DNA from: a phage
DNA: 64,000 nucleotides
Assembly: GCA_024790105.1 (NCBI GenBank)
Contig: GCA_024790105.1_3053.1
Strand: one strand, 5' to 3'
Shown here: positions 1 to 64,000 of the stretch, in pieces
How positions within the stretch are numbered: position 1 is the stretch's first letter
Layout: each line of letters opens with the position of its first letter
Translations under genes and position numbers: made by a program
The notes under the pieces: model-generated
Seen by the model: only the letters and a program-made list of their open reading frames with translations
Told to the model about the DNA's origin: nothing
Databases searched by the model: none

Positions 1-278
1 TCAGGAGCATTTTCCTGTGCATATAAAGTTGCTGCATTTGAAATAATATCCTGAGCTTCACCAGTAATGATTAATCCATCACCAGATTTCTCCACCAGGC
101 CTTTTTTAATCAATACCCCAATATTACTATTAACTACTGCATTACCTAAATCTGGATGCACCTCACGAACTTCTGCAGCTGTAATGAAATCTTTCTTAGC
201 AATAGTAATTAAAATTGCAGCGGTTTTTTCATTCAGAACATCGTTAGAAGCTTTGATGATGTAAGTTACTTTAGACAT
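1..278 (-). CDS. motA: MotA middle-transcription activator, N-terminal part (3' end lies beyond window start)
   Basis: ATG at 278-276; frame open to position 1; translation MSKVTYIIKASNDVLNEKTAAILITIAKKDF... recognised as MotA N-terminal domain; early promoter cassette immediately upstream. Confidence 0.75.
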   Translation of the reverse strand, partial: MSKVTYIIKASNDVLNEKTAAILITIAKKDFITAAEVREVHPDLGNAVVNSNIGVLIKKGLVEKSGDGLIITGEAQDIISNAATLYAQENAP

Positions 279-302
279 TTTCTAATCTCCGTAATTCTGT
301 AT

Positions 303-349
303 CAGTAGTTGATAGTTGTATAGTACCACAGTATGCTTTGGTTGTAAAC
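303..349 (-). promoter_or_regulatory. early sigma70-type promoter cassette (-35 GTTTAC, -10 TGGTACTAT, conserved leader) for motA
   Basis: minus-strand GTTTAC at 349-344, TGGTACTATACAACTATCAACTAC leader; member of repeated cassette family. Confidence 0.6.
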
Positions 350-360
350 CGTTTTGTGAA

Positions 361-400
361 AAAATTTTTGAAATAAAAAGGGAGAGCCGAGGCTCTCCCT
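361..400 (-). terminator. rho-independent terminator
   Basis: GGGAGAGCC/GGCTCTCCC hairpin 379-400 followed on minus strand by U-run (361-379). Confidence 0.6.
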
Positions 401-404
401 AAAA

Positions 405-554
405 TTACTGCATGACTGTGATAACTGTCATGATAACACGTTGAATTCCGAACGCAAGAAGACCTCCTGCTACGGCTGGAACGACACCTAAACCCGCCAG
501 TAAAATGCTACCGGATACTAATGCAGCGCTTGTAATACCTATGAATGGACTCAT
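405..554 (-). CDS. small hydrophobic protein (49 aa), below ORF-track cutoff
   Basis: ATG 554-552 overlaps gene 52 stop (ATGA); MSPFIGITSAALVSGSILLAGLGVVPAVAGGLLAFGIQRVIMTVITVMQ. Confidence 0.45.
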   Translation of the reverse strand: MSPFIGITSAALVSGSILLAGLGVVPAVAGGLLAFGIQRVIMTVITVMQ

Positions 555-1879
555 TTGATTTCCTCTAAATCTTTAGTGTATTCGGTAACTACATCAGTAG
601 TTTTCCAATATTCGTTTTCTTCTTTCTTAGCTTTAGCTTCTTCAGCAAGTTTCTTTGCTTCATCAGAAGTCATGTGAAAAATATTCATTCCAATTAGTTT
701 ATCAACATAAGAAGAATACATATCGATTTTCGAAAGTTCTTCGGTCAGTTCTTTACGAGTTTTACCCTGCACAACGATTTCACCTGAAATTACTTTCTTA
801 ATGAAATGCGCCTTGGCAAAGGCTAAACGAAAAGCGGACTCAGTTTCTTTAATTTTGTTATCAATTCGTTTTTGGACATAAGTTTTACGAACTTCAACAA
901 AGTCTTTAATTAAATCAACTACGTTATCGTAAACTTGTAGTTTTCCTTTCTCATTAATAACAGTAATATTCTGAGAACGACGCTCAATCAACCCGAAGTC
1001 TTTCATAATTTTCGCGTGGCGTTCTTCTTCATTATCGCTCAAAGAATATTCTTTACGGAATTTAACTTTAAAGCCAAAACCATGCTCACCACAAGCATCA
1101 TCCCATGTAATGAAGCCTTTATCTTCAAGTGGGTCTAAGATTTTACTCACATAAGTTTCACGATCATACTTATACGGAATCTCAGTGATATTCATTTGAG
1201 TTCGTGAAGTAAACTTATATGTTCCACGAATTTCATATTGGCCATCAATCTCAACGACTTCACCACGAAATTCTGGGAATTCTACCTTCGGTTTAGTTAC
1301 TTTCTTTCCTTGAAGAGCTTGTAGTACAGCTTTCTTGACAGAAGAAACACTATGAGGAAGAATGTAAGTTGCATAACCAGTTGCAATACCGGAGACACCA
1401 TTAAGAAGAACAGTAGGAATAATAGGCAAATAGAAAGCAGGCGGAATGTGTTCTTTATCTTGATGTACCGGAGCATATTCAGTATCTTTATATACGTTAT
1501 AGAAATTTTTACTTACACGAGCAAAAATATAACGACTTGCTGCTGCTTTTTGGACGGTACGAGAACCAAAGTTTCCTTGGCCATCTAACAAAGGAAAGTT
1601 ATTATTCCAAGTATTAGCCATCAAAGCACCTGCGTCTTGCGCAGAGATTTCACCATGATGATATCCAAGGTCCGCTACACCACCTGCAATAGAAGCGAGT
1701 TTGTGAAACTTATCTTTATTTCCTCGTGCCAAATCAAGAGCTCGAGCAATAACAAATCGTTGAACTGGCTTAAATCCATCAATCATATTTGGGATAGCAC
1801 GATTTTCAACCGTGTACATAGCATAAGCCAATGCTTCATTATCAATGATACTTTTTAAATCGCGATTATTCAGTTGCAT
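551..1879 (-). CDS. 52: DNA topoisomerase II medium subunit gp52 (GyrA/ParC-like)
   Basis: 442-aa ORF, ATG at 1879; catalytic-tyrosine topo II sequence; position between motA and ndd. Confidence 0.95.
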   Translation of the reverse strand: MQLNNRDLKSIIDNEALAYAMYTVENRAIPNMIDGFKPVQRFVIARALDLARGNKDKFHKLASIAGGVADLGYHHGEISAQDAGALMANTWNNNFPLLDGQGNFGSRTVQKAAASRYIFARVSKNFYNVYKDTEYAPVHQDKEHIPPAFYLPIIPTVLLNGVSGIATGYATYILPHSVSSVKKAVLQALQGKKVTKPKVEFPEFRGEVVEIDGQYEIRGTYKFTSRTQMNITEIPYKYDRETYVSKILDPLEDKGFITWDDACGEHGFGFKVKFRKEYSLSDNEEERHAKIMKDFGLIERRSQNITVINEKGKLQVYDNVVDLIKDFVEVRKTYVQKRIDNKIKETESAFRLAFAKAHFIKKVISGEIVVQGKTRKELTEELSKIDMYSSYVDKLIGMNIFHMTSDEAKKLAEEAKAKKEENEYWKTTDVVTEYTKDLEEIK

Positions 1880-1883
1880 AAAT

Positions 1884-2024
1884 TTACCATACTAGTGAAT
1901 GTAGTGCCATAATAACATCAGAAATGAAAAGCACGACTTGAATTAATCCGAACATTACTCCATAATATAGTGCTACTAATAAAGTAGCAAGGGCTAATGA
2001 ATAGCCCAAGATTTTCTTAATCAT
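1884..2024 (-). CDS. small membrane protein (46 aa)
   Basis: ATG 2024-2022 overlaps ac stop; hydrophobic MIKKILGYSLALATLLVALYYGVMFGLIQVVLFISDVIMALHSLVW. Confidence 0.4.
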   Translation of the reverse strand: MIKKILGYSLALATLLVALYYGVMFGLIQVVLFISDVIMALHSLVW

Positions 2025-2175
2025 TAGTAGATAACAACACAAATGTTAAATATGCACACATACCCTGGGCTAAAGCTTGTGAAAACACGCTGCTGGCATC
2101 AATACAGATAGTTAAAACACATGCTACTATCCAACAAATAAATGAAATAACTCCTAATAATTTTGCGATATTCAT
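2017..2175 (-). CDS. ac: small membrane protein, acridine-sensitivity (ac)-like (52 aa)
   Basis: ATG 2175-2173; MNIAKLLGVISFICWIVACVLTIC...; position between stp and gene 52 as in T4. Confidence 0.6.
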   Translation of the reverse strand: MNIAKLLGVISFICWIVACVLTICIDASSVFSQALAQGMCAYLTFVLLSTND

Positions 2176-2182
2176 ATTTTTC

Positions 2183-2263
2183 TCATTGGCGTCCGAAGAC
2201 GCCTTTAGTTTTAAGATTGTTACGATAGAACTGCATCACATGTTCGTTATGGAAATTACTCAT
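2183..2263 (-). CDS. stp: Stp peptide (26 aa)
   Basis: translation [26 protein letters not shown] recognised as T4 Stp; ATG overlaps ndd stop (TAATG). Confidence 0.85.
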
Positions 2264-2721
2264 TAATATGCCTGCAAAACGAATTTAAAGTTATCAGCCA
2301 GCATACGGTTCATTTCTTCAAGTGTTTGATACTCAGAATGATGATTACGAGTAAACGCTAAAGCTAACTGTCCTTTTCCAAATCCCGTCGTCAGAGGTTT
2401 CATCTTAGAAGCAGGCAGATAAAACACTGTGTATGGAACATTGTTATTTGCAATAGTACGTGCAAGCTGAGACCGACGTTGACGAATATGACTTAGAACT
2501 GCACTGAATCCTTGCTTAGAACGCTGATTACCTACATAAAATCGTGCTGACACACATGGATTACTAAATGGACGACCATCTAATTTACTTACTAAAAAGT
2601 AAAATCCAGGTTTAGATAAAATATCTTTATGCGGAGTTCCCAAAAACCATTCACCATTCTTGATTGTACCAATAACAGTAGCGCCTGCATTATTCAGATC
2701 AGTAACAGTCATATATTTCAT
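2263..2721 (-). CDS. ndd: Ndd nucleoid disruption protein
   Basis: 152-aa product from ATG at 2721 ([13 protein letters not shown]...) preceded by GAGG SD; ORF-track start is an upstream non-ATG. Confidence 0.85.
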
Positions 2722-2779
2722 ATTAATTTCCTCTAAATTATTTTCTACTCCAAGGCCGCATGAATACGCGGCCATTAAA

Positions 2780-2995
2780 TTAATCGTCGCAGTCGACGCT
2801 CAATTCCCAAAACTCTTCTACGGTATAAGTTTCAGTATCATTTTCAATACAGAAACGTTCATTACTATTGTTTGCTAAAGTAGCGTTAACTGTCATTTTT
2901 TCGCTAGTGCTCTTAAGAGGTGAAATACGAATTAACTGATCGCCGTTATCTAAACAAAAAATTTCACCAACTTTTACATCTTTAAAGATTTTCAT
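2780..2995 (-). CDS. hypothetical protein (71 aa)
   Basis: ATG 2995 with GAGGTG SD. Confidence 0.6.
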
Positions 2996-3003
2996 AATTC
3001 ACC

Positions 3004-3114
3004 TCAAGGAGTATAAAATCCGAATGCAGTTGTTGACCATCCCATCCAATATGGAAAATTTGCACCAATGTAAAACATAAGAATATAAAACCAACCGCTC
3101 AACAAATTCATCAT
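3004..3114 (-). CDS. tiny hydrophobic ORF (36 aa)
   Basis: ATGATG at 3114; overlaps stop of upstream gene; Trp-rich membrane-like peptide. Confidence 0.3.
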   Translation of the reverse strand: MMNLLSGWFYILMFYIGANFPYWMGWSTTAFGFYTP

Positions 3115-3308
3115 TTTACACCATTCCAAATTGTTTCAACCACAGATTTTAAACCATTTTGATGAATATCAATTCCGACTACTGTCATCAAATAAATTCC
3201 AACTACAACTGAACCTAAGGCAAAAATCAGCATAAAAATGAATAAAGCCGGAAAAATATTATCGAAAAACCATTCAATAAATGTAAAAGCACTGCGTTTA
3301 CGCTTCAT
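3111..3308 (-). CDS. small membrane protein (65 aa)
   Basis: ATG 3308 with GAGGAAAAT SD; hydrophobic; ORF-track start lies upstream. Confidence 0.55.
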   Translation of the reverse strand: MKRKRSAFTFIEWFFDNIFPALFIFMLIFALGSVVVGIYLMTVVGIDIHQNGLKSVVETIWNGVK

Positions 3309-3315
3309 ATTTTCC

Positions 3316-3429
3316 TCACATAAATCCAAAGTAAACGTTTAATACATCAATCATTAAAACGATTGGGAATATACTCAAAACTATTAGTATTATAACTACA
3401 TTCCATATAGCTTTAACAATCTTTTTCAT
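3316..3429 (-). CDS. small membrane protein (37 aa)
   Basis: ATG 3429 directly after promoter-leader GGAGGAACAGAAA; MKKIVKAIWNVVIILIVLSIFPIVLMIDVLNVYFGFM. Confidence 0.45.
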   Translation of the reverse strand: MKKIVKAIWNVVIILIVLSIFPIVLMIDVLNVYFGFM

Positions 3430-3440
3430 TTTCTGTTCCT

Positions 3441-3487
3441 CCGTAGTTGATAGTTGTATAGTACCACAGAGGAACAGTCTTGTAAAC
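3441..3487 (-). promoter_or_regulatory. early promoter cassette
   Basis: GTTTAC (3487-3482), TGGTACTATACAACTATCAACTACGGAGG leader supplies the SD. Confidence 0.6.
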
Positions 3488-3493
3488 AACTTT

Positions 3494-3592
3494 TTAAAAA
3501 TATTCGTAATAAATGTGAATACCAATCACCACTGCTGAAACCTGTGCAACCCACCACGCACAAGCAATAAGTACAGAATTCAAAATTTTCAT
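3494..3592 (-). CDS. tiny hydrophobic ORF (32 aa)
   Basis: ATG 3592 overlapping upstream stop (ATGA); MKILNSVLIACAWWVAQVSAVVIGIHIYYEYF. Confidence 0.3.
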   Translation of the reverse strand: MKILNSVLIACAWWVAQVSAVVIGIHIYYEYF

Positions 3593-3675
3593 AATAACCT
3601 CATCACAAAAGTAAATGTTAAACAAATTAATGGAATACTAATTAACCAAACGAAACACCACCATAATGAACTCAT
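3589..3675 (-). CDS. tiny hydrophobic ORF (28 aa)
   Basis: ATG 3675 overlaps upstream stop (ATGA); MSSLWWCFVWLISIPLICLTFTFVMRLL. Confidence 0.3.
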   Translation of the reverse strand: MSSLWWCFVWLISIPLICLTFTFVMRLL

Positions 3676-3935
3676 AGCTCAATCTCAGCGATTTTCATTT
3701 CATTACTATTAATAGCCGCTTTAAGACTATCTGAAAGAATTACATTCCAATGGTCATTCATATGACCATTAACTAAGCGTGTAATTTCTTCGGGAGTTGA
3801 AAAATAAGGCGTATCAGACTCCCAATGCGATAATCCTAAGCGAGTATAAATCATACCTTCATCATCGCTAGAATATTCAACTGACATAAACTCATCAGTT
3901 ATTTTATGTTTAGCGTAATAAAATTTAAATTTCAT
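3672..3935 (-). CDS. hypothetical protein (87 aa)
   Basis: ATG 3935 after GGAGGAGCGGAAA leader. Confidence 0.65.
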   Translation of the reverse strand: MKFKFYYAKHKITDEFMSVEYSSDDEGMIYTRLGLSHWESDTPYFSTPEEITRLVNGHMNDHWNVILSDSLKAAINSNEMKIAEIEL

Positions 3936-3945
3936 TTTCCGCTCC

Positions 3946-3993
3946 TCCGTAGTTGATAGTTGTATAGTACCACAGTCCTTGTGGTATGTAAAC
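3946..3993 (-). promoter_or_regulatory. early promoter cassette
   Basis: GTTTAC 3993-3988, conserved -10/leader block. Confidence 0.6.
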
Positions 3994-4010
3994 CGTTTTG
4001 TGAAAATTTT

Positions 4011-4568
4011 TTAAATGGAAAGATACCATCCGTTGTAGTTGCTTTTTCTTACAACCTTACGAAGGTCTTCTCTATCACCGATGAACTTCGGAGTGTACTG
4101 GATGACACCTGGGTGAATTTCTTTAGTGTTGAATATAATTATACAGTCAGCGACCTGATGATTCAGAATGGGCCCTAGATTTATTCCAGAACCGTATGGA
4201 TACTCTCCGCTACATCCTGTTGTTACAGAAATCCAACGTGAGTCAGTTTGATGTGTCTTAACTTCTACACGAAGCCCGCAGTATCTTGGATGCGCCAATA
4301 CATCCCATGCGTATGTATACGGGTCATTAACGTCCTCTTGGCCTTTGTTAACATACCCGCTTAGCCAATCTGCTACAAAAAACTCTGCGTACACCGCGAT
4401 ACGGCATCTTTCGATAACTTCTGCCTTATCCTGATTTGGATTTTGTTTTAAAGAGTATCTTGCTGTATCAGCAATTTTGACCTTCATTTCACTAGTCAAG
4501 TCACTGTTAGATAGGGTAAATGATGGAATCTGAAATAGTCTCTGCAAACCCGGATTTGTTTTCTGCAT
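4011..4568 (-). CDS. denB: endonuclease IV (DenB)
   Basis: 185-aa ORF, ATG 4568 with AAGGAAAG SD; length and position match T4 denB. Confidence 0.8.
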   Translation of the reverse strand: MQKTNPGLQRLFQIPSFTLSNSDLTSEMKVKIADTARYSLKQNPNQDKAEVIERCRIAVYAEFFVADWLSGYVNKGQEDVNDPYTYAWDVLAHPRYCGLRVEVKTHQTDSRWISVTTGCSGEYPYGSGINLGPILNHQVADCIIIFNTKEIHPGVIQYTPKFIGDREDLRKVVRKSNYNGWYLSI

Positions 4569-4626
4569 TTAAACTTTCCTTTATGTCGGAATCACTGATA
4601 TTCATATAATAAATCATAATTTCTCT

Positions 4627-4650
4627 TAAAACAAAAGGGCCGAAGCCCTT
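4627..4650 (-). terminator. C(UUCG)G hairpin terminator
   Basis: AAGGGC-cgaa-GCCCTT hairpin 4635-4650 plus U-rich tract on minus strand. Confidence 0.5.
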
Positions 4651-4653
4651 ATT

Positions 4654-4848
4654 TTATTTGAATTGTGCGATTCTTTTTTCTAAACACTCTGCGTAAGATT
4701 TCATTGAGATGAACTGTGAAAGCAGCAGTTCTTGCTCAACTGCACTAACCGTTAGAAACTTTGCGCTTTCTAAAAATTTGCTCAGTGCATTAATTTTGAG
4801 CATTAATTGATCGTATTCTTCTTTTACTCGTGCTTGATAACCTAACAT
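4654..4848 (-). CDS. hypothetical protein (64 aa)
   Basis: ATG 4848 with AAGGA SD. Confidence 0.6.
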   Translation of the reverse strand: MLGYQARVKEEYDQLMLKINALSKFLESAKFLTVSAVEQELLLSQFISMKSYAECLEKRIAQFK

Positions 4849-4876
4849 AATTTTCCTTAGTTAAGGGCCGAAGCCC

Positions 4877-5815
4877 TTATTTAAATTGTTCAGTAACGTC
4901 TTCAATTACTTCGTATTGGCAGGTACGCATTTTAGCGTCGTTGTAATCAATCGGAATTGATACTACATCACGAGGATGAACTTTAACTTTTACAACTCGG
5001 CTGGTTGAACCACCGAAGTGACGAATATAAGATTTAGAACACACATGCAGACCACGAGAACAAGTTTGTGTATCATCGTCATTTACACGAGTACGTGGCA
5101 TTTTAACTACTTTACCAGGACTGTTATCAAAGGTATTTGAGTGACAGTCAAAGTAATTGCTACGAACTACTTTCCAAGCATAGAAGTAACCATCTTCTGT
5201 AATTTCAATATCGTTTGCTACCAAGAAATCAAAAAGTCGAGATACCGCTTTCTGGCTTGGGTTTTCCAGCAGATTTTCCAAGAACGGAAAATAAAATTCA
5301 AAGTTTTCACCTTTTTCCATCGAATCGAGAATACGATCAACTAAACCAGACCGCAATTCAATATTTTGATAGAATAAGCTTCCACCTTCAATTCGAACAT
5401 CGCCGGAAATATATTTTTCAACAGCGCGACGAACGTTAATTTTTTGTGCCGCTTCTTCCAACTTATCTGCTACAAGCAGATTAAGAATTTCCTGGAAGTT
5501 TGAATGAGTATTAGGAGTTGCGTTATAAGTTACACCGTCAACAGTAATTGAAATGAATTTTTTAGATGCATTCCAAATAATGTCAGATTTAGCAACTGGA
5601 GCAATAACTGCATCGCTATTAACTTTAACTGTAATATCACCGCTAATAGTAACTTTAGAGCGTTTAGCTTCTTCAGAATTTTTCAAAACACGACGGATTG
5701 TGTCAACCGATACACCTTGCCAATCAGCCAATTCCTGTTGGGTGTAATTACCACTTGAATACAGCTTAACAATTTCAGCTTGTTCGTTTTTGGTCAGGCA
5801 TTTAATATTGTACAT
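4877..5815 (-). CDS. rIIB: rIIB membrane-associated protein
   Basis: 312-aa ORF, ATG 5815 with AAGGAAAATT SD; immediately downstream of rIIA. Confidence 0.95.
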   Translation of the reverse strand: MYNIKCLTKNEQAEIVKLYSSGNYTQQELADWQGVSVDTIRRVLKNSEEAKRSKVTISGDITVKVNSDAVIAPVAKSDIIWNASKKFISITVDGVTYNATPNTHSNFQEILNLLVADKLEEAAQKINVRRAVEKYISGDVRIEGGSLFYQNIELRSGLVDRILDSMEKGENFEFYFPFLENLLENPSQKAVSRLFDFLVANDIEITEDGYFYAWKVVRSNYFDCHSNTFDNSPGKVVKMPRTRVNDDDTQTCSRGLHVCSKSYIRHFGGSTSRVVKVKVHPRDVVSIPIDYNDAKMRTCQYEVIEDVTEQFK

Positions 5816-5826
5816 AATTTTCCTTA

Positions 5827-8004
5827 TTAGGCCGCAAGGGCCTTCATAGTTTTAGCGATTTGAGAAACTTCATCATCGCTTAAAGAGTTGCGATAACCGA
5901 TGAAGTCGGAAACAATACGGAATTTCTTGGTAAACTCAGCAACCATTTTATCACTGTTTTTTGAAGCATTATTTGATAATACATCAAAAAGATTAGTTAC
6001 TGTCCAGATGTCATGACCGATGGTATCTTTTCCACCGTTGAAATATACACCCTGTAATGAACTAACCATATTAGCGAGTCGTGTATATTCTTCAGAAACT
6101 TCATCTACACTGAAGTACTTCATCATAAAATCTAATTCAGGATACTTGATAATTTTATCAATATATCGTTTAGCTGAACTTGAATAACCTACATACTTAT
6201 CATAATCTACATCATCAAAAGCATCTACATATAAATCACGCAAAGCTTCAAAAATACATTGGCACTGACCGAGTTCTTTTACCTTTTTCTGTAAAAGCGG
6301 ACGAATAACATAAAATTCATTAATGCCAATAAGATTAGCCATACGAGTCAAAATACTCGTAGATGGATGACAAAGCGATGTAGTACCATCCATAGAGAAA
6401 ATATCAGAACGATGCATGTATGCTACATAACCAGTAATTTCATCTGCTTCTGACGTAAGTGTAAACAATTCCTCTTTTTCCCAGCGCCCGTCTTTAATTT
6501 CAAACTTAAATGCAGTAGCAGCTTTAGGACGAGGAGCTGTACTTTTTACTGCCTTTGGAATATAACTTTTAACTAAAGCTTCAATTTCTGACAAATAATG
6601 AATGTTAACTTCATCACTTTCAAACATTGTCATAATATCAGGGAGCAAATCAATCTGTGATTCTACTTCTGGATTGATAAACAGAAGACGCTCATTGTGA
6701 TGAATATTTAAGGTGTTATTAAATTCACTATCATCTAATGCATGTGCTAATCCACGGACAATATTAACACGATTTTTAATATTATCAATAACAATATTAA
6801 TTTTTGTCGTATTAATACCAAACAGACGATAACTTGATGCAACGGCTGAAGTTTCATGACTTTGCTTAATGCGTTTCAGTCGAGGGTCAAGATTTACTTC
6901 ATACACAACCCCTGCATTACATAACTTACTATCAGGTTCAAACATACTCTGCATCTTCTTATATGACAGATTTTTAGTCGTGAATTTGACTGAATTACTA
7001 ATCATATAATCTCGAGCAGAATACCCCATCTTCATCAATTCACGATATGTATGACGGGGAGATGTAGATTCTTTAAATCGTTTTACATCTTCATTAAATG
7101 CTTTCTCACTGAGTTCTTTAACTCGTTCAATAATATTTTTACGAGTACGATCATCTAGTGAAAGAGCCTCACGCGATGGAGCAATATCAAGTGAACCCAT
7201 TGGAAACTTAATGTAATTCACTTCATTGCGAATGCTCAACCAGTTACGATCTCTAATAACACCATCGATAGGATAAACAATACCGCCGTAGATAGCATAT
7301 AATCCACCACGATCTGGCCAGTATCTTTCTGGATTTACACCGTAATAATCATCAAAATCCGGAAAATAATCAATTTCACGGTCAAGACCATTAATAATAG
7401 CCAAATCTTTGAACGGTCGCATGATATAAGAAACTTCATAAGCAAAGTTTCTAAAGTCTTTTTCTTCAACTGGAACTACGATTTCAATACCAGTTTTATC
7501 ATCTGGACCCATTTCTTTTACGAATGTAGGTTTAATCTGCGGACCGTCACCATCCATGTAAGCTACATAACCACGAATTTCGCCTTTATGATATGAAGTA
7601 ATACTAAATGTATCAGTATAACTAAACGGAGATTTAGAACCTAAACCAAATCCGCCAATGAAATCGTTGGATTCAGCCTTAGATGAACTGAAGTATGAAT
7701 TATATAACCCAGGAGAATTATCATCACCCTGAATATCAAAATCGCTCATACCCGGACCAAAATCTCGACAAACAAATCGCGGATCTAATCGTCCTGGAAC
7801 TTGAATGATAAATTTTTCAGGATTTCCATTGAGAGCATGGGCGTCAATCATGTTGGTAATCAATTCACGAACTACTGCGCGAATCTTGTTTGTATACAAA
7901 TCAGATGACAGAATTTTAAATACTTTAGGAGATGCTGTGATGCTAAATGCTTTTGATTTAGAACCATTACCAAGAATTGTTTCTTTTTCAGTGGTGATAA
8001 TCAT
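5827..8004 (-). CDS. rIIA: rIIA protein
   Basis: 725-aa ORF, ATG 8004 with GAGGAAATT SD. Confidence 0.95.
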
Positions 8005-8014
8005 AATTTCCTCA

Positions 8015-8218
8015 TTAATTCATATTGCGTTTAATAACTTCAGCAACTTCTAGTAGTTCATCTTTAGTTGCGGTGTCGGATTGAATTTTATCTCTAATAT
8101 CCTTAAAGCGGTTTTTAAACTCTTCGGCTTCTCCCATATCGAAAAAGCGTTGAATGATTCTATATTCTCGGTGAACTGCTTTATCAAAAAGTTCTAAATT
8201 TACTTTATATGATTTCAT
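8015..8218 (-). CDS. hypothetical protein (67 aa), rIIA.1 position
   Basis: ATG 8218 with AAGGATATTGAA SD. Confidence 0.7.
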
Positions 8219-8243
8219 TTCAATATCCTTATTTGCCCAATTA

Positions 8244-8273
8244 ATTATACCACATCCTTGTGGTAAAGTAAAC
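8244..8273 (-). promoter_or_regulatory. early promoter (GTTTAC, 15 nt, TGGTATAAT)
   Basis: minus strand GTTTAC 8273-8268 and extended -10 TGGTATAAT at 8252-8244, inside 3' end of gene 60. Confidence 0.55.
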
Positions 8274-8805
8274 TACTGGCTCATCCATTCTTTACGAAGG
8301 TCAGCATTATCTCCCATGAGCATTTCAAAAAGCTCTTTCCAGTTCTCAGGAAGTTTAACAACATCATATACTGGGTTTTGAATCATTTCTTTATATTCAT
8401 CCCGCTGAAGTGAGCCCAATCCCTTGATGTATCGAATACTATGTTTAGGTAGAGCATCTTTAGCACTCTCATATTCAGCGACTGTATAAAACCATTCTTG
8501 TTTTTTACCTACCTGAGCGATGATTACAGGAGTTTTGACGAAGCGAATTCTTCCTTGTTCAAACAGTTCTGGCCAATTACTAAAAAATCCGAGCAGAGAA
8601 GGATAAATAGAACCTAATCCAATAATCTCTTAATTATGAGGTATTTCTATAGATAGCCCGAAGGCTATCCATCGTGATCTGCGTCTGTCATAATAGCGAC
8701 ATTCGCATAGTTCATTGAAGAGGATTTAATAGAACGACGAACATTGTTCTGCAATTTATATTTTTTCATATCAACGCTAGAAGAATCAATTTTTACAAAT
8801 TTCAT
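8273..8805 (-). CDS. 60: topoisomerase II small subunit gp60; join(8273..8617,8668..8805) with 50-nt translational bypass
   Basis: codons 1-46 (MKFVKIDSSS...TDADHDG) end at take-off GGA 8670-8668 followed by UAG; decoding resumes at UUA 8617-8615 after landing GGA 8620-8618; downstream 345-nt segment has no start codon and encodes LGSIYPSLLGFFSNWPELFEQGRIRFVKTP... Confidence 0.9.
8618..8667 (-). other. 50-nt untranslated coding gap (ribosomal hop) inside gene 60
   Basis: sequence GGA UAG CCU UCG GGC UAU CUA UAG AAA UAC CUC AUA AUU AAG AGA UUA UUG GA read directly on minus strand; take-off hairpin with UUCG loop. Confidence 0.9.
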
Positions 8806-9604
8806 TATACACCTCATAGAACTTTTCATCAGGAATCCAACCGCGTTTAAATTCATTAAATGCTCGGCCGAATAATTTTGAATTCACAGTTATATTATTA
8901 ACTGATTTCCATTTAGCAACTCCCGTTCGTTTATAATGATCGGGGTCATATTTCGTGACGTACCATTCATATAAATTTGGTATTAATTTTACAGCCTCTG
9001 GATTTGTCGCTGATTTATTATACCATGGTTTCGCTTTTTCAAGTTCAGCTGCTTTTGCAGTAGCAGCAACAGTATTTCCAATACCAACTAATTTTTCAGT
9101 TTTAATGCGTGGATCATTAACATGAAGACGAAAAACTTCGCCCTTTTCATTTTTAAAGCATGTCATGCCTTTAATTCCAGGAAGCTTAACACCTTTATTA
9201 ACACCGCACCATTCCTTTGGGTTAAATGATCCTTTAATTAATAAGGCGCATTTACCCGATTTAATATTTCTCATTAAAACTTTATCTTTCATAAAGTTTT
9301 TTGACCATTCAGATACTGCTCTTTGATGGTAAATTCTAGCAATTTCATATAATTTACTAGAACGTAAATATTTTTCAGTGTTTAACATTCTATTCATCGC
9401 ATATGCCATTTCACGATTACGATGAATTTTATATAGTAGAAAATGTGCTAAAAAGTGTTCACGAAAAGTCAGTTTCACCAAATTTTCTTTATCATCAGAA
9501 CCTCCCATTGATCTTGGAAGGATATGATGAATTTCACCCTTAAATTTAGAAACGCGGGTTTTACCCCGCACTATTAAGTCATTATAGATTTTTTCGTAAT
9601 TCAC
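8786..9604 (-). CDS. mobA: HNH homing endonuclease (MobA-like) inserted between genes 39 and 60
   Basis: 272-aa ORF with EIHHILPRSMGGSDDKENLV...H motif; ORF-track start at 9604 is GTG without SD, first in-frame ATG at 9508, so true start uncertain. Confidence 0.7.
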   Translation of the reverse strand: MNYEKIYNDLIVRGKTRVSKFKGEIHHILPRSMGGSDDKENLVKLTFREHFLAHFLLYKIHRNREMAYAMNRMLNTEKYLRSSKLYEIARIYHQRAVSEWSKNFMKDKVLMRNIKSGKCALLIKGSFNPKEWCGVNKGVKLPGIKGMTCFKNEKGEVFRLHVNDPRIKTEKLVGIGNTVAATAKAAELEKAKPWYNKSATNPEAVKLIPNLYEWYVTKYDPDHYKRTGVAKWKSVNNITVNSKLFGRAFNEFKRGWIPDEKFYEVYNEICKN

Positions 9605-11132
9605 CTACTGTTATCCATTTACCATTAATCTGTACTTCATCATTTTCATTTACGATAATTGTATCGCCATTTAGCTCGAAAGTAAACCACTCGCCATCTT
9701 CTTTTTCTTCAAACGCTTTTTCACCAAGAACTAATCCAGTGATTGCGCAAATATCAAACAGTTCTTTGTTTTTAAGCATATCAGCATATGACATACCCCA
9801 ACTGTTGAGAACTTTACCACGCAATGGATAACCACCGTGAAGTTCTTTATCACGAACATCAATAAGATATCCGATAGCAGAATCACCCTCAGTCAAGAAA
9901 AGAGTAGTGTCAGCATCTTTACTACAAAGATTCGCTTTGATATGTTTATGAACCTTAGCTTTAGAAGCCTTTTTAGCTGCTTTAGTTTCTGCTGCTTTCT
10001 CTGCCGCCAATTTACGAGCCAAAGCAGCTTCAATAATCGGCATCAGAATTGCTTCATTATTTAGAATAGCGCGTGAAATCTTTTTAGCATCAAGTTGAAT
10101 ATGACTACGAATTTCACCGAATGGAGAAGTCAAACGCTCTTTAGTTTGAGAATCAAATCGCATGTTTTTCATATCACGAACAAACATAACGATAGTCAAA
10201 CATTCTTTAACGCGTGCTTTAGTTACATCAATTTTGAACTTACGTTTGATTTGTGGAATAAGGTCTTCACAAATATCATCCATAACACAGTCAATGTGAT
10301 GGCCACCATTCTTAGTGTGAATGTTATTCACGTAAGTTAATTGACGAAATCCATCCGGTGAACGACCAACCGCAATAGAGCAATTTTCCTGTTCTTGAAC
10401 GATAGCATGCTCATCATACTGGCGTGCATACTTCTTAAAATTGCCCTGAACCTTTTTACCGTTAAAGGTAAATTGAATATCAGGATAAACTACTGCAAGT
10501 GTCTGGAGACGATCTAGTGTAATGTCAAGATAAACTTGAGATAGCTCATTAGTTTCAAATGACATAAAATCAGGAATGAAAGTAACGCGAGTTCCTTTCC
10601 ATTTTCCAGGAATAGTTTCCCATGATTTATTTTCCATGCCGTTTGAACAACGAACTACAATATTATTTTGACCGTCGCCAGTTTCACCGACAAACATCAC
10701 AGAAAAAATGTTAGTTAAACTAGAACCAACACCGTTCATACCACCGGTGACACGTTCTTTATCATCACCAAAGTTACCACCCGCTTTTGGAATAGTCCAC
10801 GCAGCAACAGGACCAGGAATTTCTTCACCGGTAGGTGTTTTAACCATCGCCTGTGGAATACCGCGACCGTTATCTTCAACTGTTACTTGATTATTTTTAA
10901 TAGTAACATTAATTTTATTCGCGAATTTAAACTTAGTACGAATACCTTCATCTACCGAGTTATCGATAATTTCATCAATAAGCTTAACAAGACCAGGTAC
11001 ATACTGAACACTTTCCCATTTACCAAACAGAAAGCGCTCATGCATTTCATTAGCAGAAGAGCCAATATACATGCCGCTACGCTTTTTGATATGTTCAATA
11101 TCGCTCAGAATTTTAATTTCATTCTTAATCAT
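9582..11132 (-). CDS. 39: topoisomerase II large subunit gp39 (GyrB-like ATPase), truncated form completed by gp60
   Basis: 516 aa from ATG 11132 (MIKNEIKILSD...) with GAGGATAA SD; ORF-track start is GTG one codon upstream. Confidence 0.95.
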   Translation of the reverse strand: MIKNEIKILSDIEHIKKRSGMYIGSSANEMHERFLFGKWESVQYVPGLVKLIDEIIDNSVDEGIRTKFKFANKINVTIKNNQVTVEDNGRGIPQAMVKTPTGEEIPGPVAAWTIPKAGGNFGDDKERVTGGMNGVGSSLTNIFSVMFVGETGDGQNNIVVRCSNGMENKSWETIPGKWKGTRVTFIPDFMSFETNELSQVYLDITLDRLQTLAVVYPDIQFTFNGKKVQGNFKKYARQYDEHAIVQEQENCSIAVGRSPDGFRQLTYVNNIHTKNGGHHIDCVMDDICEDLIPQIKRKFKIDVTKARVKECLTIVMFVRDMKNMRFDSQTKERLTSPFGEIRSHIQLDAKKISRAILNNEAILMPIIEAALARKLAAEKAAETKAAKKASKAKVHKHIKANLCSKDADTTLFLTEGDSAIGYLIDVRDKELHGGYPLRGKVLNSWGMSYADMLKNKELFDICAITGLVLGEKAFEEKEDGEWFTFELNGDTIIVNENDEVQINGKWITVGELRKNL

Positions 11133-11201
11133 CACTTATCCTCGTTTGGTTTCGGGAATATTATACTCCGGTAGTCATAAAGCTAAAGGCCCGAAGGCCT
11201 T

Positions 11202-11462
11202 TTATTTAAAGCGAATAGTCGAATCCTTGAAGAATAGTCCAGAACATACTGTTCCTTCTACTTTCTGTCCAGTAGGTCCAATAGCACGAAATCCAGTATG
11301 CTGGAAATCATTTTCAGAGCAACCGAACCAATTATATCCAGTGATTTCAATATTAGTAAAACCACTTGAAGACAAAACTTTGGTTGCATTATCAGCATCA
11401 GTACATCCTATTAAAGACACTGCTAATACTAATGCTGCAATAGAACGATTAATATATTTCAT
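11202..11462 (-). CDS. putative lipoprotein (86 aa)
   Basis: signal peptide with lipobox LIGC; ATG 11462 with AAAGGG SD. Confidence 0.6.
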   Translation of the reverse strand: MKYINRSIAALVLAVSLIGCTDADNATKVLSSSGFTNIEITGYNWFGCSENDFQHTGFRAIGPTGQKVEGTVCSGLFFKDSTIRFK

Positions 11463-11464
11463 AA

Positions 11465-11641
11465 TTACCCTTTAAGCAAGTCGTAAAATCCGCCATTCAC
11501 ATGCTTAGGGGCAGAGACTAACCGAATAGCAATCCGATGACAATCAGGACATACATCAGTATCTCTTTCAGAAATTTTCTTGATTTTTTCGTATTCTTTT
11601 GCGCAATCTTCGGATTGGCATTTATAATCATAAAGCGGCAT
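11465..11641 (-). CDS. small zinc-ribbon protein (58 aa), below ORF-track cutoff
   Basis: MPLYDYKCQSEDCAKEYEKIKKISERDTDVCPDCHRIAIRLVSAPKHVNGGFYDLLKG; two CxxC pairs; ATG 11641. Confidence 0.45.
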   Translation of the reverse strand: MPLYDYKCQSEDCAKEYEKIKKISERDTDVCPDCHRIAIRLVSAPKHVNGGFYDLLKG

Positions 11642-11643
11642 AA

Positions 11644-12057
11644 TTATTCCTTAAAGTGAGCTTTCAACATCTGATACAAGGACCATGCTTGTTCATTATT
11701 TTCAATAGTAACTTTCATTACCGGGAATTCAGATGGTTCAGTTACTGGTGCAGGGTCTTCCTGCTCTTCAGCAGCCTGATATGGATTTTCCACTTCATTA
11801 AAGAACTCGGCTTCGTTGCTAGAAAGCCAGATAAAGTTTTCATCAAGGATATCACCGCCTGTTGCGTATCTAACCATGCCAGTAGATGTCACAATTTTAG
11901 TAGGACGCCCGTAATAGTCAACATCTAAAATTTTAAAAGGTTCCATACCTAAACGCCGCGCATAGATTCCGTTATCAGTATGGTCTTTAATAAAATTTTC
12001 TTGAGCTTGTTTATTTTTAAATTGATACCATTTATTAACTTCAAATTTAATAGCCAT
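11644..12057 (-). CDS. hypothetical protein (137 aa), goF position
   Basis: ATG 12057 overlapping upstream stop (TAATG). Confidence 0.65.
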
Positions 12058-12272
12058 TAATAAATTTCCTTCCAGTAAGTTGTGCCATCTTCAGTAATTT
12101 CACGAAATACGCCGTAAATTGGCTGTTTATCACCAACCTTTTCGTAAACATAAACCGAAGTCAAGTGAGTAAACTTAATGGTGTGTTCCTTTTGAACCAC
12201 TACCAAATCTGGATCGAATAATACATCTTCAAATTCGTCATTAGTGCATTTCTGAACAGTTTTACGTTTCAT
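12057..12272 (-). CDS. hypothetical protein (71 aa), cef position
   Basis: 71-aa ORF; length and position match T4 cef. Confidence 0.6.
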
Positions 12273-12360
12273 TACAATTTCCTCATTAATTGAACAGTGG
12301 AGCGATGCGTTTCAGAAGAGTAGCAGCACCTTTGGCAAATTTTCCATTTTATTCTCCAAG

Positions 12361-12420
12361 TTGTTTTCTGTATCAGTAGTTGATATTGATATAGTACCAT
12401 AATCAACTACTGATGTATAT
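12361..12420 (-). promoter_or_regulatory. degenerate early-promoter cassette carrying an inverted repeat
   Basis: TCAGTAGTTGAT...ATCAACTACTGA palindrome flanking the -10-like block; lacks canonical GTTTAC. Confidence 0.3.
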
Positions 12421-12445
12421 AGTTTTATGAAAAAAAATTTAAACT

Positions 12446-12943
12446 TTATGCACAGCGAGCTTTGCTATAGTGTTTAATCCAACTTTCAGGAATGACTTTG
12501 TATGTTCCTAAAAATACCGCGTTGTACAACTTAACGCCATCTTCTACCCATTGATCGGTAATGTATGCACACATAGCACGAGTACGATGTTTTTGAACAA
12601 CCCCTTCCTCATCTTCGGTAAATTCGAATTCATAAGGAGCAATGAACTTAATAGCCTGACCGAGTTTCCACTTAAAGTCTACACCTACATGCGAAGTATC
12701 AATCGTTTCAATTCCTTTAGCAGGAACAGCTTTCAAAAACGCAGACTCAAGAAATTTCGCACGAACATAGCCAAACTGAGGTTTAGACTTTCCATCTTTA
12801 GGAATGATACGCACTTTTACTTCAGAATCTTCATCTTTAACACCGTGTTTAAGCTGAATGCTTACAATTTCAACCAATTTTCCTGCTGCTTTAGAACGGG
12901 ATTTATCAGATACACGAGCAATTTCACCAATATTAATAATCAT
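12446..12943 (-). CDS. hypothetical protein (165 aa), MotB position
   Basis: ATG 12943; C-terminal ITDQWVEDGVKLYNAVF region paralogous to next gene. Confidence 0.65.
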   Translation of the reverse strand: MIINIGEIARVSDKSRSKAAGKLVEIVSIQLKHGVKDEDSEVKVRIIPKDGKSKPQFGYVRAKFLESAFLKAVPAKGIETIDTSHVGVDFKWKLGQAIKFIAPYEFEFTEDEEGVVQKHRTRAMCAYITDQWVEDGVKLYNAVFLGTYKVIPESWIKHYSKARCA

Positions 12944-12969
12944 AGTTATCTCTCACTTGTTAAAAAGAT

Positions 12970-13017
12970 TTTATACTCCACAGGACCATTATACTCTGGT
13001 CCCAAGAGTTTGTAAAC
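12970..13017 (-). promoter_or_regulatory. early promoter
   Basis: GTTTAC at 13017-13012 with downstream -10-like block. Confidence 0.45.
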
Positions 13018-13019
13018 TA

Positions 13020-13565
13020 TTAATTCAAAATAGCTACCACTGCACTACGAGGTACTACGCTAAAATCACCTGCATGAACCACGTTCAAAAGTTCAACACC
13101 ATCTTCAATCCACTGGTCTGTTACCCAACCACAGATAGGATTATCAAAAGGACGACGGATAGACACAGCAGCACACAACAGGTCTGTAGGGTCTTGTTCT
13201 TCAACTTCTTGGAACAGGATGAACTCTGCTTCATAAACCAGGATTTTCTCTATTTTGTTATTGTCTAAACGACGACCGTGGACAATATAAGATTTAGTAA
13301 ACCATTTACTTTTTTCAAAGTCTTCAACGGTAAATTCGCCTTCGCCAAAAACATCAGTCAGAATTTTATGGCCGGAAATCAAGGCATTAGTTTTAATTTC
13401 AGGTTCAACCAGTTTGTAGGTTTTGCCGATTTCAATAGCGGTAGTCATAGTAGGTTCCTTAATTTCCAGCGGTTTAACAGGGCATACATAAGTGCTTACA
13501 ACATCAAAATCAATCAGTTTAGCTACCGGATTTGGTGTGTATTCAGGATTATAATTAAATTTCAT
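13020..13565 (-). CDS. hypothetical protein (181 aa), paralog of preceding gene
   Basis: ATG 13565; shares C-terminal VTDQWIEDGVELLNVVHAG motif. Confidence 0.65.
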   Translation of the reverse strand: MKFNYNPEYTPNPVAKLIDFDVVSTYVCPVKPLEIKEPTMTTAIEIGKTYKLVEPEIKTNALISGHKILTDVFGEGEFTVEDFEKSKWFTKSYIVHGRRLDNNKIEKILVYEAEFILFQEVEEQDPTDLLCAAVSIRRPFDNPICGWVTDQWIEDGVELLNVVHAGDFSVVPRSAVVAILN

Positions 13566-13567
13566 AA

Positions 13568-14068
13568 TTATCTCATTTCAATAAAATCTACAAGTTCAGC
13601 ATGCGATTTGCGGAACATTACTTGGTGCCCGCCAATGATAACTTGATCATCTGGAACTTCGTATATAGCGAGATAAAATCCTTTAGAAGATAATTCTTCC
13701 CGCTCTTCTCGTGTGAACCATCTCATCATATCATATTCACTAGCGAAAGCAAAATGATAAAGAGCTATAAACCATCCTGGAATATGATATTCTACTCCAA
13801 CATAATCTTTCTTGAACTTAGTATTAATTACTATATTAGCGTTTTTAACTAATAGCTTATCTTCGTGTGGTAAAGGAATTCTTTTATTATTATCGCTATG
13901 GTGCATAAAATTAGGTCTGTCATAACCTACGTGTAATAACCACTCTTCGCTCCATGAATCTATTATACTCCTGTACGGCGTTATTTGAACACAAAGATTT
14001 CGACGTATTGTTATAGCATCTTCATAATTAAGAATACTAAAAGATGATTCAACACGATAAATTTTCAT
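13568..14068 (-). CDS. hypothetical protein (166 aa)
   Basis: ATG 14068 with GAGGATAATAAA SD. Confidence 0.65.
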   Translation of the reverse strand: MKIYRVESSFSILNYEDAITIRRNLCVQITPYRSIIDSWSEEWLLHVGYDRPNFMHHSDNNKRIPLPHEDKLLVKNANIVINTKFKKDYVGVEYHIPGWFIALYHFAFASEYDMMRWFTREEREELSSKGFYLAIYEVPDDQVIIGGHQVMFRKSHAELVDFIEMR

Positions 14069-14091
14069 TTTATTATCCTCAGTAGCTATGG

Positions 14092-14124
14092 TGTTATAAT
14101 ACCATAACTAACCGAGGAAGTAAA
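14092..14124 (-). promoter_or_regulatory. early promoter
   Basis: GTTTAC 14124-14119, -10 TATTATAA. Confidence 0.5.
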
Positions 14125-14131
14125 CAACTTT

Positions 14132-14815
14132 TTATCGTTTTGTTGGAAGAGACAGAGGATCGCATTCTTCCTCTGATGGAGCATCTTCAAGACCCATGGC
14201 ATAGCGCAAAGCATACTTCATCATCAGGATGTCTTTCGCACAGTCATGAATAGAATCATGTGCAACGAATCCATCTAAAGTTCCCTTTGGAAGAGGACAC
14301 GTGGTCATATCACGAACAAGGAGAAGTGCTTCAATTCTGGTACGAATATCACGCTGATTCCAGAATTTACATGGTTCTAACTTAAATGTGTCAAGTTCAT
14401 TCTCAGAAACGCCGTTAAGACGTTGAATATCGCGAATGAGATCGACTAAAATTGGAAAATCAAATGACATTCCACGGCACCAGCCATGAGATTTCCAAGG
14501 ATCGATGTTATGTGCATTGATGTAATCATTAAATTTTACAATACCATCGATAGTGCTTACATCTTCATCTGACGGCGCAATATTTTTTCGAGCTTCAGGA
14601 GACTGATTTTTCCACCATTCGATAGTGCTTTTAGTAAAAAGACGTTGTCCTTTTTGGCTTTTTAAATCAAATTTGATTTTAATGCCGCGTGAAACTAATT
14701 CATCAAATGTTTCAACTACTTCTGGGTTAGGGTCAAAGGCAATAACAGCCAAATCAATAACAGCTGCTTTTTCACCGCTTCCCATTGTTTCAAAATCTAT
14801 AATAAAATCAAACAT
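14132..14815 (-). CDS. dexA: exonuclease A (DexA)
   Basis: 227 aa from ATG 14815 (MFDFIIDFETMG...) with GAGGAAAATTTA SD; ORF-track start is TTG upstream. Confidence 0.85.
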   Translation of the reverse strand: MFDFIIDFETMGSGEKAAVIDLAVIAFDPNPEVVETFDELVSRGIKIKFDLKSQKGQRLFTKSTIEWWKNQSPEARKNIAPSDEDVSTIDGIVKFNDYINAHNIDPWKSHGWCRGMSFDFPILVDLIRDIQRLNGVSENELDTFKLEPCKFWNQRDIRTRIEALLLVRDMTTCPLPKGTLDGFVAHDSIHDCAKDILMMKYALRYAMGLEDAPSEEECDPLSLPTKR

Positions 14816-15057
14816 TAAATTTTCCTCGCTAAATCGCAAATTTGACCTACAGTATAATCTTGGATATAAACTTTATTAATAGGCTCATCAATAAATTTTG
14901 CCATAGATTCAATATCTTTTTGTATCTCTTCAAGACTGTATACTATCTTTGAAGCTTTTTCGCGAATAGTAACATTATCAGGTCCTGGATTTTCCTCAAT
15001 GACAGCTTTAACATTTGTCATAAGAGATTTAAATTGGTGTAAACTTAATTCAATCAT
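14815..15057 (-). CDS. hypothetical protein (80 aa), tandem paralog
   Basis: ATG 15057 (MIELSLHQFK...); ORF-track start 15090 is GTG. Confidence 0.55.
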   Translation of the reverse strand: MIELSLHQFKSLMTNVKAVIEENPGPDNVTIREKASKIVYSLEEIQKDIESMAKFIDEPINKVYIQDYTVGQICDLARKI

Positions 15058-15295
15058 TAATAACCGCCTTATAAAGATGGCTAATTTCACCTAAAATATA
15101 ATCACTTATTGTAACAGTTTTCACTTCACCACAAAAGAATTCTAACGCAATCAAATCTCGTTCAATTTCTTCCAATTGAAGCATTAACTTGCCTGATTCA
15201 ATTTTCACGTTTTTGCGATTTTTACTATAAGCTATTTCATAAATTTCGCTCACTTTATCTTGAAGTAGATAAAACTGGTCTTTAGTTATTTCCAC
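15050..15295 (-). CDS. hypothetical protein (81 aa), tandem paralog
   Basis: no in-frame ATG near 5' end; GTG 15295 preceded by GAGGAAG SD; LEEIERDL...ISDYILGEI motif shared with neighbour. Confidence 0.5.
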   Translation of the reverse strand: MEITKDQFYLLQDKVSEIYEIAYSKNRKNVKIESGKLMLQLEEIERDLIALEFFCGEVKTVTISDYILGEISHLYKAVIND

Positions 15296-15316
15296 GAATA
15301 GCTTCCTCAAATTTAA

Positions 15317-16636
15317 TCATACATAAAACACATCATAACGACCACGTGTTACACCAACATAAAGAAGCTGCTGTGCTAGTTCAGCATCTGCATAATGAAT
15401 ACAAGGCGTATAGATGAAAGCACGGTCTACAGACATACCTTGCGTCTTATGGATTGTTGATGCAGGAAGTGCTTTCACTTTACTAAATTGTGATTTAGCA
15501 TCCCAAAAATCACTCCACGGAGCTTTTCCACCTTTATTCCAATTTTTGTAAGTTTCTGCCGTTTTACCTAAAAATAAGTTAAACTTATACAGCTCTTCAT
15601 CAGATGAAATTATTTTAATCTTTTCACGATAATATTCATCATCGCCGTAAGTTTCTACTGTTAAATCCCAATGACGAATTAAGTATTCTCCAGAAACACC
15701 ACGAGCTTTAACAAAGGTTGATGTATACTCTGCTTCTATAATACGAACTAATTGTCCGTTATTAAAAATAATTTCTGACACAGGCTTTCCATCAATTTTA
15801 TATGTTTTAATTAATGGTTCCTGCATTACAATAATTTCACCGACAATAAAATCTTTATCAGTTTCAAAAATCTTTTTACGAATAATGCTATTTAACTTGT
15901 CAACAGATTTATTCGTAAATGCCATTACGCGATTTTCAAATAAATCATCTAGTGATTTGACGATTGAAAAATAATTTACCATAAAATCGCGTAAAGCGGT
16001 ATCACCGGTAAATCCACGTACTCCATGCCCGTCAACAACTTTATCATAAATCCACTTACCGTTGCGAACATCAGTAGCTACATCAATAATAGGAGCATTA
16101 CTGCGTTTAACTTCAGTAAGTTCACACTGATAAAAATCTTTGTGTGTAAAGAATGGACTGATATAAGCAGTATTTTCTCCTGGATCAACAGGTCTAATTT
16201 GCTTATTATCACCTATTCCAATTATAGTACACCAGGGTGGAATAGTTGAAAGCAGAATTTTAAATAGCTTTCTATCATACATTGACACTTCGTCGCAGAT
16301 TAATACCCTGCATTTAGCTAAATCTGGTACTTCCTTCTGTTCAAAAAGAACATTTTCTTCATATGTTACTGGGTTAATTTTAAGAATACTATGAATAGTA
16401 CTCGCTTCTTTCCCCGACAGTTTTGAAAGAATCTTTTTAGCTGCATGTGTAGGAGCTGCTAAAATAATACCAGTTTCACCCGTAGATATTAAAGCTTCAA
16501 TGATGAACTTGGTAAGAGTAGTCTTACCAGTACCAGCAGGTCCATTAATAGTTACATGATGTTTCTTTTCTTTAATAGCCCTCATAACAATGTTAAAGGC
16601 ATTTTTCTGGCCTTCGGTCAAATCATCAAATGTCAT
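15317..16636 (-). CDS. dda: Dda DNA helicase (SF1)
   Basis: 439 aa, Walker A GPAGTGKT; ATG 16636. Confidence 0.95.
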   Translation of the reverse strand: MTFDDLTEGQKNAFNIVMRAIKEKKHHVTINGPAGTGKTTLTKFIIEALISTGETGIILAAPTHAAKKILSKLSGKEASTIHSILKINPVTYEENVLFEQKEVPDLAKCRVLICDEVSMYDRKLFKILLSTIPPWCTIIGIGDNKQIRPVDPGENTAYISPFFTHKDFYQCELTEVKRSNAPIIDVATDVRNGKWIYDKVVDGHGVRGFTGDTALRDFMVNYFSIVKSLDDLFENRVMAFTNKSVDKLNSIIRKKIFETDKDFIVGEIIVMQEPLIKTYKIDGKPVSEIIFNNGQLVRIIEAEYTSTFVKARGVSGEYLIRHWDLTVETYGDDEYYREKIKIISSDEELYKFNLFLGKTAETYKNWNKGGKAPWSDFWDAKSQFSKVKALPASTIHKTQGMSVDRAFIYTPCIHYADAELAQQLLYVGVTRGRYDVFYV

Positions 16637-16944
16637 CGTAAATTCCCTGCAATTGGTATACTAACAATACGCCCAGTATCTAAAATTCGCTGATATAATC
16701 TTTGTGTGTCTACATCAGGCTTAACATGTTTAACTTCTATTTTATTAAACCAAAATTTACGTGGAGTCTCAACTAATCTTGGAATTCCCTTACCTAAAGC
16801 TAGTTGATACTGCTCTTTAAGAGTGGTAAATACTTTATCAGCAATCTCCCTTTCAAAAAATACAGCAGGACGATGTTCATCAAGCGGAACTGGCGCCGTA
16901 AATCCGTCTTTGTCTCGGTAAACTATCGCATATACATAAACCAT
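16633..16944 (-). CDS. hypothetical protein (103 aa)
   Basis: ATG 16944 with GAGGATAAT SD; ATGA overlap with dda. Confidence 0.65.
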   Translation of the reverse strand: MVYVYAIVYRDKDGFTAPVPLDEHRPAVFFEREIADKVFTTLKEQYQLALGKGIPRLVETPRKFWFNKIEVKHVKPDVDTQRLYQRILDTGRIVSIPIAGNLR

Positions 16945-16945
16945 A

Positions 16946-17692
16946 TTATCCTCGGATAAGTTTAAAAATTGAACAATTCAGCGGGTATCCTCTTTTCAGT
17001 TTAAGTTTATCAATAAAAGACAAGTTTTGATACCGCTCTACACCTTGAATAATTTTATCACACATGTCATATTGCATTTCTGCTTCTGACAACTTTTTCA
17101 CAGTTTTCCAATCCGAGCCTTTAAGAAGAACGTTCAATTTAACAACTTCAGCGCCTTCTGCTATACGAGAACCATCAATACGAGCTTTAAGTGCTATAAT
17201 CGTTAGCTTAACGTCAGAAGTTTGTTTTGATTTAGAAAGCTGAGAAATGTGTTCAATTCGATTTTCACGTTTTTTCTGTATAGCTTTAATTTGATTATAA
17301 GTCTTTTTGATTTTAGCCCATTTCTTTTCATCTAAATTTAGTTTATGAACTTTTTTCGCAGATGAACGACCAATTCGCAAAGCAAATAAATCACGCTTTT
17401 CAATCAACTCTTCTAAAGTATAATCAGAACGAAATGTATTATACTTTTTCTTTACTGCAATAACATTCCCTTTAATGTATCCAACGTTATTATCAAAACG
17501 TTCTAATGATAATTTCTCTCCTTCAATACGATTATCAAAAGGTTCTCCCGAGTAAGCACAAACTTTTTGGTCTAAAATATTCTTAATGTAATTGAAGTCT
17601 AAGTTAAAATCTTTAGAACGTCTTTTTGCAGATGCCTGAGTATGCTCTAGACGACGTTTAATTTTACGAATTTGGTTATTAGACAGCTTCAT
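16946..17692 (-). CDS. hypothetical basic protein (248 aa), Srd position
   Basis: ATG 17692 with GAGAAAAAT SD. Confidence 0.65.
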   Translation of the reverse strand: MKLSNNQIRKIKRRLEHTQASAKRRSKDFNLDFNYIKNILDQKVCAYSGEPFDNRIEGEKLSLERFDNNVGYIKGNVIAVKKKYNTFRSDYTLEELIEKRDLFALRIGRSSAKKVHKLNLDEKKWAKIKKTYNQIKAIQKKRENRIEHISQLSKSKQTSDVKLTIIALKARIDGSRIAEGAEVVKLNVLLKGSDWKTVKKLSEAEMQYDMCDKIIQGVERYQNLSFIDKLKLKRGYPLNCSIFKLIRG

Positions 17693-17730
17693 ATTTTTCT
17701 CACATCTTACGGACGATTTAATACTTTATT

Positions 17731-17760
17731 ACTATAACATTTTTACCTTAACTTGTAAAC
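17731..17760 (-). promoter_or_regulatory. early promoter
   Basis: GTTTAC 17760-17755, -10 TGTTATAGT. Confidence 0.5.
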
Positions 17761-17773
17761 AACTTTATGTAAA

Positions 17774-17800
17774 AATGCTTTAAAAATTTCATGGTATAAT
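17774..17800 (+). promoter_or_regulatory. MotA-box middle-promoter-like element on plus strand, antisense to modA
   Basis: aaTGCTTTA (17776-17782), 12-nt spacer, TATAAT (17795-17800) on plus strand. Confidence 0.35.
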
Positions 17801-17817
17801 GAATCTAAGTCCTTCCA

Positions 17818-18420
17818 TTATAGATTAAATCTTTCAAAATCAAGAGTATAGATAGTGTATGTTGAATACTTTTTGTACTCATATCTATCTGCAATTCTAA
17901 ATACACTTCCAGCTGGTATCATTACTTCTTGTTCATCTGAAACTAATTCCATATTACGATAACGATGGCTATCCGGAAACTTAAAGTTTGGATTGTATTC
18001 TTTACAGCGTAGAGCTTTTATAGCATACTCCTGGAAATTGAATACCATAGGAGCTTTGAATTCAAAAATAACTTGTGTGTTATACTCTAAACCGGAAGCA
18101 AAATGTAGAGCTATATTTTTATCATATGAAGCTGATACGACTTTATCAAATATAATAATATCAATTCCTTGATTTAACACTTGCTTAGTCTCGACTGGAA
18201 CACCTCTCCAAAGAGGTTTATCGTTTGGAACCAAACGAGATTTGATTATTTCATTTAACCAAGTATGGTCATCTGGCTTATTGGTAATACAATGAATTAA
18301 AAGTTCAATTTCAGATAAATTAAACCCTTCAGAAAGCAATTCTTCACGAATAGAAGCACGCACCGATGCATCCATTGATTTTATTTTAAAATCTTTTAGT
18401 TGCATTACTGAGTATTTCAT
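17818..18420 (-). CDS. modA: ADP-ribosyltransferase ModA
   Basis: 200 aa; ATG 18420 overlapping modB stop; length and position. Confidence 0.8.
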   Translation of the reverse strand: MKYSVMQLKDFKIKSMDASVRASIREELLSEGFNLSEIELLIHCITNKPDDHTWLNEIIKSRLVPNDKPLWRGVPVETKQVLNQGIDIIIFDKVVSASYDKNIALHFASGLEYNTQVIFEFKAPMVFNFQEYAIKALRCKEYNPNFKFPDSHRYRNMELVSDEQEVMIPAGSVFRIADRYEYKKYSTYTIYTLDFERFNL

Positions 18421-19040
18421 TCAACTACCTCAATATCATAAACTTTAAATGTTCCAAATGAATCGTGTAATTTTTCTTTTGAAATAGAAGTTATTTTATA
18501 CTTTCCAATTGGAATCATCCATTCTTGTTCACGCACAATCATCATTAAGTTATCAGTACGCTCTGAATCTAGCCCATCAGTATCTTCATACGTGTACTTG
18601 AACTCAGTATTAGGAGAAGAAAGTATAATATCGCTGATATGGTCAGAGTAATTAAAAGCTTTATCAGTTTTTAAACGAAATATTATTTCAGTGAAATACT
18701 CAACATAAGAAAAAGAACATGCTGTGTGCAAACTAGTAGTAAATGAATCTACCCTGTTCGTTGAAAACACTTCTCCAACTTGTAAATCTTTAATGAGCTC
18801 TTTTGTCGATTTTGATATACCACGATATAACTGATAAGGCGATTTAGTTAAATGCTTTTTAATGATTTTATTCAACTGTCTGTGAAGAGCTTCATTCTTT
18901 TTGGCTTCCATACATTGCCAAAGAATTGACTGTTCAAAGTCAGTAAATTTTTCACAAACCTTTTTATACATATCATATTGAAAATCAACGCTTTCAGCTT
19001 TTATAGATAACTGTTCAACATCTGCAAGATTAATAATCAT
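18417..19040 (-). CDS. modB: ADP-ribosyltransferase ModB
   Basis: 207 aa; ATG 19040 with GGAGG SD. Confidence 0.8.
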   Translation of the reverse strand: MIINLADVEQLSIKAESVDFQYDMYKKVCEKFTDFEQSILWQCMEAKKNEALHRQLNKIIKKHLTKSPYQLYRGISKSTKELIKDLQVGEVFSTNRVDSFTTSLHTACSFSYVEYFTEIIFRLKTDKAFNYSDHISDIILSSPNTEFKYTYEDTDGLDSERTDNLMMIVREQEWMIPIGKYKITSISKEKLHDSFGTFKVYDIEVVE

Positions 19041-19065
19041 GATAGCCTCCGTATACTTCAGAAGC

Positions 19066-19096
19066 TATCATATCATCGTTAAAAAGGAAAGTAAAC
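19066..19096 (-). promoter_or_regulatory. early promoter
   Basis: GTTTAC 19096-19091, -10 TGATATGAT. Confidence 0.5.
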
Positions 19097-19107
19097 AACT
19101 TTTTGAA

Positions 19108-19290
19108 TTATTTTGCCCAGGGAGCCCAAGGCGGAGGGTCAAGATGGTATGAAGCTAGTTCTTCTAGAAGAGCATCTGGGGCTTCAATTCCATAATTCTG
19201 TAATACTATACGGTACTCTTTCTTATAATCACTAGAATCATTCTGGATATTCGTAGAATGATTATTTTCTAACATCTCAAATAAATCCAT
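19108..19290 (-). CDS. hypothetical protein (60 aa)
   Basis: ATG 19290 with AGGAAT SD. Confidence 0.55.
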   Translation of the reverse strand: MDLFEMLENNHSTNIQNDSSDYKKEYRIVLQNYGIEAPDALLEELASYHLDPPPWAPWAK

Positions 19291-19298
19291 ATTAATTC

Positions 19299-19769
19299 CT
19301 AGCGATAAAAACCAAAGTGACGATTAGCTTCAACAATCTTTCTTTCTTCTTCAGACATTCTCCAGCGTAGTCCAACATCAAAATGAGCCCAGACCATCCT
19401 AACAAATGCATTTATATCTTTAATATCTTCAATAATGAATGTTTTACTTTTAGAAGGTTGACTCGCTAATTTAACTTTATCGTCTTCAAACATGTCAAAA
19501 AGACCATATTCATGAGCTCTTTTATAGCCTTTAATAGTTAAAGCTTCAGAAGAAGAAAACGGTGAATCAGTATTCTGCAAAATATCTTCAGTATGCTTTA
19601 TAATTAGAATAATATTTTCTGGATATTTTCTTTCTTTTATATCTTTAATTAAAATATCCGGATTTTCTGCTAAAGGAATAATTAACGAGCATTTTTTATC
19701 AAGTGTATTTACTGATTTACCTTCTTTGGACATAAATTCTATTGAATAGTGTTTTGCTACTTCAATCAT
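19299..19769 (-). CDS. hypothetical protein (156 aa)
   Basis: ATG 19769 with AAGGAAAT SD. Confidence 0.65.
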
Positions 19770-19914
19770 GGGATTTCCTTTTGCCTACTAATGGACCATC
19801 AGGAATTTTGTTTTCCTGGATATATTTCTCATTTTCTTCCATCATTTTACTACCGATTTTAAGAAGCAAATCCAACGCTTCATTTGCTTTAACCTTAGCT
19901 TCTTCTAATGTCAT
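19762..19914 (-). CDS. small ORF (50 aa)
   Basis: ATG 19914; stop overlaps next start; weak SD. Confidence 0.3.
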
Positions 19915-19922
19915 ATCTTTGT

Positions 19923-20126
19923 TCACGATTTATCCCCATAGATGTCTCTCATCAATTTAAGCGCTGAGCGTTCTAGTTTCTTTTCTTTCTCAGCACTAAT
20001 CATTGATTTCATCCATTCTTCTGATTCATTCTGCATTTCTTTATTTGCTTGTTCAACCCAACCATCGTCAATGTACATTGAGTTTGGTCTATTGAACCAT
20101 TCAAACATTTTCTTCAGAACTTTCAT
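19923..20126 (-). CDS. hypothetical protein (67 aa)
   Basis: ATG 20126 with AGGTAAAA SD. Confidence 0.5.
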
Positions 20127-20586
20127 TTGTTTTACCTAAAACAACAGTAGGAGCATCATCAAATTCATGAATTTTTAGCAAATTTGGATGTAAACTATTC
20201 CATACAGAAGAAATAAAGTATGATAACGCATCTTCACTCGCAATTATAAATTTGTTTCCTTTGTCTATTTTCCAGTTATATACTGAATCGTACGAATAAA
20301 AAGATAAGGGTTTATCATTATATTGTTCTGCGCTAACATTAATGTATTCGGATTTAGTAAATGCTTCAATTGCTCTAAATGGAATATTTGGTACAGTTTC
20401 AATAATACCAATCTTTTTAAGTTTTATTTCAGCATCTTCTGGAACTGGCATTGAAACGAAATTTTCTACGAGATACATTGGGTCACAATAACCCTTATCA
20501 ATCATTACGGCTACAGTAATTGGAACATCTTTAGCAAACGACATGCTATTACTGCTAATATACATTTCAAACAAAATCGCTTCCAT
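20101..20586 (-). CDS. hypothetical protein (161 aa)
   Basis: ATG 20586 with GAGGAAAATT SD; ORF-track start is TTG. Confidence 0.6.
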
Positions 20587-20594
20587 AATTTTCC

Positions 20595-21098
20595 TCAATC
20601 GCAAGATGTAGATGAACAACCAGAATCACAAGAACTTCCACATGAATCACCAGTCCAAGAACTAACAGCCGTGGCTGTTATAATAGGAGCGGTATCGATA
20701 TAGCTTTCTGAACGTCTTGAATCTAAATGTTCTTTTAACTTTTTAGAATTCAATGGAAGCGCACCTGCACCAACATTACCAGCTTTTTCTGGTTGACGAA
20801 TAATTTCTTCCATCGTATCGTCGCTCGCATAAACATTAGTATCATATGAATCAGAACTAGACTGTGTATTCTGTGTGTTAGATGATGTAGTAGGTGTTGA
20901 CCAGCGCCAAGGATTTTTATAATATTCTTGGGCTTCTTCATAAGTCATAGTAACTGCTTCTACTGTTCCATCTCCCATATAAACATATTCAACTACAGTT
21001 AAAGGAAGGTAGTCATTTGAAATAGGAACTACACCTTCCCCAGGAGTCGTAGAGAAAAAATCCGTAAAGAAACTTTTAAACCAATTAAAGATAAACAT
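20595..21098 (-). CDS. hypothetical protein with Ser/Thr-rich and Cys-rich C-terminus (167 aa)
   Basis: ATG 21098; low-complexity [17 protein letters not shown] tail. Confidence 0.6.
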
Positions 21099-21310
21099 TA
21101 CAAAAAGCCTCTTTGAAATTCGACTCTTTGAAATCCACCCCAGTCAGTATATCGCATTTCAGCATTGAACTCGACTGAACCATCTGCATGCATCATGAAT
21201 GAATGCGTGACGACATCGCAATCCCAGCTTTTCATACCCCATTTATCAGCGATAGCTTTATCAAGAACCTTCTGGAGGTCTTCATTTGGTTTAATCCAAC
21301 GATTTAACAT
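21098..21310 (-). CDS. hypothetical protein (70 aa)
   Basis: ATG 21310 with GAGGAGAG SD. Confidence 0.6.
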   Translation of the reverse strand: MLNRWIKPNEDLQKVLDKAIADKWGMKSWDCDVVTHSFMMHADGSVEFNAEMRYTDWGGFQRVEFQRGFL

Positions 21311-21370
21311 AGTGCTCTCCTCTATAAGATAATTCTATTATACCACACTCATTTTGGAAAGTAAACCATA

Positions 21371-21401
21371 AAATGAAAAAAGGACTCCCGAAGGAGTCCT
21401 T
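21371..21401 (-). terminator. rho-independent terminator downstream of soc
   Basis: AAGGACTCC-cgaa-GGAGTCCTT hairpin then U-run on minus strand. Confidence 0.65.
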
Positions 21402-21407
21402 GAATTA

Positions 21408-21644
21408 TTAACCACCTATTGCTGTAGGCGTAAACATTGCAGCATTCTTAGTTTTCCAAGTTGCTGCATCAGAAACTACAGTAGAATATGCCGCCTTTTC
21501 AGAAGGAAAGGTCTGATAATGAGAATCTGCAATACGGTGTTCATTTGAATATACATCAAATGCTACAGAAACTTCCATACCTTTAACTTCTTTGCCTTCA
21601 CCTGCTGGATGAGTAAAGGTCTTGATGTTAACGAAACCACCCAT
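21408..21644 (-). CDS. soc: small outer capsid protein Soc
   Basis: 78 aa, ATG 21644 with AAGGAG SD; late promoter TATAAATA 32 nt upstream; Soc-like sequence. Confidence 0.8.
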   Translation of the reverse strand: MGGFVNIKTFTHPAGEGKEVKGMEVSVAFDVYSNEHRIADSHYQTFPSEKAAYSTVVSDAATWKTKNAAMFTPTAIGG

Positions 21645-21675
21645 AATAAACTCCTTTGTTGTTTAATTACAAGTG

Positions 21676-21683
21676 TATTTATA
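21676..21683 (-). promoter_or_regulatory. late promoter TATAAATA for soc
   Basis: minus-strand TATAAATA (plus-strand tatttata) upstream of soc start. Confidence 0.6.
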
Positions 21684-21857
21684 TCAGTCTTCAATGAAAA
21701 CTTGTGCCAGGAATTCGTGTTCATCTTGAATTTGTTTATATAAAGCCATTACAGCATTTATATTAGAGCTATCTACTTTAAGTTGATAAGCATACCACTC
21801 GTATAAATTAATTAAAGCTTTTTGACGTCTAATAAATTCTTCTTTGGATATTTTCAT
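21684..21857 (-). CDS. small ORF (57 aa)
   Basis: ATG 21857 overlapping upstream stop (ATGA). Confidence 0.4.
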   Translation of the reverse strand: MKISKEEFIRRQKALINLYEWYAYQLKVDSSNINAVMALYKQIQDEHEFLAQVFIED

Positions 21858-22063
21858 TTTGAATGCTCTATAATTAATTTTAAGGCTTCTTCGCTGACAA
21901 AAATTTCATCAGGACCTTCTTCTACAACCCAATCAACCCAATCAACCGTACGAAGCTGATTAGATAAGAGCTCACATACGAGCTCTTTGTCATAATCTTT
22001 AAATAGCTGGTTAATACGTTTCTTGCGGGCTTTCTTAAGCTGGCGTTTATTTAAACGAGCCAT
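21854..22063 (-). CDS. hypothetical basic protein (69 aa)
   Basis: ATG 22063 with GAGGTTATTG SD; overlaps gene 56 stop. Confidence 0.55.
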   Translation of the reverse strand: MARLNKRQLKKARKKRINQLFKDYDKELVCELLSNQLRTVDWVDWVVEEGPDEIFVSEEALKLIIEHSK

Positions 22064-22581
22064 CAATAACCTCGGTCTTGACGTGCGAAATTTTCGGCAT
22101 TTTTCAGATAATAAAGTTTAAAGATTTCTTCAGCTGTAAGACCAAGACCCTGGAACATATTCAGAACGAAATGAAGAATATCAATCATTTCAAATTTAAT
22201 TTCTAATTGGTCTTGCGGAGACAGTTCATCGATACGACGATTTCGATATTCAGCATGTTGTGCTTTCCATGGCTTCCATACACTGCTAGCGGCTTTTTCG
22301 CCATTGCTCATACCACCAAGAGAAGTCAGAAGTTCGCGGAATTCATCATCAATATAGTCTTTCTGATTGCGCAGCCAATCAACAACTTCACCTGCGGTAG
22401 CCAAATCATCAGGATGACGGTTATATTCAGGTTTATCTTTAGCTAAACGAATCTGCAGAGATTTCTGCATGTCAAGCATTACCTGCAGCGGGTCTTTTTC
22501 ATCACCGAGAATATCCCAATATTCATTTTGAGCTTTATCAGCGCCTTCGATCAGTTGACTACATTCGTTAAAGTAAGCCAT
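22063..22581 (-). CDS. 56: dCTP pyrophosphatase gp56 (MazG-like)
   Basis: 172 aa from ATG 22581 (MAYFNECSQ...) with AAGGAAAAATA SD. Confidence 0.85.
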   Translation of the reverse strand: MAYFNECSQLIEGADKAQNEYWDILGDEKDPLQVMLDMQKSLQIRLAKDKPEYNRHPDDLATAGEVVDWLRNQKDYIDDEFRELLTSLGGMSNGEKAASSVWKPWKAQHAEYRNRRIDELSPQDQLEIKFEMIDILHFVLNMFQGLGLTAEEIFKLYYLKNAENFARQDRGY

Positions 22582-22641
22582 TATTTTTCCTTTCAATTCA
22601 TCAATAAGTTAAATAATTATATCATTTGAGTATGTAAGCAA

Positions 22642-23981
<1,340 letters not shown>

Positions 23982-24004
23982 TATATCATCCTCAGCAATT
24001 TATT

Positions 24005-24036
24005 TTATAATACCATAACAAGCTGAGAAAGTAAAC
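24005..24036 (-). promoter_or_regulatory. early promoter
   Basis: GTTTAC 24036-24031, -10 GGTATTATAA. Confidence 0.5.
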
Positions 24037-24071
24037 AAATTTATGATAAATATTAATTTAAAGGAGGACAT

Positions 24072-24272
24072 ATGGTACAAAAATTAATGGCACTTGTTAA
24101 TGCCATCAAAGGTAATAAAAAGCGTATAGCTTTTACTATTTCTGCTATGATAGGAATTTTACTTTGGAATTTTGTTTTATCGCCAGTTGCTATTGCTCAT
24201 GGCGTTAGTATTCCAGTAGTTACTCTTGATACATTCGTAGATTTAGCATTTGCTTTAGTTGGGTTAATTTAA
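24072..24272 (+). CDS. small membrane protein (66 aa) on plus strand
   Basis: strong SD AAGGAGGA 6 nt before ATG 24072; hydrophobic; convergent with gene 61. Confidence 0.5.
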   Translation: MVQKLMALVNAIKGNKKRIAFTISAMIGILLWNFVLSPVAIAHGVSIPVVTLDTFVDLAFALVGLI

Positions 24273-25297
24273 ATCTTAGCATATTTAGATAACCGCATTT
24301 TAGCCATTAACCCCTGGGCAATATTATTTTTCATATATTCCATAATTTGTTCAGGGGTTGCACCTTCCTTTCTAATCATATCATTAACATCTTTTGATTT
24401 CCAGGGAGATTTATCCCAAAACATAACCCTTTCTCCTGCATCAACTAATTTAGTCATTCGTTTAATAGTGTCAGGGTGACGAGGTTCATTATCTAAGACC
24501 CACACTCGTCTATCTTTAAATGGAACAACTTCTAGGTCTAATTGACCACCCGTAATAGCTATACCATTTTCAATAAAAAGTGAATCTATAGGTCCTTCTA
24601 GAACATATACATCACCATCTTTAACTCGTTCGACTCCATAGATTTTTGTTGCCTCAGGATAAGCTTTGATGGTGATATATTTTTGAGGAGCATCTTTCTT
24701 TAATGCACGTCCTTGAAAAGACTCAGCTTTTCCATTAGCATTATAAATTGGAATAACAAGACGAGGCTCAGAAATTTCCTTTTTATATGTTCCCGGTACT
24801 ATGCTATTAACCAATTTAGGCCATTCGGTTGTAAACCAAAGATATTTCCATTTATCCTTTGGAATACAACGAGCTTTTACATATTTTATAATTGGATGGT
24901 CTTCCGCCAGTTTATCTAATCTAACACATGACGGAAGAGATTTAATTATTTTCTTCTCAGGTTGTTTAGGAAGTTCTTTAGGTTTTTCTACTGGACGACT
25001 TTTACCTTTTTCTTTTCTTATTTCAAAGATATACTCACGATATAAATCAGGTTCAAACTCCTTTAAATATATTCCGATTGGTGCATGATAGTTACAGTTA
25101 TAACAATGAATATTTCCTTCATTATTATCACCATAATACCATCCACGGGCTTTATTTTGGTCGGTTTTTGAATCTCCACACACTGGGCATCTAAACCGTA
25201 ATTTAAAAGTTGAACTATTATTTACTTGTGTGAATTTAGGTAAATGAGCTAATGCACGGTATGCAAACTCATTATCAATCCAAGGTATTGATGACAT
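24269..25297 (-). CDS. 61: DNA primase gp61
   Basis: 342 aa with zinc-binding CPVCGD...CYNC; ATG 25297. Confidence 0.95.
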   Translation of the reverse strand: MSSIPWIDNEFAYRALAHLPKFTQVNNSSTFKLRFRCPVCGDSKTDQNKARGWYYGDNNEGNIHCYNCNYHAPIGIYLKEFEPDLYREYIFEIRKEKGKSRPVEKPKELPKQPEKKIIKSLPSCVRLDKLAEDHPIIKYVKARCIPKDKWKYLWFTTEWPKLVNSIVPGTYKKEISEPRLVIPIYNANGKAESFQGRALKKDAPQKYITIKAYPEATKIYGVERVKDGDVYVLEGPIDSLFIENGIAITGGQLDLEVVPFKDRRVWVLDNEPRHPDTIKRMTKLVDAGERVMFWDKSPWKSKDVNDMIRKEGATPEQIMEYMKNNIAQGLMAKMRLSKYAKI

Positions 25298-25299
25298 TT

Positions 25300-25464
25300 T
25301 TACTCTTCTTTTTCTTTAGATTCCTCTTTTTTCTTTTTAGGAATCTGTTCAGGACCTTTATTTACTACAGCGCCTGATGTTGTTCCAGTAGAGATATTTT
25401 CAGGACTACCACCTGAATCTCCAGCGACCATATCTTCTTTGATAAATTCTTTAAATGTTTTCAT
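25300..25464 (-). CDS. small acidic/lysine-rich protein (54 aa)
   Basis: ATG 25464 with AGAGGTTAAT SD. Confidence 0.45.
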   Translation of the reverse strand: MKTFKEFIKEDMVAGDSGGSPENISTGTTSGAVVNKGPEQIPKKKKEESKEKEE

Positions 25465-25465
25465 A

Positions 25466-25822
25466 TTAACCTCTATTCATAAAAGCATTAAAAATTTGGT
25501 CATCAATAGATGGTACAGTAATATTTTCTGCATCATTTAGCAAATCGTTAATTTCATCAGATAGCATAACACATGTACCTTTATTTCCTGTAATTGTTAC
25601 TGCGCAATTACGAACGTTTTCTTTATTAAATTTTAGGTTAATATTTTCGTAATGAAAATCCTTTAATGCTGAATATACTTTTAAAATAAAATTGTCTTTT
25701 ACTACAATAAACCCAACCTCACTATTAAAACGTGGTTCATGGAAACTGTAATAAACCTTTTCATCTATAAAATCGTATGAAATTTTTTCCATTTTTAAAT
25801 ATGAAAATTCAGAACTATACAT
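25466..25822 (-). CDS. hypothetical protein (118 aa)
   Basis: ATG 25822 with AGAGGTTAAT SD. Confidence 0.65.
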   Translation of the reverse strand: MYSSEFSYLKMEKISYDFIDEKVYYSFHEPRFNSEVGFIVVKDNFILKVYSALKDFHYENINLKFNKENVRNCAVTITGNKGTCVMLSDEINDLLNDAENITVPSIDDQIFNAFMNRG

Positions 25823-25834
25823 ATTAACCTCTAA

Positions 25835-26128
25835 TTACTCACCTACCACTTCAGCGATGATATTTTTATTATTAAAGTTTTTATCGCAATACAGAACATA
25901 ATTATACTGCATTACACCACCAGACTTAAGCTGTTTTTGCACTTCAGCTTTCATTTCAGGACGATCACGCTTAACGATATTCATAATATCTGCTTCAATT
26001 TGAGTTTCAACCTCAGTCTGATCCGCAGTCATAGACCATTCGCACAAATCTTTATCATAACCTGCCATAGCAGGCTGAGCAGCACAAGAAGCCAAAGCAA
26101 AAATTGTAGCAAAGATAAATTTTTTCAT
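25835..26128 (-). CDS. sp: periplasmic protein Sp (spackle)-like, 97 aa with signal peptide
   Basis: ATG 26128 (MKKFIFATIFALASCAAQPAMA...) with GAGGAG SD; ORF-track start upstream. Confidence 0.7.
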   Translation of the reverse strand: MKKFIFATIFALASCAAQPAMAGYDKDLCEWSMTADQTEVETQIEADIMNIVKRDRPEMKAEVQKQLKSGGVMQYNYVLYCDKNFNNKNIIAEVVGE

Positions 26129-26151
26129 GATTAATCTCCTCAGTAGTTTAT

Positions 26152-26187
26152 GTTTATATAGTATCTCAATTTCCAACAAAAGTAAAC
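26152..26187 (-). promoter_or_regulatory. early promoter
   Basis: GTTTAC 26187-26182, -10 TACTATATA. Confidence 0.5.
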
Positions 26188-26189
26188 AG

Positions 26190-26447
26190 TTATTTTAAAA
26201 CTTTTGCGTAATCACATGTTACAAACTGTTTCTCTAGCTTAACGATCTTACGAAAGTATCTTTTGCATTGGCGAATCTGCCGCTTCGTAGGGCGAACAGC
26301 AAACTTAATAAATTCTACTCGACCAGATGGAGGACTTTCTTCTGGTGGAATATCTAACACCAATTCCCACGTATCTGCAATAAGTGCTTTGAATTGCGTA
26401 TTTTTCCTGACATTATACGGAGTAGGTTTAAATAAAACAATATGCAT
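26190..26447 (-). CDS. hypothetical protein (85 aa)
   Basis: ATG 26447 with GAGGATAAT SD. Confidence 0.55.
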   Translation of the reverse strand: MHIVLFKPTPYNVRKNTQFKALIADTWELVLDIPPEESPPSGRVEFIKFAVRPTKRQIRQCKRYFRKIVKLEKQFVTCDYAKVLK

Positions 26448-26448
26448 A

Positions 26449-26631
26449 TTATCCTCGGCAATCCACTTCACATACTTTCTTGTCATCAATGAAAGCTTTA
26501 ACTAATGCTTTATTAACTTCAGCATATTGAGTAGTAGCCCATTGAACGTCATCTTTCATCATTGTGGTTTCTTTAGTAAACATGCTTTCATTCTTAAACC
26601 ACCCCATAAAAACTACCTTTACCAATTCCAT
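26449..26631 (-). CDS. dmd: Dmd (discriminator of mRNA degradation)-like, 60 aa
   Basis: ATG 26631 with AAGGAG SD; length and position upstream of gene 41. Confidence 0.7.
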   Translation of the reverse strand: MELVKVVFMGWFKNESMFTKETTMMKDDVQWATTQYAEVNKALVKAFIDDKKVCEVDCRG

Positions 26632-26659
26632 AACAATCTCCTTATTTAACCAACAAGAC

Positions 26660-26690
26660 TACTATACCATAGTCTTGTCAGCTTGTAAAC
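26660..26690 (-). promoter_or_regulatory. early promoter
   Basis: GTTTAC 26690-26685, -10 ATGGTATAG. Confidence 0.45.
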
Positions 26691-28117
26691 TAAAATTTTA
26701 ATTCATTTGCCAAAGCATCTAACTGAGCTCGAGTGGATTCATTTCTTTGATAGCGATTCTGCTCAGCCTGAATCTGTTGTGAACCTGCTACTTCACTCAC
26801 TTCTGTTGGAGTAGAATCTTGTTCAATTTCTACCCATTTTTGATTTCCCTTTTGAACACCCATCAAAAACTTATTCCACTTATTCTTATCGCCATATCGT
26901 GATTTGATTTGCTTAATGAGTTGTTGTTCAGCAGCTGCTAGCTCCTCGGTTTCAATGACCGCAAGCATAAAATCAGCTGTTGCTGGAAGACCAGCAGATT
27001 CTGCAATATCGCTCATGTTAACATCGGAAGAGTCCCAAGCTTGTTTACCAACCTGTGCTGCAGTCCAAAGAACAGTTTCGGTTTCAACAGCCAGAGCACG
27101 CAATTCCTCTGCAATAGCTTTAACAGTTGTGTAACTGTTTTCTGAATAAACTCTAATGCGGCAAGATTTACAAATACCTAGATAGTCGACAATAATGATT
27201 GTTGGAACAAAATTCTTTTTAAGCTTCAATTCATTCAAGAGAGACCTGAATGTATTAGCATCTGCTCCACCAGTAGGGTACTGTTTAACGATTAAACGAC
27301 CAAGAGTAGATTTCTCACGCCATTTTTCCATTTTTCCTTTATACTCAGCGTAAGAAATATGTCCATCATCAATATCGTCAAGAGAAACGTCAAGCATATT
27401 AGCATCAATACGTTTAGCACAGACTTCTTCTGCCATTTCCATGGAAATGTAAAGAACATTATGTCCGAGCTGCAAATAATCTGCTGCCAATGAACACAGA
27501 CCTAATGACTTACCAACGTTAACACCAGCCATTAAAACGTTCAGTGTTCCAGTTTCAGCTCCGCCTTTAGTAATTTTGTTTAGAATTCTGAGTTTAAATG
27601 GAACCTTACGAGCTTTATTCATATAAGATAGCCAGCGTGCTTCGTAGTCATCCATCCAATCATGACCAACATAACTATCAAATGAAATTGATAATGCTTG
27701 ACGCATGATGTCAGGAATAGCACCAACATCCGGCATTTTCTTATTTCGTTTTTCTGGAGGAAGCTCAGCATTAGTTTGAATTTCGATTATTTTAGACGTA
27801 GCATTAAACATCGCCCTTTGCTGAACATATTTTTCTGTTTCTTTTATTAACCAACTGTGGTCTTCCGGAGAATCAGCTAGTTTTGAAATAAGTGTTTTTA
27901 CACCAGAATATTCTGTTTCAGTAAATGAACTATTTTCTAATGCAACATTTAACGCATTAATAGATGGAACGCTATGGTACTCATTAACATGAGATTTAAT
28001 TAATTTGAATGTATTTTTAGCTGGACCACTTTCAAAATATTCTGAATCCATATATGGCCAAACTTTTGAAAAATAAGCTTGATCAAATATGAGATGAGAA
28101 AGAATAATTTCTACCAC
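26690..28117 (-). CDS. 41: replicative DNA helicase gp41 (DnaB-like)
   Basis: 475 aa; start GTG 28117 preceded by AAGGAG SD; Walker A GVNVGKS. Confidence 0.95.
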   Translation of the reverse strand: MVEIILSHLIFDQAYFSKVWPYMDSEYFESGPAKNTFKLIKSHVNEYHSVPSINALNVALENSSFTETEYSGVKTLISKLADSPEDHSWLIKETEKYVQQRAMFNATSKIIEIQTNAELPPEKRNKKMPDVGAIPDIMRQALSISFDSYVGHDWMDDYEARWLSYMNKARKVPFKLRILNKITKGGAETGTLNVLMAGVNVGKSLGLCSLAADYLQLGHNVLYISMEMAEEVCAKRIDANMLDVSLDDIDDGHISYAEYKGKMEKWREKSTLGRLIVKQYPTGGADANTFRSLLNELKLKKNFVPTIIIVDYLGICKSCRIRVYSENSYTTVKAIAEELRALAVETETVLWTAAQVGKQAWDSSDVNMSDIAESAGLPATADFMLAVIETEELAAAEQQLIKQIKSRYGDKNKWNKFLMGVQKGNQKWVEIEQDSTPTEVSEVAGSQQIQAEQNRYQRNESTRAQLDALANELKF

Positions 28118-28126
28118 ACTTACTCC

Positions 28127-28471
28127 TTAAAAGAATTTAAACTTTTTCTTTGACCTTTTATTAAATGCATCTTGTAGTTGCATTGTAATACATTTTTCTA
28201 CATGAGGAGCTAACTCAGCTTTTCTTTCTTGGTCAAGAACAGCAAAGTCCATTACGACTTTTCCATCAACCCAATCTAATTTTGTCACATACACAATGTG
28301 TGTAGAACCATCTTCTAGTTTAATGACAATCTCCTGGATAACATTTTCCATGGCAGATTTAATTATCTTAAGAGATTCATTAAAAAGACGTTCTTTTCTT
28401 TCTTCTTCCCCCTCCGAAGAGGGGGATTCATCGATAATTTCTAGATCTAAGTCTAAATCATCTTTATTCAT
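28127..28471 (-). CDS. 40: gp40-position protein (114 aa)
   Basis: ATG 28471 with GGAAG SD; ORF-track start is GTG. Confidence 0.6.
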   Translation of the reverse strand: MNKDDLDLDLEIIDESPSSEGEEERKERLFNESLKIIKSAMENVIQEIVIKLEDGSTHIVYVTKLDWVDGKVVMDFAVLDQERKAELAPHVEKCITMQLQDAFNKRSKKKFKFF

Positions 28472-29639
28472 TAAATTCTTCCATATCACTTAACTGTTCG
28501 AGGTCAGTTTCTAAATCAGCTGCTGATTTACTTTTACTTTCTGGGGATTTAAATTTTTCAACCTTTGAGTTAATCAATTCATCAACTTCAGCTTCAACAA
28601 TTTCATTACTATCAATAGCACCTAACTGATAAGCACGTTTAATAGCATCTCGGAATGGTTGATGCTTAAATAAAGGACCCCAGAATGTAGTGCAGTTAGT
28701 ATCTTTTGCACGCCAAGATTTTTCTTCGCGAATCATCTCGCCGGTTTCTTCATCAAGAAATTCACGAGCATACCAGCCATTTTTAGGTTTTACCACGAAT
28801 CCTAATTCTAGAGCCATATCTAACAATCCAGAATAAGGATCGATACCACCGTCAAATTTAACATCAATAAAGAATTTACTTTTTTCTTTAACGGTACGAG
28901 ATTTTTCTACATTTAGAACAAATTGATACCCCTGAAGATCAGAACCATCTTTAATCTGGCGCTTACCAATAATGAATACGGTATCAGCCGAATACATCGG
29001 TCCAGTACCACCTCCCATAACTGTTTTACTAAACATTTCTTGTGTTTCGTATGTATGATTAATAGCAATACATGGAATATTTTTAGTACTAAAATAGGGA
29101 GTTACGATACGAAATAAGCTTTTCATTGTTTTAGCTCTAGTCATATCACTAACAACTTTTTCATTTAAAGCATCTTCAGTTTCTTTCTTAGAAGCTAAGT
29201 TACCAAGTGAATCGATAAAAACGACTACCTTTTCGCCGCGTTCAATTGCATCCAATTGATTAACCATGTCAATACGTAATTGCTCAAGTGATTGAACCGG
29301 AGTATGAATTACTCGTTCTGGATCGACTCCCATAGACCGCAAATAAGCAGGAGTAATACCAAATTCACTATCATAAAACAAACATACTGCATCAGGATAT
29401 TGACGCATGTAAGATGACACCATTGTTAATCCAAAGTTTGATTTAAATGATTTTGATGGACCTGCCAAAATTAACAGACCAGATTGCATACCACCAGTAA
29501 TTTCACCAGAAAGTGCAATATTCATCATAGGAATTTTTGTTCGAACTACATCCTTTTCATTAAAGAATTTAGATGCTGTTAATTCTGCAGTCAATTTAGA
29601 AGTAGAAGCTTTAATCAAACGAGATTTTAAATCAGACAT
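28464..29639 (-). CDS. uvsX: UvsX recombinase (RecA-like)
   Basis: 391 aa; ATG 29639 with AAGG SD. Confidence 0.95.
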   Translation of the reverse strand: MSDLKSRLIKASTSKLTAELTASKFFNEKDVVRTKIPMMNIALSGEITGGMQSGLLILAGPSKSFKSNFGLTMVSSYMRQYPDAVCLFYDSEFGITPAYLRSMGVDPERVIHTPVQSLEQLRIDMVNQLDAIERGEKVVVFIDSLGNLASKKETEDALNEKVVSDMTRAKTMKSLFRIVTPYFSTKNIPCIAINHTYETQEMFSKTVMGGGTGPMYSADTVFIIGKRQIKDGSDLQGYQFVLNVEKSRTVKEKSKFFIDVKFDGGIDPYSGLLDMALELGFVVKPKNGWYAREFLDEETGEMIREEKSWRAKDTNCTTFWGPLFKHQPFRDAIKRAYQLGAIDSNEIVEAEVDELINSKVEKFKSPESKSKSAADLETDLEQLSDMEEFNE

Positions 29640-29647
29640 ATAATACC

Positions 29648-30313
29648 TTATAGTAGTGTTCTTGTTCCACGAAATACTTCGAGCATTCTTGCATAAGATT
29701 TATTTGGAAATCCAGCTTCAATTGCTAATTTTTTAAGCTTAATAGCACCGGGTTTTCCAGAGTTTTCCCATATTTCTTTAATCTTTTCAATGTTATCCCA
29801 CATTATTGGGTCACGTTTATGTGATGGTTTATTTCTATTATAACCATATGGATTATTAAGCAAAGCTTCTTTTCGTTTTGCTTTAGTTTCTTCTGACTGC
29901 TTTTTGCCTAGCTGGGCTTTCCGGCAAACATCACTAAATCCAAGATGTTTTGGTTTTCCTTTTTGAGCTTTTGAAATTTTTTCTTTGGTTTCTGATGAAA
30001 CTCTATAACCAATTCTTCTACCACCCTCTCCACCAATTTTTAAATTATAAGTCATAGGATCATTTACCACATCTATTGTTACTAATTCTCTTTCAGCATC
30101 ACGGGCTGATTTAAAATCTTTATAAAACCCAAGAATGCTTAAATTAAAATTTTTCTTACCATACTTTTTCTTGGCTTGTGCTAATAAAGTTCCTGATCCC
30201 ATATAACCATCATTTAAATCATCGGTTGAATGAGTTCCATAGTAAATTTTATTATTAACTAAATTAGTTATAACATAAGTATAATTATATTTCTTTTCTT
30301 TATGTCTTTTCAT
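29648..30313 (-). CDS. segA: GIY-YIG homing endonuclease SegA
   Basis: 221 aa from ATG 30313; YVITNLVNNKIYYGTHS GIY-YIG motif; between uvsX and glycosyltransferase. Confidence 0.8.
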   Translation of the reverse strand: MKRHKEKKYNYTYVITNLVNNKIYYGTHSTDDLNDGYMGSGTLLAQAKKKYGKKNFNLSILGFYKDFKSARDAERELVTIDVVNDPMTYNLKIGGEGGRRIGYRVSSETKEKISKAQKGKPKHLGFSDVCRKAQLGKKQSEETKAKRKEALLNNPYGYNRNKPSHKRDPIMWDNIEKIKEIWENSGKPGAIKLKKLAIEAGFPNKSYARMLEVFRGTRTLL

Positions 30314-30317
30314 GTCA

Positions 30318-31160
30318 TTAATCAACTGCTATTGGATGAATAGCATTAAACTTATGAAATGCTTCTGATTTTTCTTTACGCGAAACACACATGCGAAGAA
30401 CCTTTAATGGCTCGTCTTCTTCACCCAATGATTTTCGTTTTTCAATATTCGATGTTTTCCAACGAGCTTGCTCTGGAAACTCTCTATTGATTTGCTCAAG
30501 CGCTCTATTATGTTTAGAATTACTACGAATTGAACTACACCCACCGGGAGCCTGTGATTTTCCAGATACAACTAGATATTTGAACAAGGCCAAATGCGGA
30601 TAACCTTGATTAATTAAATTGAGAAATGCATACATATCTTCACATAAATCAATTTTTCCATACCCAATTTGTTCTGTCGTAAGTTTTCCGAGGTCATACC
30701 ATGTATTCGTGAATCCATATGAGTTTTCACGATAATTACCCCAAGATGAAGTAATTTTAAAAATTGGTAGACGAGCATGACCGTGATAATACCCGCAATC
30801 CATGGCATCTTCAACGTATTGAATTAATTCATAGAACTGTTCACGAGTTAATTGATTAATTTTATCTACACGCCGTTTATCGTCTCTCTTTCGTATTGAA
30901 CTCATACGAATAGTAGTATCATCATCAATCATCCAGATTCGTTGACCTGCATACATATCAGTAATTGCTTTACGAGTACCGGAAATTCCATTAACATCAT
31001 CAGGAATAGTTACAATTTTAGCTCTAGACCCATAAGCGTCATGATAAGCTTTTTCTTCATGTTCACGCACTACAATATGGGGTTCATAATCAGTCGGAAA
31101 CATATTAAGGGCAGAAACTGCCCCTACACGTTGATAGCTCGGAATTACGAATTGAATCAT
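30318..31160 (-). CDS. GT-A fold (family 2-like) glycosyltransferase at the beta-gt locus
   Basis: 280 aa from ATG 31160; VIPSYQR and IWMIDDD (DxD) motifs; does not resemble T4 beta-gt; ATGA overlap with gene 42. Confidence 0.7.
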   Translation of the reverse strand: MIQFVIPSYQRVGAVSALNMFPTDYEPHIVVREHEEKAYHDAYGSRAKIVTIPDDVNGISGTRKAITDMYAGQRIWMIDDDTTIRMSSIRKRDDKRRVDKINQLTREQFYELIQYVEDAMDCGYYHGHARLPIFKITSSWGNYRENSYGFTNTWYDLGKLTTEQIGYGKIDLCEDMYAFLNLINQGYPHLALFKYLVVSGKSQAPGGCSSIRSNSKHNRALEQINREFPEQARWKTSNIEKRKSLGEEDEPLKVLRMCVSRKEKSEAFHKFNAIHPIAVD

Positions 31161-31897
31161 TTCCACTCACCGTTATAATCTTTTTTCATAATATGAGTTT
31201 CGCCAGTATTCCACCAATGATCAACCAAGTAAAAATGACGAGAATATACATGAAGACTTCCAACATTCCATATAATAGAACCTGCTTTATACTGACGAGT
31301 TGAATCGCCTGCATTCAAATCAGATACTAATTTATCTAATACGTATTTTTGCCATGCATAGTCATTACGATAGCCTGCCCAACAGTCATTGCTTCTCATA
31401 TTAACAACCGCATTGACTTTCTTATCACGAATCAGGTACTGTACTGTATTAGTACACATGAAATCTGACATACCATCTTTATTGTAGTCAAATTGCATGG
31501 ATGGACGAGTATAAATCATGATACCACGTCGAGAATCAGGATTTTGACCAAGTTCAGCTAAACACATATCATACTGGGCATAGTTATCTTCTGACCAGAT
31601 AGCCCAACCATAATTCGAGTTAATTTCACCTTTAGAAGATGCTACCTGCTGCCAAATCTTCGGTGTTTCACCCGGAATATCTTTAACGAACAAGCTCTTA
31701 GATTTATACCATTCAAGTTCACGCTGAATGTATTCATCATTAAGAGCGCCAAAAATAAACGGTTCATCTGCTACAAATGATGCGCCAATAATTTCAATAG
31801 TTTTAACACCAGTTTTATCAACTACGAAATCTTTTTCTTTTAATGCAAGCCCCAAATGAAGACGGATTTCTTCAACTGTCATAGAGTCACTAATCAT
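31157..31897 (-). CDS. 42: dCMP hydroxymethylase gp42
   Basis: 246 aa; ATG 31897 with GAGGT SD. Confidence 0.9.
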   Translation of the reverse strand: MISDSMTVEEIRLHLGLALKEKDFVVDKTGVKTIEIIGASFVADEPFIFGALNDEYIQRELEWYKSKSLFVKDIPGETPKIWQQVASSKGEINSNYGWAIWSEDNYAQYDMCLAELGQNPDSRRGIMIYTRPSMQFDYNKDGMSDFMCTNTVQYLIRDKKVNAVVNMRSNDCWAGYRNDYAWQKYVLDKLVSDLNAGDSTRQYKAGSIIWNVGSLHVYSRHFYLVDHWWNTGETHIMKKDYNGEWK

Positions 31898-31904
31898 TTA
31901 AACC

Positions 31905-32054
31905 TCAATTGATACATTCATATTTAACTTGTAACAGTAATAAACCCCAACCTAAAATAATAGTTGGAATCATAAGAGGAACCGTTACACTATAGTATAT
32001 ACTTATTATAACCATCAAGATTAAAAGCAATGCTGTTATAATTTTGCTTTTCAT
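31905..32054 (-). CDS. small membrane protein (49 aa)
   Basis: ATG 32054 overlaps imm stop (ATGA); re-translated codon by codon. Confidence 0.35.
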   Translation of the reverse strand: MKSKIITALLLILMVIISIYYSVTVPLMIPTIILGWGLLLLQVKYECIN

Positions 32055-32302
32055 TCCTTCTCTCTGATGATAATTACCTGATTTGGCTGCGCAGACTTTT
32101 TAGTTTCACCTGCAATTGACCAAATAAATGTAATAAACCAACCAATAATTGACCAGTTAAACAGTAAAGATGTGAAAAAGATTCCTACTGTCGATTTTGA
32201 CCCACGCATCAAGGCGATAAACCATGGAAGCATGTATATAATAATAGCCAACACGCCTGAAACTAAAACCATAAAAATTGAACCTGCTACTAAAGTTTCC
32301 AT
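32051..32302 (-). CDS. imm: Imm superinfection immunity membrane protein
   Basis: 83 aa, two TM helices; ATG 32302 with GAGGAAAAC SD. Confidence 0.8.
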   Translation of the reverse strand: METLVAGSIFMVLVSGVLAIIIYMLPWFIALMRGSKSTVGIFFTSLLFNWSIIGWFITFIWSIAGETKKSAQPNQVIIIREKE

Positions 32303-32309
32303 GTTTTCC

Positions 32310-32690
32310 TCACTTAGTTAAATTTTTTACGCATGAATTATAAGAATTCACTACATACTCCATCGGAGCATTTTTACCAGTACGCCATTGGTAATTATTA
32401 GCCCAATTAGCCCAAAGTTCTGCACAGTAATTTTCAATTTTTTCTTCGCGTGTAATTACATCCGAATTACGATATGCTTGAGCAGATTCATCTGGACGAA
32501 TAGCTTCGTCAAAATTCGCCTGCATTTGTTCTACTGTTTGCTTTGGAGCTTCTTTATAACACTTGACATTAGGATTATAAAATTTGCTTGAACAGTTTAC
32601 AATTTTTCCTACATCAGACTGATTTACTACCGGTCCTTGAGCTACACAACCAGTAAGACCTAATGCAATAACCAAAATAGCGATTTTCAT
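32310..32690 (-). CDS. putative lipoprotein (126 aa)
   Basis: ATG 32690 with GGAGAATGAA SD; lipobox LTGC. Confidence 0.65.
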   Translation of the reverse strand: MKIAILVIALGLTGCVAQGPVVNQSDVGKIVNCSSKFYNPNVKCYKEAPKQTVEQMQANFDEAIRPDESAQAYRNSDVITREEKIENYCAELWANWANNYQWRTGKNAPMEYVVNSYNSCVKNLTK

Positions 32691-32708
32691 TTCATTCTCC
32701 AAATCCGT

Positions 32709-32757
32709 ATCAGTAGTTGATAGTTGTATAGTACCATAGAAGAACAGGGATGTAAAC
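32709..32757 (-). promoter_or_regulatory. early promoter cassette
   Basis: GTTTAC 32757-32752 with conserved -10/leader block. Confidence 0.6.
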
Positions 32758-32840
32758 AGTTTTGTGAAAAAAAAATTTTTAGGGAATCAAAAGGGTCCAG
32801 AATCATCTCTTTTTCATAAGTATAGATTTATATTACTTGT

Positions 32841-32865
32841 ATGAAAAAGGGACCTGGAGGTCCCT
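32841..32865 (-). terminator. rho-independent terminator downstream of gene 43
   Basis: AGGGACC-tgga-GGTCCCT hairpin then U-run on minus strand. Confidence 0.6.
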
Positions 32866-32877
32866 AGATTTATTCTA

Positions 32878-35574
32878 TCAGCCAAACAGGAAGTCTAACG
32901 AAGCTTTTTCTTCATAGTCCATGCCAGCCGATTCACACATACCCGCAAGCGGTTTAACAAACGATTTTTGGAACAAAGTTGAGTGGTCAATCCAAGATAG
33001 TACGTCAGAACGAATTTCTTTTGGAAGTTCTGTACCCGACGGCCAAGCAATGCACTTGTCACCAAATGGATTTCCTTCACGTAATGGAAGAACCATTACC
33101 TTATTTCCATCCAAAATTGGAGCTACACCTAGACCACTAACAGCTCGACGATAAGTTAGCACCCCACGAATGTGGAACGGGCATTTAAATCCTGGCCAAC
33201 CTTTATCATCATATTTCGCTATATCGTTCGCAGTTTTTACTTCAGCAATAACTTTATAGTCGAGTTGACGATATTCTTTCTCGAAGTTCTTGTAGTATTC
33301 TTGGACAGACTCTTCGCCTTCCTGAAGAATACGACGAATACTTTCTTCGAGAGCTTCTTGTACTGCTTTTGGTGTTGAACTCTGCTGAGTTTCCATACCC
33401 ATGATTTTTAGATGCGGTTCAGCAAATCGCTTATCTTCCATATCATAAACGTTCAGAGCATAACGCTTTTTCGCTTTCCAAAATCCACCAACGCCCTTTG
33501 AACCAAGCGGAGGGCAAGAAATAGCTTCACGGTCCATATGCATCAGATGCTCGCGGTTATTCATATAATCACATAACTCACGATATGCAACATCAATCAT
33601 AGGTTCCATCTTTTTCTTACCGAACTGATTCATGAATTCAACTAAATCGTTCTGCTCTTTGAATCGGTCAAGACCAACTTTTTCAATAACTTTATCTACG
33701 CAAACATATACCGAATCAGTATCACCTGCTGCGATGAAATCTTCATCATTAGTTCCGCATACTTTATTCAGATATTCATTAATTTTACGAGCAATCCACT
33801 GAATACCAACTTGGCCGAAAATTGTGATAGCAGTAGCATTTCGCAAATCATAGTAACGGAAATGAATATTACCAAGAGCACCATAAAGACTGTTAATAAG
33901 AATTTTACGGTTCAGCTGATTTGTATTAGCAAGTGTAGCTGCTTTTTCACATTCTTCAATCAGACTATTAAGAACAGATTCAGTATAATTCGATAGTTCA
34001 TTTAAGAAATCATCATTGAACTTAACATATCGTTCAACTTCTGGTTTAGTTGAACAAGACCCTGCGCCTTTCATAATAATCTTTTTAATAGCTTCGGCAT
34101 TCATTTCTTCAGCGAACATTTTCTTTTTCCAGTCTTTACGCTGGAAAAATACTTTAGCAATTTCCTTTGGAATGATACCTTCTTGATGCTTATCATACAT
34201 CCATCCATTCGGAGAACAAGAATATTCATCACTCGGTTTAGGAGCTGTTCCTGCGATATATTCATGAATTGGATGAACTTTAAACTGACCACGAATAGTC
34301 TCAGGACTAATGTTAACCTGACGAATAATGCTCGGATACAGAGACGTCAAGTCAAAACTCATAATATATCGACGAGCAATTGGTTTAGGTTCAAACACAA
34401 ATGCACCCGGAAAACTTTGTTTAACGTGCGAACCTTGTTGAGGAATAACCTTATGTTCACCTTTCAATGAGTTAAAAATAATAGCATCCCAAGTTTTAAT
34501 AGGACTCATTACACCGGAAAAAGGCATTTTAGCGTAATAAGACATACTTAAAACTAGATCGATAAACCCGCGAATTTTATCAATTGCTTGAACTGATTCT
34601 ACGTCAATGATGTTATAACTAATGTATCGTTGATGATTAGTCTCACGAAGTTTATTAATAGGACCGTCGTATGGTAATTTACCTTTTTTGGTTTCATGCT
34701 GAGCAACTGATTCCAAAGAGAATGACGGCAAATTAGTAAAAGCGAATTTCTTGTACAAATCTAAATAATCAAGAATAGATACGCCATCAATAGAATAAAT
34801 TTCTTTGCTACCGTACACATTTTGAATTAGTTTAGATTTTACTCGACCGATTGGAGAGAAGCGTTTCATACTACGTTCACCGAGAACCATTTTAACACGA
34901 TTCATGATATATGGAACGTCAAATCCCTCAATATTCCAACCGGTAAAAATAGCAGGTCGTTTCTGTTCCCAAAGATTAATATATTCCATGAGCATATCAC
35001 GCTCATTATCAAATGGCATATAAATTACTCGGTCAAGAATTTCTTGAGGAACTTCATCACCACCTTCACAGTCAAGCTTAGCAGCTAACTTTGCATCCCA
35101 TTTTGATACTGAACCGTACATTGAATTCAAAAGGTCGAAAACATAAAAACGATCATCAATTGAATCGTAATGAGTGATAGCATCAATTTCATATTCAGCT
35201 TTCATTGGGTCAGGAAATTTATCACCAGTAACCTCAATGTCGCAGTTAGCTACACGAACAAATTTTCGGTCATAAACAATTTCTGAACCATATGTATCAC
35301 TGATGTAAGCGAGTTTAAAATCGTTCATACCGAGAGCTTCGAGACCGATGTCTTCCATTCGCTTCATCCAGTCTCGAGCATCTTTCATTGATGGAAATTT
35401 TTGAGGAGCGCAGTTTTTACCATAGATGTCTTTGTACTTTGACTCTTCCTTACAATGTCTAAACATAGTCGGAAGATATTCTACTTCGCGAGTACGTTCC
35501 TTTCCGTTTTCATCAATATAACGTTCAACAATGTTATTTCCGACTGTTTCAATAGAGATATAAAATTCTTTCAT
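32878..35574 (-). CDS. 43: DNA polymerase gp43 (family B)
   Basis: 898 aa; ATG 35574 with AAGGAA SD. Confidence 0.97.
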   Translation of the reverse strand: MKEFYISIETVGNNIVERYIDENGKERTREVEYLPTMFRHCKEESKYKDIYGKNCAPQKFPSMKDARDWMKRMEDIGLEALGMNDFKLAYISDTYGSEIVYDRKFVRVANCDIEVTGDKFPDPMKAEYEIDAITHYDSIDDRFYVFDLLNSMYGSVSKWDAKLAAKLDCEGGDEVPQEILDRVIYMPFDNERDMLMEYINLWEQKRPAIFTGWNIEGFDVPYIMNRVKMVLGERSMKRFSPIGRVKSKLIQNVYGSKEIYSIDGVSILDYLDLYKKFAFTNLPSFSLESVAQHETKKGKLPYDGPINKLRETNHQRYISYNIIDVESVQAIDKIRGFIDLVLSMSYYAKMPFSGVMSPIKTWDAIIFNSLKGEHKVIPQQGSHVKQSFPGAFVFEPKPIARRYIMSFDLTSLYPSIIRQVNISPETIRGQFKVHPIHEYIAGTAPKPSDEYSCSPNGWMYDKHQEGIIPKEIAKVFFQRKDWKKKMFAEEMNAEAIKKIIMKGAGSCSTKPEVERYVKFNDDFLNELSNYTESVLNSLIEECEKAATLANTNQLNRKILINSLYGALGNIHFRYYDLRNATAITIFGQVGIQWIARKINEYLNKVCGTNDEDFIAAGDTDSVYVCVDKVIEKVGLDRFKEQNDLVEFMNQFGKKKMEPMIDVAYRELCDYMNNREHLMHMDREAISCPPLGSKGVGGFWKAKKRYALNVYDMEDKRFAEPHLKIMGMETQQSSTPKAVQEALEESIRRILQEGEESVQEYYKNFEKEYRQLDYKVIAEVKTANDIAKYDDKGWPGFKCPFHIRGVLTYRRAVSGLGVAPILDGNKVMVLPLREGNPFGDKCIAWPSGTELPKEIRSDVLSWIDHSTLFQKSFVKPLAGMCESAGMDYEEKASLDFLFG

Positions 35575-35592
35575 AGATATTCCTTAGTTTAT

Positions 35593-35610
35593 AGCCCGAG
35601 TTATTAGGCT
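35593..35610 (-). promoter_or_regulatory. gp43 translational operator hairpin
   Basis: mRNA AGCCUAAUAACUCGGGCU stem-loop just 5' of the gene 43 SD, matching the known autoregulatory operator. Confidence 0.6.
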
Positions 35611-35652
35611 CTTGATATATTATACTCCAAATAAGGGCCGAAGCCCCATTGC

Positions 35653-36021
35653 TTAATTACCAATCGTATATTTAGGAACGAGTTTCCATTCATGTTTTTG
35701 TTTAAAAGAAATAACTCGGAAGTTATTAGTTAAATCTTTCATAAAAGTTCTTTGACCAGGAACGATTTCAATCAGTCCCCAATCTTCTAATAGCCATGCA
35801 ATCGAATCACGACGAACTTCATCTTCTTCTGTCATTTCAACTTGACGACCATCCATACGAAGCATTTCTTTAAAATGAACGATATAGTATAGTCCTTTTT
35901 TCTGAAGAATATGACAGGATTGATACAGAACTTTATCTTTATTATTAGCAATTCCCATACGAGTCAAAGTTTCTTTTACTTTCAGAAAATCTTCAGGTTT
36001 TTTAAGAGTAATTTCAATCAT
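35653..36021 (-). CDS. regA: translational repressor RegA
   Basis: 122 aa; ATG 36021. Confidence 0.9.
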   Translation of the reverse strand: MIEITLKKPEDFLKVKETLTRMGIANNKDKVLYQSCHILQKKGLYYIVHFKEMLRMDGRQVEMTEEDEVRRDSIAWLLEDWGLIEIVPGQRTFMKDLTNNFRVISFKQKHEWKLVPKYTIGN

Positions 36022-36022
36022 T

Positions 36023-36586
36023 TTACCATTCCAATGCTAGTTTTTTGAGTTGTTTCTGTTCTTTTACGTTCTTAGTCACTTCTTTCAAAAAATCATCCGT
36101 GACTAATCCTTTAAGTTCTTTTAATACTAAAGGAAGTTTTCCATTTTTAGTAAGAATTGATTTATAGTTAATTGCATCATTTGTATTAACTTGATACCGC
36201 TTAGCAAGTAACTTAATAATCAATACTTCGGTGGAATCTTCAACTAGTTTTGCCCATTTACCATATCTTTTACCACGAGGAACTGCAGCCATTAGATAAT
36301 TAAAATGAGCTTCATCACTTAAGCCTGATCCAATTAAATTCATAGCATATACAGCTGGCATGCACTCTGGAAATTGTGATAATGCATTTTCAACCATGAA
36401 TTTTGAATAATCTTTTTGAGCAATAGAGCATTTAGTTTTATTATTAATAGCTCCAATTATTTCAAAAAACTCATTTTCAGCTTTTTCTTTAAAAGAATCA
36501 GCAGCGGATTGGACAGCTGTCCAATCTTTTGAATACCAAGCAACTTGATGCTCGTTTAATTGAATATCATCTTCAAATAAGCTCAT
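36023..36586 (-). CDS. 62: clamp loader small subunit gp62
   Basis: 187 aa from ATG 36586 (MSLFEDDIQ...), one nt after gene 44 stop. Confidence 0.9.
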
Positions 36587-36587
36587 A

Positions 36588-37547
36588 TCACTTCCACTGC
36601 ATTTCACATGCTAACTGAATGAAAAGATAAGCTAGATGCAATTCAGTATTAGCTGCAATACCATGATACTGGTTATTTTCACCAACAATTTCATACATAC
36701 GAATAATACTTTGCGGAGTTACGCGTGTATAAATTTCTTCGGCAAGTTTACCAACGAACCACGAATAATCAGCCGCATATTTTGGTGCTAAAGCTCTGAG
36801 TTGTTTAACATCTTTATTTTTGAGAGACTCAAGAACATCATCAATAGCACCACGATCGTTAGTAACCAGTGATAAAATACCAGCATCCAAAACACCTTTA
36901 GATGAATAACTATCGAGCTCGCCAATAGTTTTACGAAAATCAGGAAAATTCTTTTTAACCAAAGCTGCTACAACTTTCATATCAGCTATAGCAATTCCTT
37001 CATGCTTACAGATTTCAGTCAACCGACGAATCATCTGCTTCATCATTTCAATTTTATCTTCATCGGTCGGTTGACCGAATGTAATAACTCGGCAGCGTGA
37101 CTGAAGCGGTTTAATAATACCATCAATATTGTTAGCAGTAATAATAATACTACAGTTTGAACTATAAGCTTCCATAAAGGAACGAAGATGTCGCTGAGAC
37201 TCTGCTAATCCTGAGCGGTCAAATTCATCAATAACGATTACTTTTTGACGACCATCAAATGAAGCGGCGCTGGCAAAATTAGTCAAAGGACCGCGAACGA
37301 AATCAATTTTACAATCTGATCCATTCACAAACATCATATCAGCATTTACATCATGACACAATGCTTTTGCTACAGTTGTTTTACCTGTTCCTGGAGAAGG
37401 AGAATGAAGAATAATATGTGGAATCTTACCTTTACTTGTAATAGATTTAAAGGTTTCTTTATCAAAGGCGGGAAGAATACATTCATCGATAGTAGATGGA
37501 CGATATTTCTGTTCAAGAATGTGTTCTTTTTCATTTACGGTAATCAT
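36588..37547 (-). CDS. 44: clamp loader ATPase subunit gp44
   Basis: 319 aa from ATG 37547 with GAGGAAATT SD; Walker A GTGKTT. Confidence 0.9.
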
Positions 37548-37570
37548 AATTTCCTCATTCAAGTTTTAGT

Positions 37571-37595
37571 GTAAATTATAAAGGGCCGAAGCCCT
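37571..37595 (-). terminator. C(UUCG)G hairpin between genes 45 and 44
   Basis: AGGGC-cgaa-GCCCT hairpin with U-rich 3' tract on minus strand. Confidence 0.5.
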
Positions 37596-37598
37596 CTA

Positions 37599-38285
37599 TT
37601 AAAAATCGTGGGTAGAATCAGCTTCAAGAGCTACTACATAATTCGCGTGTTCACCTTCAAATTTAGCAGCGCCTTGTTTACCTTTTGCCCAAAGCAGAAG
37701 TTTATAATTTCCTGGTTGCATTTTCATATTTGCCATATTGATAATGAAATTAAATGTATTTTCACCATCATAATCACCAAGAGTCAAAGAATATTTAACA
37801 CGGGTAAGAGCAGAATCTTCTACTTTATTAAAACCGTTAATTACGATTTTACCTTCTTTTACCGTGATAGCAATTGTATCAATTTGCAGACCACGAGATA
37901 CACGCAATAGTTGTTGAAGGTCTTCAGCTTTAATTTCAGTAACAACAGATGCTACCGGGAATGGAATTGGTTTATTAGGAGCAACTACTGTACTCGGATC
38001 GGCTGCTGGCCAAAAAATTGTTGAACGAGCATCAGCAATTTTAATATTTCCATCTTCTGACTGGGAAATTTCTGCATCGTCATTAACTAGAGACAGAATA
38101 CCGAGAAAACCGTTCAAATCGTAAATTGCTACATCAAAATCAATAACGTCAGAAATATTTGCTTCCGCATAAGTTGTACCATTAACTGCGCGAGTCATAA
38201 TAAATTGACCAGATTTAAGCATAATGCCAGAGTTAATAGTAGCGAAATTTTTCAAAATATTCAGTGTGTCTTTAGATAATTTCAT
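37599..38285 (-). CDS. 45: sliding clamp gp45
   Basis: 228 aa; ATG 38285 with AGGAAATTGAA SD. Confidence 0.95.
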   Translation of the reverse strand: MKLSKDTLNILKNFATINSGIMLKSGQFIMTRAVNGTTYAEANISDVIDFDVAIYDLNGFLGILSLVNDDAEISQSEDGNIKIADARSTIFWPAADPSTVVAPNKPIPFPVASVVTEIKAEDLQQLLRVSRGLQIDTIAITVKEGKIVINGFNKVEDSALTRVKYSLTLGDYDGENTFNFIINMANMKMQPGNYKLLLWAKGKQGAAKFEGEHANYVVALEADSTHDF

Positions 38286-39169
38286 TTCAATTTCCTATTT
38301 ACATAATAGTTAGACCAGGACCGTACAGCACCCTGATAAGATTCGTCGTTAAACCCATTAGCTACTGCAATTTTACGAAATTTATTATAACTCGGTTTTC
38401 CGTAAGCATGCCATAAAGATTTTAATTCATCTTCATGTTCAATCCAAGTTCCTCTAGCTTTAGATTTTCTAAATTTTGATTTGAATTCCGGTAAATTATT
38501 TCTAACAGTTGCTTGAATTGAAGCTCTCTGTCTTCTTTCAGCATTATTCCATAATTCTTTTTGAGATTTAGAAATTTTTGATCTTACACTTTCTGAATTC
38601 ATTATATCACTAAACTTTTTAGCATAACTACAATCAAGATATTTCAATTTCATCTTATTTGAGAGTTTAAGCTTTTTCTCATCGGTCCAGTGATTCTTCA
38701 TTGAATTAGATATTTTGTATTTTACCTCAGAACTATGTTTGTAACCTTTACGAATACCGACATACTCAGGCGTAATTTCAGATTGCGAAAGCTTTACAAT
38801 TTTTCCAGTTAAAACATTTTTATATGTTCCATATCCTTTAGCACCAATTAAAGTATTTTCATCCGCGTATGCTTTATTAAAATATTTTATATTACTTTTT
38901 GCTTTAACTTTTAATTGAAAAAATCTTTCCAATTTTCTTGGATCTAATATAGTTTCAGCTAAAATTTTGACGGTATATTTAGTGGTTTTAATAAGCTCAA
39001 AATATTCATCACTATAACTAGATGACACGCTTCCAGTATAAATCTTTCCAGCTGAATCAATTATATTTGTTCCATCGAAAATTGCGTTAATTTTTGAACC
39101 TATATAATAACACGGAAAAATATTTTTAGCTTCCCGCTCTGGAAAGCTAATAAGATATACTAAATTCAT
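38282..39169 (-). CDS. Seg-like GIY-YIG homing endonuclease (295 aa) between gene 45 and rpbA
   Basis: VYLISF...YYIGS motif, NUMOD-like repeats, C-terminal domain resembling SegA; ATGA overlaps with both neighbours. Confidence 0.75.
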
Positions 39170-39555
39170 TTATTAAAATCAGCTGCGATTGTTTCGGCAA
39201 CAATTTGTGCAGCAACAATTAGACGTTCATCTGCATTACCGCAATATTCATCTTCTAAACGTTCACCGCATGAAGTCATAATAAATTTAGCAGCGGCGTT
39301 TAGGGATTCTGCAGTATGTTTGCGCATTAGTTCAATCCATTTATTACTTACTTCACGATCGATAGCTTCATAATACGCATGACGAGCAGGTGCAGATTTA
39401 ATTTTGTTCTGAATAACTTCCATTGCGTTATCAGAAAGAGACGAAACCCATGCGCGACGAATTTTATTTTGGTTTTGCGGATTTGAGTCAGAACGCACGT
39501 GTTTTGGCTGAATATCTTTTACATCAACAGTATAATTCACAGTAATTTTAGTCAT
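39166..39555 (-). CDS. rpbA: RNA polymerase-binding protein RpbA-like (129 aa)
   Basis: ATG 39555 with AAAGGTG SD; length and position. Confidence 0.7.
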
Positions 39556-39564
39556 AATACACCT

Positions 39565-39756
39565 TTAGTCATAATAATCAGTAACAGTCCAAGCTTCATT
39601 TCTATTGGACATTATTTTTGTATATTCTGCTTTAAATGCATTCCTAAGCATAGATTCAGTAACTATATGCTCTTCATTAGAAAAATTATTTCTCAGAATA
39701 TATCGTTTTATTTCAGGAAAAGTTAATAGATGCTGTCCAGTTGAATATTCTGCCAC
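39565..39756 (-). CDS. hypothetical protein (63 aa)
   Basis: GTG 39756 preceded by GGAGGAACT SD. Confidence 0.5.
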   Translation of the reverse strand: MAEYSTGQHLLTFPEIKRYILRNNFSNEEHIVTESMLRNAFKAEYTKIMSNRNEAWTVTDYYD

Positions 39757-39766
39757 AGTTCCTCCG

Positions 39767-39774
39767 TATAAATA
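39767..39774 (+). promoter_or_regulatory. late-promoter-like TATAAATA on plus strand
   Basis: TATAAATA 34 nt upstream of the plus-strand HNH gene start. Confidence 0.4.
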
Positions 39775-39807
39775 TGCTTATCACTCGCTGTATCAAAAGG
39801 ATATGTT

Positions 39808-40524
39808 ATGAATTATAAACTAATTTATGAAAAGTTAATATCTAATGCTAAATCTCGAAAACTTGATTGCTATACTGAATCTCATCACATTATACCGCGC
39901 TGTTTAAATGGAAGTGATGATGCTTCAAACTTAGTAGATTTAACACCAGAAGAGCACTATGTAGCTCATCAACTTTTAGTAAAAATTTATCCTTCTGAAC
40001 CAAAATTAGTCTATGCTGCTAACATGATGACAGTTTCTACGAAATACGCTAAACGCAACAATAAAACTTTCGGTTGGATTCGTCGTAAACTCTGGGAAAT
40101 AGAAAAGAACAAAGAATTCTCCCAGGAGACACGAAAGAAAATGTCTGATGCAGTAGCTAATAAAGCAAGACTAACTTGTCCTCATTGCGGTAAGTCTGGA
40201 TTAAGCGGGAATATGAATCGTTGGCATTTTGATAACTGCCCAAATCACCCTAATCCTAAAGTTAGACCACCAATGTCTAAAGAACACAGAAATAATATCT
40301 CAAACGGGCTTAAAGCAATCGTTCTTGAAGAAACATCCTGCGAATTCTGCGGAATGATAGGCAAGAAATGCGTTATCGCAGCGCATAGAAATTTCTGCAA
40401 GAAAAATCCAAATGGACGCAAGAAAACTGAAAAGACTGGTACTTGCGTCCATTGCGGTAAAGTTACCACTTTCGGAAATTTATCAAGGTGGCATAATGAT
40501 AACTGTAAATATAAACCTAGCTAA
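39808..40524 (+). CDS. Mob-family HNH homing endonuclease (238 aa) on plus strand
   Basis: ATG 39808 with AAGGAT SD; ESHHIIPRCLNGSDDASNLV...H motif similar to MobA N-terminus; duplicated CxxC...WHxDNC modules. Confidence 0.8.
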   Translation: MNYKLIYEKLISNAKSRKLDCYTESHHIIPRCLNGSDDASNLVDLTPEEHYVAHQLLVKIYPSEPKLVYAANMMTVSTKYAKRNNKTFGWIRRKLWEIEKNKEFSQETRKKMSDAVANKARLTCPHCGKSGLSGNMNRWHFDNCPNHPNPKVRPPMSKEHRNNISNGLKAIVLEETSCEFCGMIGKKCVIAAHRNFCKKNPNGRKKTEKTGTCVHCGKVTTFGNLSRWHNDNCKYKPS

Positions 40525-42205
40525 TCTTAGCTAAACTAAATCTACCAACTTTTTCCATCTGAATATGCTGACCATATTCTTGTGGGTCATGGTCTTTATG
40601 CGAAATTATGAAGAAGTTGGTATCCTTCAAACCATCTAAAATTTTAGCTACATTTTTAATGCCTTCAGCATCAAATGCACCATCATACACTTCATCAAGA
40701 AATAAACAACTTATTTTAACACCTGAAACTTTTTCAGCAATATCACGCCAAGTAAATAAAAGAGCAATATCAATTCGTGCTTTTTCGCCTTGACTAAATG
40801 AAGCATAACTAAAATCTTCACGACCACGGGATTTAATTGTCTCATTAAATTCTTCATCTAATGTAAACACATAATCCGCTTCCATTATTTTAAGATAATG
40901 GTTAATCTGCTTATTAAATAATGGAATGTACTTTTTAATAATAGCACCTTTAATACCAGAATCTTTGAGCATATCAGTCAAAATTCCTCGGTGGTATTTT
41001 TCCATTACTAAATTAGTTTTTGTCTTAACAATTTTATCAAGTTCTTCTTGAAGCAGTGCTATTTCATCAGCATGGTCAATAAACTCAGAAGATGCTTTTT
41101 CTATAGCTGCTTTAACTTTTTTAGCTTTATCTACCGTCGTGATTAGAGATTGCTTTTTATTGCGAATATCATTTGCCAACGACTGCTGGGTTTTAATATT
41201 ATCTCGGTATTCATCAACAAGAACTTTTAAATTATCACGATGTGTTGAAAGCTGTTCAAACGAATGCGTACATTCAGAAACTTTATCTTTAATTTTAGAA
41301 ACAACTTTATCACCGGAACTTAATTGTGACAGACAGGTTGGACATAATCCGCCTTCGTGATACATATTAATGACTTTATTATACGAGTCAATTTTTGATT
41401 TAATTAAAACTGCTTCTTGACCGATTTTATTAAATGCATCAGTCGGGTCTTCATCCAAAACAATATTAACTAATCTTTCATTAGCTTCTTCTATTTCCGA
41501 TTTTAGCGTTCTAGCTTCTTTTGCCAAATCATCATACATATTTTGTAGACGAGTAAGGTTGTCACCCGTTAATTTTTTCTGGCGTTCAACGTTATCATTA
41601 TATATTTTAATTTGTTGGATAATACTATCTTTTTTAACATCAAGCACTTGGTTTTGTGAATTTAATTCACGTATTAGTGCTTTATTAAGCTTATCCATTT
41701 CAGCTAATGTTCCTACCTCAAGCAGGTCTTCCACAAGCTTTCTTCGCGCAGGGGTCGACAAACCCATGAAAGGGGTATACCCTGCTGTACCAAGGACAAC
41801 AATCTGCTTGAAACTGGCATATGACATTCCGATAAGCTGTTCAAATTCTGCTTGGAAATCTTTACTGCTGGCAGATTCATTAAGACGTGTACCGTTAACG
41901 GTGATTTCGAAAACGTTTGGTTTTTGTCCTCTTTTGATATAGTACTTTTTCTCATCATATTCCATCCACAGTTCAACTAAAAGTTCTTTCTTATTTGTGC
42001 TGTTTATTAATTGACCTTTCTTTACATCACGAAATGGCTTGCCAAAAAGCCCAAATGTGATGGCTTCTAACATAGTAGACTTACCACCGCCATTTCGTCC
42101 AGTAATAAGAGTTTTTTGAACCTTATCTAATTGAATGTCAATCCCATTTTGACCAACTGACATTATATTTTTATATTTTACTCTGTTAAGTTTAAAATTC
42201 TTCAC
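40517..42205 (-). CDS. 46: recombination nuclease subunit gp46 (SbcC/Rad50-like)
   Basis: 562 aa; GTG 42205 overlapping upstream stop with AAGGAA SD; Walker A GRNGGGKST. Confidence 0.9.
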   Translation of the reverse strand: MKNFKLNRVKYKNIMSVGQNGIDIQLDKVQKTLITGRNGGGKSTMLEAITFGLFGKPFRDVKKGQLINSTNKKELLVELWMEYDEKKYYIKRGQKPNVFEITVNGTRLNESASSKDFQAEFEQLIGMSYASFKQIVVLGTAGYTPFMGLSTPARRKLVEDLLEVGTLAEMDKLNKALIRELNSQNQVLDVKKDSIIQQIKIYNDNVERQKKLTGDNLTRLQNMYDDLAKEARTLKSEIEEANERLVNIVLDEDPTDAFNKIGQEAVLIKSKIDSYNKVINMYHEGGLCPTCLSQLSSGDKVVSKIKDKVSECTHSFEQLSTHRDNLKVLVDEYRDNIKTQQSLANDIRNKKQSLITTVDKAKKVKAAIEKASSEFIDHADEIALLQEELDKIVKTKTNLVMEKYHRGILTDMLKDSGIKGAIIKKYIPLFNKQINHYLKIMEADYVFTLDEEFNETIKSRGREDFSYASFSQGEKARIDIALLFTWRDIAEKVSGVKISCLFLDEVYDGAFDAEGIKNVAKILDGLKDTNFFIISHKDHDPQEYGQHIQMEKVGRFSLAKIS

Positions 42206-42465
42206 AAAAGATTCCTTTTAATGTATCTTTTAGACCATTCTATCATATCATCATAATCTAAAAAGTATTCATCAAATTCAGCCATGCAAACAACACCTTG
42301 TGCTGTTTTTGATGTGATATAAATTATTCCAACATATCTAGAATCTTCTTCGGTATAATCAATATTTGCTATGAATTCATCGTTAATGTCAAATGTCGAA
42401 AACTTCACAGTATGCATCCTTAATACAAGATACAGCCATATCTCGTAATGATTTGGGTGTGTCAT
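42202..42465 (-). CDS. hypothetical protein (up to 87 aa; start uncertain)
   Basis: ORF overlaps upstream ORF by 77 nt; alternative ATG at 42417; no good SD for either. Confidence 0.45.
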   Translation of the reverse strand: MTHPNHYEIWLYLVLRMHTVKFSTFDINDEFIANIDYTEEDSRYVGIIYITSKTAQGVVCMAEFDEYFLDYDDMIEWSKRYIKRNLL

Positions 42466-42652
42466 TATCTAAAATGTTGAAGTTAAAAGATACAGCCCAG
42501 TCAGTGCAGACCGTAACCTTTTTAATACAATTATCTTCAACCTCTAGCGGTTCAAACCAATATTCAATAATTTCTTTATGCCCAATATCATCTTTTACTT
42601 CGCATTCAAAATGCTGACTCATCATAACATTTTTAAATTCATCAAAAGTCAT
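42389..42652 (-). CDS. hypothetical protein (87 aa)
   Basis: ATG 42652 with AGAGG SD; ATGA overlap with gene 47. Confidence 0.6.
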   Translation of the reverse strand: MTFDEFKNVMMSQHFECEVKDDIGHKEIIEYWFEPLEVEDNCIKKVTVCTDWAVSFNFNILDNDTPKSLRDMAVSCIKDAYCEVFDI

Positions 42653-43668
42653 TGTGTTGCCTCTACATATAACTGATTTGCATATTGAATAAGTGCTTCA
42701 CGGTCAGAATCAGTGATGTCTGGAATTGCATTAATGTATTCTTCCATCAACGTCTGAAGAGATTGAACTTCAACTTCTTCACTATCATCTGACTCGACAG
42801 AGTTATCAATCTTTGACACAACTCGTAATGAATGCACAACTTTTTCTAGTTCAGATTCGAACTTCGTTAGATTTTTGTCTACCTCAGTTACTATAACACG
42901 TACTGATAGATTTGTAAAATCTTTATAGTCAATTTTTCCCTTAAATGGATATTGAATTCGACGATGCCAGGTGGTGTTGTTTGGAATAAATTCCATTCGT
43001 TCTGTTTCTGTATCAAACATCCAGAACCCACGAGGGTCATTCTCGTCACCTGCAGTTAGTGTCCATGGTGTCCCAATATATCTGACGTTAGCAGCCTCAG
43101 AGATAGTATGGAAGTGACCAGACCACACCTCTTTATAAGTCTTAAGGAAATCAGGTTCAAGACCGTGAGATTTCATTCCTTTATAAAAATAAAATCCATT
43201 CAATTCCCAGTGACCAACACAAAAAGAAGCAGATGAAGTTTTGATGTGTTCAAGAATTTCACCAGTGTTTTCTTCACACATCCAAGGAATCAAATCAATC
43301 AAACATCCGTCAAAATCTACTGTAGTAGGCTTATCATATACTTTAACATTAGGATATTTAGCCAAAAGCTCAGTAGAGGCATTTGGATGCATTACATTTT
43401 TGTAGTGAAGATCGTGATTTCCTACAATAGTATGTAATGTGATTCCAGCACCATCAAGCATTTGAACTATTTCACGGGCAAACTCCATAGTTTTATGCGT
43501 GATTGCTTTTCGCACATCAAAAATATCACCGTATTGAATCCAGGTAGTAATTCCATTTTTCTTAGAATATTCTATTGCTTGTTTAATTCCATCAATTTGA
43601 ATACCGCGAATCCACTCATCATCAGCTTTAACGCCTAAATGCCAATCACCTAAATTTAAAATTTTCAT
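42649..43668 (-). CDS. 47: recombination nuclease subunit gp47 (SbcD/Mre11-like)
   Basis: 339 aa; phosphoesterase motifs DWHLG, GDIFD, GNHD. Confidence 0.9.
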   Translation of the reverse strand: MKILNLGDWHLGVKADDEWIRGIQIDGIKQAIEYSKKNGITTWIQYGDIFDVRKAITHKTMEFAREIVQMLDGAGITLHTIVGNHDLHYKNVMHPNASTELLAKYPNVKVYDKPTTVDFDGCLIDLIPWMCEENTGEILEHIKTSSASFCVGHWELNGFYFYKGMKSHGLEPDFLKTYKEVWSGHFHTISEAANVRYIGTPWTLTAGDENDPRGFWMFDTETERMEFIPNNTTWHRRIQYPFKGKIDYKDFTNLSVRVIVTEVDKNLTKFESELEKVVHSLRVVSKIDNSVESDDSEEVEVQSLQTLMEEYINAIPDITDSDREALIQYANQLYVEATQ

Positions 43669-43805
43669 ATATCAAGAACCGTCATTGAAATGCAAAATAA
43701 AATTATTGAAATAAATCCATCTGGAGTGCTAAAGAACCCAATCCAACATGCTCTAGTGAATAGATAAAATGCAAGAAAAAGTATCACATATCCAAGAAAT
43801 ATCAT
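43665..43805 (-). CDS. tiny hydrophobic ORF (46 aa)
   Basis: ATG 43805, stop overlaps gene 47 start (ATGA). Confidence 0.3.
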   Translation of the reverse strand: MIFLGYVILFLAFYLFTRACWIGFFSTPDGFISIILFCISMTVLDI

Positions 43806-43828
43806 TATATCAAACTCTGTATAAAGCT
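43804..43828 (-). promoter_or_regulatory. MotA-box middle-promoter-like element
   Basis: minus strand aGCTTTAt then 12 nt then TATAAT. Confidence 0.4.
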
Positions 43829-43846
43829 AAAGGGCCGAAGCCCTTT
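43829..43846 (-). terminator. C(UUCG)G hairpin at a-gt stop
   Basis: AAAGGGC-cgaa-GCCCTTT overlapping a-gt stop codon. Confidence 0.5.
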
Positions 43847-45047
43847 ATTTTGTAATAATGTCAAACTGTTCTTTAAAGCAGAAGCTTGAATCTTGGTGCT
43901 GATACAAAAATTCATATGCTTTTTCTCGCTCGCGGTCATAAAGAGCTCGGTCAGATGACAGTTCTTTAATACGTTCAAATGTTGATTCCATGTCATTTTC
44001 ATCAAACCAAATGATACCGCTATCATGCGAGGTCAAAGGAGTATTATCAACACGGAATTTTAAATTTTCGCCAGTAGATTTCCAAAATACCGGAATTGTT
44101 CCACATGCACCAAGCTCGAGATGAGTATATTCTAAAGAACGTTGCAGATATTTTTTATCCAACTTACTCAACTGATAACCAAAACCGGATTTACTCATGC
44201 GTTCAAGCATTTCGCTATTTACATAACGGTCAAGAATTTGCGTTGGCAAATTAGGAGCAATTTTAATTTGGTCTACTTGATGAAGACGATAATACTCGTA
44301 TGGAATTCCCTTTTCTTTAATAGGAATGAACGCTGGAGAACGTTCCAGACCTTCCATAATAGTACTTAGTCCTGCAGGTTTAAGATGTTTTTCGTGAAAA
44401 TCAAACATCTGATAAAAGCCTTTCCATGTAGTAGTACGACCAATCCAACGGTTGATATTCATGTTAATTTCAGAAACATCTTTCCAATAGGTTGATCGAA
44501 CCTTCGCAATATCCATAGGAGGCTGGAAGTTATATACGGTCGGTGCTTCTTCAATATCATCAAACAGAGAAACTGTTTCTGGATACCATTCTTTCATTAA
44601 AACTTTATTAAAATCACCATTATCAGAATGACTAAAAATAACATCAGCTCGACGAACAGTTTCTTCTAATCCCAAATTTCGGCGCAAAGAAAGAGAAGAA
44701 TGGTCATGCTGATAAACTACAACACGAACCGAAGGTTTAATGTTATCAATAATTTTTTTATAGTTATTGATGGTGTCTTCTTCAACCGAAGTAGCAGGAA
44801 CTGAATTGATAATTAGAATATCACAATCATTTACCAGCTTAAGTGTTTTATCATATTCTTTTGCCAATAAAACCGGAATTGAAAATGATTTATAATCATG
44901 CGCGCAATTACGAGTAAATGATTTATCTTTAGCATAAACCAAAGTTACTTCATGACCATTTTTAATAAACCAATCACGTTGCTCGAGTGAGAATTTTGTT
45001 ACACCACAACCTTCAAGACCTCGAGCCAGAAAAATGCATACTTTCAT
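43845..45047 (-). CDS. a-gt: DNA alpha-glucosyltransferase
   Basis: 400 aa; ATG 45047 with GAGGATATTA SD; recognised sequence. Confidence 0.9.
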   Translation of the reverse strand: MKVCIFLARGLEGCGVTKFSLEQRDWFIKNGHEVTLVYAKDKSFTRNCAHDYKSFSIPVLLAKEYDKTLKLVNDCDILIINSVPATSVEEDTINNYKKIIDNIKPSVRVVVYQHDHSSLSLRRNLGLEETVRRADVIFSHSDNGDFNKVLMKEWYPETVSLFDDIEEAPTVYNFQPPMDIAKVRSTYWKDVSEINMNINRWIGRTTTWKGFYQMFDFHEKHLKPAGLSTIMEGLERSPAFIPIKEKGIPYEYYRLHQVDQIKIAPNLPTQILDRYVNSEMLERMSKSGFGYQLSKLDKKYLQRSLEYTHLELGACGTIPVFWKSTGENLKFRVDNTPLTSHDSGIIWFDENDMESTFERIKELSSDRALYDREREKAYEFLYQHQDSSFCFKEQFDIITK

Positions 45048-45077
45048 TTAATATCCTCATTGTTTTGGTTTATTTTA

Positions 45078-45118
45078 CCAAAAAAATTATAAAGCAATAT
45101 AGGAGCCGAAGCTCCTAT
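45078..45118 (-). terminator. rho-independent terminator
   Basis: ATAGGAGC-cgaa-GCTCCTAT hairpin followed by U-run on minus strand. Confidence 0.55.
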
Positions 45119-45288
45119 CCACATAATACGCCATACAGAGGCTCGTTAGAACTTTTAAATTTTATGCGCTTATATGTTATAGTTCCTTCTGCTTTAGCTT
45201 TATCATGAGACTCTTTAAAGCGTCTCATCATTTCTACTTTAGAGGAACGAATTTTATTATAATCTATTTCAGAAGTCTGGGTGTTCAT
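45115..45288 (-). CDS. small ORF (57 aa)
   Basis: ATG 45288; stop lies inside terminator hairpin. Confidence 0.4.
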   Translation of the reverse strand: MNTQTSEIDYNKIRSSKVEMMRRFKESHDKAKAEGTITYKRIKFKSSNEPLYGVLCG

Positions 45289-45291
45289 CTT

Positions 45292-45495
45292 TCACAGTTG
45301 CCACCATTTTTTGACTTGATAAGAATCAACCCACACTTTCATATTAGGGTCTGCTCTTACAATAGGAGGATTAACTTCTTTAATTGAACTATCATGGTAT
45401 TCTTTTTCAGAAATTTTCACACAAAGATGACCATTCAAAGATTCAGTAAATCCTGCATTAATTTTAAGACGCTTGAATTTTACGTGTGTAAGCAT
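45292..45495 (-). CDS. hypothetical protein (67 aa)
   Basis: ATG 45495 with GAGGATATGATTG SD. Confidence 0.5.
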   Translation of the reverse strand: MLTHVKFKRLKINAGFTESLNGHLCVKISEKEYHDSSIKEVNPPIVRADPNMKVWVDSYQVKKWWQL

Positions 45496-45781
45496 CAATC
45501 ATATCCTCAATTTGCGATCTAGTAGTCTTCCAAAGAATACTGATGAGTTCATCGTTATATGGCTGTTTTAGAATATCCCGACTTTTCTTGATAGCATATT
45601 CGTATTGAGCAAAATTATTGTTTTCAGCTGCAATCTGAGCGTGCTTATAAAGACGATTCAGTTCGCGTTTGTTTTTAGACAATAACTTATTTGCTTTTCT
45701 TTCTGCTTCAAGACGGTTCTTTTCTTCAATAGAAGAAATAAGCTTTTCCACTTCATCATTAATTTCGGGTTTATCAGTCAT
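45464..45781 (-). CDS. hypothetical protein (105 aa)
   Basis: ATG 45781 with AGAGAAATAAT SD. Confidence 0.6.
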   Translation of the reverse strand: MTDKPEINDEVEKLISSIEEKNRLEAERKANKLLSKNKRELNRLYKHAQIAAENNNFAQYEYAIKKSRDILKQPYNDELISILWKTTRSQIEDMIDAYTRKIQAS

Positions 45782-45782
45782 A

Positions 45783-46001
45783 TTATTTCTCTAATATAAA
45801 ATAAAAATCATCATCTGTTAAATGATACCGATAGTTTAATTCTACACCATTAGATTTAAAAGCGGTATCATACGGATTTTCTGGATCAATATCAATGTCA
45901 AGAGCTAAAACTTCCCTGAGATACATTTTAAGTAAATAGGGAATAGCTTCAACTTCAGGTATTTCTTCCAAGAATCCGGAGAGGTTAATCGTTAGCCTCA
46001 T
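45783..46001 (-). CDS. hypothetical protein (72 aa)
   Basis: ATG 46001; overlaps gene 55 3' end. Confidence 0.55.
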
Positions 46002-46542
46002 ATAAAAAATCCAAACTAGGAGAATCGTCTACAACACTTTTCTTTTCAGCCCCCGGTGTTCTATAGGTTGATTCTTCGTAATGCGTCATTTTATCGTAGA
46101 TGTCTTGAATAAAAGTTTCATCTACTAACGCAACCATATCGTCGTCACGACTGTCATAGACATTGTGAACGAAGTAACTATATTTCTTTGCAACTTCCTT
46201 ACGTTCTTTTTTAATACGCTGGACGAATGCATTAAAACAAGCTTGAGTTATATATGCATGCGGGTTTTTATATTTCGTTTCATCAAAATTGTGAAGCCCC
46301 TTAATAGAAGCTTCTATACCATCTGCAATCATTTCTTGTTTCCAAGACTGGGTGTATCCTGAAAAGTTGAAACGTTTAGATAAGCCTTCTGCAATAAGCA
46401 TAATGGCTAATCCGATAGTATCATTCTGACGAACTACTTTATTTGGGTCTTTATTATTTGCTAATTCTGTTTTCCAATCAATAATAGCTTGTAAAAGCTC
46501 TTTATTGTTTACGTAATTATATTTAGGCTTAGTTTCTGACAT
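45985..46542 (-). CDS. 55: late sigma factor gp55
   Basis: 185 aa from ATG 46542 ([20 protein letters not shown]...) with AGAGGTGAAA SD. Confidence 0.9.
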
Positions 46543-46620
46543 TTTCACCTCTTAGCTCAATTCATAGATCTATTATATCATAATATTTGAAGATCTATCT
46601 TAAAGCATAGAGGATATCAG

Positions 46621-46890
46621 TTATCTAAGTAAACAGTATGCTTGGAACACTTTCTCCATCATCTTTTTAAATTCATGAATATCTATATAATGACTAGTTA
46701 AATCAGCATGATATAAAAAGTCTAAAAACTTTTCATGTGTACTAACATATTCACTTTCATTTAATTCAGAAACATGGCTTTCCCAATATCCAACACCAGT
46801 CTTATTTGGGAAAAATGAAATTTTCATGTATTGGTCAACATAGAAAATGCCATAATTTTCAATAGTAATAGAAATATTAATAAATTTCAT
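46621..46890 (-). CDS. hypothetical protein (89 aa)
   Basis: ATG 46890, ATGA overlap. Confidence 0.6.
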   Translation of the reverse strand: MKFINISITIENYGIFYVDQYMKISFFPNKTGVGYWESHVSELNESEYVSTHEKFLDFLYHADLTSHYIDIHEFKKMMEKVFQAYCLLR

Positions 46891-47102
46891 ACATTCATCA
46901 ACTTAGCCGCTTCAAGAGCTGCATCTAGTGAATCAAATTGGTCAACATATTCAATCAATTCGCCGTAATTGGCATATAACCACCATTGGCTAAATTCATA
47001 CTCAAGGATGAATCCGTTTCCTTCAATTTGAGTTAAACCAATGCCATTTGTATTTACTTCATATCCAGCAAGACGCAAATCGTTAATAAGAGCTTCGTTC
47101 AT
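46887..47102 (-). CDS. hypothetical protein (71 aa)
   Basis: ATG 47102 with AAGGT SD. Confidence 0.6.
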   Translation of the reverse strand: MNEALINDLRLAGYEVNTNGIGLTQIEGNGFILEYEFSQWWLYANYGELIEYVDQFDSLDAALEAAKLMNV

Positions 47103-47104
47103 AA

Positions 47105-47431
47105 TTATACCTTAGTAATTTTCAGGTCTGCAAATTTTTTCTTACGTTGATTTTTCATGCGACGAATAGTTTTATCGGAAATTTCATGCTTTTGATAAGC
47201 TTTAGATTCTACACCAAAAGCTTTAACATCAAATTCTGACAAGATATATTGAACCAACAATTCACGGACAGTATTGCGTCCAATCTTCTGATCATTCTGT
47301 TTCATCGTCTGATGAAGCTCTTTTTCCCATTTATCCAAAATTTGAGGAGTTACAATATCGCCTTTTTCTAGCAAAGAAACTACTTTATCATATGCGTAAG
47401 AATTGATGGCGTTTTTAATTTGAATAGTCAT
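47105..47431 (-). CDS. hypothetical protein (108 aa)
   Basis: ATG 47431 with GAGGATAATGT SD. Confidence 0.65.
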   Translation of the reverse strand: MTIQIKNAINSYAYDKVVSLLEKGDIVTPQILDKWEKELHQTMKQNDQKIGRNTVRELLVQYILSEFDVKAFGVESKAYQKHEISDKTIRRMKNQRKKKFADLKITKV

Positions 47432-47460
47432 ACATTATCCTCAATTACGTTAAAATTTTA

Positions 47461-47485
47461 TTATCCAAAAAGGGCCGAAGCCCTT
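47461..47485 (-). terminator. C(UUCG)G hairpin terminator
   Basis: AAAGGGC-cgaa-GCCCTT plus U-run on minus strand. Confidence 0.55.
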
Positions 47486-47684
47486 AGCTAAACTTTTTGG
47501 CACCCTTCCAGCCTTCGTACATCATTGCGACTGACAATGACAATGCTCCTTCACATGCTGCATACTTATTATTCCAGAACCAATTTAGAAAAACTTCATC
47601 CTCAATACCATTGTGTTTCATGTTCTGGAAAAATTTGGCGCGTTCTTCAGCAATTCGCTGCGATAATTTAGATTCAGGATTCAT
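47484..47684 (-). CDS. hypothetical protein (66 aa)
   Basis: ATG 47684. Confidence 0.6.
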   Translation of the reverse strand: MNPESKLSQRIAEERAKFFQNMKHNGIEDEVFLNWFWNNKYAACEGALSLSVAMMYEGWKGAKKFS

Positions 47685-47816
47685 TTAAATTTCCCAATTA
47701 CCATTTTCATCAATAAATTTAATCCAGTCATTTACTGACCACTTAGTTGTATCGCCTTTTGGAGTAGCATTTAAAGTATATAGCCCTTGCTTAAAAAGCA
47801 TTCGTTTGGTATTCAT
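47685..47816 (-). CDS. small ORF (43 aa)
   Basis: ATG 47816 with GAGGAAAAT SD; ORF-track start is TTG upstream. Confidence 0.4.
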   Translation of the reverse strand: MNTKRMLFKQGLYTLNATPKGDTTKWSVNDWIKFIDENGNWEI

Positions 47817-47823
47817 ATTTTCC

Positions 47824-48117
47824 TCAGCTGTAACGATAGCACTCGTTTGATTTACGTTTAGCAACTCGTTGAGAAATATTATAATCAAAATCATCGTCAA
47901 TGTAAACTGATTTTTTCAACTTTCTTACTTCACCACGTAATTGACGATTCAATTCATTCTTAACCTCTGAATCAACACCTCGCATACGTCGCCATTTATC
48001 TGAGCGAAAAATGTTTTCAACCATATCTTTATGACTTACACCATCAGGAGCTTTACGCTTTCCGAAATAGTCATAATCACGAACTTTCAAGTCTTTACGA
48101 CGATACGTTTTACCCAT
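47824..48117 (-). CDS. hypothetical basic protein (97 aa)
   Basis: ATG 48117 with AAGGAAATT SD. Confidence 0.55.
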   Translation of the reverse strand: MGKTYRRKDLKVRDYDYFGKRKAPDGVSHKDMVENIFRSDKWRRMRGVDSEVKNELNRQLRGEVRKLKKSVYIDDDFDYNISQRVAKRKSNECYRYS

Positions 48118-48292
48118 GGAGTTTAATTTCCTTAGCAACTGAACTAAATGCAGCACGATCGCAAATCATGCGTTTATGTAACTTGAGTATAATATAGCAA
48201 ACTTCAAAACTATTTACATGAGTAACACGAACAGCATTACCATTAATGAGATAATACTGTCCATTTTTAATTTCTTTATCAACCATAACCAT
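48110..48292 (-). CDS. hypothetical protein (60 aa)
   Basis: ATG 48292 with GAGGAATTGAT SD. Confidence 0.55.
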   Translation of the reverse strand: MVMVDKEIKNGQYYLINGNAVRVTHVNSFEVCYIILKLHKRMICDRAAFSSVAKEIKLHG

Positions 48293-48317
48293 ATCAATTC
48301 CTCAAAGGCAATTCATA

Positions 48318-48352
48318 TGTTAATAATACCACAGTTTGAGCTTGTTGTAAAC
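48318..48352 (-). promoter_or_regulatory. early promoter
   Basis: GTTTAC 48352-48347, -10 GGTATTATTA. Confidence 0.5.
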
Positions 48353-48450
48353 AACTTTGTGAAAATTATTTTAGGGAATGATAAGAAGGGAACGATAGCT
48401 TAGAATGGTAATATACAGAATGTGAGAAAGAAAGGCCCAGAGGGCCCGTC

Positions 48451-48774
48451 TTAGTCTTCTATGATATCTCTATCATATCCAAGTGAAATGAGAGTTTCTT
48501 TGAAGTGTTTAATGTTCTTTTGTCTAGAATCATTAATGAAAATGACTGGATAACGAATGTTAAGAGATGTGAATCCAGCGCGTTTAGCAAGAGATACAAT
48601 CAGCGGACGATCATACTCAATCTTACCGTTATTTGTAAGAACTTTATAGAAAGTAAAAGGAGCATTGAGCTCCTTTAGAAGTTTTGTAACTGATTGACAT
48701 CCAGGACAACGACCTACTTCTTCGGGGATGCCATAGATTTCAATCTTATTCTTTAAGTTCGAGTTTTGTTCCAC
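48451..48774 (-). CDS. glutaredoxin-like protein (CPGC active site), NrdH position
   Basis: KIEIYGIPEEVGRCPGCQ; no ATG near; GTG 48774 preceded by AAGGAA SD. Confidence 0.55.
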   Translation of the reverse strand: MEQNSNLKNKIEIYGIPEEVGRCPGCQSVTKLLKELNAPFTFYKVLTNNGKIEYDRPLIVSLAKRAGFTSLNIRYPVIFINDSRQKNIKHFKETLISLGYDRDIIED

Positions 48775-49057
48775 GAGAAATAATTCCTTGATAAGCCCAG
48801 TATGGCGGGTTAACAGAATCCTCACCAGAGTTTTCTTCAGGAAAATAAACCTGGATAACAAATCCAGATGCATCAAAGGTAAAATAAACCGTAGGCAGTT
48901 CACCTAACAACTCGGCACGAGCGTTGATTTCTTCGAGGTCTTGTTCACGTCCAGCCCAGAAGCTTGGGTTCAGACTACATTCATAGAAATAATAGTCATT
49001 ACCGAACATATCAAAACCCTTCCAACTCTCTACTACATACCGCTCAAAACTAATCAT
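48746..49057 (-). CDS. hypothetical protein (103 aa)
   Basis: ATG 49057. Confidence 0.6.
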   Translation of the reverse strand: MISFERYVVESWKGFDMFGNDYYFYECSLNPSFWAGREQDLEEINARAELLGELPTVYFTFDASGFVIQVYFPEENSGEDSVNPPYWAYQGIISRGTKLELKE

Positions 49058-49059
49058 AA

Positions 49060-49275
49060 TTAAGCCTTTTTATCAAGAACAGCATTCAGCTTGTTAATAA
49101 TTTTATCCAGACGCTCATTAAACTCACTAGAAGATAAGCCCTTTTCTGGAGAAATTAAACTAATCACGAAAAATATAGCAATAAAAGGAATAAGGAAAAT
49201 AGCTCCAACTGCCATAAACAGAAAGAATGTTACAGTTGTAAGAAAATCAGCTAAACCTTTACGAAATTTATACAT
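49060..49275 (-). CDS. small membrane protein (71 aa)
   Basis: ATG 49275 with AAGGGTAAAAT SD. Confidence 0.6.
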   Translation of the reverse strand: MYKFRKGLADFLTTVTFFLFMAVGAIFLIPFIAIFFVISLISPEKGLSSSEFNERLDKIINKLNAVLDKKA

Positions 49276-49391
49276 ATTTTACCCTTAATTGATTAACCAA
49301 GCATTGATAAGCACTAAACTATATTGGGAATAAAATTCTGGACCAAAAATGAAAAATCATATCATTTATAGTATCCATAATGTAATTCAAT

Positions 49392-49862
49392 TTAATCATG
49401 TTTCCACACCCCATCGGTATTTGACCAAAGTCGCTGATTATCTGATCCTCGCCACAGCTTTTTAGTCGGAAGATTTTTCTCATACTTCCCATCAATAATA
49501 ACATCAACATATTTAAGCATTTCTAGTTGTTTAATATCCTCAAACTTATATCCTGTCCACAACCAAATGCTTTTATTTGGATAAAGATTTTTTACTGTTT
49601 GAACAATGCAATGAATAACATCTCGGTTATCAGGATAGAGAGGGTCTCCTCCAGTTATAGTCAATCCTTCTATATAATCATTATTCAAACATTCAATTAA
49701 TTGTTCCAGTGTTTCACCAGTGAATGGAACGCCATTTCTAGCATTCCATGTTGATTTATTATAACACCCTTCGCATTTATGCAAACAACCAGTAACGAAA
49801 AGAACTGTCCTGCATCCAGGACCATTAACAAAGCAGCACGGGTATATTCTGTCATAATTCAT
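49392..49862 (-). CDS. nrdG: anaerobic ribonucleotide reductase activating protein NrdG (radical SAM)
   Basis: 156 aa; CLHKCEGC motif; ATG 49862. Confidence 0.9.
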   Translation of the reverse strand: MNYDRIYPCCFVNGPGCRTVLFVTGCLHKCEGCYNKSTWNARNGVPFTGETLEQLIECLNNDYIEGLTITGGDPLYPDNRDVIHCIVQTVKNLYPNKSIWLWTGYKFEDIKQLEMLKYVDVIIDGKYEKNLPTKKLWRGSDNQRLWSNTDGVWKHD

Positions 49863-50691
49863 TTATATATTTCCAATTATAGCCTTCAACACTTTTACGT
49901 TCGCCATTTAAACATTTTAAAATATTTCCTTTGCTAGAAATATTAAAATATTTTGCTGCGTCTGGTATATAATTAAATGTTTTTAAAAGAACACCATCTT
50001 TATATGCGCCAAATAAATTAAGAGTATATTTTTCTCGAAGACGCTGATGTTTCCTTTTCATAACCTCAGGATTTGCATACGCCAACTTCAATGAATTTCT
50101 GTGTTTTTCTTTTACTTCAGGTTTTTGCATTGCTAACTTAGTTAGCCTGGAAATTTTATTTCTAACTTCGTCAGTTTTCATTGCATTTGACAAATTTAAT
50201 AAAGTTTTATTTCTAACTTCAGGTTTTTGCATTGCTAACTTAGTTAGTTCTCTATGTCTTTTTCTAAAATCGTCATCCTTCCATATATTTTTCGATAATT
50301 TTGACATAGAGCGGTGAAATAATTCCTTTTCACTGGAATACAATTTAAAAATTTCATCCAATTCATCCGCATTAAATCTATCGGTATTCGAGTTTATCAT
50401 TCTATGAAAGGCATAACACATTTTACTATTGCTTGTTTTAGCTAAATAGTAATGAGCTAACGCATGGTCATAATATGACAAATTAACAATATTCCATTTA
50501 TCTGTTTTATATTCAGGAAATATAGATTTGGGAAGCACGTGATGTGCTTCCGTTTTTCCTTTTATTTTAGGATTATTATAATTTTTTGTTATCAAATCAA
50601 CATATGACAATAGTAAATCATTATTTTCTTCAAATATTAAAGATAATTTATCATTCACAAAATCGCAAGGATAAAATCTATCATAATTCAT
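49852..50691 (-). CDS. HNH homing endonuclease (MobC-like) between nrdD and nrdG
   Basis: 279 aa; EAHHVLPKS...DHALAH motif; N-terminus MNYDRFYPCDFVN duplicates nrdG N-terminus. Confidence 0.8.
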   Translation of the reverse strand: MNYDRFYPCDFVNDKLSLIFEENNDLLLSYVDLITKNYNNPKIKGKTEAHHVLPKSIFPEYKTDKWNIVNLSYYDHALAHYYLAKTSNSKMCYAFHRMINSNTDRFNADELDEIFKLYSSEKELFHRSMSKLSKNIWKDDDFRKRHRELTKLAMQKPEVRNKTLLNLSNAMKTDEVRNKISRLTKLAMQKPEVKEKHRNSLKLAYANPEVMKRKHQRLREKYTLNLFGAYKDGVLLKTFNYIPDAAKYFNISSKGNILKCLNGERKSVEGYNWKYINEL

Positions 50692-50703
50692 TGGTGTTTA
50701 ACC

Positions 50704-53566
50704 CTATGCATGTTTTACTCGTTTTACCATTTCTTTCATTTTACCTAAATTCCATGGGACAACGCTAGGAGTTCCAAGATATCCGCATGTTCTTCTTATT
50801 GTGTTCATCTTTTTAGGATCAGTTTCTCCACAAATAGAACAAACAAATCCGTTTTCAGTAGGAGTCATTTCATGGGTACTTCCACATGTAAAACATTTAT
50901 CTACTGGCATGTTAACACCAAAATAATCTAAATGTTGTACAGCATAATCCCATACAGCCTCAAGACCTTTTAGGTTATTTTTCATATCAGGAAGTTCAAC
51001 ATAAGAAATGTGACCACCTGTCGCAATGAAATGATATGGCGCTTCACGAGAAATCTTTTCAAACGGAGTAATATTTTCTTCTACTGAAACATGGAAACTG
51101 TTAGTGTACCAGCCTTTATCGGTAACATCCTTTACACTTCCATATTTTTCTGTATCAAGTTTACAGAAGCGATAACAAAGGTTTTCAGCAGGAGTCGAAT
51201 ATAAACTAAAAGCAAATCCAGTTCTTTCAGTCCACTGTTTAAGATGAGCATTCATTTTAGTTAAAATTTCCTGTCCAATATCACGACCGACAAGAATATT
51301 CAATTCATGAATACCAATGTATCCTAGGGACACTGAACTTCTACCATTTTTAAATAACTCAATTATATCGTCATCAGGTTTAAGACGAACCCCGAATGCA
51401 CCTTCTTGGTAAAGAATAGGAGCAACAGTCGCTTTAACTCCTTTTAAGGAACTAATTCTACACATCAAAGCTTCAAAACACAGATCCATTCGTTCATTGA
51501 ATAATTCAGTAAATTTCTGTTCATTGAACTGTGTTCCAATATAAGAATCTAACGCAATACGAGGAAGATTCAGTGTTACAACACCAAGATTATTACGTCC
51601 ATCAAGAATTTCATTACCAGTCGAATCTTTCCATACGCTCAAGAAACTACGGCAACCCATTGGAGAAACAGGAACAGATGAACCAGTGATAGCTTTATTG
51701 TTCTTAGCTGAAATAATATCAGGATACATCCTTTTGCTTGCACACTCTAGAGCAAGCTGTTTAATATCATAGTTCGGATCGTCTTTGTAAAGATTAACGC
51801 CTTCTTCGACGAACATAACAAGCTTAGGGAAAATAGGAGTTATCCCATCACGACCGAGACCTTTAATACGATTTTTCAGAATTGCTTTCTGAATCATTCG
51901 TTCAGTCCAGTCAGTTCCTGTACCAAATGTAATTGTTACAAAAGGTGTTTGTCCGTTTGAACTGAAAAGTGTATTTACTTCATCATTATATTCAGCATGA
52001 GTCGCAAATTCATGCCCGTTTATATGAAACGACAAAATTTGGATAGTCCATAGATATGCAACGTTCTTTTATAGTGCTAGGATGAAAATTTAGCGCTTTA
52101 GCTGCTTCTATATAAGACGTATACTTAATACCGTCAACAACCACATATTCAGGAACTTTATGAATAGTAGTCTTAATACTCAAAACAAGAGGATGAGTTT
52201 CGACTTCACTTTCAGTGCAATTTAAATATTCCGCTGCTTTTTTAAAACTTCTAAAAGTTTTATTTTTAAGCTTTATCGATACTTGTTTTTTACTTTTTCG
52301 ACTATTGATATTATTTTGCACATGTTCCTTAGATCTTCTGTTTTTAGCATAATATTCAGCCACAGAAGATTTTATATTGTTTTTATGAGATTCGGATAAC
52401 ACTTTACCCTTATGAGCATCTCTTAATTTTTGAATATGTTCTTCAGTATCCGGATGCTTATAAAACTTTTTACCGCCTATGGATTTATTTAAACATTTTT
52501 TGCTATAAAAATATTTACGTATGACCTCTTCTTCATGTTTTAATGCATCTTTATAACTATCAAATGTTTTTAAAATTATCCATTTAGTAGGTGTATCAGT
52601 TTTTAAGCGTTCATTTATATACTTAGATGACGTTGTGTAAGTTTTCCAGTTTGTGGGCTTGTTTTTAACTGTTCTAAATTTTTTATAACCGATATAAATG
52701 TCGCCATTAGAAAACTTAACTAAGTATGTAAATGCGTCTTTATCTTTTATTTTAGTACAACGTCTTTTTATCCATTTCATTGTTTCACCTCGTATTCATA
52801 AGATAATCTTATTTATACAAGATGACTGCTGCATGTCGCCATGCAGATTAGACTATATCTTCATCTTTCGATGCCGGCCGTTTCGAATAGCATTAGCTTC
52901 TATTCTACACCGCTACATTCATCACGGTTAGTCGTTAGGCATTTAGTTCAAAAGAACATTTAGCACGGGATTGTCTACTAGAGAGGTTCCCCGTTTAGAC
53001 CGGTTTTACATGAGCCTGAATTAAATTAACTCATACGCCTGGAATGCATCGTATACGTCTTTTTCTGTTTTAGATTGAGCATAATTCAACGCATCAGCGA
53101 TTTGCCATTTTTCTGCATCTTCAATATGTTTTGCATAGGTGCGTTTAACATAAGGAGAAAGTACTTTATCTACATTAGCAAAAGTCGTTCCGCCGTATTG
53201 GTGAGAAGCAACCTGTGCAGTAATTTGCGCCATAATTGCAGTAGCAACGCCAATTGATTTAGGAGTTTCAATCTGCGCATTACCAAGCTTAAATCCGTTC
53301 TCAAGCATTCCTTTTAAATCTACTAAACAGCAATTAGTAAAAGGAAGAGCAGGGGAATAATCAATATCGTGCACGTGAATAATTCCGCTTTCATGCGCTT
53401 TCATAATAAAAGACGGGACCATATTTTTGGCAATGTGTTTAGACACAATACCAGCCATAAGGTCCCGTTGAGTTGGAAAAACACGAGAATCTTTATTAGC
53501 ATTCTCGTTTAAAAGGTCTTTATTAGTTTTATGAATCAATCCTTCAATTTCTTTTTCAATTGTCAT
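50704..53566 (-). CDS. nrdD: anaerobic ribonucleotide reductase NrdD, interrupted by a group I intron; inferred join(50704..51983,53029..53566)
   Basis: exon 1 ORF from ATG 53566 and exon 2 ORF ending in glycyl-radical RRTCGYLG and Zn ribbon; splice coordinates inferred from U/G boundary rule assuming a 605-aa product. Confidence 0.8.
51984..53028 (-). mobile_element. group I intron (sunY/nrdD type) with 3'-located endonuclease ORF; boundaries approximate
   Basis: ribozyme core CUAAACGGGGAACCUCUCUAGUAGACAAUCCCGUGCUAAAU...AAAUGCCUAACGACUA...GAGAUAUAGUCU...CUGCAUGGCGACAUGCAGC read at 52781-53020. Confidence 0.7.
52010..52780 (-). CDS. intron-encoded GIY-YIG-type homing endonuclease (256 aa)
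   Basis: ATG 52780 with GAGGTGAAACA SD; TYLVKFSNGDIYIGY motif and NUMOD-like repeats. Confidence 0.75.
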   Translation of the reverse strand: MKWIKRRCTKIKDKDAFTYLVKFSNGDIYIGYKKFRTVKNKPTNWKTYTTSSKYINERLKTDTPTKWIILKTFDSYKDALKHEEEVIRKYFYSKKCLNKSIGGKKFYKHPDTEEHIQKLRDAHKGKVLSESHKNNIKSSVAEYYAKNRRSKEHVQNNINSRKSKKQVSIKLKNKTFRSFKKAAEYLNCTESEVETHPLVLSIKTTIHKVPEYVVVDGIKYTSYIEAAKALNFHPSTIKERCISMDYPNFVVSYKRA

Positions 53567-54036
53567 TTTAAACTCTTTCTAAGCTGCTTCTTGAATGAAG
53601 CTATTAATTGTGTTTTGGTGTCAGATTCATTATATTCAAATCCTCTTTGAAGCATCTCGGCCATCATTTCCTCTTTTCCTAAACGAGAAAATTCCTTTGA
53701 TTTATCTCCAACAAAGTTAGGGTGAATATTATTTTGGGTGTAATCGGATTTTAAATAAGTAAGTAAATTTTCTAACCATTCAAGATAATCAACACCTTGT
53801 CCCTTTAAGCCAGAACGATTAAATTTATGCTTCATTTGACCTTCTGCGGCATTGCATAGATTACAAAGCAATCCACGTACCTTTCCTGCTTTTGGTCCAT
53901 TTAATTCATGGTCATGATCAAGATGATTAGCTTGAACATCAGGATTTAGTTCTCGTTGGCAAATTAAGCATTTACCATTTTGTGCATCATAAAATTTCTG
54001 TTTTTCTTCTTTATATAATTTGCCAGTCAATAACAT
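53563..54036 (-). CDS. 49: endonuclease VII gp49 (Holliday junction resolvase)
   Basis: 157 aa; zinc-binding CLICQ...CNLCN; ATG 54036. Confidence 0.9.
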   Translation of the reverse strand: MLLTGKLYKEEKQKFYDAQNGKCLICQRELNPDVQANHLDHDHELNGPKAGKVRGLLCNLCNAAEGQMKHKFNRSGLKGQGVDYLEWLENLLTYLKSDYTQNNIHPNFVGDKSKEFSRLGKEEMMAEMLQRGFEYNESDTKTQLIASFKKQLRKSLK

Positions 54037-54077
54037 AATAAACCCTTACCTTAAATAGATAAGGGTATTTATTATTT

Positions 54078-54563
54078 TCAAGTATTGTAAAACATTTGAT
54101 TCAATCGCTTATATTGCCGAATCTTTTGGTCAGAAAAAGAAATTTGAGTTTCAAGCCATTCAATATATTCTGCCGCAGCTTGCATCAGGTTACCTTCATA
54201 GCCATCGTTATTTTCTTGTGCAGCTAATTTAGCTAATGCGTATGAAATACGTTCACCTTGAAAAGCGGCTTTAGGTATTTGAACATCTTGACTAGTTCTC
54301 TCTACAACTTCTTCAATTTCGCCATTTTCGACTGATTCAGTATTCCACAAGCACCAATACGTAATTGGCTTATCGTAGATGTTAATAATCTTTCCGTCGG
54401 AAAGTTCAATTTCAATAATTCCAGTATCAGGTTCTATATCATCTTCACATTCTTTTGCAAGTTCACGAACTTTAAAGACAGTACCTGCGCTAAGTTCCGG
54501 CCAGTAATTACATAGCCCTGTATCAGCACGATTAATTCTAAACCACTTATCTACTGTAATCAT
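54078..54563 (-). CDS. pin: Pin (Lon protease inhibitor)-like protein, 161 aa
   Basis: ATG 54563 with GGAGA SD; length and position. Confidence 0.65.
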   Translation of the reverse strand: MITVDKWFRINRADTGLCNYWPELSAGTVFKVRELAKECEDDIEPDTGIIEIELSDGKIINIYDKPITYWCLWNTESVENGEIEEVVERTSQDVQIPKAAFQGERISYALAKLAAQENNDGYEGNLMQAAAEYIEWLETQISFSDQKIRQYKRLNQMFYNT

Positions 54564-54603
54564 GTCCCATCTCCATATCAATTAAGTCATTTATTGTAGG
54601 TTC

Positions 54604-54633
54604 ATTATATACTGTTTCTTCATCAGTGTAAAC
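54604..54633 (-). promoter_or_regulatory. early promoter
   Basis: GTTTAC 54633-54628, 16-nt spacer, TATATAAT. Confidence 0.5.
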
Positions 54634-54685
54634 CGGTTCTTCCGGCTCTGGCTCTACAGTTTCCCATCTAACCGCCCACCAGGGT

Positions 54686-54856
54686 TTAACCCCGAAGCTT
54701 ATTAAGTTCTTCATAATCAATCCAGGATTCTAATCCTGATGGCAAATCAGATTCAATTTCCCAAAGAAGTTCTTCAATTTTCTGAAGACGATCTAATTCT
54801 TCGGCTGGAATAGTAACCATTGACGGAGTTCTTGATACATTAATATCGTAAATCAT
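54686..54856 (-). CDS. small acidic protein (56 aa)
   Basis: ATG 54856 with GGGGTAAAT SD. Confidence 0.45.
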   Translation of the reverse strand: MIYDINVSRTPSMVTIPAEELDRLQKIEELLWEIESDLPSGLESWIDYEELNKLRG

Positions 54857-54858
54857 AT

Positions 54859-55074
54859 TTACCCCAGTTTGACCATGCAATCGCCGTATTTCCATTTAGA
54901 AATAGACTTTTCGCCATTAGAATAATAAACTTCGAGTTTAGCACGATTATTTTTAATTTGAATAACCTTGGCTGTCATCAAAGTTCCATACCCATAGTAA
55001 ACTGCAACTTCATCACCTACATATACCGCGCTTCCACGGTAATCATGGATATAGTCAGTTCCTTCGAGCATCAT
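54859..55074 (-). CDS. hypothetical protein (71 aa)
   Basis: ATG 55074 overlapping nrdC stop. Confidence 0.6.
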   Translation of the reverse strand: MMLEGTDYIHDYRGSAVYVGDEVAVYYGYGTLMTAKVIQIKNNRAKLEVYYSNGEKSISKWKYGDCMVKLG

Positions 55075-55334
55075 TTAAAGTATTCCCGCAATTGGTCAAA
55101 TCCACCAATATGACTTCCATCAGGAGCAAATACCTGAGGCATTGTCAAGCCGATTTGAGTATCACGACCTAGTTTAGTCAGAAGCTCAGCAATTTTCTCA
55201 TCATCAAAAACACCTTTTTCCGGCATAATGTTGATAAATTCAAATGGCTGTTTCTTCACGGTCAAAAGACGTTTTGCATTATCGCAATACACACATTTAT
55301 GGATGTTGCTATCATAACCATATACTTTAAACAT
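55071..55334 (-). CDS. nrdC: thioredoxin/glutaredoxin NrdC
   Basis: 87 aa with CVYC active site; ATG 55334 with AAGGAATAAT SD. Confidence 0.85.
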   Translation of the reverse strand: MFKVYGYDSNIHKCVYCDNAKRLLTVKKQPFEFINIMPEKGVFDDEKIAELLTKLGRDTQIGLTMPQVFAPDGSHIGGFDQLREYFK

Positions 55335-55335
55335 A

Positions 55336-55578
55336 TTATTCCTTAATTCCTAGTACTTGTTTAAAAGTCTCGTCGTAATCAAGACTTTGGCCCGTTTGTT
55401 CTTTATGTTTGTATATAATATCACTTACTTCTGATAGCATATTTTTATATGAACGAGTTAAAGCAGATTTAAGCACGCTGTATCTATCAGGAAATTTACC
55501 ATGTTCATTATAATACGCTATTGCTAATTCACGGACTGCCTTTTCAGCAGCCTCCATATATTCTTTACGCTTGGTCAT
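55336..55578 (-). CDS. hypothetical protein (80 aa)
   Basis: ATG 55578. Confidence 0.6.
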
Positions 55579-55580
55579 TT

Positions 55581-55793
55581 TTAATCCAAAATATTATTAG
55601 GCATTGGTTGAACACTCACAAGTTCTTTAAAGAACTCAGTAGAGTCAGGCAATTTAACCATTTCCGGAGCATGCTTACTGAATTTATGTTTACATTGACG
55701 GCATTTATATTCAAGCTCTGGTTTACGCCAGTTAATCAATTGAACTTGTTCAGCACCGCATTCAGGGCAATTAGGAACGTTTTTAGAAGCTCT
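55581..55793 (-). other. start-less zinc-ribbon reading frame in -1 frame relative to upstream 275-aa ORF (candidate frameshift fusion or decayed gene)
   Basis: open frame RASKNVPNCPECGAEQVQLINWRKPELEYKCRQCKHKF... lacks ATG/GTG/TTG before first CxxC; overlaps upstream ORF 3' end by 55 nt; A5 run at 55780-55784. Confidence 0.4.
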
Positions 55794-56563
55794 TCAATTT
55801 GCTTATTAAAATAATCAATTTGTTCAGAATGTTTTTCATTACTACGAACTGGTACAGGTTTTGTAGGCAATTTAATTGAACTGGATTCATCCGGGCGATA
55901 AATTAAAATACAACTTGAACCAATAGGGCATTTTGCACTAGATGAATATTCTAATGTTCCGGCTTCTTTTAAAATTTCAAAAGCTAAACAGAGATGATGA
56001 CCCATATTGGCATAATCTGTAGAGTGAGCTCTAACGTAATAATCATCTCCACGAGTGCTAAATTTAAAGCATTTAAGGTCTTCTGTATTATTAGTTTTAA
56101 AAATCATTTGTTTATCTAGACCTTTAGCCAATCGAGCACCTAATGCTAATAATCGTCGTTGATTTTCCCACAAATCCGCAATCATTTGATCGAATGACAA
56201 TTTCGGCATTAGTCGACCATAAAGGTCGTATCCTTTATTATAATTGCGAAGGATTTCACTCGCGTTAATACGAGACAATGCTCCAATTTTATTAAGGGCT
56301 TTCATAATGCGATTAGATAAACTCATTCCAGATCCGTTTGTTCGCTGTAAATGTTTTTCTAATCCAAATCCAATATCAACTTTAAACTTATCTAAAATTT
56401 CGGCATGAACATCTTTATCAATAACATTCAAATCCAAAGTTGGGTTAAATCTATGAAAAAATTTATCTGGCTCTCCACGACGAAGTACAGTCCATTCATT
56501 CATCATTTTCTTATTAACTAAAGATTTAATTACTGCATTGACATTATTAATTACTACTGACAT
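55736..56563 (-). CDS. hypothetical protein (275 aa)
   Basis: ATG 56563 with GAGGAAAAT SD; ORF-track start is TTG. Confidence 0.65.
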   Translation of the reverse strand: MSVVINNVNAVIKSLVNKKMMNEWTVLRRGEPDKFFHRFNPTLDLNVIDKDVHAEILDKFKVDIGFGLEKHLQRTNGSGMSLSNRIMKALNKIGALSRINASEILRNYNKGYDLYGRLMPKLSFDQMIADLWENQRRLLALGARLAKGLDKQMIFKTNNTEDLKCFKFSTRGDDYYVRAHSTDYANMGHHLCLAFEILKEAGTLEYSSSAKCPIGSSCILIYRPDESSSIKLPTKPVPVRSNEKHSEQIDYFNKQIEELLKTFLIALNAVLNKFN

Positions 56564-56570
56564 ATTTTCC

Positions 56571-56978
56571 TCACTCAATTTCAATTTTACTAAATATACA
56601 GAATAAGATGGAACAGACTATATAAGCACCACACACAGATTGAACTAATACCATTCCAAAGAACCAAACAATATTATCAAACAATGTCTGTTTTACGTCG
56701 AAAGGACGTAAACTTACAGTAATATTATCACCTTTTTCTATTGATGAATACATCTCTGGCGAAATATATTCGCTAAATCTATAACCGTCTTTGAGTTCAT
56801 ATACGGCAATAAACGATAAACTAGATCCCTTTCCTTGTGTTCCTGTAATGGTATTAACTACAGTAACATCATAATCTTTATAATGCATATAATCATTAAT
56901 TGCGTAATAACCATATGCAATTACTATACATAAACAACATATCAATAAATTCAATCTTTTAATTATCAACTGTTTCAT
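56571..56978 (-). CDS. membrane protein (135 aa)
   Basis: ATG 56978; N- and C-terminal TM segments. Confidence 0.65.
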   Translation of the reverse strand: MKQLIIKRLNLLICCLCIVIAYGYYAINDYMHYKDYDVTVVNTITGTQGKGSSLSFIAVYELKDGYRFSEYISPEMYSSIEKGDNITVSLRPFDVKQTLFDNIVWFFGMVLVQSVCGAYIVCSILFCIFSKIEIE

Positions 56979-57007
56979 AATAATCTCAATTAAAAGGGCT
57001 TAGAACC

Positions 57008-57031
57008 ATTATACCATCCTTGGTATAAAGC
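57008..57031 (-). promoter_or_regulatory. MotA-box middle-promoter-like element
   Basis: minus strand cGCTTTA then 12 nt then TGGTATAAT. Confidence 0.45.
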
Positions 57032-57033
57032 GG

Positions 57034-57561
57034 TTATGCGAGTACCGTCTTTAACCGTTCTTCAAATTTCCGAAGAGTATTCTGGCGTTCAGCTCTTTGC
57101 TTTTTGTAAGTTTCAATACGCTCTGAAATGAGAGTGTATCGTTCATTTACTGATTCTTTCATAAAATCAGGAATTTCACGAGAAGCTTTAATCTCATCAA
57201 ATTTATCAATAACAGCTTGCTCTTCAGCAATTAAGTTATCATACATCAAAATATCTTTCTTGATGAACTCAATATCTTCTTGAGTTACACGAGATAATTT
57301 AGATGCTTTATCCTTTTTGTACTGCTCATTGGTGTCACGAGACCAGTGTAATGTACGATTTTTATTCGTATTCTTGTAAATTTCTACAATACCAATCTCA
57401 TCGATAATAACGATCCAATTCCAACGAGATTTGTAAATTTGTCCTCCATCAACAGTGATTTCACCTCCGATTGAGATGTCATTAAAGAACTTGCTTTGAG
57501 CTTCAGATTTAAATTTACCATCGTTATAATTTACCAGGTTGAAAATATCTTTAGCGTTCAT
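57034..57561 (-). CDS. hypothetical protein (175 aa)
   Basis: ATG 57561 after GGAGGAACAAAA leader. Confidence 0.65.
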   Translation of the reverse strand: MNAKDIFNLVNYNDGKFKSEAQSKFFNDISIGGEITVDGGQIYKSRWNWIVIIDEIGIVEIYKNTNKNRTLHWSRDTNEQYKKDKASKLSRVTQEDIEFIKKDILMYDNLIAEEQAVIDKFDEIKASREIPDFMKESVNERYTLISERIETYKKQRAERQNTLRKFEERLKTVLA

Positions 57562-57571
57562 TTTTGTTCCT

Positions 57572-57618
57572 CCGTAGTTGATAGTTGTATAGTACCACAG
57601 AGGAACGGTCTTGTAAAC
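57572..57618 (-). promoter_or_regulatory. early promoter cassette (near-identical copy of 3441-3487)
   Basis: GTTTAC 57618-57613 with conserved -10/leader. Confidence 0.6.
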
Positions 57619-57620
57619 AA

Positions 57621-57923
57621 CTAAAAGAAACTTCTTTCACAATTTTTTCCACTGAACCAAGCGCTCACTGCTTTCTTAGTCTCAGGAGCCGTGTTATCCA
57701 TAAACCACTCAAAGGCAGCCTTTTTATGATTCTGGAGAGCTTCTCGGGCTTTAATCTGCTCACGGTCTATTAACACTAACATATGAGCCTTTCTTGTCAC
57801 CAGGGGCTTCTTATGATTCTTGGAGTATTCCCAGTCATTTGTCCATCGCATTGTTGTTGCGAATTGAAGCACAGCTTCTTTAATCTTAGTTTCGTAAATT
57901 TCACGAGCCTTTGAGTATAACAT
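57621..57923 (-). CDS. hypothetical protein (100 aa)
   Basis: ATG 57923 with GGAGGT SD. Confidence 0.55.
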   Translation of the reverse strand: MLYSKAREIYETKIKEAVLQFATTMRWTNDWEYSKNHKKPLVTRKAHMLVLIDREQIKAREALQNHKKAAFEWFMDNTAPETKKAVSAWFSGKNCERSFF

Positions 57924-58025
57924 CATTACCTCCATTCACCAGTTTAATTCTAGTCATCTTTTTAATGGCAGTCCATATAATCTATTTCTGAACTGCCTTT
58001 TTGTCTTAGAAGGCCTCTTATGAAT

Positions 58026-58994
58026 TTATTTCAGAAGAGTAACCTCAGCGATTTCTTGCCAACCGTTTTTGTCGGTCATAATAAAGTCAGCAAGATAAAG
58101 TGCAGTACGCAGTGAAACATTGCGTAAACGATTAACATTGACTTTCATCCATGATAATGCTTTATAAGTTTCTTCATCAGAAAGACCGCGCTTTTGCATC
58201 ATGTCAGTTGAAAGAATAACATCTTCAACCCTGACCATAATTTCTTCATTAGTGTGAACACCCAAATCCAAATAAACTGAGCGGGACACTAATGCTTGTA
58301 AATGTGGAGCAAGTTTAGTACCACGGTCTAATTCGCGGTCAATGTCAACGTTTGTGATAAAAACAATCGTTCCTTTAAATTCAAACTCACGCTCAATGCC
58401 TTTTTCTTCTAAGTAAGAAGATGCGGTGCTCCAGCAGACTTTACGGGTCTCTCCAGTGTCCAGAGCAGCTTTTAGAAGATTAAGAATGTCCATATCAGAG
58501 AAAACATCCACATCGTCAATCAAAAGGACAGAATTCTCTTCACGATTATTCCAGAGTTGTTCATAAAGACCGATACCGGAGATTTTACCGTTAATGCTTT
58601 TATATTCAATGTATCCAATATCATTTGCTTTATTTAAAGCTTTATCTAAAGAATACGTTTTACCAATACCCGCCGCACCAGAGATAATTAATGAACGAAT
58701 GTTTCCGTTAATAATACCATTCGTCATCATTCCCATAACATTAAATCTTTTATTAATGCGGGTTTTCATATCTTCATATGATTCTTTAACTTCTTCAACT
58801 TTTACACCATCATATGAAATGTCTGATTTGTAAACCCAAACACCGCGACGCTTACCGTCAATTTCAACAAAAACTTTACCATCTCCTTGTGCATCTACCG
58901 GAGCATTATCTGGGAACCATTCACCTAAGAGCTCAAAAGTTCCAGAGATTTCTTTACCGAAGTAGATACCCTTATTGATAGTTACAGTTTTCAT
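58026..58994 (-). CDS. P-loop ATPase (AAA+-like), 322 aa
   Basis: ATG 58994 with GGAGAATAAA SD; Walker A GAAGIGKT, Walker B VLLIDDVD. Confidence 0.7.
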   Translation of the reverse strand: MKTVTINKGIYFGKEISGTFELLGEWFPDNAPVDAQGDGKVFVEIDGKRRGVWVYKSDISYDGVKVEEVKESYEDMKTRINKRFNVMGMMTNGIINGNIRSLIISGAAGIGKTYSLDKALNKANDIGYIEYKSINGKISGIGLYEQLWNNREENSVLLIDDVDVFSDMDILNLLKAALDTGETRKVCWSTASSYLEEKGIEREFEFKGTIVFITNVDIDRELDRGTKLAPHLQALVSRSVYLDLGVHTNEEIMVRVEDVILSTDMMQKRGLSDEETYKALSWMKVNVNRLRNVSLRTALYLADFIMTDKNGWQEIAEVTLLK

Positions 58995-59010
58995 TTTATT
59001 CTCCAAATCT

Positions 59011-59061
59011 GTATCAGTAGTTGATAGTTGTATAGTACCATAAAGCTTTATGCTTGTAAAC
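59011..59061 (-). promoter_or_regulatory. early promoter cassette
   Basis: GTTTAC 59061-59056 with conserved -10/leader. Confidence 0.6.
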
Positions 59062-59070
59062 AGTTTTGTG

Positions 59071-59112
59071 AAAAAATTTTTGAAATAAAAAGGGGGACCT
59101 CTAGGGCCCCCT
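59071..59112 (-). terminator. rho-independent terminator
   Basis: GGGGGACC/GGGCCCCC hairpin plus U-run on minus strand. Confidence 0.55.
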
Positions 59113-59120
59113 TTATGCTT

Positions 59121-59606
59121 TTATTCCATTTCTATTATATGCATGTTCTTTTTGCTATCAAAATATATGTTTTTAACTGTTAACTCCGAATTAATTGGCA
59201 ATAAAAACTCTCTTTCATAATCTACCATACAAAGGTTATCATAAAGCTTGTTAAGCTTATCATCATCAGTTTGGCCAGATTCTTCAATTGCGATTAAATT
59301 TTCTAAAATGTCAATCATAGCAGTTGAATAGTCAAAAACGTTTGCATTTTTTAACACTACTAAAACATTAGTCATATAGCGTTCTGCAGCAAACGTTTCA
59401 GCTATATGAGACTCACTGCTAAAGGAAGTTATTCTTTTAAATTTGATTCTCCTATTAACTTCAAACTTATGAGATAGTACTTCCTCTATTGTAAGTCCTC
59501 TAAAAAGCACGTCTTTAATCTCAAGTTTGTCTTTAATGTAATCATTAACACGCTTATGATTAAAATCATTAATTTTGTTGCCAAGGCATTTCATTAAAAT
59601 ATGCAT
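59121..59606 (-). CDS. hypothetical protein (161 aa)
   Basis: ATG 59606 with AAGAGAAACACA SD. Confidence 0.6.
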   Translation of the reverse strand: MHILMKCLGNKINDFNHKRVNDYIKDKLEIKDVLFRGLTIEEVLSHKFEVNRRIKFKRITSFSSESHIAETFAAERYMTNVLVVLKNANVFDYSTAMIDILENLIAIEESGQTDDDKLNKLYDNLCMVDYEREFLLPINSELTVKNIYFDSKKNMHIIEME

Positions 59607-59649
59607 TGTGTTTCTCTTCAATTTTTAAAGAACAATTAATTAACTACAA

Positions 59650-59683
59650 ATATATTATAATATGCTTTATGATAGAAGTAAAC
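59650..59683 (-). promoter_or_regulatory. early promoter
   Basis: GTTTAC 59683-59678, -10 TATTATAATAT. Confidence 0.5.
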
Positions 59684-59700
59684 AACTTTGTGAAAAATTT

Positions 59701-59731
59701 TTGAAATAAAAAAGGGAGCCCGAAGGCTCCC
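59701..59731 (-). terminator. rho-independent terminator
   Basis: GGGAGCC-cgaa-GGCTCCC hairpin plus U-run on minus strand. Confidence 0.6.
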
Positions 59732-59733
59732 TA

Positions 59734-60612
59734 TCATTTATAATAACTTCGGTGGTTTTCAAGATAGACCTTCTCAAGGAAGTCATCCCAGAAACTCATG
59801 TCTACTTTTTGCTGCATACCGTTCTTAGAAGCTTCAGTAGATGCTGCTTCTACTTGATCGACCACATCTTCCAAAAACTCTTGAACTGTTTTAAATGGAT
59901 GTTTACCCAACTTCACGTCGAGAATAAATGGAGCGTCTTGAAGTGGATAAACCAAGTCACCAGTTTTGTAAATTTCCAATAGTTGAAGTCCACCACGACA
60001 AGCATGGCTCAGAGCTTTCCAGTCGATGCCTTCATTGGCTTCGGCCTTACGAGCGCGTTCACCATATTCAGCATTTAATTTGTTCAGTGACTGCTTAAGC
60101 TCAATAAGAGAAAGCGTTGTCTGATATTTACGACCCAACACAGTGTAGAACGTTTGTGGGCCTGTTTTCTCATGATTATGGAACACCCATTCACAGAATT
60201 CGTTTTCTGGAAGACGATGCTTAATATCTTCAACTTTAGTGCGACGCTGCTTAATGGAACCGTCTTCTTGGTAATCAACCCATTGCTCGGGGATTTGATT
60301 AACTACTTTCAATACATCACGTAATGCAGCCAAACGAGAACCCTTGACACCGTATTTAGAAGCTTGCTTGCGGACATATCCTAAATATGATTTCATGTTA
60401 GTCGTATAAAAACGAGAACGGTTGTCTTGAATAAACTTCCACACATCAGGCAAATCAGATTTAACCACTAGTTCAGGTGGAGTGTGAAGCATATCCAATG
60501 CTGCAGTTTCACCATCTGCTGCTAATTTAAAGAAATACTTAAGACTATACAATTCGTGGTCAATATCATCTTTAGTGTTTTTAGATGATGTGTTGTTAGT
60601 GTTTTTACTCAT
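59734..60612 (-). CDS. hypothetical protein (292 aa)
   Basis: ATG 60612. Confidence 0.7.
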   Translation of the reverse strand: MSKNTNNTSSKNTKDDIDHELYSLKYFFKLAADGETAALDMLHTPPELVVKSDLPDVWKFIQDNRSRFYTTNMKSYLGYVRKQASKYGVKGSRLAALRDVLKVVNQIPEQWVDYQEDGSIKQRRTKVEDIKHRLPENEFCEWVFHNHEKTGPQTFYTVLGRKYQTTLSLIELKQSLNKLNAEYGERARKAEANEGIDWKALSHACRGGLQLLEIYKTGDLVYPLQDAPFILDVKLGKHPFKTVQEFLEDVVDQVEAASTEASKNGMQQKVDMSFWDDFLEKVYLENHRSYYK

Positions 60613-60727
60613 GTGCTCTTTGACGTTTCCGATAAGAATATCGCGAGCAGGAGGAACAAAAATTTCTTTAAAATCTACATCAGATTCTGGGGTAGAAGTT
60701 CCATAAAGATGACTACCAAAATAAGAC

Positions 60728-60916
60728 TTAACTACTCCACCTAATCATTTCAAGATATTGAACTAACTTAGCTTTAGATTTATCCAAATCCTTTTTAGCT
60801 GCTTCTATACCGTCGTATGAATATCCTTCACAATGCTCAACTGCTAATTGATATGAATCTATTTCAATATCACGTGCTAATTTAATGATTTTTTCAAACT
60901 GTTCGCATGTTAGCAT
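60728..60916 (-). CDS. hypothetical protein (62 aa)
   Basis: ATG 60916 with GAGAG SD. Confidence 0.55.
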   Translation of the reverse strand: MLTCEQFEKIIKLARDIEIDSYQLAVEHCEGYSYDGIEAAKKDLDKSKAKLVQYLEMIRWSS

Positions 60917-60918
60917 AC

Positions 60919-61101
60919 TTAAACTCTCGTATTATGATCGATAATTTCATCAAGAAACATATCTAACGCTTCTAAAGCATTATCAACTTTAGCTTCAAAT
61001 TCTTCAATACCTGATAAGGCAAAGTTAATGCGCTCCTCATCTGCTTTACGAATTAAAGCTACCAATTCCTTAATTTTATCAGCTTGTTCGATACTAATCA
61101 T
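60919..61101 (-). CDS. hypothetical protein (60 aa)
   Basis: ATG 61101 with GGTGGA SD; ORF-track start is GTG. Confidence 0.5.
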   Translation of the reverse strand: MISIEQADKIKELVALIRKADEERINFALSGIEEFEAKVDNALEALDMFLDEIIDHNTRV

Positions 61102-61289
61102 TATTCCACCACATATGAAAGAGAGAATATTGCACACGCCATGTGAGTTGCAACTTCATCACACATATTATAACGTTTCTTAAGAAGTTCTACAAGTTCT
61201 TCACTAGTAACTTCATCCATGTCGACGAAAAAATCACCATTAATGATGACGTAGATATTTCCTTCTTGATTGAGTGCTTCAATTTTCAT
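61101..61289 (-). CDS. hypothetical protein (62 aa)
   Basis: ATG 61289 with AAGAGGAG SD directly after promoter cassette. Confidence 0.55.
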
Positions 61290-61310
61290 GATGTTCTCCT
61301 CTTTATCCGA

Positions 61311-61347
61311 TAGTTGTATAGTACCACAGCTCAAACGGAAAGTAAAC
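61311..61347 (-). promoter_or_regulatory. early promoter cassette
   Basis: GTTTAC 61347-61342, TGGTACTATACAACTATC. Confidence 0.6.
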
Positions 61348-61353
61348 CGGTAA

Positions 61354-61380
61354 AATGAAAAAAGTCTCCCGAAGGAGACT
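61354..61380 (-). terminator. rho-independent terminator
   Basis: AGTCTCC-cgaa-GGAGACT hairpin plus U-run on minus strand. Confidence 0.6.
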
Positions 61381-61384
61381 AATG

Positions 61385-61771
61385 TTATTCGAGGGAAAGA
61401 AGATACTTACTCTGGTAAAACATTCCAGTAATATCATCTATCGTGCTTTGAATGGCTGGAGGCATTTCTTTATAAATGCTGTTAGATTGGTCTAGTATGT
61501 GATCAATCATTTTAATTGTGTCGGTAGGAAGTTTACTGGCATCTGGAATTGAAGGTGTGTATTTTCTACCAGAATACCCCAAATATTGCTCACCAAATTT
61601 ATCAATCAAATCTGGCAACTCGGAGAAAATAAAATCGTATGCTTTGTGTCTAGCATAACTTTTAGTTTCAAAATGTGCAGAATGAAAATAAGCTTGTGCA
61701 GCCATTAATAAACCTAAGTATTCATCTGCCTTTGAAGGTTTTCCACTTTGTGAAAAGTCGCTGAATTTCAT
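61385..61771 (-). CDS. hypothetical protein (128 aa)
   Basis: ATG 61771 with GGAGACTGA SD. Confidence 0.65.
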
Positions 61772-62061
61772 TCAGTCTCCAATTTAATGTTCATAATTCT
61801 AGCGTATGATTGTGCCATCTCCGCGCCTCGTTCTATACATTCAAAATCAGAAGAGCACGGGTCATTTTTATAGGTCGTTCTCATAAAACTATAGAATTGT
61901 TCAGACGATTCTACGCTTTTATTTTCAAAAAGCATATAAACGTGCCTAATACCAGATTCCATAAATTTATCAAAATGAGGATCGACATTCGCTTCAATTG
62001 ATGGAGATAAAACAAATGACAATCCTAGCATGGCAAATAGTGCCGTTGCTTTTAAGGCCAT
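61768..62061 (-). CDS. rI: lysis-inhibition protein RI-like (97 aa, signal-anchor)
   Basis: ATG 62061 with GGAGG SD; N-terminal hydrophobic segment; length and position upstream of tk. Confidence 0.7.
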   Translation of the reverse strand: MALKATALFAMLGLSFVLSPSIEANVDPHFDKFMESGIRHVYMLFENKSVESSEQFYSFMRTTYKNDPCSSDFECIERGAEMAQSYARIMNIKLETE

Positions 62062-62073
62062 AAAGGCCTCCTA

Positions 62074-62286
62074 TCATTTTTGTCCTGTATTTACTTTATG
62101 CCGATGCACGGCCTTAACTTTATCAAGGTATTTTTCAAAATTTCGCAATCTAGTATAGTCTGCCGGAGATTGGTTGAGTGATACTTCTCGACGCAAAGCT
62201 GAAATGATATTTCCAACTTCCCTACGAATTTCATCTAATTGAAGCACAGTAAGATTGCGAAGTTGCTTTTCAGTTAATTGTAGCAT
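62074..62286 (-). CDS. hypothetical protein (70 aa)
   Basis: ATG 62286 with AAAGGGG SD. Confidence 0.6.
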
Positions 62287-62328
62287 ATATACCCCTTTAG
62301 TTAGATAAACCTATTTATAACTTTTGCA

Positions 62329-62910
62329 CTAACCGAGCTTTTTAGTTAATTCATTCCAATGTTTTCTGCACAAAGAAACATAAATTTCATCACCAATACA
62401 GATTTGATTACCTTCTTTAACTGGTGTTCCATCTTCCATTAATCGAGCTGTCATAATCGCTTTTTTGCCGCAATGACAGACTGCTTTCAGTTCAATAAGT
62501 TTATCTGCAATCGCTAAAAGTTCTTTAGAACCTTCAAACAATTTTCCAGCGAAATCAGTCCTTAATCCATAAGCCATAACAGGAACATTATATGTATCAA
62601 CAATTCGGCTCAATTGATGTACTTGTTCAGTTTTTAAAAACTGAGCTTCATCTACAAATACGCAATGAATATCTTTTTGTGCTTCAGCCCATTTATAGAA
62701 TTCGAAAATGTCCATATCATCTGTAATAATATTCGCTTCCTGCTTAATTCCAATGCGAGAAACGACTTCACAGACAGAATCGCGAGTATCAATAGCAGGC
62801 TTAAGAACTAATACACTCATTCCACGTTCTTTATAATTATGTGCAGCAGTCAAAAGAGAAGCAGATTTTCCAGCATTCATTGCTGCATAAGTAAAAATTA
62901 AACTCGCCAT
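62329..62910 (-). CDS. tk: thymidine kinase
   Basis: 193 aa; P-loop AMNAGKS and zinc CHCGK...C motif; ATG 62910. Confidence 0.9.
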   Translation of the reverse strand: MASLIFTYAAMNAGKSASLLTAAHNYKERGMSVLVLKPAIDTRDSVCEVVSRIGIKQEANIITDDMDIFEFYKWAEAQKDIHCVFVDEAQFLKTEQVHQLSRIVDTYNVPVMAYGLRTDFAGKLFEGSKELLAIADKLIELKAVCHCGKKAIMTARLMEDGTPVKEGNQICIGDEIYVSLCRKHWNELTKKLG

Positions 62911-62919
62911 ATCACCTTC

Positions 62920-63105
62920 TTAAAGCGTATTCACATAAGCTATTAATTCGTTTTCTTTCTTATCAAACCGATCAGCAAATTCTTCCTGCTGTTCGGGAGA
63001 TAGCGGGCCATATTCATCATAAAAGGTGTTTGCTTCTGTATGCTCATCTAGAAGTTCATGGATAAGCTCAAACAATTTATCTTTTTGTTCTTTACTTAGA
63101 CTCAT
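62920..63105 (-). CDS. hypothetical acidic protein (61 aa)
   Basis: ATG 63105. Confidence 0.55.
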   Translation of the reverse strand: MSLSKEQKDKLFELIHELLDEHTEANTFYDEYGPLSPEQQEEFADRFDKKENELIAYVNTL

Positions 63106-63275
63106 ATATTAATTTCCAGGAGTTTTAAAATAATTCGCTTTTGCTTAAATATTTCCATAGTTAAATGACCAGTATCTTTTTGACCGATTCCAATGGCAAA
63201 ACCTTTATTAACAGCGAGTTCAATTAAATTATCAAGCTCACGTAACACTTCGTATTGTAACTCAAAACTATTCAT
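63102..63275 (-). CDS. small ORF (57 aa)
   Basis: ATG 63275 with AAGAAGGTAAA SD; ATGA overlap with downstream gene. Confidence 0.45.
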   Translation of the reverse strand: MNSFELQYEVLRELDNLIELAVNKGFAIGIGQKDTGHLTMEIFKQKRIILKLLEINI

Positions 63276-63484
63276 TTTGGTTTACCTTCTTTAACGAAAT
63301 CAGGATAAGGATAAAATCCTGAATAAAATCCTTCACCTTTATGATTGATGCATCCTTTATTAGAACAATAGCACCAATAATCGAAATCACAAGCCATTTC
63401 ATCGTTGCATAAAGCAAAAACAACAGGCCACTTACACTTTTCACAGTGGGCATTTTTAAGAATACTAGTTTGGCTCATAACCAT
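63272..63484 (-). CDS. Cys-rich small protein (70 aa)
   Basis: ATG 63484 with AAAGG SD; multiple CxxC-like pairs. Confidence 0.5.
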   Translation of the reverse strand: MVMSQTSILKNAHCEKCKWPVVFALCNDEMACDFDYWCYCSNKGCINHKGEGFYSGFYPYPDFVKEGKPK

Positions 63485-63687
63485 GTAACCTTTAAGCAAT
63501 ATTCTTCTACATGTTGTTTACGACCTTTCTTATCAATAAAGGTATATTCAACGAATGTTCCAATGTAGTCTTTATCTACATCATGTGGACTATTAATTGG
63601 ACATTTAGTACGGCAAATGCGTTCCCATTGACGAATAATTTCCACTTTGTTTTTAGGATCAAACGGATGTGGGTAATGTACTTTCAT
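63475..63687 (-). CDS. hypothetical protein (70 aa)
   Basis: ATG 63687 with GGTGGATT SD. Confidence 0.6.
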   Translation of the reverse strand: MKVHYPHPFDPKNKVEIIRQWERICRTKCPINSPHDVDKDYIGTFVEYTFIDKKGRKQHVEEYCLKVTWL

Positions 63688-63949
63688 AATCCACCACTAT
63701 TAAATCAATATCAGGAGTAAACATGTCGATTAATTTAGAAACCTTATCCCAATCACCGCCAGCAATACCACAACCTATGCGTGGAATATAAATTACTGGT
63801 TTAAACAAAAGGGTTTCTGCCTGTAGATTTAATTCTATCATGCAGTTTACTAAAGCACCATAATCAAGATTAGGACCTGGTTCGTATTGCGTATACAAGT
63901 TATAACATATGCCAAAACCATTAGGTTTATGTTTAAAAACAATAGACAT
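63659..63949 (-). CDS. hypothetical protein (96 aa; frame stays open to window end, so may extend upstream)
   Basis: ATG 63949 with GGTGAT SD; no in-frame stop between 63950 and 64000. Confidence 0.5.
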   Translation of the reverse strand: MSIVFKHKPNGFGICYNLYTQYEPGPNLDYGALVNCMIELNLQAETLLFKPVIYIPRIGCGIAGGDWDKVSKLIDMFTPDIDLIVVDYESTLPTSV

Positions 63950-64000
63950 ATCACCGAGTTTTTCACGCGAACCATATTCAGTTGTGGTCTTATCTATTTC

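Follow-up and report, generated by a model that had tools for sequence, protein, structure and literature searches.

The 3' end of modA raises the question of why a sequence with the layout of a T4 middle promoter should lie on the strand opposite to all the surrounding genes, facing the end of an early gene. The window that we analysed is a 64,000-nucleotide stretch of a Tequatrovirus, with 98-99% identity to RB3, RB32 and similar phages and about 97% identity to T4 over srd-modB. The genes around the element, dda, dda.1, srd, modA and modB, are on the minus strand throughout (Table 1), and Pfam did not recognise ModA and ModB. The first-pass annotation had reported aaTGCTTTA, a 12-nt spacer and TATAAT on the plus strand, 18 bp from the 3' end of modA and with no plus-strand ORF downstream. 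Reading positions 17774-17800 directly from the window (AATGCTTTAAAAATTTCATGGTATAAT) we found the same box, spacer and hexamer, and the 18 bp between the end of TATAAT and the modA stop codon was confirmed. The plus strand downstream likewise proved to hold only mechanical ORFs of 35 aa (GTG start) and 59 aa (TTG start), without a ribosome-binding site.

We propose that the element is a genuine σ-appropriation (middle-mode) promoter that would fire antisense into modA and modB, a general statement to which we assign a probability of about 0.6. That the site is an active promoter appears highly probable; that it has the antisense or occlusion function described below we put at somewhat short of even odds. 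The T4 middle-promoter consensus consists of (a/t)(a/t)(a/t)TGCTTtA followed at a spacing of 12 ± 1 by TAtaaT (PMC2988021). An additional A at 17773 extends the box to aaaTGCTTTA (17773-17782), which agrees with this consensus at every position, and TATAAT follows at the consensus distance. The spacer ends in TGG, so that a TGn extended -10 is present besides; this feature is absent from the first-pass description. At a 17-bp spacing the -35 slot reads aaaatg (17772-17777) and holds no σ70 -35 hexamer, and a generic σ70 promoter scan did not pick up the site. The lack of a -35 hexamer is expected for middle promoters, in which the MotA box replaces it. The predicted start was placed at the usual 7-nt distance past the -10 and lies 10 nt from the modA stop codon.

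Table 1. Positions of the element, its parts and the neighbouring features in the 64,000-nucleotide window.
Feature	Position	Strand	Remark
motA, 5' part	3-278	-	First 92 aa, cut by the window edge
dda	15317-16636	-	
dda.1	16633-16944	-	
srd	16946-17692	-	Next gene downstream of modA on the gene strand
srd early promoter	17731-17760	-	GTTTAC (17760-17755), 17-18 nt spacer, TATAGT (17736-17731); from promoter scan
MotA box aaTGCTTTA	17774-17782	+	Extra A at 17773; centre at about -30 of the predicted start
12-nt spacer	17783-17794	+	Last three bases TGG (17792-17794), extended -10 (TGn)
σ70 -10 hexamer TATAAT	17795-17800	+	From sequence
Discriminator and initial transcribed block gaatctAagtccttcca	17801-17817	+	Predicted start A17807 (±1)
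Predicted antisense transcript	17807-19040	+	Would cover modA, perhaps modB
Gene-strand TATAAT	17817-17822	-	Overlaps the modA stop codon; faces the antisense -10 at a distance of 16 nt
modA stop codon	17818-17820	-	
modA	17818-18420	-	RNA polymerase ADP-ribosyltransferase; the promoter points into it
modB	18417-19040	-	Upstream of modA, same early transcription unit
Weak terminator-like hairpins	18202-18217 and 18221-18238	+	

We asked how often such a sequence would occur by chance, a caveat already raised in the first-pass annotation for AT-rich DNA. When both strands of the window were searched for TGCTTTA-N11-13-TATAAT a single match was obtained, against an expectation of 0.063 per 64 kb in Markov simulations that preserve dinucleotide content. 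For the exact form, WWTGCTTTA-N12-TATAAT, the same simulations give 0.017 per 64 kb. The loose published consensus, WWTGCTTNA-N11-13-TANNNT, gave 10 matches in the window vs 2.2 expected, seven of them on the gene strand and three on the plus strand, and for the late-promoter motif TATAAATA there are fewer matches in the window than expected (4 vs 9.9).

A silent chance match without function would be in keeping with the AT-richness of the DNA and with the record in T4. Stoskiene and colleagues reportedly found in 2007 that some matches to the middle-promoter consensus gave no transcript. GATT-type boxes with a good consensus can be silent in T4, and the 58 mapped T4 middle promoters include none between Pdda.1 (11138) and P56/69 (16813) (PMC2988021; Hinton 2010, Table 1). 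The T4 copy of our element, at 11864-11890 on the plus strand (2365-2391 of the T4 locus L001) with a predicted start at about 11897, is missing from this list and is thus not reported as active. Set against this are the rarity of the match and its conservation as a bipartite motif in about 15 lineages of two subfamilies, with turnover of the spacer. Given this cross-genus conservation, which is set out below, a pure chance reading appears untenable, and the caveat of the first-pass annotation is answered; of all the explanations considered, a silent site is the least credible.

Within Tequatrovirus the element is nearly invariant. In an alignment of 11 genomes, which includes T4, T2, PST, fPS-90, HY03 and CAM-21, every base of the box, of the -10 and of the next 40 bases is the same, and the element varies at two spacer positions only. 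The srd leader, a few dozen bases away, contains indels in the same alignment. Nucleotide diversity over 17750-17840, calculated from 18 distinct Tequatrovirus sequences, is 0.010-0.023, a level as low as that of the coding DNA around it.

The element is also conserved well beyond this genus. We found an antisense TGCTTT-N12-14-TATAATG between the ADP-ribosyltransferase (ART) gene and the next gene in Mosigvirus (RB69, moha), Dhakavirus (MX01), Karamvirus (EnA02, CkP1), Winklervirus (LC53), Gelderlandvirus (S16), Jiaodavirus (LAL003) and Marfavirus (MY02). Gaprivervirus (VR26, TH54) has it as well, in a form whose box deviates to cGCTTTT, and in Acinetobacter Twarogvirinae (Minot) it lies in a long intergenic region upstream of srd. 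The spacer is 12-13 nt across lineages (13 nt in RB69) and 14 nt in the Acinetobacter phages. The ART-srd intergenic DNA is otherwise unalignable between genera, and the element is retained in about 15 lineages of two subfamilies in which the Srd proteins have diverged to 30-40% identity.

The same result was obtained with loci from IMG/VR. A pattern scan with TGCTTTN{13,16}TATAATGNNT returned at least 120 loci, which were unrelated; among those listed there was no ModA, no ModB and no clear Srd, only a weak 89-aa Srd-like match in L049. In its place, an alignment of Srd proteins was used as the search seed, and this gave 80 loci. The antisense motif is present in all 42 IMG/VR loci that have a full-length Srd at an identity of at least about 35% (L154-L189, L192, L198-L200, L202 and L203), and none of the 42 has a copy of the motif on the gene strand. 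Pooling the IMG/VR and other loci gave 36 distinct sequence variants of the element.

Conservation was then scored per position on 18 lineage representatives. GCTT and TATAATG are present in all 18, as is a T at +9 after the first T of TATAAT. The T before GCTT and the T after it are each found in 17 of 18, and the two G's before TATAAT in 16 and 15. Both the A at the predicted +1 and the G two bases past it are kept in 16 of the 18 representatives. At the other spacer positions the commonest base occurs in only 5-12 of 18. A fixed box and -10 joined by a spacer that is constrained in length and free in sequence suggest a promoter recognised by protein rather than a chance match.

We then asked if the element occurs in phages that have the activator. 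The window contains the 5' part of motA, 98.9% identical to T4 MotA, which indicates that this phage encodes MotA; asiA lies outside the window and in T4 is found next to this region. By tblastn, MotA was detected in 1,143 phage records, from Escherichia, Klebsiella, Enterobacter, Serratia, Aeromonas and Acinetobacter phages. Where both genes could be traced by contig name in IMG/VR, the element-bearing lineages have MotA. A seeded MotA search missed the divergent MotA of Dhakavirus and Gaprivervirus, which was partly mended by tblastn and taxonomy look-ups. MotA of LC53 is 50% identical to that of T4. Gaprivervirus, with a MotA only 33% identical to T4's, is the sole genus with a deviant box.

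The converse case is Krischvirus, in which the ART-srd synteny is kept, with a 62-nt spacer and a plain TTGACA-type promoter, and the element is missing. RB49, the type of the Krischvirus group, has neither MotA nor middle promoters (PMC1524935; Nolan et al. 2006). The association is imperfect, in that some MotA-encoding phages do not have the element. Two Serratia PS2-like loci (L195 and L196) are without it although PS2 encodes MotA. Two further loci (L197 and L201) also lack it; for the Aeromonas group the data are thinner, with MotA present in Aeromonas phage 25. The MotA-type reading made in the first-pass annotation is nevertheless supported and considerably strengthened, as all the defining sequence features are present at optimal spacing, MotA is encoded by this phage and the element is conserved in about 15 lineages.

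Next to the element, the gene strand carries the srd early promoter, a site for which the annotation of phage fPS-90 also gives a predicted early promoter. Read as gene-strand RNA, the element is CCAUUAUACC...AAAGCA. In the window the two promoters are back to back, the early -35 being separated from the MotA box by 13 bp. Numbered from the start of the srd early promoter, the MotA box is at about -50 to -58, in the distal UP-element zone, and the TATAAT of the element at about -70 to -75, beyond any UP element.

This geometry bears on whether the conserved sequence instead serves the gene strand, as an srd UP element, as the 3' UTR of the ART mRNA or as an srd or dmd leader RNA, with its likeness to a MotA promoter being coincidental. 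The location of the box in the UP zone fits such a role. So do three other features: in Karam-type phages the element is in the transcribed srd leader and only a few bases separate its box from the Shine-Dalgarno of srd; this Shine-Dalgarno has its complement in a CCUU block immediately 5' of the element; and conservation extends to the block downstream of TATAAT, more than a promoter by itself would need.

However, the position of the element relative to the early promoter flips between genera. In Tequatrovirus, Mosigvirus and Dhakavirus the element comes first and the srd early promoter follows downstream. In Karamvirus, Winklervirus and Gelderlandvirus the early promoter comes right after the ART stop codon, upstream of the element. 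There the srd leader transcript includes the element, and the two -10 hexamers face each other across 13-14 bp. In EnA02 the early promoter is TTTACA-17-TAGAAT (L023 895-923), the gene-strand -10 is at L023 918-923 and the antisense -10 at 937-942, and the predicted starts of the two promoters coincide. The gene-strand TATAAT that overlaps the modA stop codon in the window is possibly a remnant of the early promoter that these three genera have at this place. In Marfavirus MY02 srd is preceded by an inserted dmd gene that has an early promoter of its own; the element stays at the 3' end of the ART gene, where no early promoter adjoins it.

The element is therefore not the UP element of the srd promoter, as its place relative to that promoter is not fixed at -40 to -60 and in Karamvirus, Winklervirus and Gelderlandvirus it is downstream of the start; it is independent of the srd early promoter. 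One UP role cannot cover all genera, nor would it account for a TATAAT at -70 to -75, and the downstream neighbour in MY02 is dmd rather than srd. As gene-strand RNA the region gave no consensus fold in RNAalifold on eight alignable lineages (-0.57 kcal/mol), and neither the window region nor six related loci had an Rfam match. What is conserved falls exactly on the consensus of the phage's own promoters, at a spacing of 12-14 and with the spacer free. A gene-strand small ORF from an ATG inside the spacer was also considered and rejected, since it is not conserved: it has 14 codons in the window but 8 in T4, and it ends differently in the two. We consider a gene-strand role unlikely.

A second alternative takes the site to act at the level of DNA. 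MotA and AsiA-modified polymerase would shut the srd early promoter or stop read-through from modB-modA, and any RNA would be a by-product. The back-to-back arrangement with the early -35 only 13 bp from the MotA box is what such a roadblock would call for, as is the face-to-face arrangement of EnA02 with its coinciding starts, and the downstream RNA in Tevenvirinae has no conserved terminator or fold. But the full promoter including the start-site region is conserved, not the MotA site alone, and the affinity of MotA by itself for DNA is low (dissociation constant 100-600 nM; PMC2988021). The discrete conserved RNA past the promoter in Acinetobacter phages and the absence of an early promoter beside the element in MY02 also speak against it. 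We regard a role as roadblock only as rather unlikely.

To return to the antisense promoter that we favour, we looked for features of its predicted product. Past the element the plus strand has only weak hairpins that resemble intrinsic terminators (Table 1), and in Tequatrovirus these stem from PLWRG codons. Terminator scans found no conserved antisense terminator inside the ART gene in Tevenvirinae outside Tequatrovirus, and we found no conserved RNA structure of the product in Tevenvirinae either. The plus strand past the element is modestly C-rich relative to G and untranslated, which makes Rho-dependent termination of the antisense transcript plausible. In Karamvirus an SD-like AAGGAG is found at the 5' end of the predicted RNA, and an antisense peptide was rejected there as no start codon follows.

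In Acinetobacter phages the gene upstream is a Macro-domain gene and not an ART gene. In three such loci (L030, L200 and L203) a conserved RNA of 137-171 nt comes after the promoter, with a bidirectional terminator at its end. This RNA contains GC-rich hairpins, one stem of which is kept through a change in its loop, and it folds with z-scores of -2.1 and -3.4. A search of it with ARAGORN gave no tRNA-like gene. The sequence looks like a discrete small RNA gene, and a conserved structured RNA past the promoter argues that the promoter is used in those phages.

The Acinetobacter RNA raises the alternative that the promoter expresses a trans-acting small RNA, with its conserved 5' segment as the functional part and the overlap with modA in Tevenvirinae being incidental. 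Consistent with this, several genera share a 5' block (GGUUCUACC-like) that is semi-conserved. In Tevenvirinae, however, no terminator is found within several hundred bases, the downstream sequence is ART coding DNA that is unalignable between genera, and no Rfam family matches. We hold a trans-acting RNA to be quite improbable.

A non-coding MotA-type transcript could also prime replication. In T4 the R-loop origins oriF and oriG have the same type of promoter, a MotA-dependent one, together with an AT-rich unwinding element (PMC3016281). The transcript predicted here has no coding role and its first 60 bases are 73% A+T compared with 66% in the window, but this enrichment is slight, and of the T4 origins that have been mapped, oriA, C, E, F and G, none is reported at 11.9 kb (PMC3016281). 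An R-loop origin at this site is thus very unlikely. Judging by the order of genes in T4, we estimate a distance of about 3 kb between soc and the element, and we take the oriA promoter to be the gene 69/56 promoter, the one listed at 16813. Identity of the element with the known oriA was rejected, soc being the small reading frame near oriA and oriA being credited to 'a nearby MotA-dependent promoter' (PMC3016281). Our ranking of the alternatives thus runs from a gene-strand element through a DNA-level roadblock, a trans-acting small RNA and an R-loop origin to a silent chance match.

The element has been predicted in print for another phage. The RB69 copy was predicted as Pm:12081 on the plus strand, with an HMM score of 7.9 and a 1-bp insertion (PMC1524935; Nolan et al. 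2006, Additional file 4). This entry in a supplementary table carries no experiment and no comment on antisense orientation or conservation (PMC1524935). A dRNA-seq preprint (10.1101/2024.04.04.588121) gives as overall figures 150 T4 start sites, 22 of them antisense. Our literature search returned nothing relevant on cap-selective start-site mapping in T4 or on T4 antisense or small RNAs. We place the element in a well-known class of promoters as a new member, so far unmapped by experiment, that is unusual in its antisense orientation, its perfect consensus and its deep conservation.

Our data suggest the following model for the antisense promoter, in which the steps from MotA/AsiA binding to initiation are taken from established T4 biology. 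After infection AsiA would remodel region 4 of σ70, MotA would bind the box and σ70 regions 2 and 3 would bind TGgTATAAT (17792-17800). RNA polymerase would then start at about A17807 and transcribe the plus strand. The TGn in this copy may permit low-level firing before MotA accumulates. This would yield an untranslated RNA, antisense to the 3' end of the early modB-modA transcript and probably long enough to span the whole of modA.

ModA is highly toxic; its expression window is short and it is needed only briefly. The most likely purpose of the promoter would be to help end this toxic early ADP-ribosyltransferase expression once the middle mode begins. It might do so by antisense pairing with the modB-modA mRNA followed by degradation, or by head-on interference with polymerases coming from the modB early promoter, which would oppose read-through. 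Bound polymerase and MotA would in addition occupy DNA that the srd early promoter needs, the UP zone in this phage and the core promoter in Karamvirus, Gelderlandvirus and Winklervirus. As they share this DNA, the element and the srd early promoter should be mutually exclusive.

More broadly, and more tentatively, the element may represent an ancient, experimentally undescribed module of T4-like phages in which a MotA-activated promoter sits tail-on to an early ART gene. Its non-coding transcript, a structured small RNA in the Acinetobacter phages, would enforce the early-to-middle switch by silencing the ART mRNA and displacing an early promoter. We think this version possible, if somewhat more doubtful than not.

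If true, this would be the first functionally dedicated antisense or sRNA output of σ appropriation. T4 middle promoters are usually viewed as turning on genes of replication and nucleotide metabolism, and a middle promoter without a gene that is aimed into modA would show that σ appropriation also turns early functions off. How early expression is shut off in T4 is an open question in the field (PMC2988021). With the toxicity and brief expression of ModA in mind, an antisense brake would be a simple and testable explanation. The Acinetobacter-phage version is in turn a candidate phage small RNA with defined ends.

Among known systems the closest are the T4 MotA/AsiA middle promoters such as PuvsX and PrIIB2 (PMC2988021), with which the element shares the box at -30, the spacer of 12 ± 1, TAtaaT, the optional TGn and the lack of a -35. 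Unlike these promoters it points against all the surrounding genes, has no ORF to express and is absent from the mapped list. RB69 Pm:12081 (PMC1524935), located between srd and modA with a 13-nt spacer, is the orthologous element. The promoters of T4 oriF (uvsY) and oriG (34) are also MotA-type, and their transcripts are non-coding R-loop primers (PMC3016281). At our element, in contrast, no origin is mapped and no unwinding element is evident, and whereas oriF doubles as the uvsY promoter the element is without a sense gene.

In overlapping promoter switches such as pR/pL of coliphage 186 and PR/PRM of lambda, two promoters share DNA and interfere with each other. The arrangement here is similar, although it sets an early against a middle promoter, back to back in this phage and face to face in Karam-type phages. 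The driver would be the remodelling of σ70 by AsiA and MotA rather than a repressor, and the interference is read from the geometry only.

Phages are also known to make cis-antisense RNAs, such as lambda OOP against cII and P22 sar against ant. In T4, antisense transcription of gene 32 has been described (reference 149 in PMC2988021). Like these, the element has its promoter at the 3' side of a gene, would give a complementary RNA and is proposed to time an early shut-off. Those RNAs have been detected, most of them with defined ends, whereas the RNA discussed here is predicted from its promoter sequence. What sets it apart from all of them is its promoter class, since σ appropriation would tie the predicted RNA to the early-to-middle switch.

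We found that the early promoter of srd and the antisense promoter, a predicted MotA-type promoter that in the window points into modA, lie face to face in Enterobacter phage EnA02 (L023), and the same layout was observed in L024, L025 and L029. In each of these loci 13-14 bp separate the two -10 hexamers and the predicted starts coincide. With this geometry the srd early promoter and the antisense promoter should be mutually exclusive. In the window, the TATAAT on the gene strand, which carries srd, modA and modB, may have decayed from a copy of the early promoter that Karam-type phages (Karam-, Winkler- and Gelderlandvirus) carry at this place.

Features identified in the window and in comparison loci
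Feature	Location	Strand	Sequence or remarks
Facing promoter pair	L023 895-942 (Enterobacter phage EnA02)		srd early TTTACA-17-TAGAAT vs antisense MotA-type
Gene-strand TATAAT	window 17817-17822	minus	overlaps modA stop codon; weak TTGATT 15 nt upstream
srd 5' leader motif	window 17707-17716		plus strand cttacggacg; gene strand CGUCCGUAAG
Two adjacent terminator-like hairpins	window 18202-18238	plus	inside modA, antisense
14-bp hairpin	window 19038-19072	minus	UAUGAUAGCUUCUGAAGUAUACGGAGGCUAUCAUG; spans GGAGG Shine-Dalgarno and modB start codon
Loose MotA-box consensus, two further matches	window 19592, 38868	plus	poor -10: TATTTT, TATATT
Late-promoter motif TATAAATA	window 21676(-), 39767(+), 52810(-), 62312(-)
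Candidate small RNA	L030 (Acinetobacter phage Minot), from ~743 downstream	minus	also in L200, L203
dmd	L028 751-942 (Klebsiella phage MY02, Marfavirus)		between ADP-ribosyltransferase gene and srd

The number of further plus-strand matches to the loose MotA-box consensus is near that expected by chance within the window. Over the window as a whole, matches to the late-promoter motif TATAAATA are under-represented (4 observed vs 9.9 expected), and at least 4 matches were present in 98 of 100 shuffles.

The predicted antisense transcript would meet the terminator-like hairpins inside modA approximately 395-430 nt past its start. These hairpins arise from the codons of PLWRG, a conserved motif in ModA; T4 shares the first of the pair, which is absent from other genera. 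The hairpin at the start of modB is not followed by a T-run and thus does not resemble a terminator; it looks like a structure for translational control or a RegB target.

On the gene strand, the srd leaders of T4, T2, RB69, VR26 and MX01 all keep CGUCCGUAAGA(U/C)G. This motif could fold into a hairpin (4-bp stem, CGUAA loop) immediately 5' of the srd ribosome-binding site. In Jiaodavirus LAL003 the motif is located within the spacer of the antisense promoter.

Downstream of the conserved antisense promoter, the Acinetobacter-phage loci L030, L200 and L203 share a predicted transcript of 137-171 nt that is structured and conserved and has a bidirectional terminator at its end; this transcript is a candidate small RNA. 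It matched no family in Rfam and showed no tRNA likeness. Variant forms of the promoter were observed in Acj9 (TATAATGGGTCC, lacking a box at good spacing) and in Acj61 (GCTTTA-N12-TATATT).

The insertion of dmd (discriminator of mRNA degradation) in Klebsiella phage MY02 is a local rearrangement compared with the gene order of T4.

Follow-up and report, generated by a model that had tools for sequence, protein, structure and literature searches.

A conserved 66-codon gene convergent with primase gene 61 of T-even phages, predicted to encode a late small membrane protein

The gene dealt with here belongs to a family that is already on record as PHROG 2024 ('unknown function') and that carries the gene name dam.1 in phage RB9 and RB32ORF030w in phage RB51. 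The 66-codon ORF that we analyzed is that very gene, without differences, and its product matches the PHROG profile with an E value of 8.1e-31, residues 2-66 aligning with profile positions 1-65 of 65. There is a further likeness with T4 Imm, Sp and RI, small phage proteins that are held in the inner membrane or exported through it and act on the envelope, Imm and Sp being small envelope proteins with exclusion-type jobs. In contrast to the gene studied here, the genes for these proteins reside on the early strand, and the 66-aa protein has no detectable similarity to any ORF of the window, by which we mean the whole stretch of 64,000 nucleotides that was analyzed. The window contains sp and, as we assume from T4 gene order, also imm. 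Class II holins or pinholins such as S68 of phage 21 also come to mind, since they share with the 66-aa protein a length of about 65-70 residues, a very hydrophobic character, probably late expression and possibly two membrane-embedded helices. The protein differs from them in having an N-terminal charge cluster, in lacking a charged C-terminal tail, in the length of its second helix, which comprises only 12 residues in the model, and in matching no curated holin family.

With regard to gene arrangement, a parallel is offered by T4 late genes that are embedded in the early region, namely soc and genes for mob-type HNH endonucleases, in which a box of the late-promoter type likewise precedes a Shine-Dalgarno-equipped ATG by 19-33 nt. 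An HNH gene starting at position 39808 of the window shares with the 66-codon gene the location on the strand that is used by late transcription only. The 66-codon gene differs from the soc and mob-type genes by a G instead of a T at position -13 of its box and by a predicted membrane product instead of a capsid protein or nuclease; its late expression is something that we infer. Late promoters of T4 consist of a single TATAAATA box at -13 to -6 and do without a -35 element (PMC1524935). Early and middle transcripts of T4 are all of one polarity, and both directions are found only among late transcripts (PMC2988020). The explanation that we consider best overall, with a probability of roughly 0.7, is that the ORF is a T-even gene that would be expressed late and encode a small inner-membrane protein; that this protein modulates an event at the envelope is a speculative addition of much lower probability.

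Genomic setting, family and annotation status

The window is a genome segment of a T2-type Tequatrovirus, and the 1.2 kb around the 66-codon ORF are 97-99% identical to many T2-like phages. The features of the locus are compiled in Table 1.

Table 1. Features at and around the 66-codon ORF, in window coordinates.
Feature	Position	Strand	Basis or remark
66-codon ORF, small predicted membrane protein; orthologue of dam.1 / RB32ORF030w / PHROG 2024	24072..24272	+	ORF calling, conservation
Shine-Dalgarno sequence AAGGAGG	24061..24067	+	spacing to ATG 4 nt
Late-promoter-like box GATAAATA (consensus TATAAATA at -13..-6)	24045..24052	+	19 nt before ATG; motif conservation
T4-early-type sigma-70 promoter TTTACT-17 nt-TGgTATTAT, for 186-aa ORF and dam	24035..24007	-	promoter scan
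Intrinsic-terminator-like hairpin followed by UUUUU	24109..24084	-	terminator scan; overlies codons 5-13 of the 66-codon ORF
TTAA palindrome, shared stops of 66-codon ORF (+) and gene 61 (-)	24269..24272	both	sequence
Gene 61, DNA primase, convergent neighbor	24269..25297	-	near-identity to annotated T2/T4 records; 99% identical to T4 gp61

The first-pass annotation of this DNA had described a 66-aa plus-strand ORF with a strong Shine-Dalgarno sequence that is isolated within a minus-strand block, starts about 60 bp from a divergent early promoter and ends over the stop of primase gene 61, and each of these points is borne out by our analysis, the identity of the neighbor included (Table 1). 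The ORF extends from the ATG at 24072 to a TAA at 24270-24272 and encodes the 66-residue product MVQKLMALVNAIKGNKKRIAFTISAMIGILLWNFVLSPVAIAHGVSIPVVTLDTFVDLAFALVGLI. All lineages compared have an equivalent (A)AGGAG(G) or GGAGG motif upstream of the ATG, and fold prediction for the plus strand leaves the surroundings of the Shine-Dalgarno sequence and the ATG unstructured. At the other end, the minus-strand stop of gene 61 occupies 24269-24271, so that the convergent genes have 4 nt in common. The same tail-to-tail overlap is found in T4, Mosigvirus and VR26; in Kanagawavirus it amounts to 24 nt. The early promoter is directed away from the 66-codon ORF, toward a 186-aa ORF and dam, and phage JB75 carries an annotated promoter at the equivalent site. 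The ATG is 37 nt away from the -35 and about 60 nt away from the -10 hexamer of this promoter, which stands back to back with the late-type box, 9 nt lying between the two.

The isolation of the ORF becomes apparent when strands are compared: ORFs of at least 100 aa number 63 on the minus strand versus four on the plus strand of the 64-kb window, and among the latter just the HNH endonuclease ORF at 39808..40524 looks genuine. Apart from it and the 66-codon ORF, nothing on the plus strand of the 64 kb appears to be a real gene. The HNH ORF encodes a 238-aa HNH-type (mob-like) endonuclease, has a perfect TATAAATA sequence 33 nt upstream of its ATG and is inserted after the end of a 562-aa minus-strand gene (40517..42205), the last 8 nt of which it overlaps.

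The 66-codon ORF is already known, as it is contained in hundreds of GenBank records and in a PHROG family. In GenBank, it is mostly annotated as hypothetical protein and in two records as putative membrane or transmembrane protein. The T4 RefSeq entry NC_000866.4 shows no feature in the interval, with dam ending at 17625, gene 61 starting at 17935 and a gap of 309 bp between them. The T4 orthologue is intact at 17738..17938 of NC_000866 (2739..2939 of locus L004) and 94% identical to the ORF in the window. At least one other T4 record, MT984581 (H110), likewise has no feature for the ORF; a newer T4 record (H51) and T2 records list a hypothetical protein. The T4 reference annotation omits, in a supposed intergenic gap between dam and gene 61, a conserved gene under purifying selection, and studies built on this annotation, be it proteomics, CRISPRi screens or expression tables, may have missed it. 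A literature search on dam.1/RB32ORF030w that included T4 ribosome profiling, small proteins and start sites returned no mention of the gene. Were its role to be discovered, the late membrane biology of the best-studied lytic phage would gain a component.

The family falls into two subfamilies, A (AIKGNKK...LDTFVDLAFALVGLI) and B (MGTxFYQI...AATQG...), the latter being 29-31% identical. Subfamily B is found in Kanagawavirus, in JS98 and in Klebsiella phages, and Gaprivervirus VR26 has it as the second copy of a tandem. A tblastn search with subfamily B yielded 606 records, among them JS98 and many Klebsiella phages, a number that overlaps with the Tequatrovirus records counted for subfamily A. 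In VR26 (locus L006), A and B are arranged in tandem at 1495..1692 and 1701..1901, 8 nt apart, and a promoter box is present before A only. The VR26 relatives EAWsc9 and RZ (loci L007 and L019 were compared) possess A only, with a gap of 118-180 nt to the next gene, and Kanagawavirus possesses B only.

Searches for more distant relatives mostly lead back to the family itself. Among 1.84 billion representative proteins, a profile search gave six matches, four of them with the family's hydrophobic core; two (P0032 and P0033) cover just the N-terminal 26-32 residues, and P0032 is unrelated past residue 31. No distant relatives of characterized function are present among these 1.84 billion proteins. 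When 5.8 billion proteins were searched by a word index, 33 close relatives came up, which are called 'hypothetical' or, in one case, 'Holin', and a narrower family alignment searched against contigs found seven viral contigs. Nine family members were compared with Pfam and NCBIfam (E up to 1) and with PADLOC without any match. Foldseek comparison of the AlphaFold2 model with the viral models of BFVD retrieved the own family only, and an HMM search of all six-frame ORFs in the window detected no paralogue.

Evidence for a protein-coding gene

An open frame of 66 codons is by itself unremarkable here because AT-rich DNA yields many such frames; 54 ORFs of at least 30 aa occur within 6.5 kb. The case for a gene rests on comparison. 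With the 66-aa protein as query, tblastn found 698 phage records and a full-length match in 686 of them. About 500 are Tequatrovirus records at 80-100% identity, and 195 records stay below 60%; among the examples listed for the latter, Mosigvirus, Gaprivervirus and Kanagawavirus reach 40-56%. Annotated ORFs of T2-type and T4-type phages are 89-100% identical to the ORF in the window and equal it in position and orientation. The locus is kept in T2, T4, U115, JB75, RB9, SA21RB, Mosigvirus, Gaprivervirus, Kanagawavirus and metagenomic contigs, and in every locus that was fetched the small gene lies opposite to the early-gene strand, between gene 56/dam and gene 61, and tail to tail with gene 61.

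Frame and substitution analysis was performed on 27 distinct nucleotide sequences, 17 from Tequatrovirus and 10 from other lineages. Conservation of the reading frame and dN/dS in related phages, which the first-pass annotation had named as checks of its claim, both speak in favor of the gene. Frame +1 is open in 27 of 27 sequences, and four of the other five frames contain stops in all 27. Nei-Gojobori dN/dS ratios amount to 0.11-0.25 for most informative pairs (0.50 and 0.60 in two pairs of low divergence), the mean pN/pS of the small ORF within Tequatrovirus is 0.21, and variable alignment columns are distributed over codon positions 1, 2 and 3 as 44/20/56, position 2 being the least variable. 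Although synonymous sites have reached saturation between genera (pS 0.7-0.8), the ORF keeps its length, its frame and a number of residues. Codon-phased substitutions and frame conservation thus testify to purifying selection at the protein level, and by this comparative evidence we have shown the 66-codon ORF to be a genuine protein-coding gene of T-even phages. As judged by amino acid identity, it is evolving faster than its neighbors: between genera, the small ORF is 29-55% and gp61 61-73% identical, and a comparison of the window phage with one Mosigvirus gives 55% for the small ORF, 73% for gp61 and 86% for gp56.

The remaining frame, antisense frame -2, is stop-free across 24072..24269 in all 17 Tequatrovirus sequences and contains stops in all 10 others. 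A coding function of this frame was rejected on account of its closure in the 10 non-Tequatrovirus sequences, and its openness in Tequatrovirus is probably a non-coding by-product of codon usage.

Late-promoter-like box and antisense relation to gene 61

The small gene is located opposite to the early genes and is therefore expected to be late. From the box upstream of it (Table 1) we infer a transcript start near 24058 and a leader of 14 nt; late RNA polymerase, dependent on gp55, gp33 and gp45, would start about 6 nt past the box, and the short leader would carry the strong Shine-Dalgarno sequence. The core ATAAATA occurs 16-22 nt upstream of the ATG in eight out of nine upstream contexts that are otherwise unrelated. 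The box reads GATAAATA in the T2 type, in the T2 type with a 10-nt insertion and in the T4-type deletion context, AATAAATA in the dam-less RB3 type, in Mosigvirus and in the metagenomic lineage L027/L028, CATAAATA in Gaprivervirus and TATAAATA in Kanagawavirus; the metagenomic lineage L029/L030 has TATTAATA in place of ATAAATA. In T4, just 2-3 nt separate the GATAAATA box from an upstream deletion junction and no sequence is shared further upstream, which fits a promoter without a -35 element. Within the box, conservation is lowest for the T at -13, and the window carries a G there, which is not the commonest variant. In T4, A is found at -13 in 9 out of 50 listed late promoters and other single deviations exist (PMC2988020), and T at this position has been described as 'poorly conserved' among T4 relatives (PMC1524935).

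The distribution of the motif in the window points in the same direction. On both strands together, NATAAATA is observed seven times versus about 41 times expected, a roughly six-fold depletion; TATAAATA is observed four times versus 9.9 expected, and VATAAATA, with three occurrences versus 30.9 expected, is depleted ten-fold. Six of the seven copies reside 19-33 nt before an ORF-opening ATG, namely those at 21676 (-, soc), 39767 (+), 52810 (-), 62312 (-), 54066 (-) and 24045 (+), and the six ORFs thus preceded include soc, the HNH gene and the 66-codon ORF. A purine run of the type AGG, GAGG or GGGG is found before the ATG at five of these six sites, the site at 54066 having only AAGG/AGGG. 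Going by these counts, single-mismatch late boxes appear to be selected against unless they are used. Taken together with the strand, the signals make it quite probable that the 66-codon gene is transcribed only late.

The sole NATAAATA copy without a real ORF is a GATAAATA sequence at 8602..8609 (+), where the next ATG opens a frame of six codons. This site could be an orphan late start, a promoter for an antisense RNA or a chance occurrence.

On the opposite strand, the terminator-like hairpin folds at -12.7 kcal/mol (z -3.0) and is situated about 160 nt past the stop of gene 61, the early promoter following directly. The same hairpin has been annotated by TransTermHP in phage SA21RB, and it is likely that it terminates the gene 61 transcript. 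The plus-strand copy folds no better than shuffled sequences because the minus-strand hairpin relies on G-U pairs. An equivalent terminator was sought in Mosigvirus, Gaprivervirus and Kanagawavirus and was not found. Being absent outside Tequatrovirus, it cannot explain the conservation of the ORF, and RNA structure was rejected as the cause of that conservation on the same grounds; within Tequatrovirus, the hairpin on the opposite strand could account for some of the conservation at the N-terminus. In the early phase of infection, the gene 61 message would be antisense to nearly the whole small gene, up to the terminator. Its 3' UTR, ending at the hairpin, is the sole predicted antisense RNA to the small gene; a weak sigma-70-like match at 24100..24072 (-) is within chance expectation. 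In the plus-strand direction, no terminator was detected within 330 nt after the 66-codon ORF, and the late transcript of the small gene may continue antisense into gene 61.

Predicted product, possible roles and the ORF next to dam

The 66-aa protein has a GRAVY of 1.28, and all five of its lysine and arginine residues are confined to residues 4-18, N-terminal to the hydrophobic stretch. With a Kyte-Doolittle window of 19 residues, values of up to 2.0 are attained over residues 19-42. The C-terminal 20 residues are amphipathic, and their hydropathy is 1.9 in subfamily A, which passes the threshold, and 0.5-1.2 in subfamily B, which fails it. AlphaFold2, run with a nine-sequence alignment, models helices at residues 2-12, 16-42 and 52-63 with a mean pLDDT of 77.5. 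M1, W32, N33, P38, G44 and P48 are invariant in both subfamilies. Hydropathy and model thus favor the small membrane protein that had been proposed in the first-pass annotation, and the product is very probably a small inner-membrane protein with the following modelled arrangement. The amphipathic N-terminal helix (2-12) and the basic KGNKKR cluster would stay in the cytoplasm, where the N-terminus is placed because of the positive-inside rule; a single long transmembrane helix of 27 residues (16-42) would follow, and a short amphipathic helix made acidic by D53 and D57 (52-63) would come to lie on the periplasmic side. Instead of lying there, this last helix possibly re-enters the membrane as part of a helical hairpin; as modelled, it has just 12 residues. 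The architecture is ordinary for a small membrane protein of a phage.

Conserved asparagine residues within membrane helices are classic drivers of helix-helix association. As the invariant Asn33 sits inside the membrane helix, we propose that this polar residue, next to Trp32, might mediate association of the protein with itself or with another membrane protein. By way of such transmembrane helix association the protein could modulate what happens at the envelope late in infection, for instance the timing of lysis or lysis inhibition, a suggestion that we make tentatively and regard as rather unlikely in this specific form. More doubtful still is the wider picture of an unrecognized late envelope component of T-even phages that would tune holin T/RI lysis timing or act in late exclusion, that the T4 annotation gap would have hidden from genetics and screens, and whose transcript might also silence primase mRNA.

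Several other readings of the locus have to be weighed, and three of them place the emphasis on RNA or on its control. That the ORF is untranslated and owes its conservation to the gene 61 3' UTR with its terminator, to the divergent promoter or to sequence associated with a replication origin might be concluded from the terminator hairpin within codons 5-13, from the empty interval in the T4 reference annotation and from the literature searched, in which no report of expression was found. Yet substitutions are codon-phased, with position 2 least variable and a dN/dS of about 0.2, the frame remains open at 29-55% amino acid identity where the DNA is saturated, Shine-Dalgarno sequence and ATG are kept everywhere, and the ORF persists in genera without the terminator, all of which renders this reading extremely improbable. 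Better founded, and still quite unlikely, is the idea that the main product is an RNA, i.e., that a late transcript from the GATAAATA box runs antisense to gene 61 and shuts off primase mRNA, the protein being secondary. The missing plus-strand terminator within 330 nt past the ORF and the convergence with overlapping stops in every lineage would suit such a function, and there are sites in T4 where one strand is transcribed at one time and the other strand at another (PMC2988020). Purifying selection, however, acts on the protein sequence, and a strong Shine-Dalgarno sequence, an ATG and a conserved frame of 65-69 codons are not needed for an antisense RNA; furthermore, the paralogous second ORF of VR26, inserted between the first and gene 61, fits a function of the protein. 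The gene could also be imagined to encode a membrane-depolarizing peptide resembling type I toxins, which the complementary gene 61 3' UTR silences early and which is released late. The ORF is small and hydrophobic, and codons 5-66 are covered in antisense by the gene 61 transcript, which extends up to the terminator at 24084, but neither a dedicated antisense promoter nor a small RNA is predicted, the antisense terminator arrangement is confined to Tequatrovirus, a late promoter would already provide temporal control, and Pfam and NCBIfam searches relate the protein to no known type I toxin. We consider this highly improbable.

Where the protein itself is taken as the functional entity, a holin or pinholin that makes the lethal, lysis-starting membrane lesion would agree with a small, hydrophobic and probably late product, and homologues in OE5505 and EAWsc9 do bear the labels 'Holin' or 'holin family protein'. 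None of the nine family members matches a Pfam or NCBIfam holin model (E up to 1), though, and the fold search against BFVD points to no holin but to the own family. The protein has a transmembrane helix according to hydropathy and model and lacks the charged hydrophilic C-terminal tail that holins have; with its charged region at the N-terminus and a hydrophobic C-terminus (...FALVGLI) it shows the reverse of the usual holin layout. Moreover, T4-type phages already use holin T with the antiholins RI and RIII, and r and t genetics are not known to have implicated the locus of the 66-codon gene. We do not count the protein among the canonical holins, see no support for the 'holin' label that a few records carry, and regard a holin function in general as very unlikely. 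A late membrane factor for superinfection exclusion or anti-defense, which blocks entry of secondary phage DNA or neutralizes a membrane-associated defense or protease of the host, would be in keeping with a predicted small inner-membrane protein whose modelled terminal helix faces the periplasm, with the restriction of the family to enterobacterial T-even phages (six matches among 1.84 billion representative proteins) and with an evolution faster than that of the neighbors (55% versus 73-86% identity). Against it stand the missing similarity to Imm, Sp or other ORFs of the window, the absence of a PADLOC match, the early expression of known exclusion genes as opposed to the apparently late expression of the 66-codon gene, and an almost universal presence in the genus that contrasts with the patchy distribution of typical accessory counter-defense genes. 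We regard such a role as unlikely. Our preferred reading remains that of a probably late T-even membrane protein, for which a modulating function at the envelope is a guess of low confidence.

The neighboring 186-aa ORF at 23421..23981 (-) deserves a comment of its own. An ATGA overlap couples its translation to that of dam, and it features an invariant D72...E85-x-K87 motif. Its match to Pfam DpnII is below threshold, and PADLOC REase_II is matched with an E value of 9e-5; by these signs the protein may have a fold similar to that of type II restriction endonucleases. When T4 (L004, NC_000866, about 2633-2716) is compared with 23421..24044 of the window, the last 27 codons of the 186-aa ORF are left and the rest is deleted together with the early promoter. 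In view of this deletion, it is conceivable that T2-type phages carry a restriction-endonuclease-like partner of Dam that has been lost in T4.

Follow-up and report, generated by a model that had tools for sequence, protein, structure and literature searches.

C(UUCG)G hairpins at reading-frame ends in a T4-like phage, and comparative evidence for a selected RNA stem-loop inside gene 40

The locus of main interest comprises two overlapping genes and a hairpin that lies within one of them, all in a window of 64,000 nucleotides, which is the whole stretch of phage DNA that was analysed (contig GCA_024790105.1_3053.1 of GenBank assembly GCA_024790105.1). The features are as follows.

28127..28471, minus strand: gene 40 (head vertex assembly chaperone, 114 aa), with a reading frame that is continuous through the hairpin
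28464..29639, minus strand: uvsX (RecA-like recombinase, 391 aa), with a stop codon (28464-28466) that runs into the start of gene 40
28407..28426, minus strand: gene 40 hairpin, UCCCCCUC-UUCG-GAGGGGGA, 8 bp, predicted at −16.7 kcal/mol

The arms of the gene 40 hairpin occupy 28407-28414 and 28419-28426, with the loop at 28415-28418, and together they encode the residues S-P-S-S-E-G-E (gene 40 codons 16-22). The start of gene 40 precedes the uvsX stop by 8 nt, and because the two genes overlap the hairpin is intragenic and yet begins only 37 nt past the uvsX stop. Among the hairpins found inside any ORF of the window, it is the most stable. An earlier note on this DNA had placed it at 28408-28427, which is the same object with a shift of 1 nt. 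The continuous frame rules out bypass or recoding at gene 40.

Gene names were transferred by BLAST from the annotated T4T record, where nearly every gene annotated in the matching regions is a minus-strand gene. Over a 5-kb stretch around the gene 40 hairpin, identity to Tequatrovirus genomes reaches 97.8%. T4 itself is 98% identical to this stretch but aligns with just 87% of it, because segA and b-gt of T4 are replaced in the window by a T6-type beta-glucosyl-HMC-alpha-glucosyltransferase and another endonuclease gene. Judged by these alignments, the window derives from a T4 relative (97-98% identity) within Tequatrovirus, and not from T4 itself.

The gene 40 hairpin is one of 14 minus-strand hairpins in the window that combine a GC-rich stem with C(UUCG)G closure, and the genes that flank or contain them are all minus-strand genes. 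The other members are listed here.

61363..61380, minus strand: UUCG hairpin, 4 nt past the rI.-1 stop; a U-tract follows, then early-promoter-like GTTTAC...TACTAT
59713..59732, minus strand: UUCG hairpin, 1 nt past the stop of an nrdC.11 homologue; a U-tract follows, then early-promoter-like sequence
47470..47485, minus strand: UUCG hairpin across the 55.3 stop; a short U run follows (UUUGGAUAA), and 55.2 begins 38 nt on
45099..45118, minus strand: UUCG hairpin across the a-gt.2 stop; MotA-box-like TTGCTTTA is next, and the U-tract is borderline
43828..43847, minus strand: UUCG hairpin across the a-gt stop; GCTTTA comes next, then 12 nt and TATAAT, and 47.1 begins 22 nt past the hairpin
37578..37599, minus strand: UUCG hairpin across the gene 45 stop; no U-tract, 30 nt ahead of gene 44
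35634..35647, minus strand: UUCG hairpin, 5 nt past the regA stop and 59 nt ahead of gene 43; the T4 stem is one pair longer
21380..21401, minus strand: UUCG hairpin, 6 nt past the soc stop; a U-tract follows, then early-promoter-like GTTTAC-N17-TATAAT
11185..11202, minus strand: UUCG hairpin across the 39.1 stop; GCTTTA comes next, then 13 nt and TATAAT, and gene 39 begins 52 nt past the hairpin
8649..8672, minus strand: gene 60 take-off stem-loop, AUGGAUAGCC-UUCG-GGCUAUCUAU, which contains the GGA take-off codon and UAG
4862..4879, minus strand: UUCG hairpin across the rIIB stop; no U-tract, with the denB.1 ATG 13 nt on
4635..4650, minus strand: UUCG hairpin, 3 nt past the denB.1 stop; a U-rich tail is next
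2188..2203, minus strand: UUCG hairpin within the final six codons of stp (26 aa, 2183-2263); the ac ATG is 12 nt on

All 14 have a four-base UUCG loop, a C-G closing pair and a Watson-Crick stem. This bears out the earlier note, which had described more than a dozen GC-rich UUCG hairpins on the minus strand, mostly at gene ends; 11 of the 14 are at stops, and every coordinate given in that note corresponds to a real UUCG hairpin, to within 1-4 nt. The hairpins at 4862-4879, 11185-11202 and 35634-35647 were absent from it. An extra intragenic UUCG candidate at 5009-5022 in rIIB was rejected as noise, being weak (−2.2 kcal/mol). An Rfam search of the whole window gave no hit at gathering thresholds, either for the UUCG hairpins or elsewhere.

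The abundance of this motif is far above what composition would give. A UUCG loop on a perfect stem of 6 bp or more occurs 12 times on the minus strand and never on the plus strand, while 200 dinucleotide-preserving shuffles gave a mean of 0.075 and a maximum of 2. The hexamer CTTCGG is found 39 times in the window against 11.8 expected. Of the 56 perfect hairpins that combine a 4-nt loop with a stem of 6 bp or more, 12 have UUCG and no other loop is shared by more than 3; likewise, UUCG is the loop of 14 of the 112 minus-strand hairpins with dG of −9 kcal/mol or below, where no other loop occurs more than twice. Among the perfect stems of at least 6 bp, it is always UUCG and never its complement CGAA that lies on the transcribed strand (12:0). 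The predicted dG of the UUCG hairpins ranges from −7.9 to −16.7 kcal/mol, although ViennaRNA includes a tabulated bonus for C(UUCG)G and these energies partly restate the known stability of the loop. All 14 hairpins are also present in T4T, identical or nearly so, and the soc hairpin (21380..21401) matches the T4 sequence exactly even though its flanks are only 73% identical.

The placement of the hairpins is equally regular. Eleven of the 14 overlap the upstream stop codon or sit at most 6 nt past it, the upstream genes being rI.-1, the nrdC.11 homologue, 55.3, a-gt.2, a-gt, 45, regA, soc, 39.1, rIIB and denB.1. Three copies depart from this: the one in gene 40 follows the uvsX stop by 37 nt, the one in stp takes up the final six codons, and the one in gene 60 contains UAG. 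All 14 thus sit at the end of an upstream reading frame. The earlier note had set apart some intragenic copies, and these do lie inside coding sequence; as a separate class they do not stand, for each of them sits at the end of an upstream reading frame. We consider this a point of some value.

The same note had taken the gene-end copies to be terminators. A consensus terminator scan of the transcribed strand flags the hairpins at 4635, 21380, 59713 and 61363, with 45099 as a borderline case, and for these the assignment holds. The others have no U-tract and it does not extend to them, so 'terminators' is too broad a label for the family because only about 5 of the 14 hairpins have a U-tract. 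The hairpins that lack one, namely the gene 40 copy and eight others, run instead into coding, Shine-Dalgarno or promoter-like sequence. At 45099, 43828 and 11185 there is a MotA-box-like GCTTTA downstream, followed 12-13 nt further on by a −10-like hexamer (TATAAT or TAAAAT). We read the family as very stable sense-strand stem-loops of early and middle mRNA. By these sequence features, about a third of the UUCG hairpins are predicted intrinsic terminators, often paired with a putative early promoter. The remainder, apart from the gene 60 take-off structure, are most likely intercistronic structures that protect or define RNA 3' ends.

Much of this is familiar. The UUCG tetraloop was first found in T4 mRNA, according to the passages that recount its discovery (PMC4371310; Tuerk et al. 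1988, PNAS 85:1364, cited in PMC3972237), and CC-UUCG-GG has been called 'recurrent in T4 hairpins', with roles as a terminator or in stabilising RNA (bioRxiv 10.1101/2022.08.31.505936). As far as those passages describe the T4 C(UUCG)G mRNA hairpins, the family in our window resembles them in motif, lineage, strand and mostly intercistronic placement, and nothing essential differs, as would be expected of a T4 relative with 97-98% identity. The stem-loop at 8649-8672 is the gene 60 take-off element (PMC5462505; bioRxiv 10.1101/2022.08.31.505936), with its GGA codon, UAG and CC-UUCG-GG tip; it is annotated as a misc_feature in T4T and is a translational bypass element, and in our copy the landing GGA closes a 50-nt gap. 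The gene 40 hairpin is unlike it in that it has neither a take-off/landing codon pair nor a stop, and the protein downstream of it is conserved. The hairpins at 61363, 59713 and 21380 appear, from their U-tract followed by an early-promoter-like GTTTAC...TATAAT, to resemble PeSL cassettes (Arbiol et al. 2010, PMC2839356; Comeau et al. 2014, PMC4122927). In contrast to these cassettes, the gene 40 hairpin is not followed by any promoter-like sequence that we could find, and it lies in a conserved block of core genes and not in a hyperplastic region. In short, the CUUCGG hairpin is a textbook motif discovered in this very lineage, and the UUCG family, the gene 60 element and the terminator/promoter cassettes offer nothing new in kind. 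The gene 40 stem-loop and an associated 3' end are also in the literature, if we identify the published structure correctly.

With intrinsic terminators the gene 40 hairpin shares the character of a GC-rich hairpin at a gene end. However, where four to five of the 14 family members have a U-tract, the gene 40 copy has none: the bases that follow are AGAAGAAAGAAA, with no T in the next 12, and the sequence runs on as coding sequence. The terminator scan did not flag this hairpin on either strand. An antisense terminator on the plus strand of the same palindrome was also ruled out, as the scan left it unflagged and no U-tract follows it there.

A hairpin of −12.5 to −20 kcal/mol is found 29-61 nt past the uvsX stop in eight genera (Tequatro-, Mosig-, Karam-, Gelderland-, Jiaoda-, Marfa-, Gapriver- and Dhakavirus), with loops of UUCG, UCAG, GGAA, GAAG, UAAG or CUAGU and with stems that differ as well. 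Forms that depart from the one in our window, together with those of three more distant genera, are these.

Gelderlandvirus, inside gene 40: CCCCCUC-UCAG-GAGGGGG
Jiaodavirus, inside gene 40: UCUCCCUC-GGAA-GAGGGAGA
Marfavirus, inside gene 40, with the register shifted by one base: CUCCCCUU-GAAG-AAGGGGAG
Gaprivervirus, inside gene 40, with the arms swapped: GCGGAGGGAGC-UAAG-GCUCCUUCUGU
Dhakavirus, inside gene 40, with the arms swapped: GAGGGUC-CUAGU-GACCCUC
Krisch-, Pseudoteven- and Ishigurovirus, intergenic, 5-11 nt past the upstream stop: different stems

In the last three genera, gene 40 is shorter, lies downstream of the hairpin and lacks the peptide motif. Across these loci, 9.4% of other 170-nt segments reach −13.5 kcal/mol, compared to 10 of 13 at the site itself, although the Dhaka-, Krisch- and Ishigurovirus hairpins are each within the background range. 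No comparable hairpin was found at this site in the two Acinetobacter phages examined. The sequence diversity available for these comparisons came from GenBank phages, among which 1153 records contain a gp40 relative, and scans of metagenomes and IMG/VR added almost none.

The passages of PMC12152347, a 2025 paper from the Hinton laboratory, that deal with the 358 nt upstream of T4 gene 41 cite Hinton 1989 and report that in this region an RNA 3' end seen in vivo directly follows a stem-loop. They also state that this 3' end is more abundant in rho(nusD) hosts. According to the same passages, the 358-nt region had the largest stability effect on a downstream reporter, and GoF(D25Y) causes a post-transcriptional rise in expression from it through a longer RNA half-life. 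A review argues that the effect of rho(nusD) is one of RNA protection and decay and not of extra termination (PMC2988021). The 358-nt interval begins where uvsX stops and gene 40 starts, and it ends at the start of gene 41. From the gene 41 start to −358 there is a single hairpin with dG of −9 kcal/mol or below, the gene 40 hairpin, and it dominates the predicted fold. Because it is the only hairpin of that stability in the interval, we infer that the published stem-loop is the gene 40 hairpin. As described in those passages, the stem-loop of Hinton 1989 (J Biol Chem 264:14432, 14440) and Kim et al. 2025 (PMC12152347) would then share with ours the same 358-nt interval and a 3' end immediately downstream, and would link it to gene 41 mRNA levels, rho(nusD) and goF. 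The suggestion in the earlier note that the gene 40 copy may act in RNA processing or stability fits such a 3' end beside a stem-loop. The cross-genus conservation of the hairpin, its construction from rare codons and its relocation from an intergenic to an intragenic position go beyond what is said in the passages of PMC12152347 on this stem-loop. A review of post-transcriptional control in T4 makes no mention of uvsX, gene 40 or UUCG, and we found no genome-wide map of T4 RNA 3' ends in the literature.

Intercistronic 3'-stabiliser hairpins block 3'-to-5' exonucleases, as do, for example, the REP elements between malE and malF in E. coli. By analogy, the gene 40 hairpin would behave like such a stabiliser, as it is stable, lies distal to the abundantly needed uvsX, lacks a U-tract and probably has an RNA 3' end at its foot. 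It differs from REP elements in being embedded in coding sequence, and it is not a repeated extragenic element. We think it probable, though by no means assured, that the family is the classic T-even one and that its gene 40 copy is a 3' hairpin of uvsX, selected as RNA and likely to act as an exonuclease barrier. Transcripts that are terminated farther downstream (e.g. by Rho) or cut there would be trimmed 3' to 5' by host exonucleases up to the gene 40 hairpin. The outcome would be a stable uvsX message ending just past the stem, and a smaller share of RNA carrying genes 40 and 41. The published 3' end would in that case arise from exonuclease blockage and not from termination at the hairpin. 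We favour this reading because the hairpin has no U-tract and because the rho(nusD) effect has been argued to be one of protection and decay (PMC2988021). The placement of the hairpin also fits a barrier, at 37 nt past the uvsX stop, with a predicted −16.7 kcal/mol and no terminator features. Ribosomes translating gene 40 must melt the hairpin, and a barrier role needs the RNA to be untranslated there.

The rival that survives best holds that the hairpin is a transcriptional attenuator. RNA polymerase would pause or terminate there, whether or not Rho or NusA takes part, and this would directly set how much of genes 40 and 41 is transcribed relative to uvsX. A 3' end just past the stem-loop that becomes commoner in rho(nusD) hosts is compatible with this, since more of this end in rho mutants could also mean termination or pausing at the hairpin, and goF mutants were first read as antitermination mutants (PMC2988021). 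In the relatives, the Krischvirus intergenic hairpin is followed by UUUUCAU, and the Pseudotevenvirus one is annotated as a terminator. However, our hairpin has no T in the next 12 bases and was passed over by the terminator scan, and the action of GoF(D25Y), as presented in PMC12152347, is post-transcriptional and proceeds through RNA half-life. T4 is also rescued on these rho alleles by Rop, which binds RNA but is no antiterminator, and in vitro the mutant Rho proteins showed no extra termination (both points from PMC2988021 and the relevant passages of PMC12152347). Taken together, this leaves attenuation as an unlikely explanation, if the first to be considered after exonuclease blockage.

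Lower again, and in our estimation distinctly improbable, is a role in translation, in which the hairpin slows ribosomes early in gene 40 or modulates uvsX-40 coupling or gp40 output, or a role as a 5' stem-loop that, following a cut upstream, stabilises the 40-41 message. The hairpin lies 45 nt into gene 40, just past where an initiating ribosome would be, and the same motif acts on the ribosome in gene 60; that the 358-nt region had the largest effect on reporter stability, as given in the passages cited above, also speaks for such roles. On the other hand, the nascent-peptide, stop-codon and landing-site signals of the gene 60 type are absent and the frame is continuous, and we found no published 5' end at the gene 40 hairpin. 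Because the hairpin is outside and upstream of gene 40 in the three distant genera, a role that needs it to be translated is not conserved.

On whether the hairpin is maintained as an RNA structure, the coding sequence itself is informative. The motif S-P-S-x-E-G-E is self-complementary at the first and second codon positions, and about 7% of its synonymous codings yield an 8-bp stem by chance. The hairpin could in principle be a by-product of this acidic gp40 motif ([STA]-P-S-x-E-G-E), with no RNA function, and the P, E, G and E are indeed invariant in nine aligned proteins. Against this, the stretch is spelled with the rarest, GC-rich codons: in this phage CCC has a share of 3.1% among the Pro codons, TCC and TCG have 4.5% and 5.4% among those for Ser, GGG has 5.7% for Gly and GAG has 15% for Glu. 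With the peptide and the phage codon usage held fixed, a dG as low as that observed has a probability of 2.9e-6. The synonymous sites are moreover frozen or compensating. When 23 distinct gene 40 sequences are aligned by codon, two of the stem pairs join one third position to another, and these are C:G throughout except for double switches to U:A (CCU/GAA in Mosigvirus and UCU/GGA in Jiaodavirus), whereas other invariant gp40 residues use 2-6 synonymous codons in the same sequences. Among 13 distinct sequences, the inner 7 pairs are always paired, 2 pairs change on both sides and there is no one-sided break. The covariation score is 0.135 compared to 0.067 in shuffles, with 0 of 500 shuffles reaching it, although the signal comes from two events among 13 related sequences and similar scores are obtained with slide controls at +2 and +3. 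Finally, the swapped arms of Gapriver- and Dhakavirus keep a hairpin with a different peptide (EG...PS in place of PS...EG), the Marfavirus register is shifted, and the three genera with the hairpin outside gene 40 have a gp40 that lacks the motif. We therefore regard a peptide by-product as very improbable.

A DNA-level element (a cruciform, a nuclease or recombination site, or a replication signal) is scarcely credible either, despite the 8-bp palindrome being equally perfect in DNA and despite hairpin/promoter cassettes being thought to mediate recombination in T4-like genomes (PMC2839356, PMC4122927), because the loops are sense-oriented (12:0) and because the Gaprivervirus stem contains three G:U pairs that become C-A mismatches on the other strand and could form neither there nor in a DNA cruciform, and the loops of relatives include the RNA-stabilising GNRA type (GGAA).

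On comparative grounds, then, the gene 40 hairpin appears to be an RNA structure under selection, with the gp40 peptide largely a passenger. This view follows from the rare codons, the frozen or compensating synonymous sites, the persistence across genera and the strand specificity. What we add to the known T4 hairpins is a modest refinement, namely this comparative evidence for an RNA structure in gene 40 that coding sequence has overprinted. It is a case in which an RNA structure constrains a protein-coding stretch, as argued from the rare codons, the compensating changes, the arms that are swapped in some relatives and the counterpart that is intergenic in distant genera.

We tentatively suggest a further step, which is possible but which we would not wager on, namely that an N-terminal extension of gene 40 grew over an older intergenic hairpin, that the RNA dictates seven residues of the protein, and that the result is a translation-gated switch. 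Seven gp40 residues ([STA]PSxEGE, or EG..PS if the arms are swapped) would then be set by RNA structure and not by protein function. Ribosomes on gene 40 would melt the hairpin and the RNA would survive into gene 41, while untranslated RNA would be trimmed back to the stable uvsX message. If this were true, the old rho(nusD)/goF puzzle over gene 41 mRNA would be tied to a defined structure. The gene 40 hairpin is in any case a concrete, mutable target for studying how the mRNA of gene 41 (helicase) depends on Rho, GoF and RNA decay.

As a minor observation, the 3' arm of the hairpin includes the sequence GGAG, a candidate RegB cleavage site. It is absent in Mosigvirus L010/L022 and Dhakavirus Bp7 and present in most variants, and in the gene 40 hairpin it lies in the stem.

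Some of the C(UUCG)G hairpins in the window adjoin promoter-like sequence, and these fall into two arrangements.

UUCG hairpins next to promoter-like sequence
61363-61380 and about 60 nt downstream, minus strand: hairpin with U-tract, then early-promoter-like GTTTAC-N17-TATAAT
59713-59732 and about 60 nt downstream, minus strand: hairpin with U-tract, then early-promoter-like GTTTAC-N17-TATAAT
21380-21401 and about 60 nt downstream, minus strand: hairpin with U-tract, then early-promoter-like GTTTAC-N17-TATAAT
45099-45118, minus strand: hairpin, no U-tract; MotA-box-like (T)GCTTTA directly 3', TAAAAT -10-like hexamer
43828-43847, minus strand: hairpin, no U-tract; MotA-box-like (T)GCTTTA directly 3', TATAAT -10-like hexamer
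11185-11202, minus strand: hairpin, no U-tract; MotA-box-like (T)GCTTTA directly 3', TATAAT -10-like hexamer

Judged by sequence, the hairpin-promoter units at 61363, 59713 and 21380 appear similar to PeSLs, the published terminator/early-promoter cassettes of T4-like phages (PMC2839356, PMC4122927). The soc-distal member of this set (21380-21401) matches T4 at every base, in a surrounding 454-nt alignment of only 73% identity. For the units at 45099, 43828 and 11185, the 40 nt downstream of each hairpin were inspected, and the -10-like hexamer was found to lie 12-13 nt 3' of the MotA-box-like element. From their motifs, these three look like a hairpin adjoining a middle promoter.

The terminator scan also flagged terminator-like signals on the plus strand at 2188-2203, 4635-4650, 4862-4879, 43828-43847, 59713-59732 and 61363-61380, which arise because the minus-strand 5' flank of each palindrome is A-rich. 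These six palindromes could provide an additional stop for antisense transcription.

Strong terminator-like hairpins with loops other than UUCG are also seen on the minus strand, at 379-400, 59089-59114, 32848-32865 and 24084-24109. One of these, AGGGAGAGC-CUCG-GCUCUCCCU followed by a U-tract, exceeds every other hairpin of the window in stability, at a predicted -18.6 kcal/mol; another lies directly 3' of gene 43.

In the Acinetobacter T4-like phages Melin and ZZ1, gene 40 lies directly 3' of the upstream gene. No strong hairpin was found in the first gene 40 codons of Melin (locus L029, 571-602) or ZZ1 (locus L030, 550-700), where the best local structures reach -6.4 and -5.9 kcal/mol, respectively.

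The window departs from T4 at about 29650-31160 and 45050-45100. The positions of T4 segA and b-gt are taken by a segB-like endonuclease ORF together with a beta-glucosyl-HMC-alpha-glucosyltransferase of the T6 type and, unlike in T4, mobB is absent upstream of a-gt. A scan of positions 1-64000 against Rfam at the gathering threshold gave zero matches. Despite this, a 256-aa ORF at 52010-52780 corresponds in size and position to I-TevII, which in T4 sits within the nrdD group I intron.

Follow-up and report, generated by a model that had tools for sequence, protein, structure and literature searches.

A T2/T6-type second glucosyltransferase gene very probably occupies the slot downstream of gene 42 in a Tequatrovirus

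The 64,000-nucleotide stretch of phage DNA analyzed here, referred to below as the window, carries between segA and gene 42 an open reading frame that we identify with high confidence as the T2/T6-type beta-glucosyl-HMC-alpha-glucosyltransferase gene (ba-gt, also called ggt; TAGT family) of a Tequatrovirus. The encoded enzyme would make gentiobiosyl-hmC after the DNA alpha-glucosyltransferase (a-gt) has acted. The present analysis supports this reading through the identity of the gene, its synteny, the class of its fold and the conservation of its motifs; for the chemistry we rely on published studies of T2, T6 and nearly identical phages. Overall, the window is Tequatrovirus DNA, approximately 96% identical to many sequenced isolates. 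The finding itself is already known, in that this is the long-known T2/T6 enzyme, already named in the records of T6 and many other phages and already the subject of genetic study. Thus, a textbook T2/T6 gene in the majority Tequatrovirus arrangement holds no surprise.

The limits of the gene were established from its start codon. The program-made list of open reading frames gives a minus-strand frame at 30318..31166 that encodes 282 amino acids from a GTG start, and an ATG lies two codons in, at position 31160. Because this ATG overlaps the stop codon of gene 42 as ATGA (31157-31160), as it does in T2, the coding sequence is correctly placed as listed in Table 1. The same overlap of gene 42 and ba-gt is also found for the T2, 235Ecol030PP (PP355091) and vB_Eco_EL orthologues. 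From the sequence, this arrangement suggests co-transcription and translational coupling of the two genes, such that ba-gt would be co-expressed with the hydroxymethylase. A scan for promoters across 29500-32900 yielded 18 sites, versus 14.9 expected, too small an excess to be informative. The reading frame is not a chance occurrence, since a tblastn search pairs it with 689 phage records. A preliminary description of this DNA had reported a 280-residue protein between segA and gene 42 bearing the motifs VIPSYQR and DDD, and both motifs can indeed be read directly from the sequence. For segA, the TTG start at 30325 in the program list is an artefact, and the ATG equivalent to that of T4 is located at 30313.

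Table 1. Coordinates of the probable ba-gt gene, its motifs and related genes within the 64,000-nucleotide window.
Feature	Positions	Strand	Basis
ba-gt (ggt) CDS, 280 aa; very probably T2/T6-type beta-glucosyl-HMC-alpha-glucosyltransferase, TAGT family	30318-31160	minus	ORF list and homology
VIPSYQR motif, residues 5-11	31128-31148	minus	sequence; first beta-strand (E3-7) and next loop of the model
DDD (DxD) motif, residues 79-81	30918-30926	minus	sequence; after model strand E74-78
E174-D175 (CEDMYAF), start of helix 174-184	30636-30641	minus	family alignment and helix position in the model
gene 42, dCMP hydroxymethylase (hmC precursor), upstream neighbor	31157-31897	minus	Pfam Thymidylat_synt; gp42 annotation in T6 and T4, synteny
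segA, GIY-YIG homing endonuclease gene, downstream neighbor	29648-30313	minus	Pfam GIY-YIG and NUMOD3; T4 SegA match
a-gt, DNA alpha-glucosyltransferase	43845-45047	minus	Pfam AGT 1.8e-237; PHROG 2888; 91% identical to T4 a-gt

Comparisons with characterized phages support the identity of the enzyme. Over its full 280 residues, the window protein shares 96% amino acid identity with its T2 counterpart (AP018813, EcT2_00043), and the same value is obtained with T6 (MH550421, ggt; AP018814, EcT6_00043). Specifically, it differs from T2 at 11 positions and from T6 at 11. The match to TRBEL_047 of vB_Eco_EL, a phage of the Durham collection, extends to 276 of 280 residues (99%). Pfam family PF20691 (TAGT, TET-associated glycosyltransferase) aligns to residues 5-209 through profile positions 2-205 of 205, with a score of 43.1 bits against a gathering cutoff of 27.5 (E = 6.1e-11). 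Similarly, PHROG 842, 'beta-glucosyl-HMC-alpha-glucosyltransferase', is matched at 3.6e-88. Among NCBIfam models none scored above threshold, the best match reaching E = 0.099 and 11.9 bits versus a cutoff of 440, and a large-database protein search returned only 11 clusters.

The surrounding genes tell a similar story. The order uvsX-(segA)-ba-gt-42-imm in the window matches that of T2, T6, PP355091 and EL, with ba-gt directly following gene 42, in the slot taken in T4 by the beta-glucosyltransferase (b-gt). Besides protein identity, the window shares with T2 and T6 this slot, the ATGA overlap and the partner a-gt, whose presence had been called earlier and proved to be real (Table 1). It differs from both in that a T4-type segA follows ba-gt, a gene that is absent from T2 and T6. 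Likewise, the 42-ba-gt arrangement is common to the window and EL, whereas EL lacks segA between ba-gt and uvsX. The window SegA protein is identical to that of T4 at 220 of 221 residues; segA is a neighbor only and stands outside the modification pathway. Four nucleotides (30314-30317) separate the ba-gt stop from the segA start in the window, compared to 164 between b-gt and segA in T4. Together, the 96% identity to T2/T6 ba-gt over 280 residues, the synteny, the TAGT match and a GT-A/GT2-like structural model support the T2/T6-like second glucosylation that the preliminary description had proposed as an example.

A sequence search of the PDB revealed no solved relative of the window protein, the best hit being an irrelevant protein at E = 1.5. 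An AlphaFold2 model was generated from a 10-sequence alignment and is of moderate confidence (pLDDT 69, pTM 0.71). In this model, beta-strands and helices alternate, and the predicted structure matches solved GT-A/GT2-like glycosyltransferases, as would be expected of a single Rossmann-like alpha/beta/alpha nucleotide-sugar domain. A GT-A/GT2-like fold has already been published for the T6 enzyme, and TAGT is described as having a GT-A fold and as forming a sister group to GT2 rather than a member of it (PMC13216743). In structural alignments, cellular inverting GT2 enzymes such as BcsA, TarS, TarP and hyaluronan synthase exhibit 7-16% sequence identity to the window protein. Their acceptors also differ, in that the acceptor of the window enzyme would be a sugar on DNA. 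At E <= 1, TAGT is the sole Pfam family matched, and Glycos_transf_2 gives no match. Membership in GT2 was therefore rejected at the sequence level, and the resemblance was kept at the level of fold. Of the earlier label 'GT-A family-2', the GT-A part agrees with the model and the DDD motif, whereas the family-2 part is right only approximately, as a neighbor in fold.

Conservation within the family highlights three sites. The family alignment shows no variation at I6, P7, S8, Y9 and R11 of VIPSYQR, and by analogy we infer that this segment is the nucleotide-binding start usual in GT-A enzymes. The aspartates D79, D80 and D81 do not vary among the 10 aligned homologues, which go down to 31% identity, and from GT-A enzymology these residues are presumed to bind a divalent metal and the UDP diphosphate. 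Finally, D175 is invariant and E174 nearly so; inverting GT2 enzymes have an ED/TED motif, and by comparison with it D175 (or E174) is probably the residue to consider as candidate catalytic base.

What is the relation of this enzyme to T4 b-gt? Comparison of the two proteins by BLASTP gave no similarity (best E = 4.1), which bears out the earlier statement that the window protein does not resemble the T4 enzyme. A tblastn search with T4 b-gt over the 64-kb window likewise detected no b-gt (best E = 1.4), and so the idea that ba-gt and b-gt are both present was dropped for the window. Within these 64 kb, a-gt is present, a T4-type b-gt is absent, and ba-gt takes the b-gt slot. Both enzymes have the position between segA and gene 42 in common, and both transfer glucose from UDP-glucose to hmC DNA in beta linkage. 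However, T4 b-gt adopts a GT-B fold whereas ba-gt is of the GT-A type (PMC13216743; window model), and the acceptor is bare hmC for T4 b-gt but alpha-glucosyl-hmC for ba-gt.

An enzyme that shares its genomic slot with T4 b-gt could be its functional analogue, a beta-glucosyltransferase that acts directly on hmC, and in the SH7, KRT47 and ASO78A records the ba-gt orthologue is in fact labelled 'beta-glucosyltransferase'. We judge this to be highly improbable. The two proteins differ in fold class and lack sequence similarity, no beta-glucosyl-hmC is detected by HPLC/MS in phages that have a-gt plus ba-gt (PMC13390438), and the genetics of T6 delta-ba-gt favor a two-step scheme (PMC11078745). 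Moreover, the labels look like a confusion of names, since RB55 and RB59 show the reverse error.

More generally, the GenBank names of ba-gt and b-gt are often swapped. In RB55 and RB59, a T4-identical b-gt is labelled 'beta-glucosyl-HMC-alpha-glucosyl-transferase'. In the T2 record AP018813, ba-gt is listed as hypothetical, and many adjacent genes are plainly misnamed.

Returning to the T2/T6-type ba-gt assignment, the 99% identity to the EL enzyme combined with the published chemistry makes a three-step pathway the best explanation for the modification genes of the window. In the first step, gp42 would produce hm-dCMP, and hmC would enter DNA at replication. The a-gt product, a GT-B enzyme, would then attach an alpha-linked glucose to hmC in DNA. 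Lastly, the GT-A enzyme of the window would bind UDP-glucose via a divalent metal held by DDD (D79-D81) and, acting with inversion, would join a second glucose through a beta-1,6 bond to the 6-OH of the first, alpha-linked one, yielding gentiobiosyl-hmC. This pathway predicts that the DNA holds hmC, alpha-glucosyl-hmC and gentiobiosyl-hmC, and no beta-glucosyl-hmC.

Gentiobiosyl (beta-1,6-glucosyl-alpha-glucosyl) hmC, made by homologous ba-gt, accounts for 5% in T2 and 72% in T6 (PMC6024577). T6 delta-ba-gt is described as carrying alpha-glucosyl-hmC only, 'presumably in 75% of the cytosines', and is more sensitive to Brig1, and DNA with gentiobiosyl-hmC resists the Brig1 glycosylase in vitro (PMC11078745). 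Both a-gt and TAGT are encoded by three Durham phages, EL, BGP and Geo, for which HPLC/MS gives hmC, alpha-glucosyl-hmC and alpha-gentiobiosyl-hmC at ratios of about 1:2:2, with no beta-glucosyl-hmC (PMC13390438).

The disaccharide alters which host defences act on the DNA, as exemplified by T6 DNA, which is shielded from Brig1 in vitro. The predicted chemistry would set the sensitivity of the window phage to modification-dependent defences (Brig1, GmrSD/BrxU-type) as well as its resistance to restriction and CRISPR. A correct ba-gt call is useful both for annotation and for the choice of therapeutic phages.

The sequence does not predict how much of the disaccharide is formed, because the T2 and T6 enzymes are approximately 97% identical and yet yield 5% versus 72%. 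There is a small chance that the window gene is a weak, T2-like allele, with a few percent of hmC gentiobiosylated and DNA that is essentially alpha-monoglucosylated. The T2 gene, with its 5% gentiobiosyl-hmC, is after all 96% identical, and the window protein is equally far from T2 and T6. On the other hand, the window protein retains R11, a position that never varies in the family alignment but is His in T2, together with an intact DDD. In addition, the EL enzyme is nearly the same protein, and in EL DNA gentiobiosylation reaches about 40% of modified C (PMC13390438). Given R11, the intact DDD and EL as the closest relative, a substantial gentiobiosyl fraction is predicted for the window phage.

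The substitution in T2 ba-gt (AP018813, 7283-8125) affects residue 11, a residue that is Arg in all 10 aligned members, including one at 31% identity, and that is the same in the window and T6. From this alignment, R11H is a candidate reason for the low gentiobiosylation of T2 relative to T6.

Inactivation or decay of ba-gt in the window phage also seems very unlikely, even though two public T6 records have lesions in this gene, which would make it dispensable in the laboratory. In MH550421 the Gln-10 codon reads TAG, an amber codon (about 7950-7952), and in AP018814 one Asp of DDD is lost. In the window, by comparison, the reading frame is intact over 280 codons, every invariant family residue is present, and the ATGA coupling to gene 42 is retained. 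With regard to the T6 records themselves, the MH550421 coding sequence is annotated from Met-20, and AP018814 (2135-2974) has ba-gt at full length with DD in place of the DDD found in the window. These differences reflect either lesions peculiar to individual stocks or errors in sequencing.

The T2/T6-type gene is widespread. A megablast search with 30000-31500 retrieved 508 records, mostly from Tequatrovirus of Escherichia, Shigella and Yersinia, many of which name the gene beta-glucosyl-HMC-alpha-glucosyltransferase. Among the 689 phage records found by tblastn with the window protein, 473 are at least 90% identical, and a second cluster at about 64% is composed of T4-like phages of Klebsiella, Enterobacter, Citrobacter and Salmonella. 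By comparison, T4-type b-gt at 90% identity or more occurs in 29 records. Thus, ba-gt represents the majority state in Tequatrovirus, and T4 is the exception.

The locus in the window is a mosaic of T4-like and T2-like DNA. Identity to T4 is 99.3% over the segment 28400-30340, which comprises uvsX, segA and 27 nucleotides on the upstream side of segA, whereas the window uvsX is only 87.5% identical to those of T2 and T6. From 30316 onward, the sequence becomes T2/T6-like at about 94-95% (ba-gt and gene 42; 30316-32000). The switch falls within a patch of about 25 nucleotides (30316-30340) that forms the last ~25 nucleotides of ba-gt and is common to all three phage types. This pattern is consistent with recombination, or with co-conversion associated with segA. 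Only 9 of the 508 megablast records cover segA together with ba-gt.

A trace of the same gene end is present in T4 itself. Positions 6237-6264 of T4 (NC_000866) match the 3′ end of ba-gt at 26 of 28 nucleotides (GTTCATCGAATAGCAGTTGATTAATGAC), aligned to 30314-30341 of the window. This relic is located between b-gt and segA, directly upstream of segA, and translates as ..HRIAVD followed by a stop. Its presence suggests either that the slot in T4 was earlier occupied by ba-gt or that this flank moves along with segA. The locus may record an exchange of two alternative second glucosyltransferases, a scenario that we put forward tentatively and rate as somewhat less than an even bet. If true, then ba-gt would be the ancestral occupant of the slot and T4 b-gt a later replacement. 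Furthermore, segA, probably along with a co-converted uvsX flank, would have moved between genomes of the b-gt type and the ba-gt type, and the end of ba-gt would have served this transfer as shared homology or as a homing site.

Two additional elements were noted near the gene. A 49-codon hydrophobic open reading frame on the minus strand (31905-32054) exactly spans the gap between imm and gene 42, overlaps the imm stop codon as ATGA and is preceded by a Shine-Dalgarno sequence, GAGAAGGA. The frame is intact in T4, T2 and T6, with 88-94% of its amino acids conserved. It is unannotated in the records of T4, T2 (AP018813), T6 (MH550421, AP018814) and PP355091 that were consulted, and is listed as 'Phage protein' in vB_Eco_EL. 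Within ba-gt itself, a terminator scan identified a minus-strand hairpin at 31106-31126 with a 9-bp GC-rich stem (TAGGGGCAG TTT CTGCCCTTA) and without a proper T tract. The hairpin lies inside codons 12-18, 35-55 nucleotides past the start codon, and its sequence is identical in T6 (MH550421).
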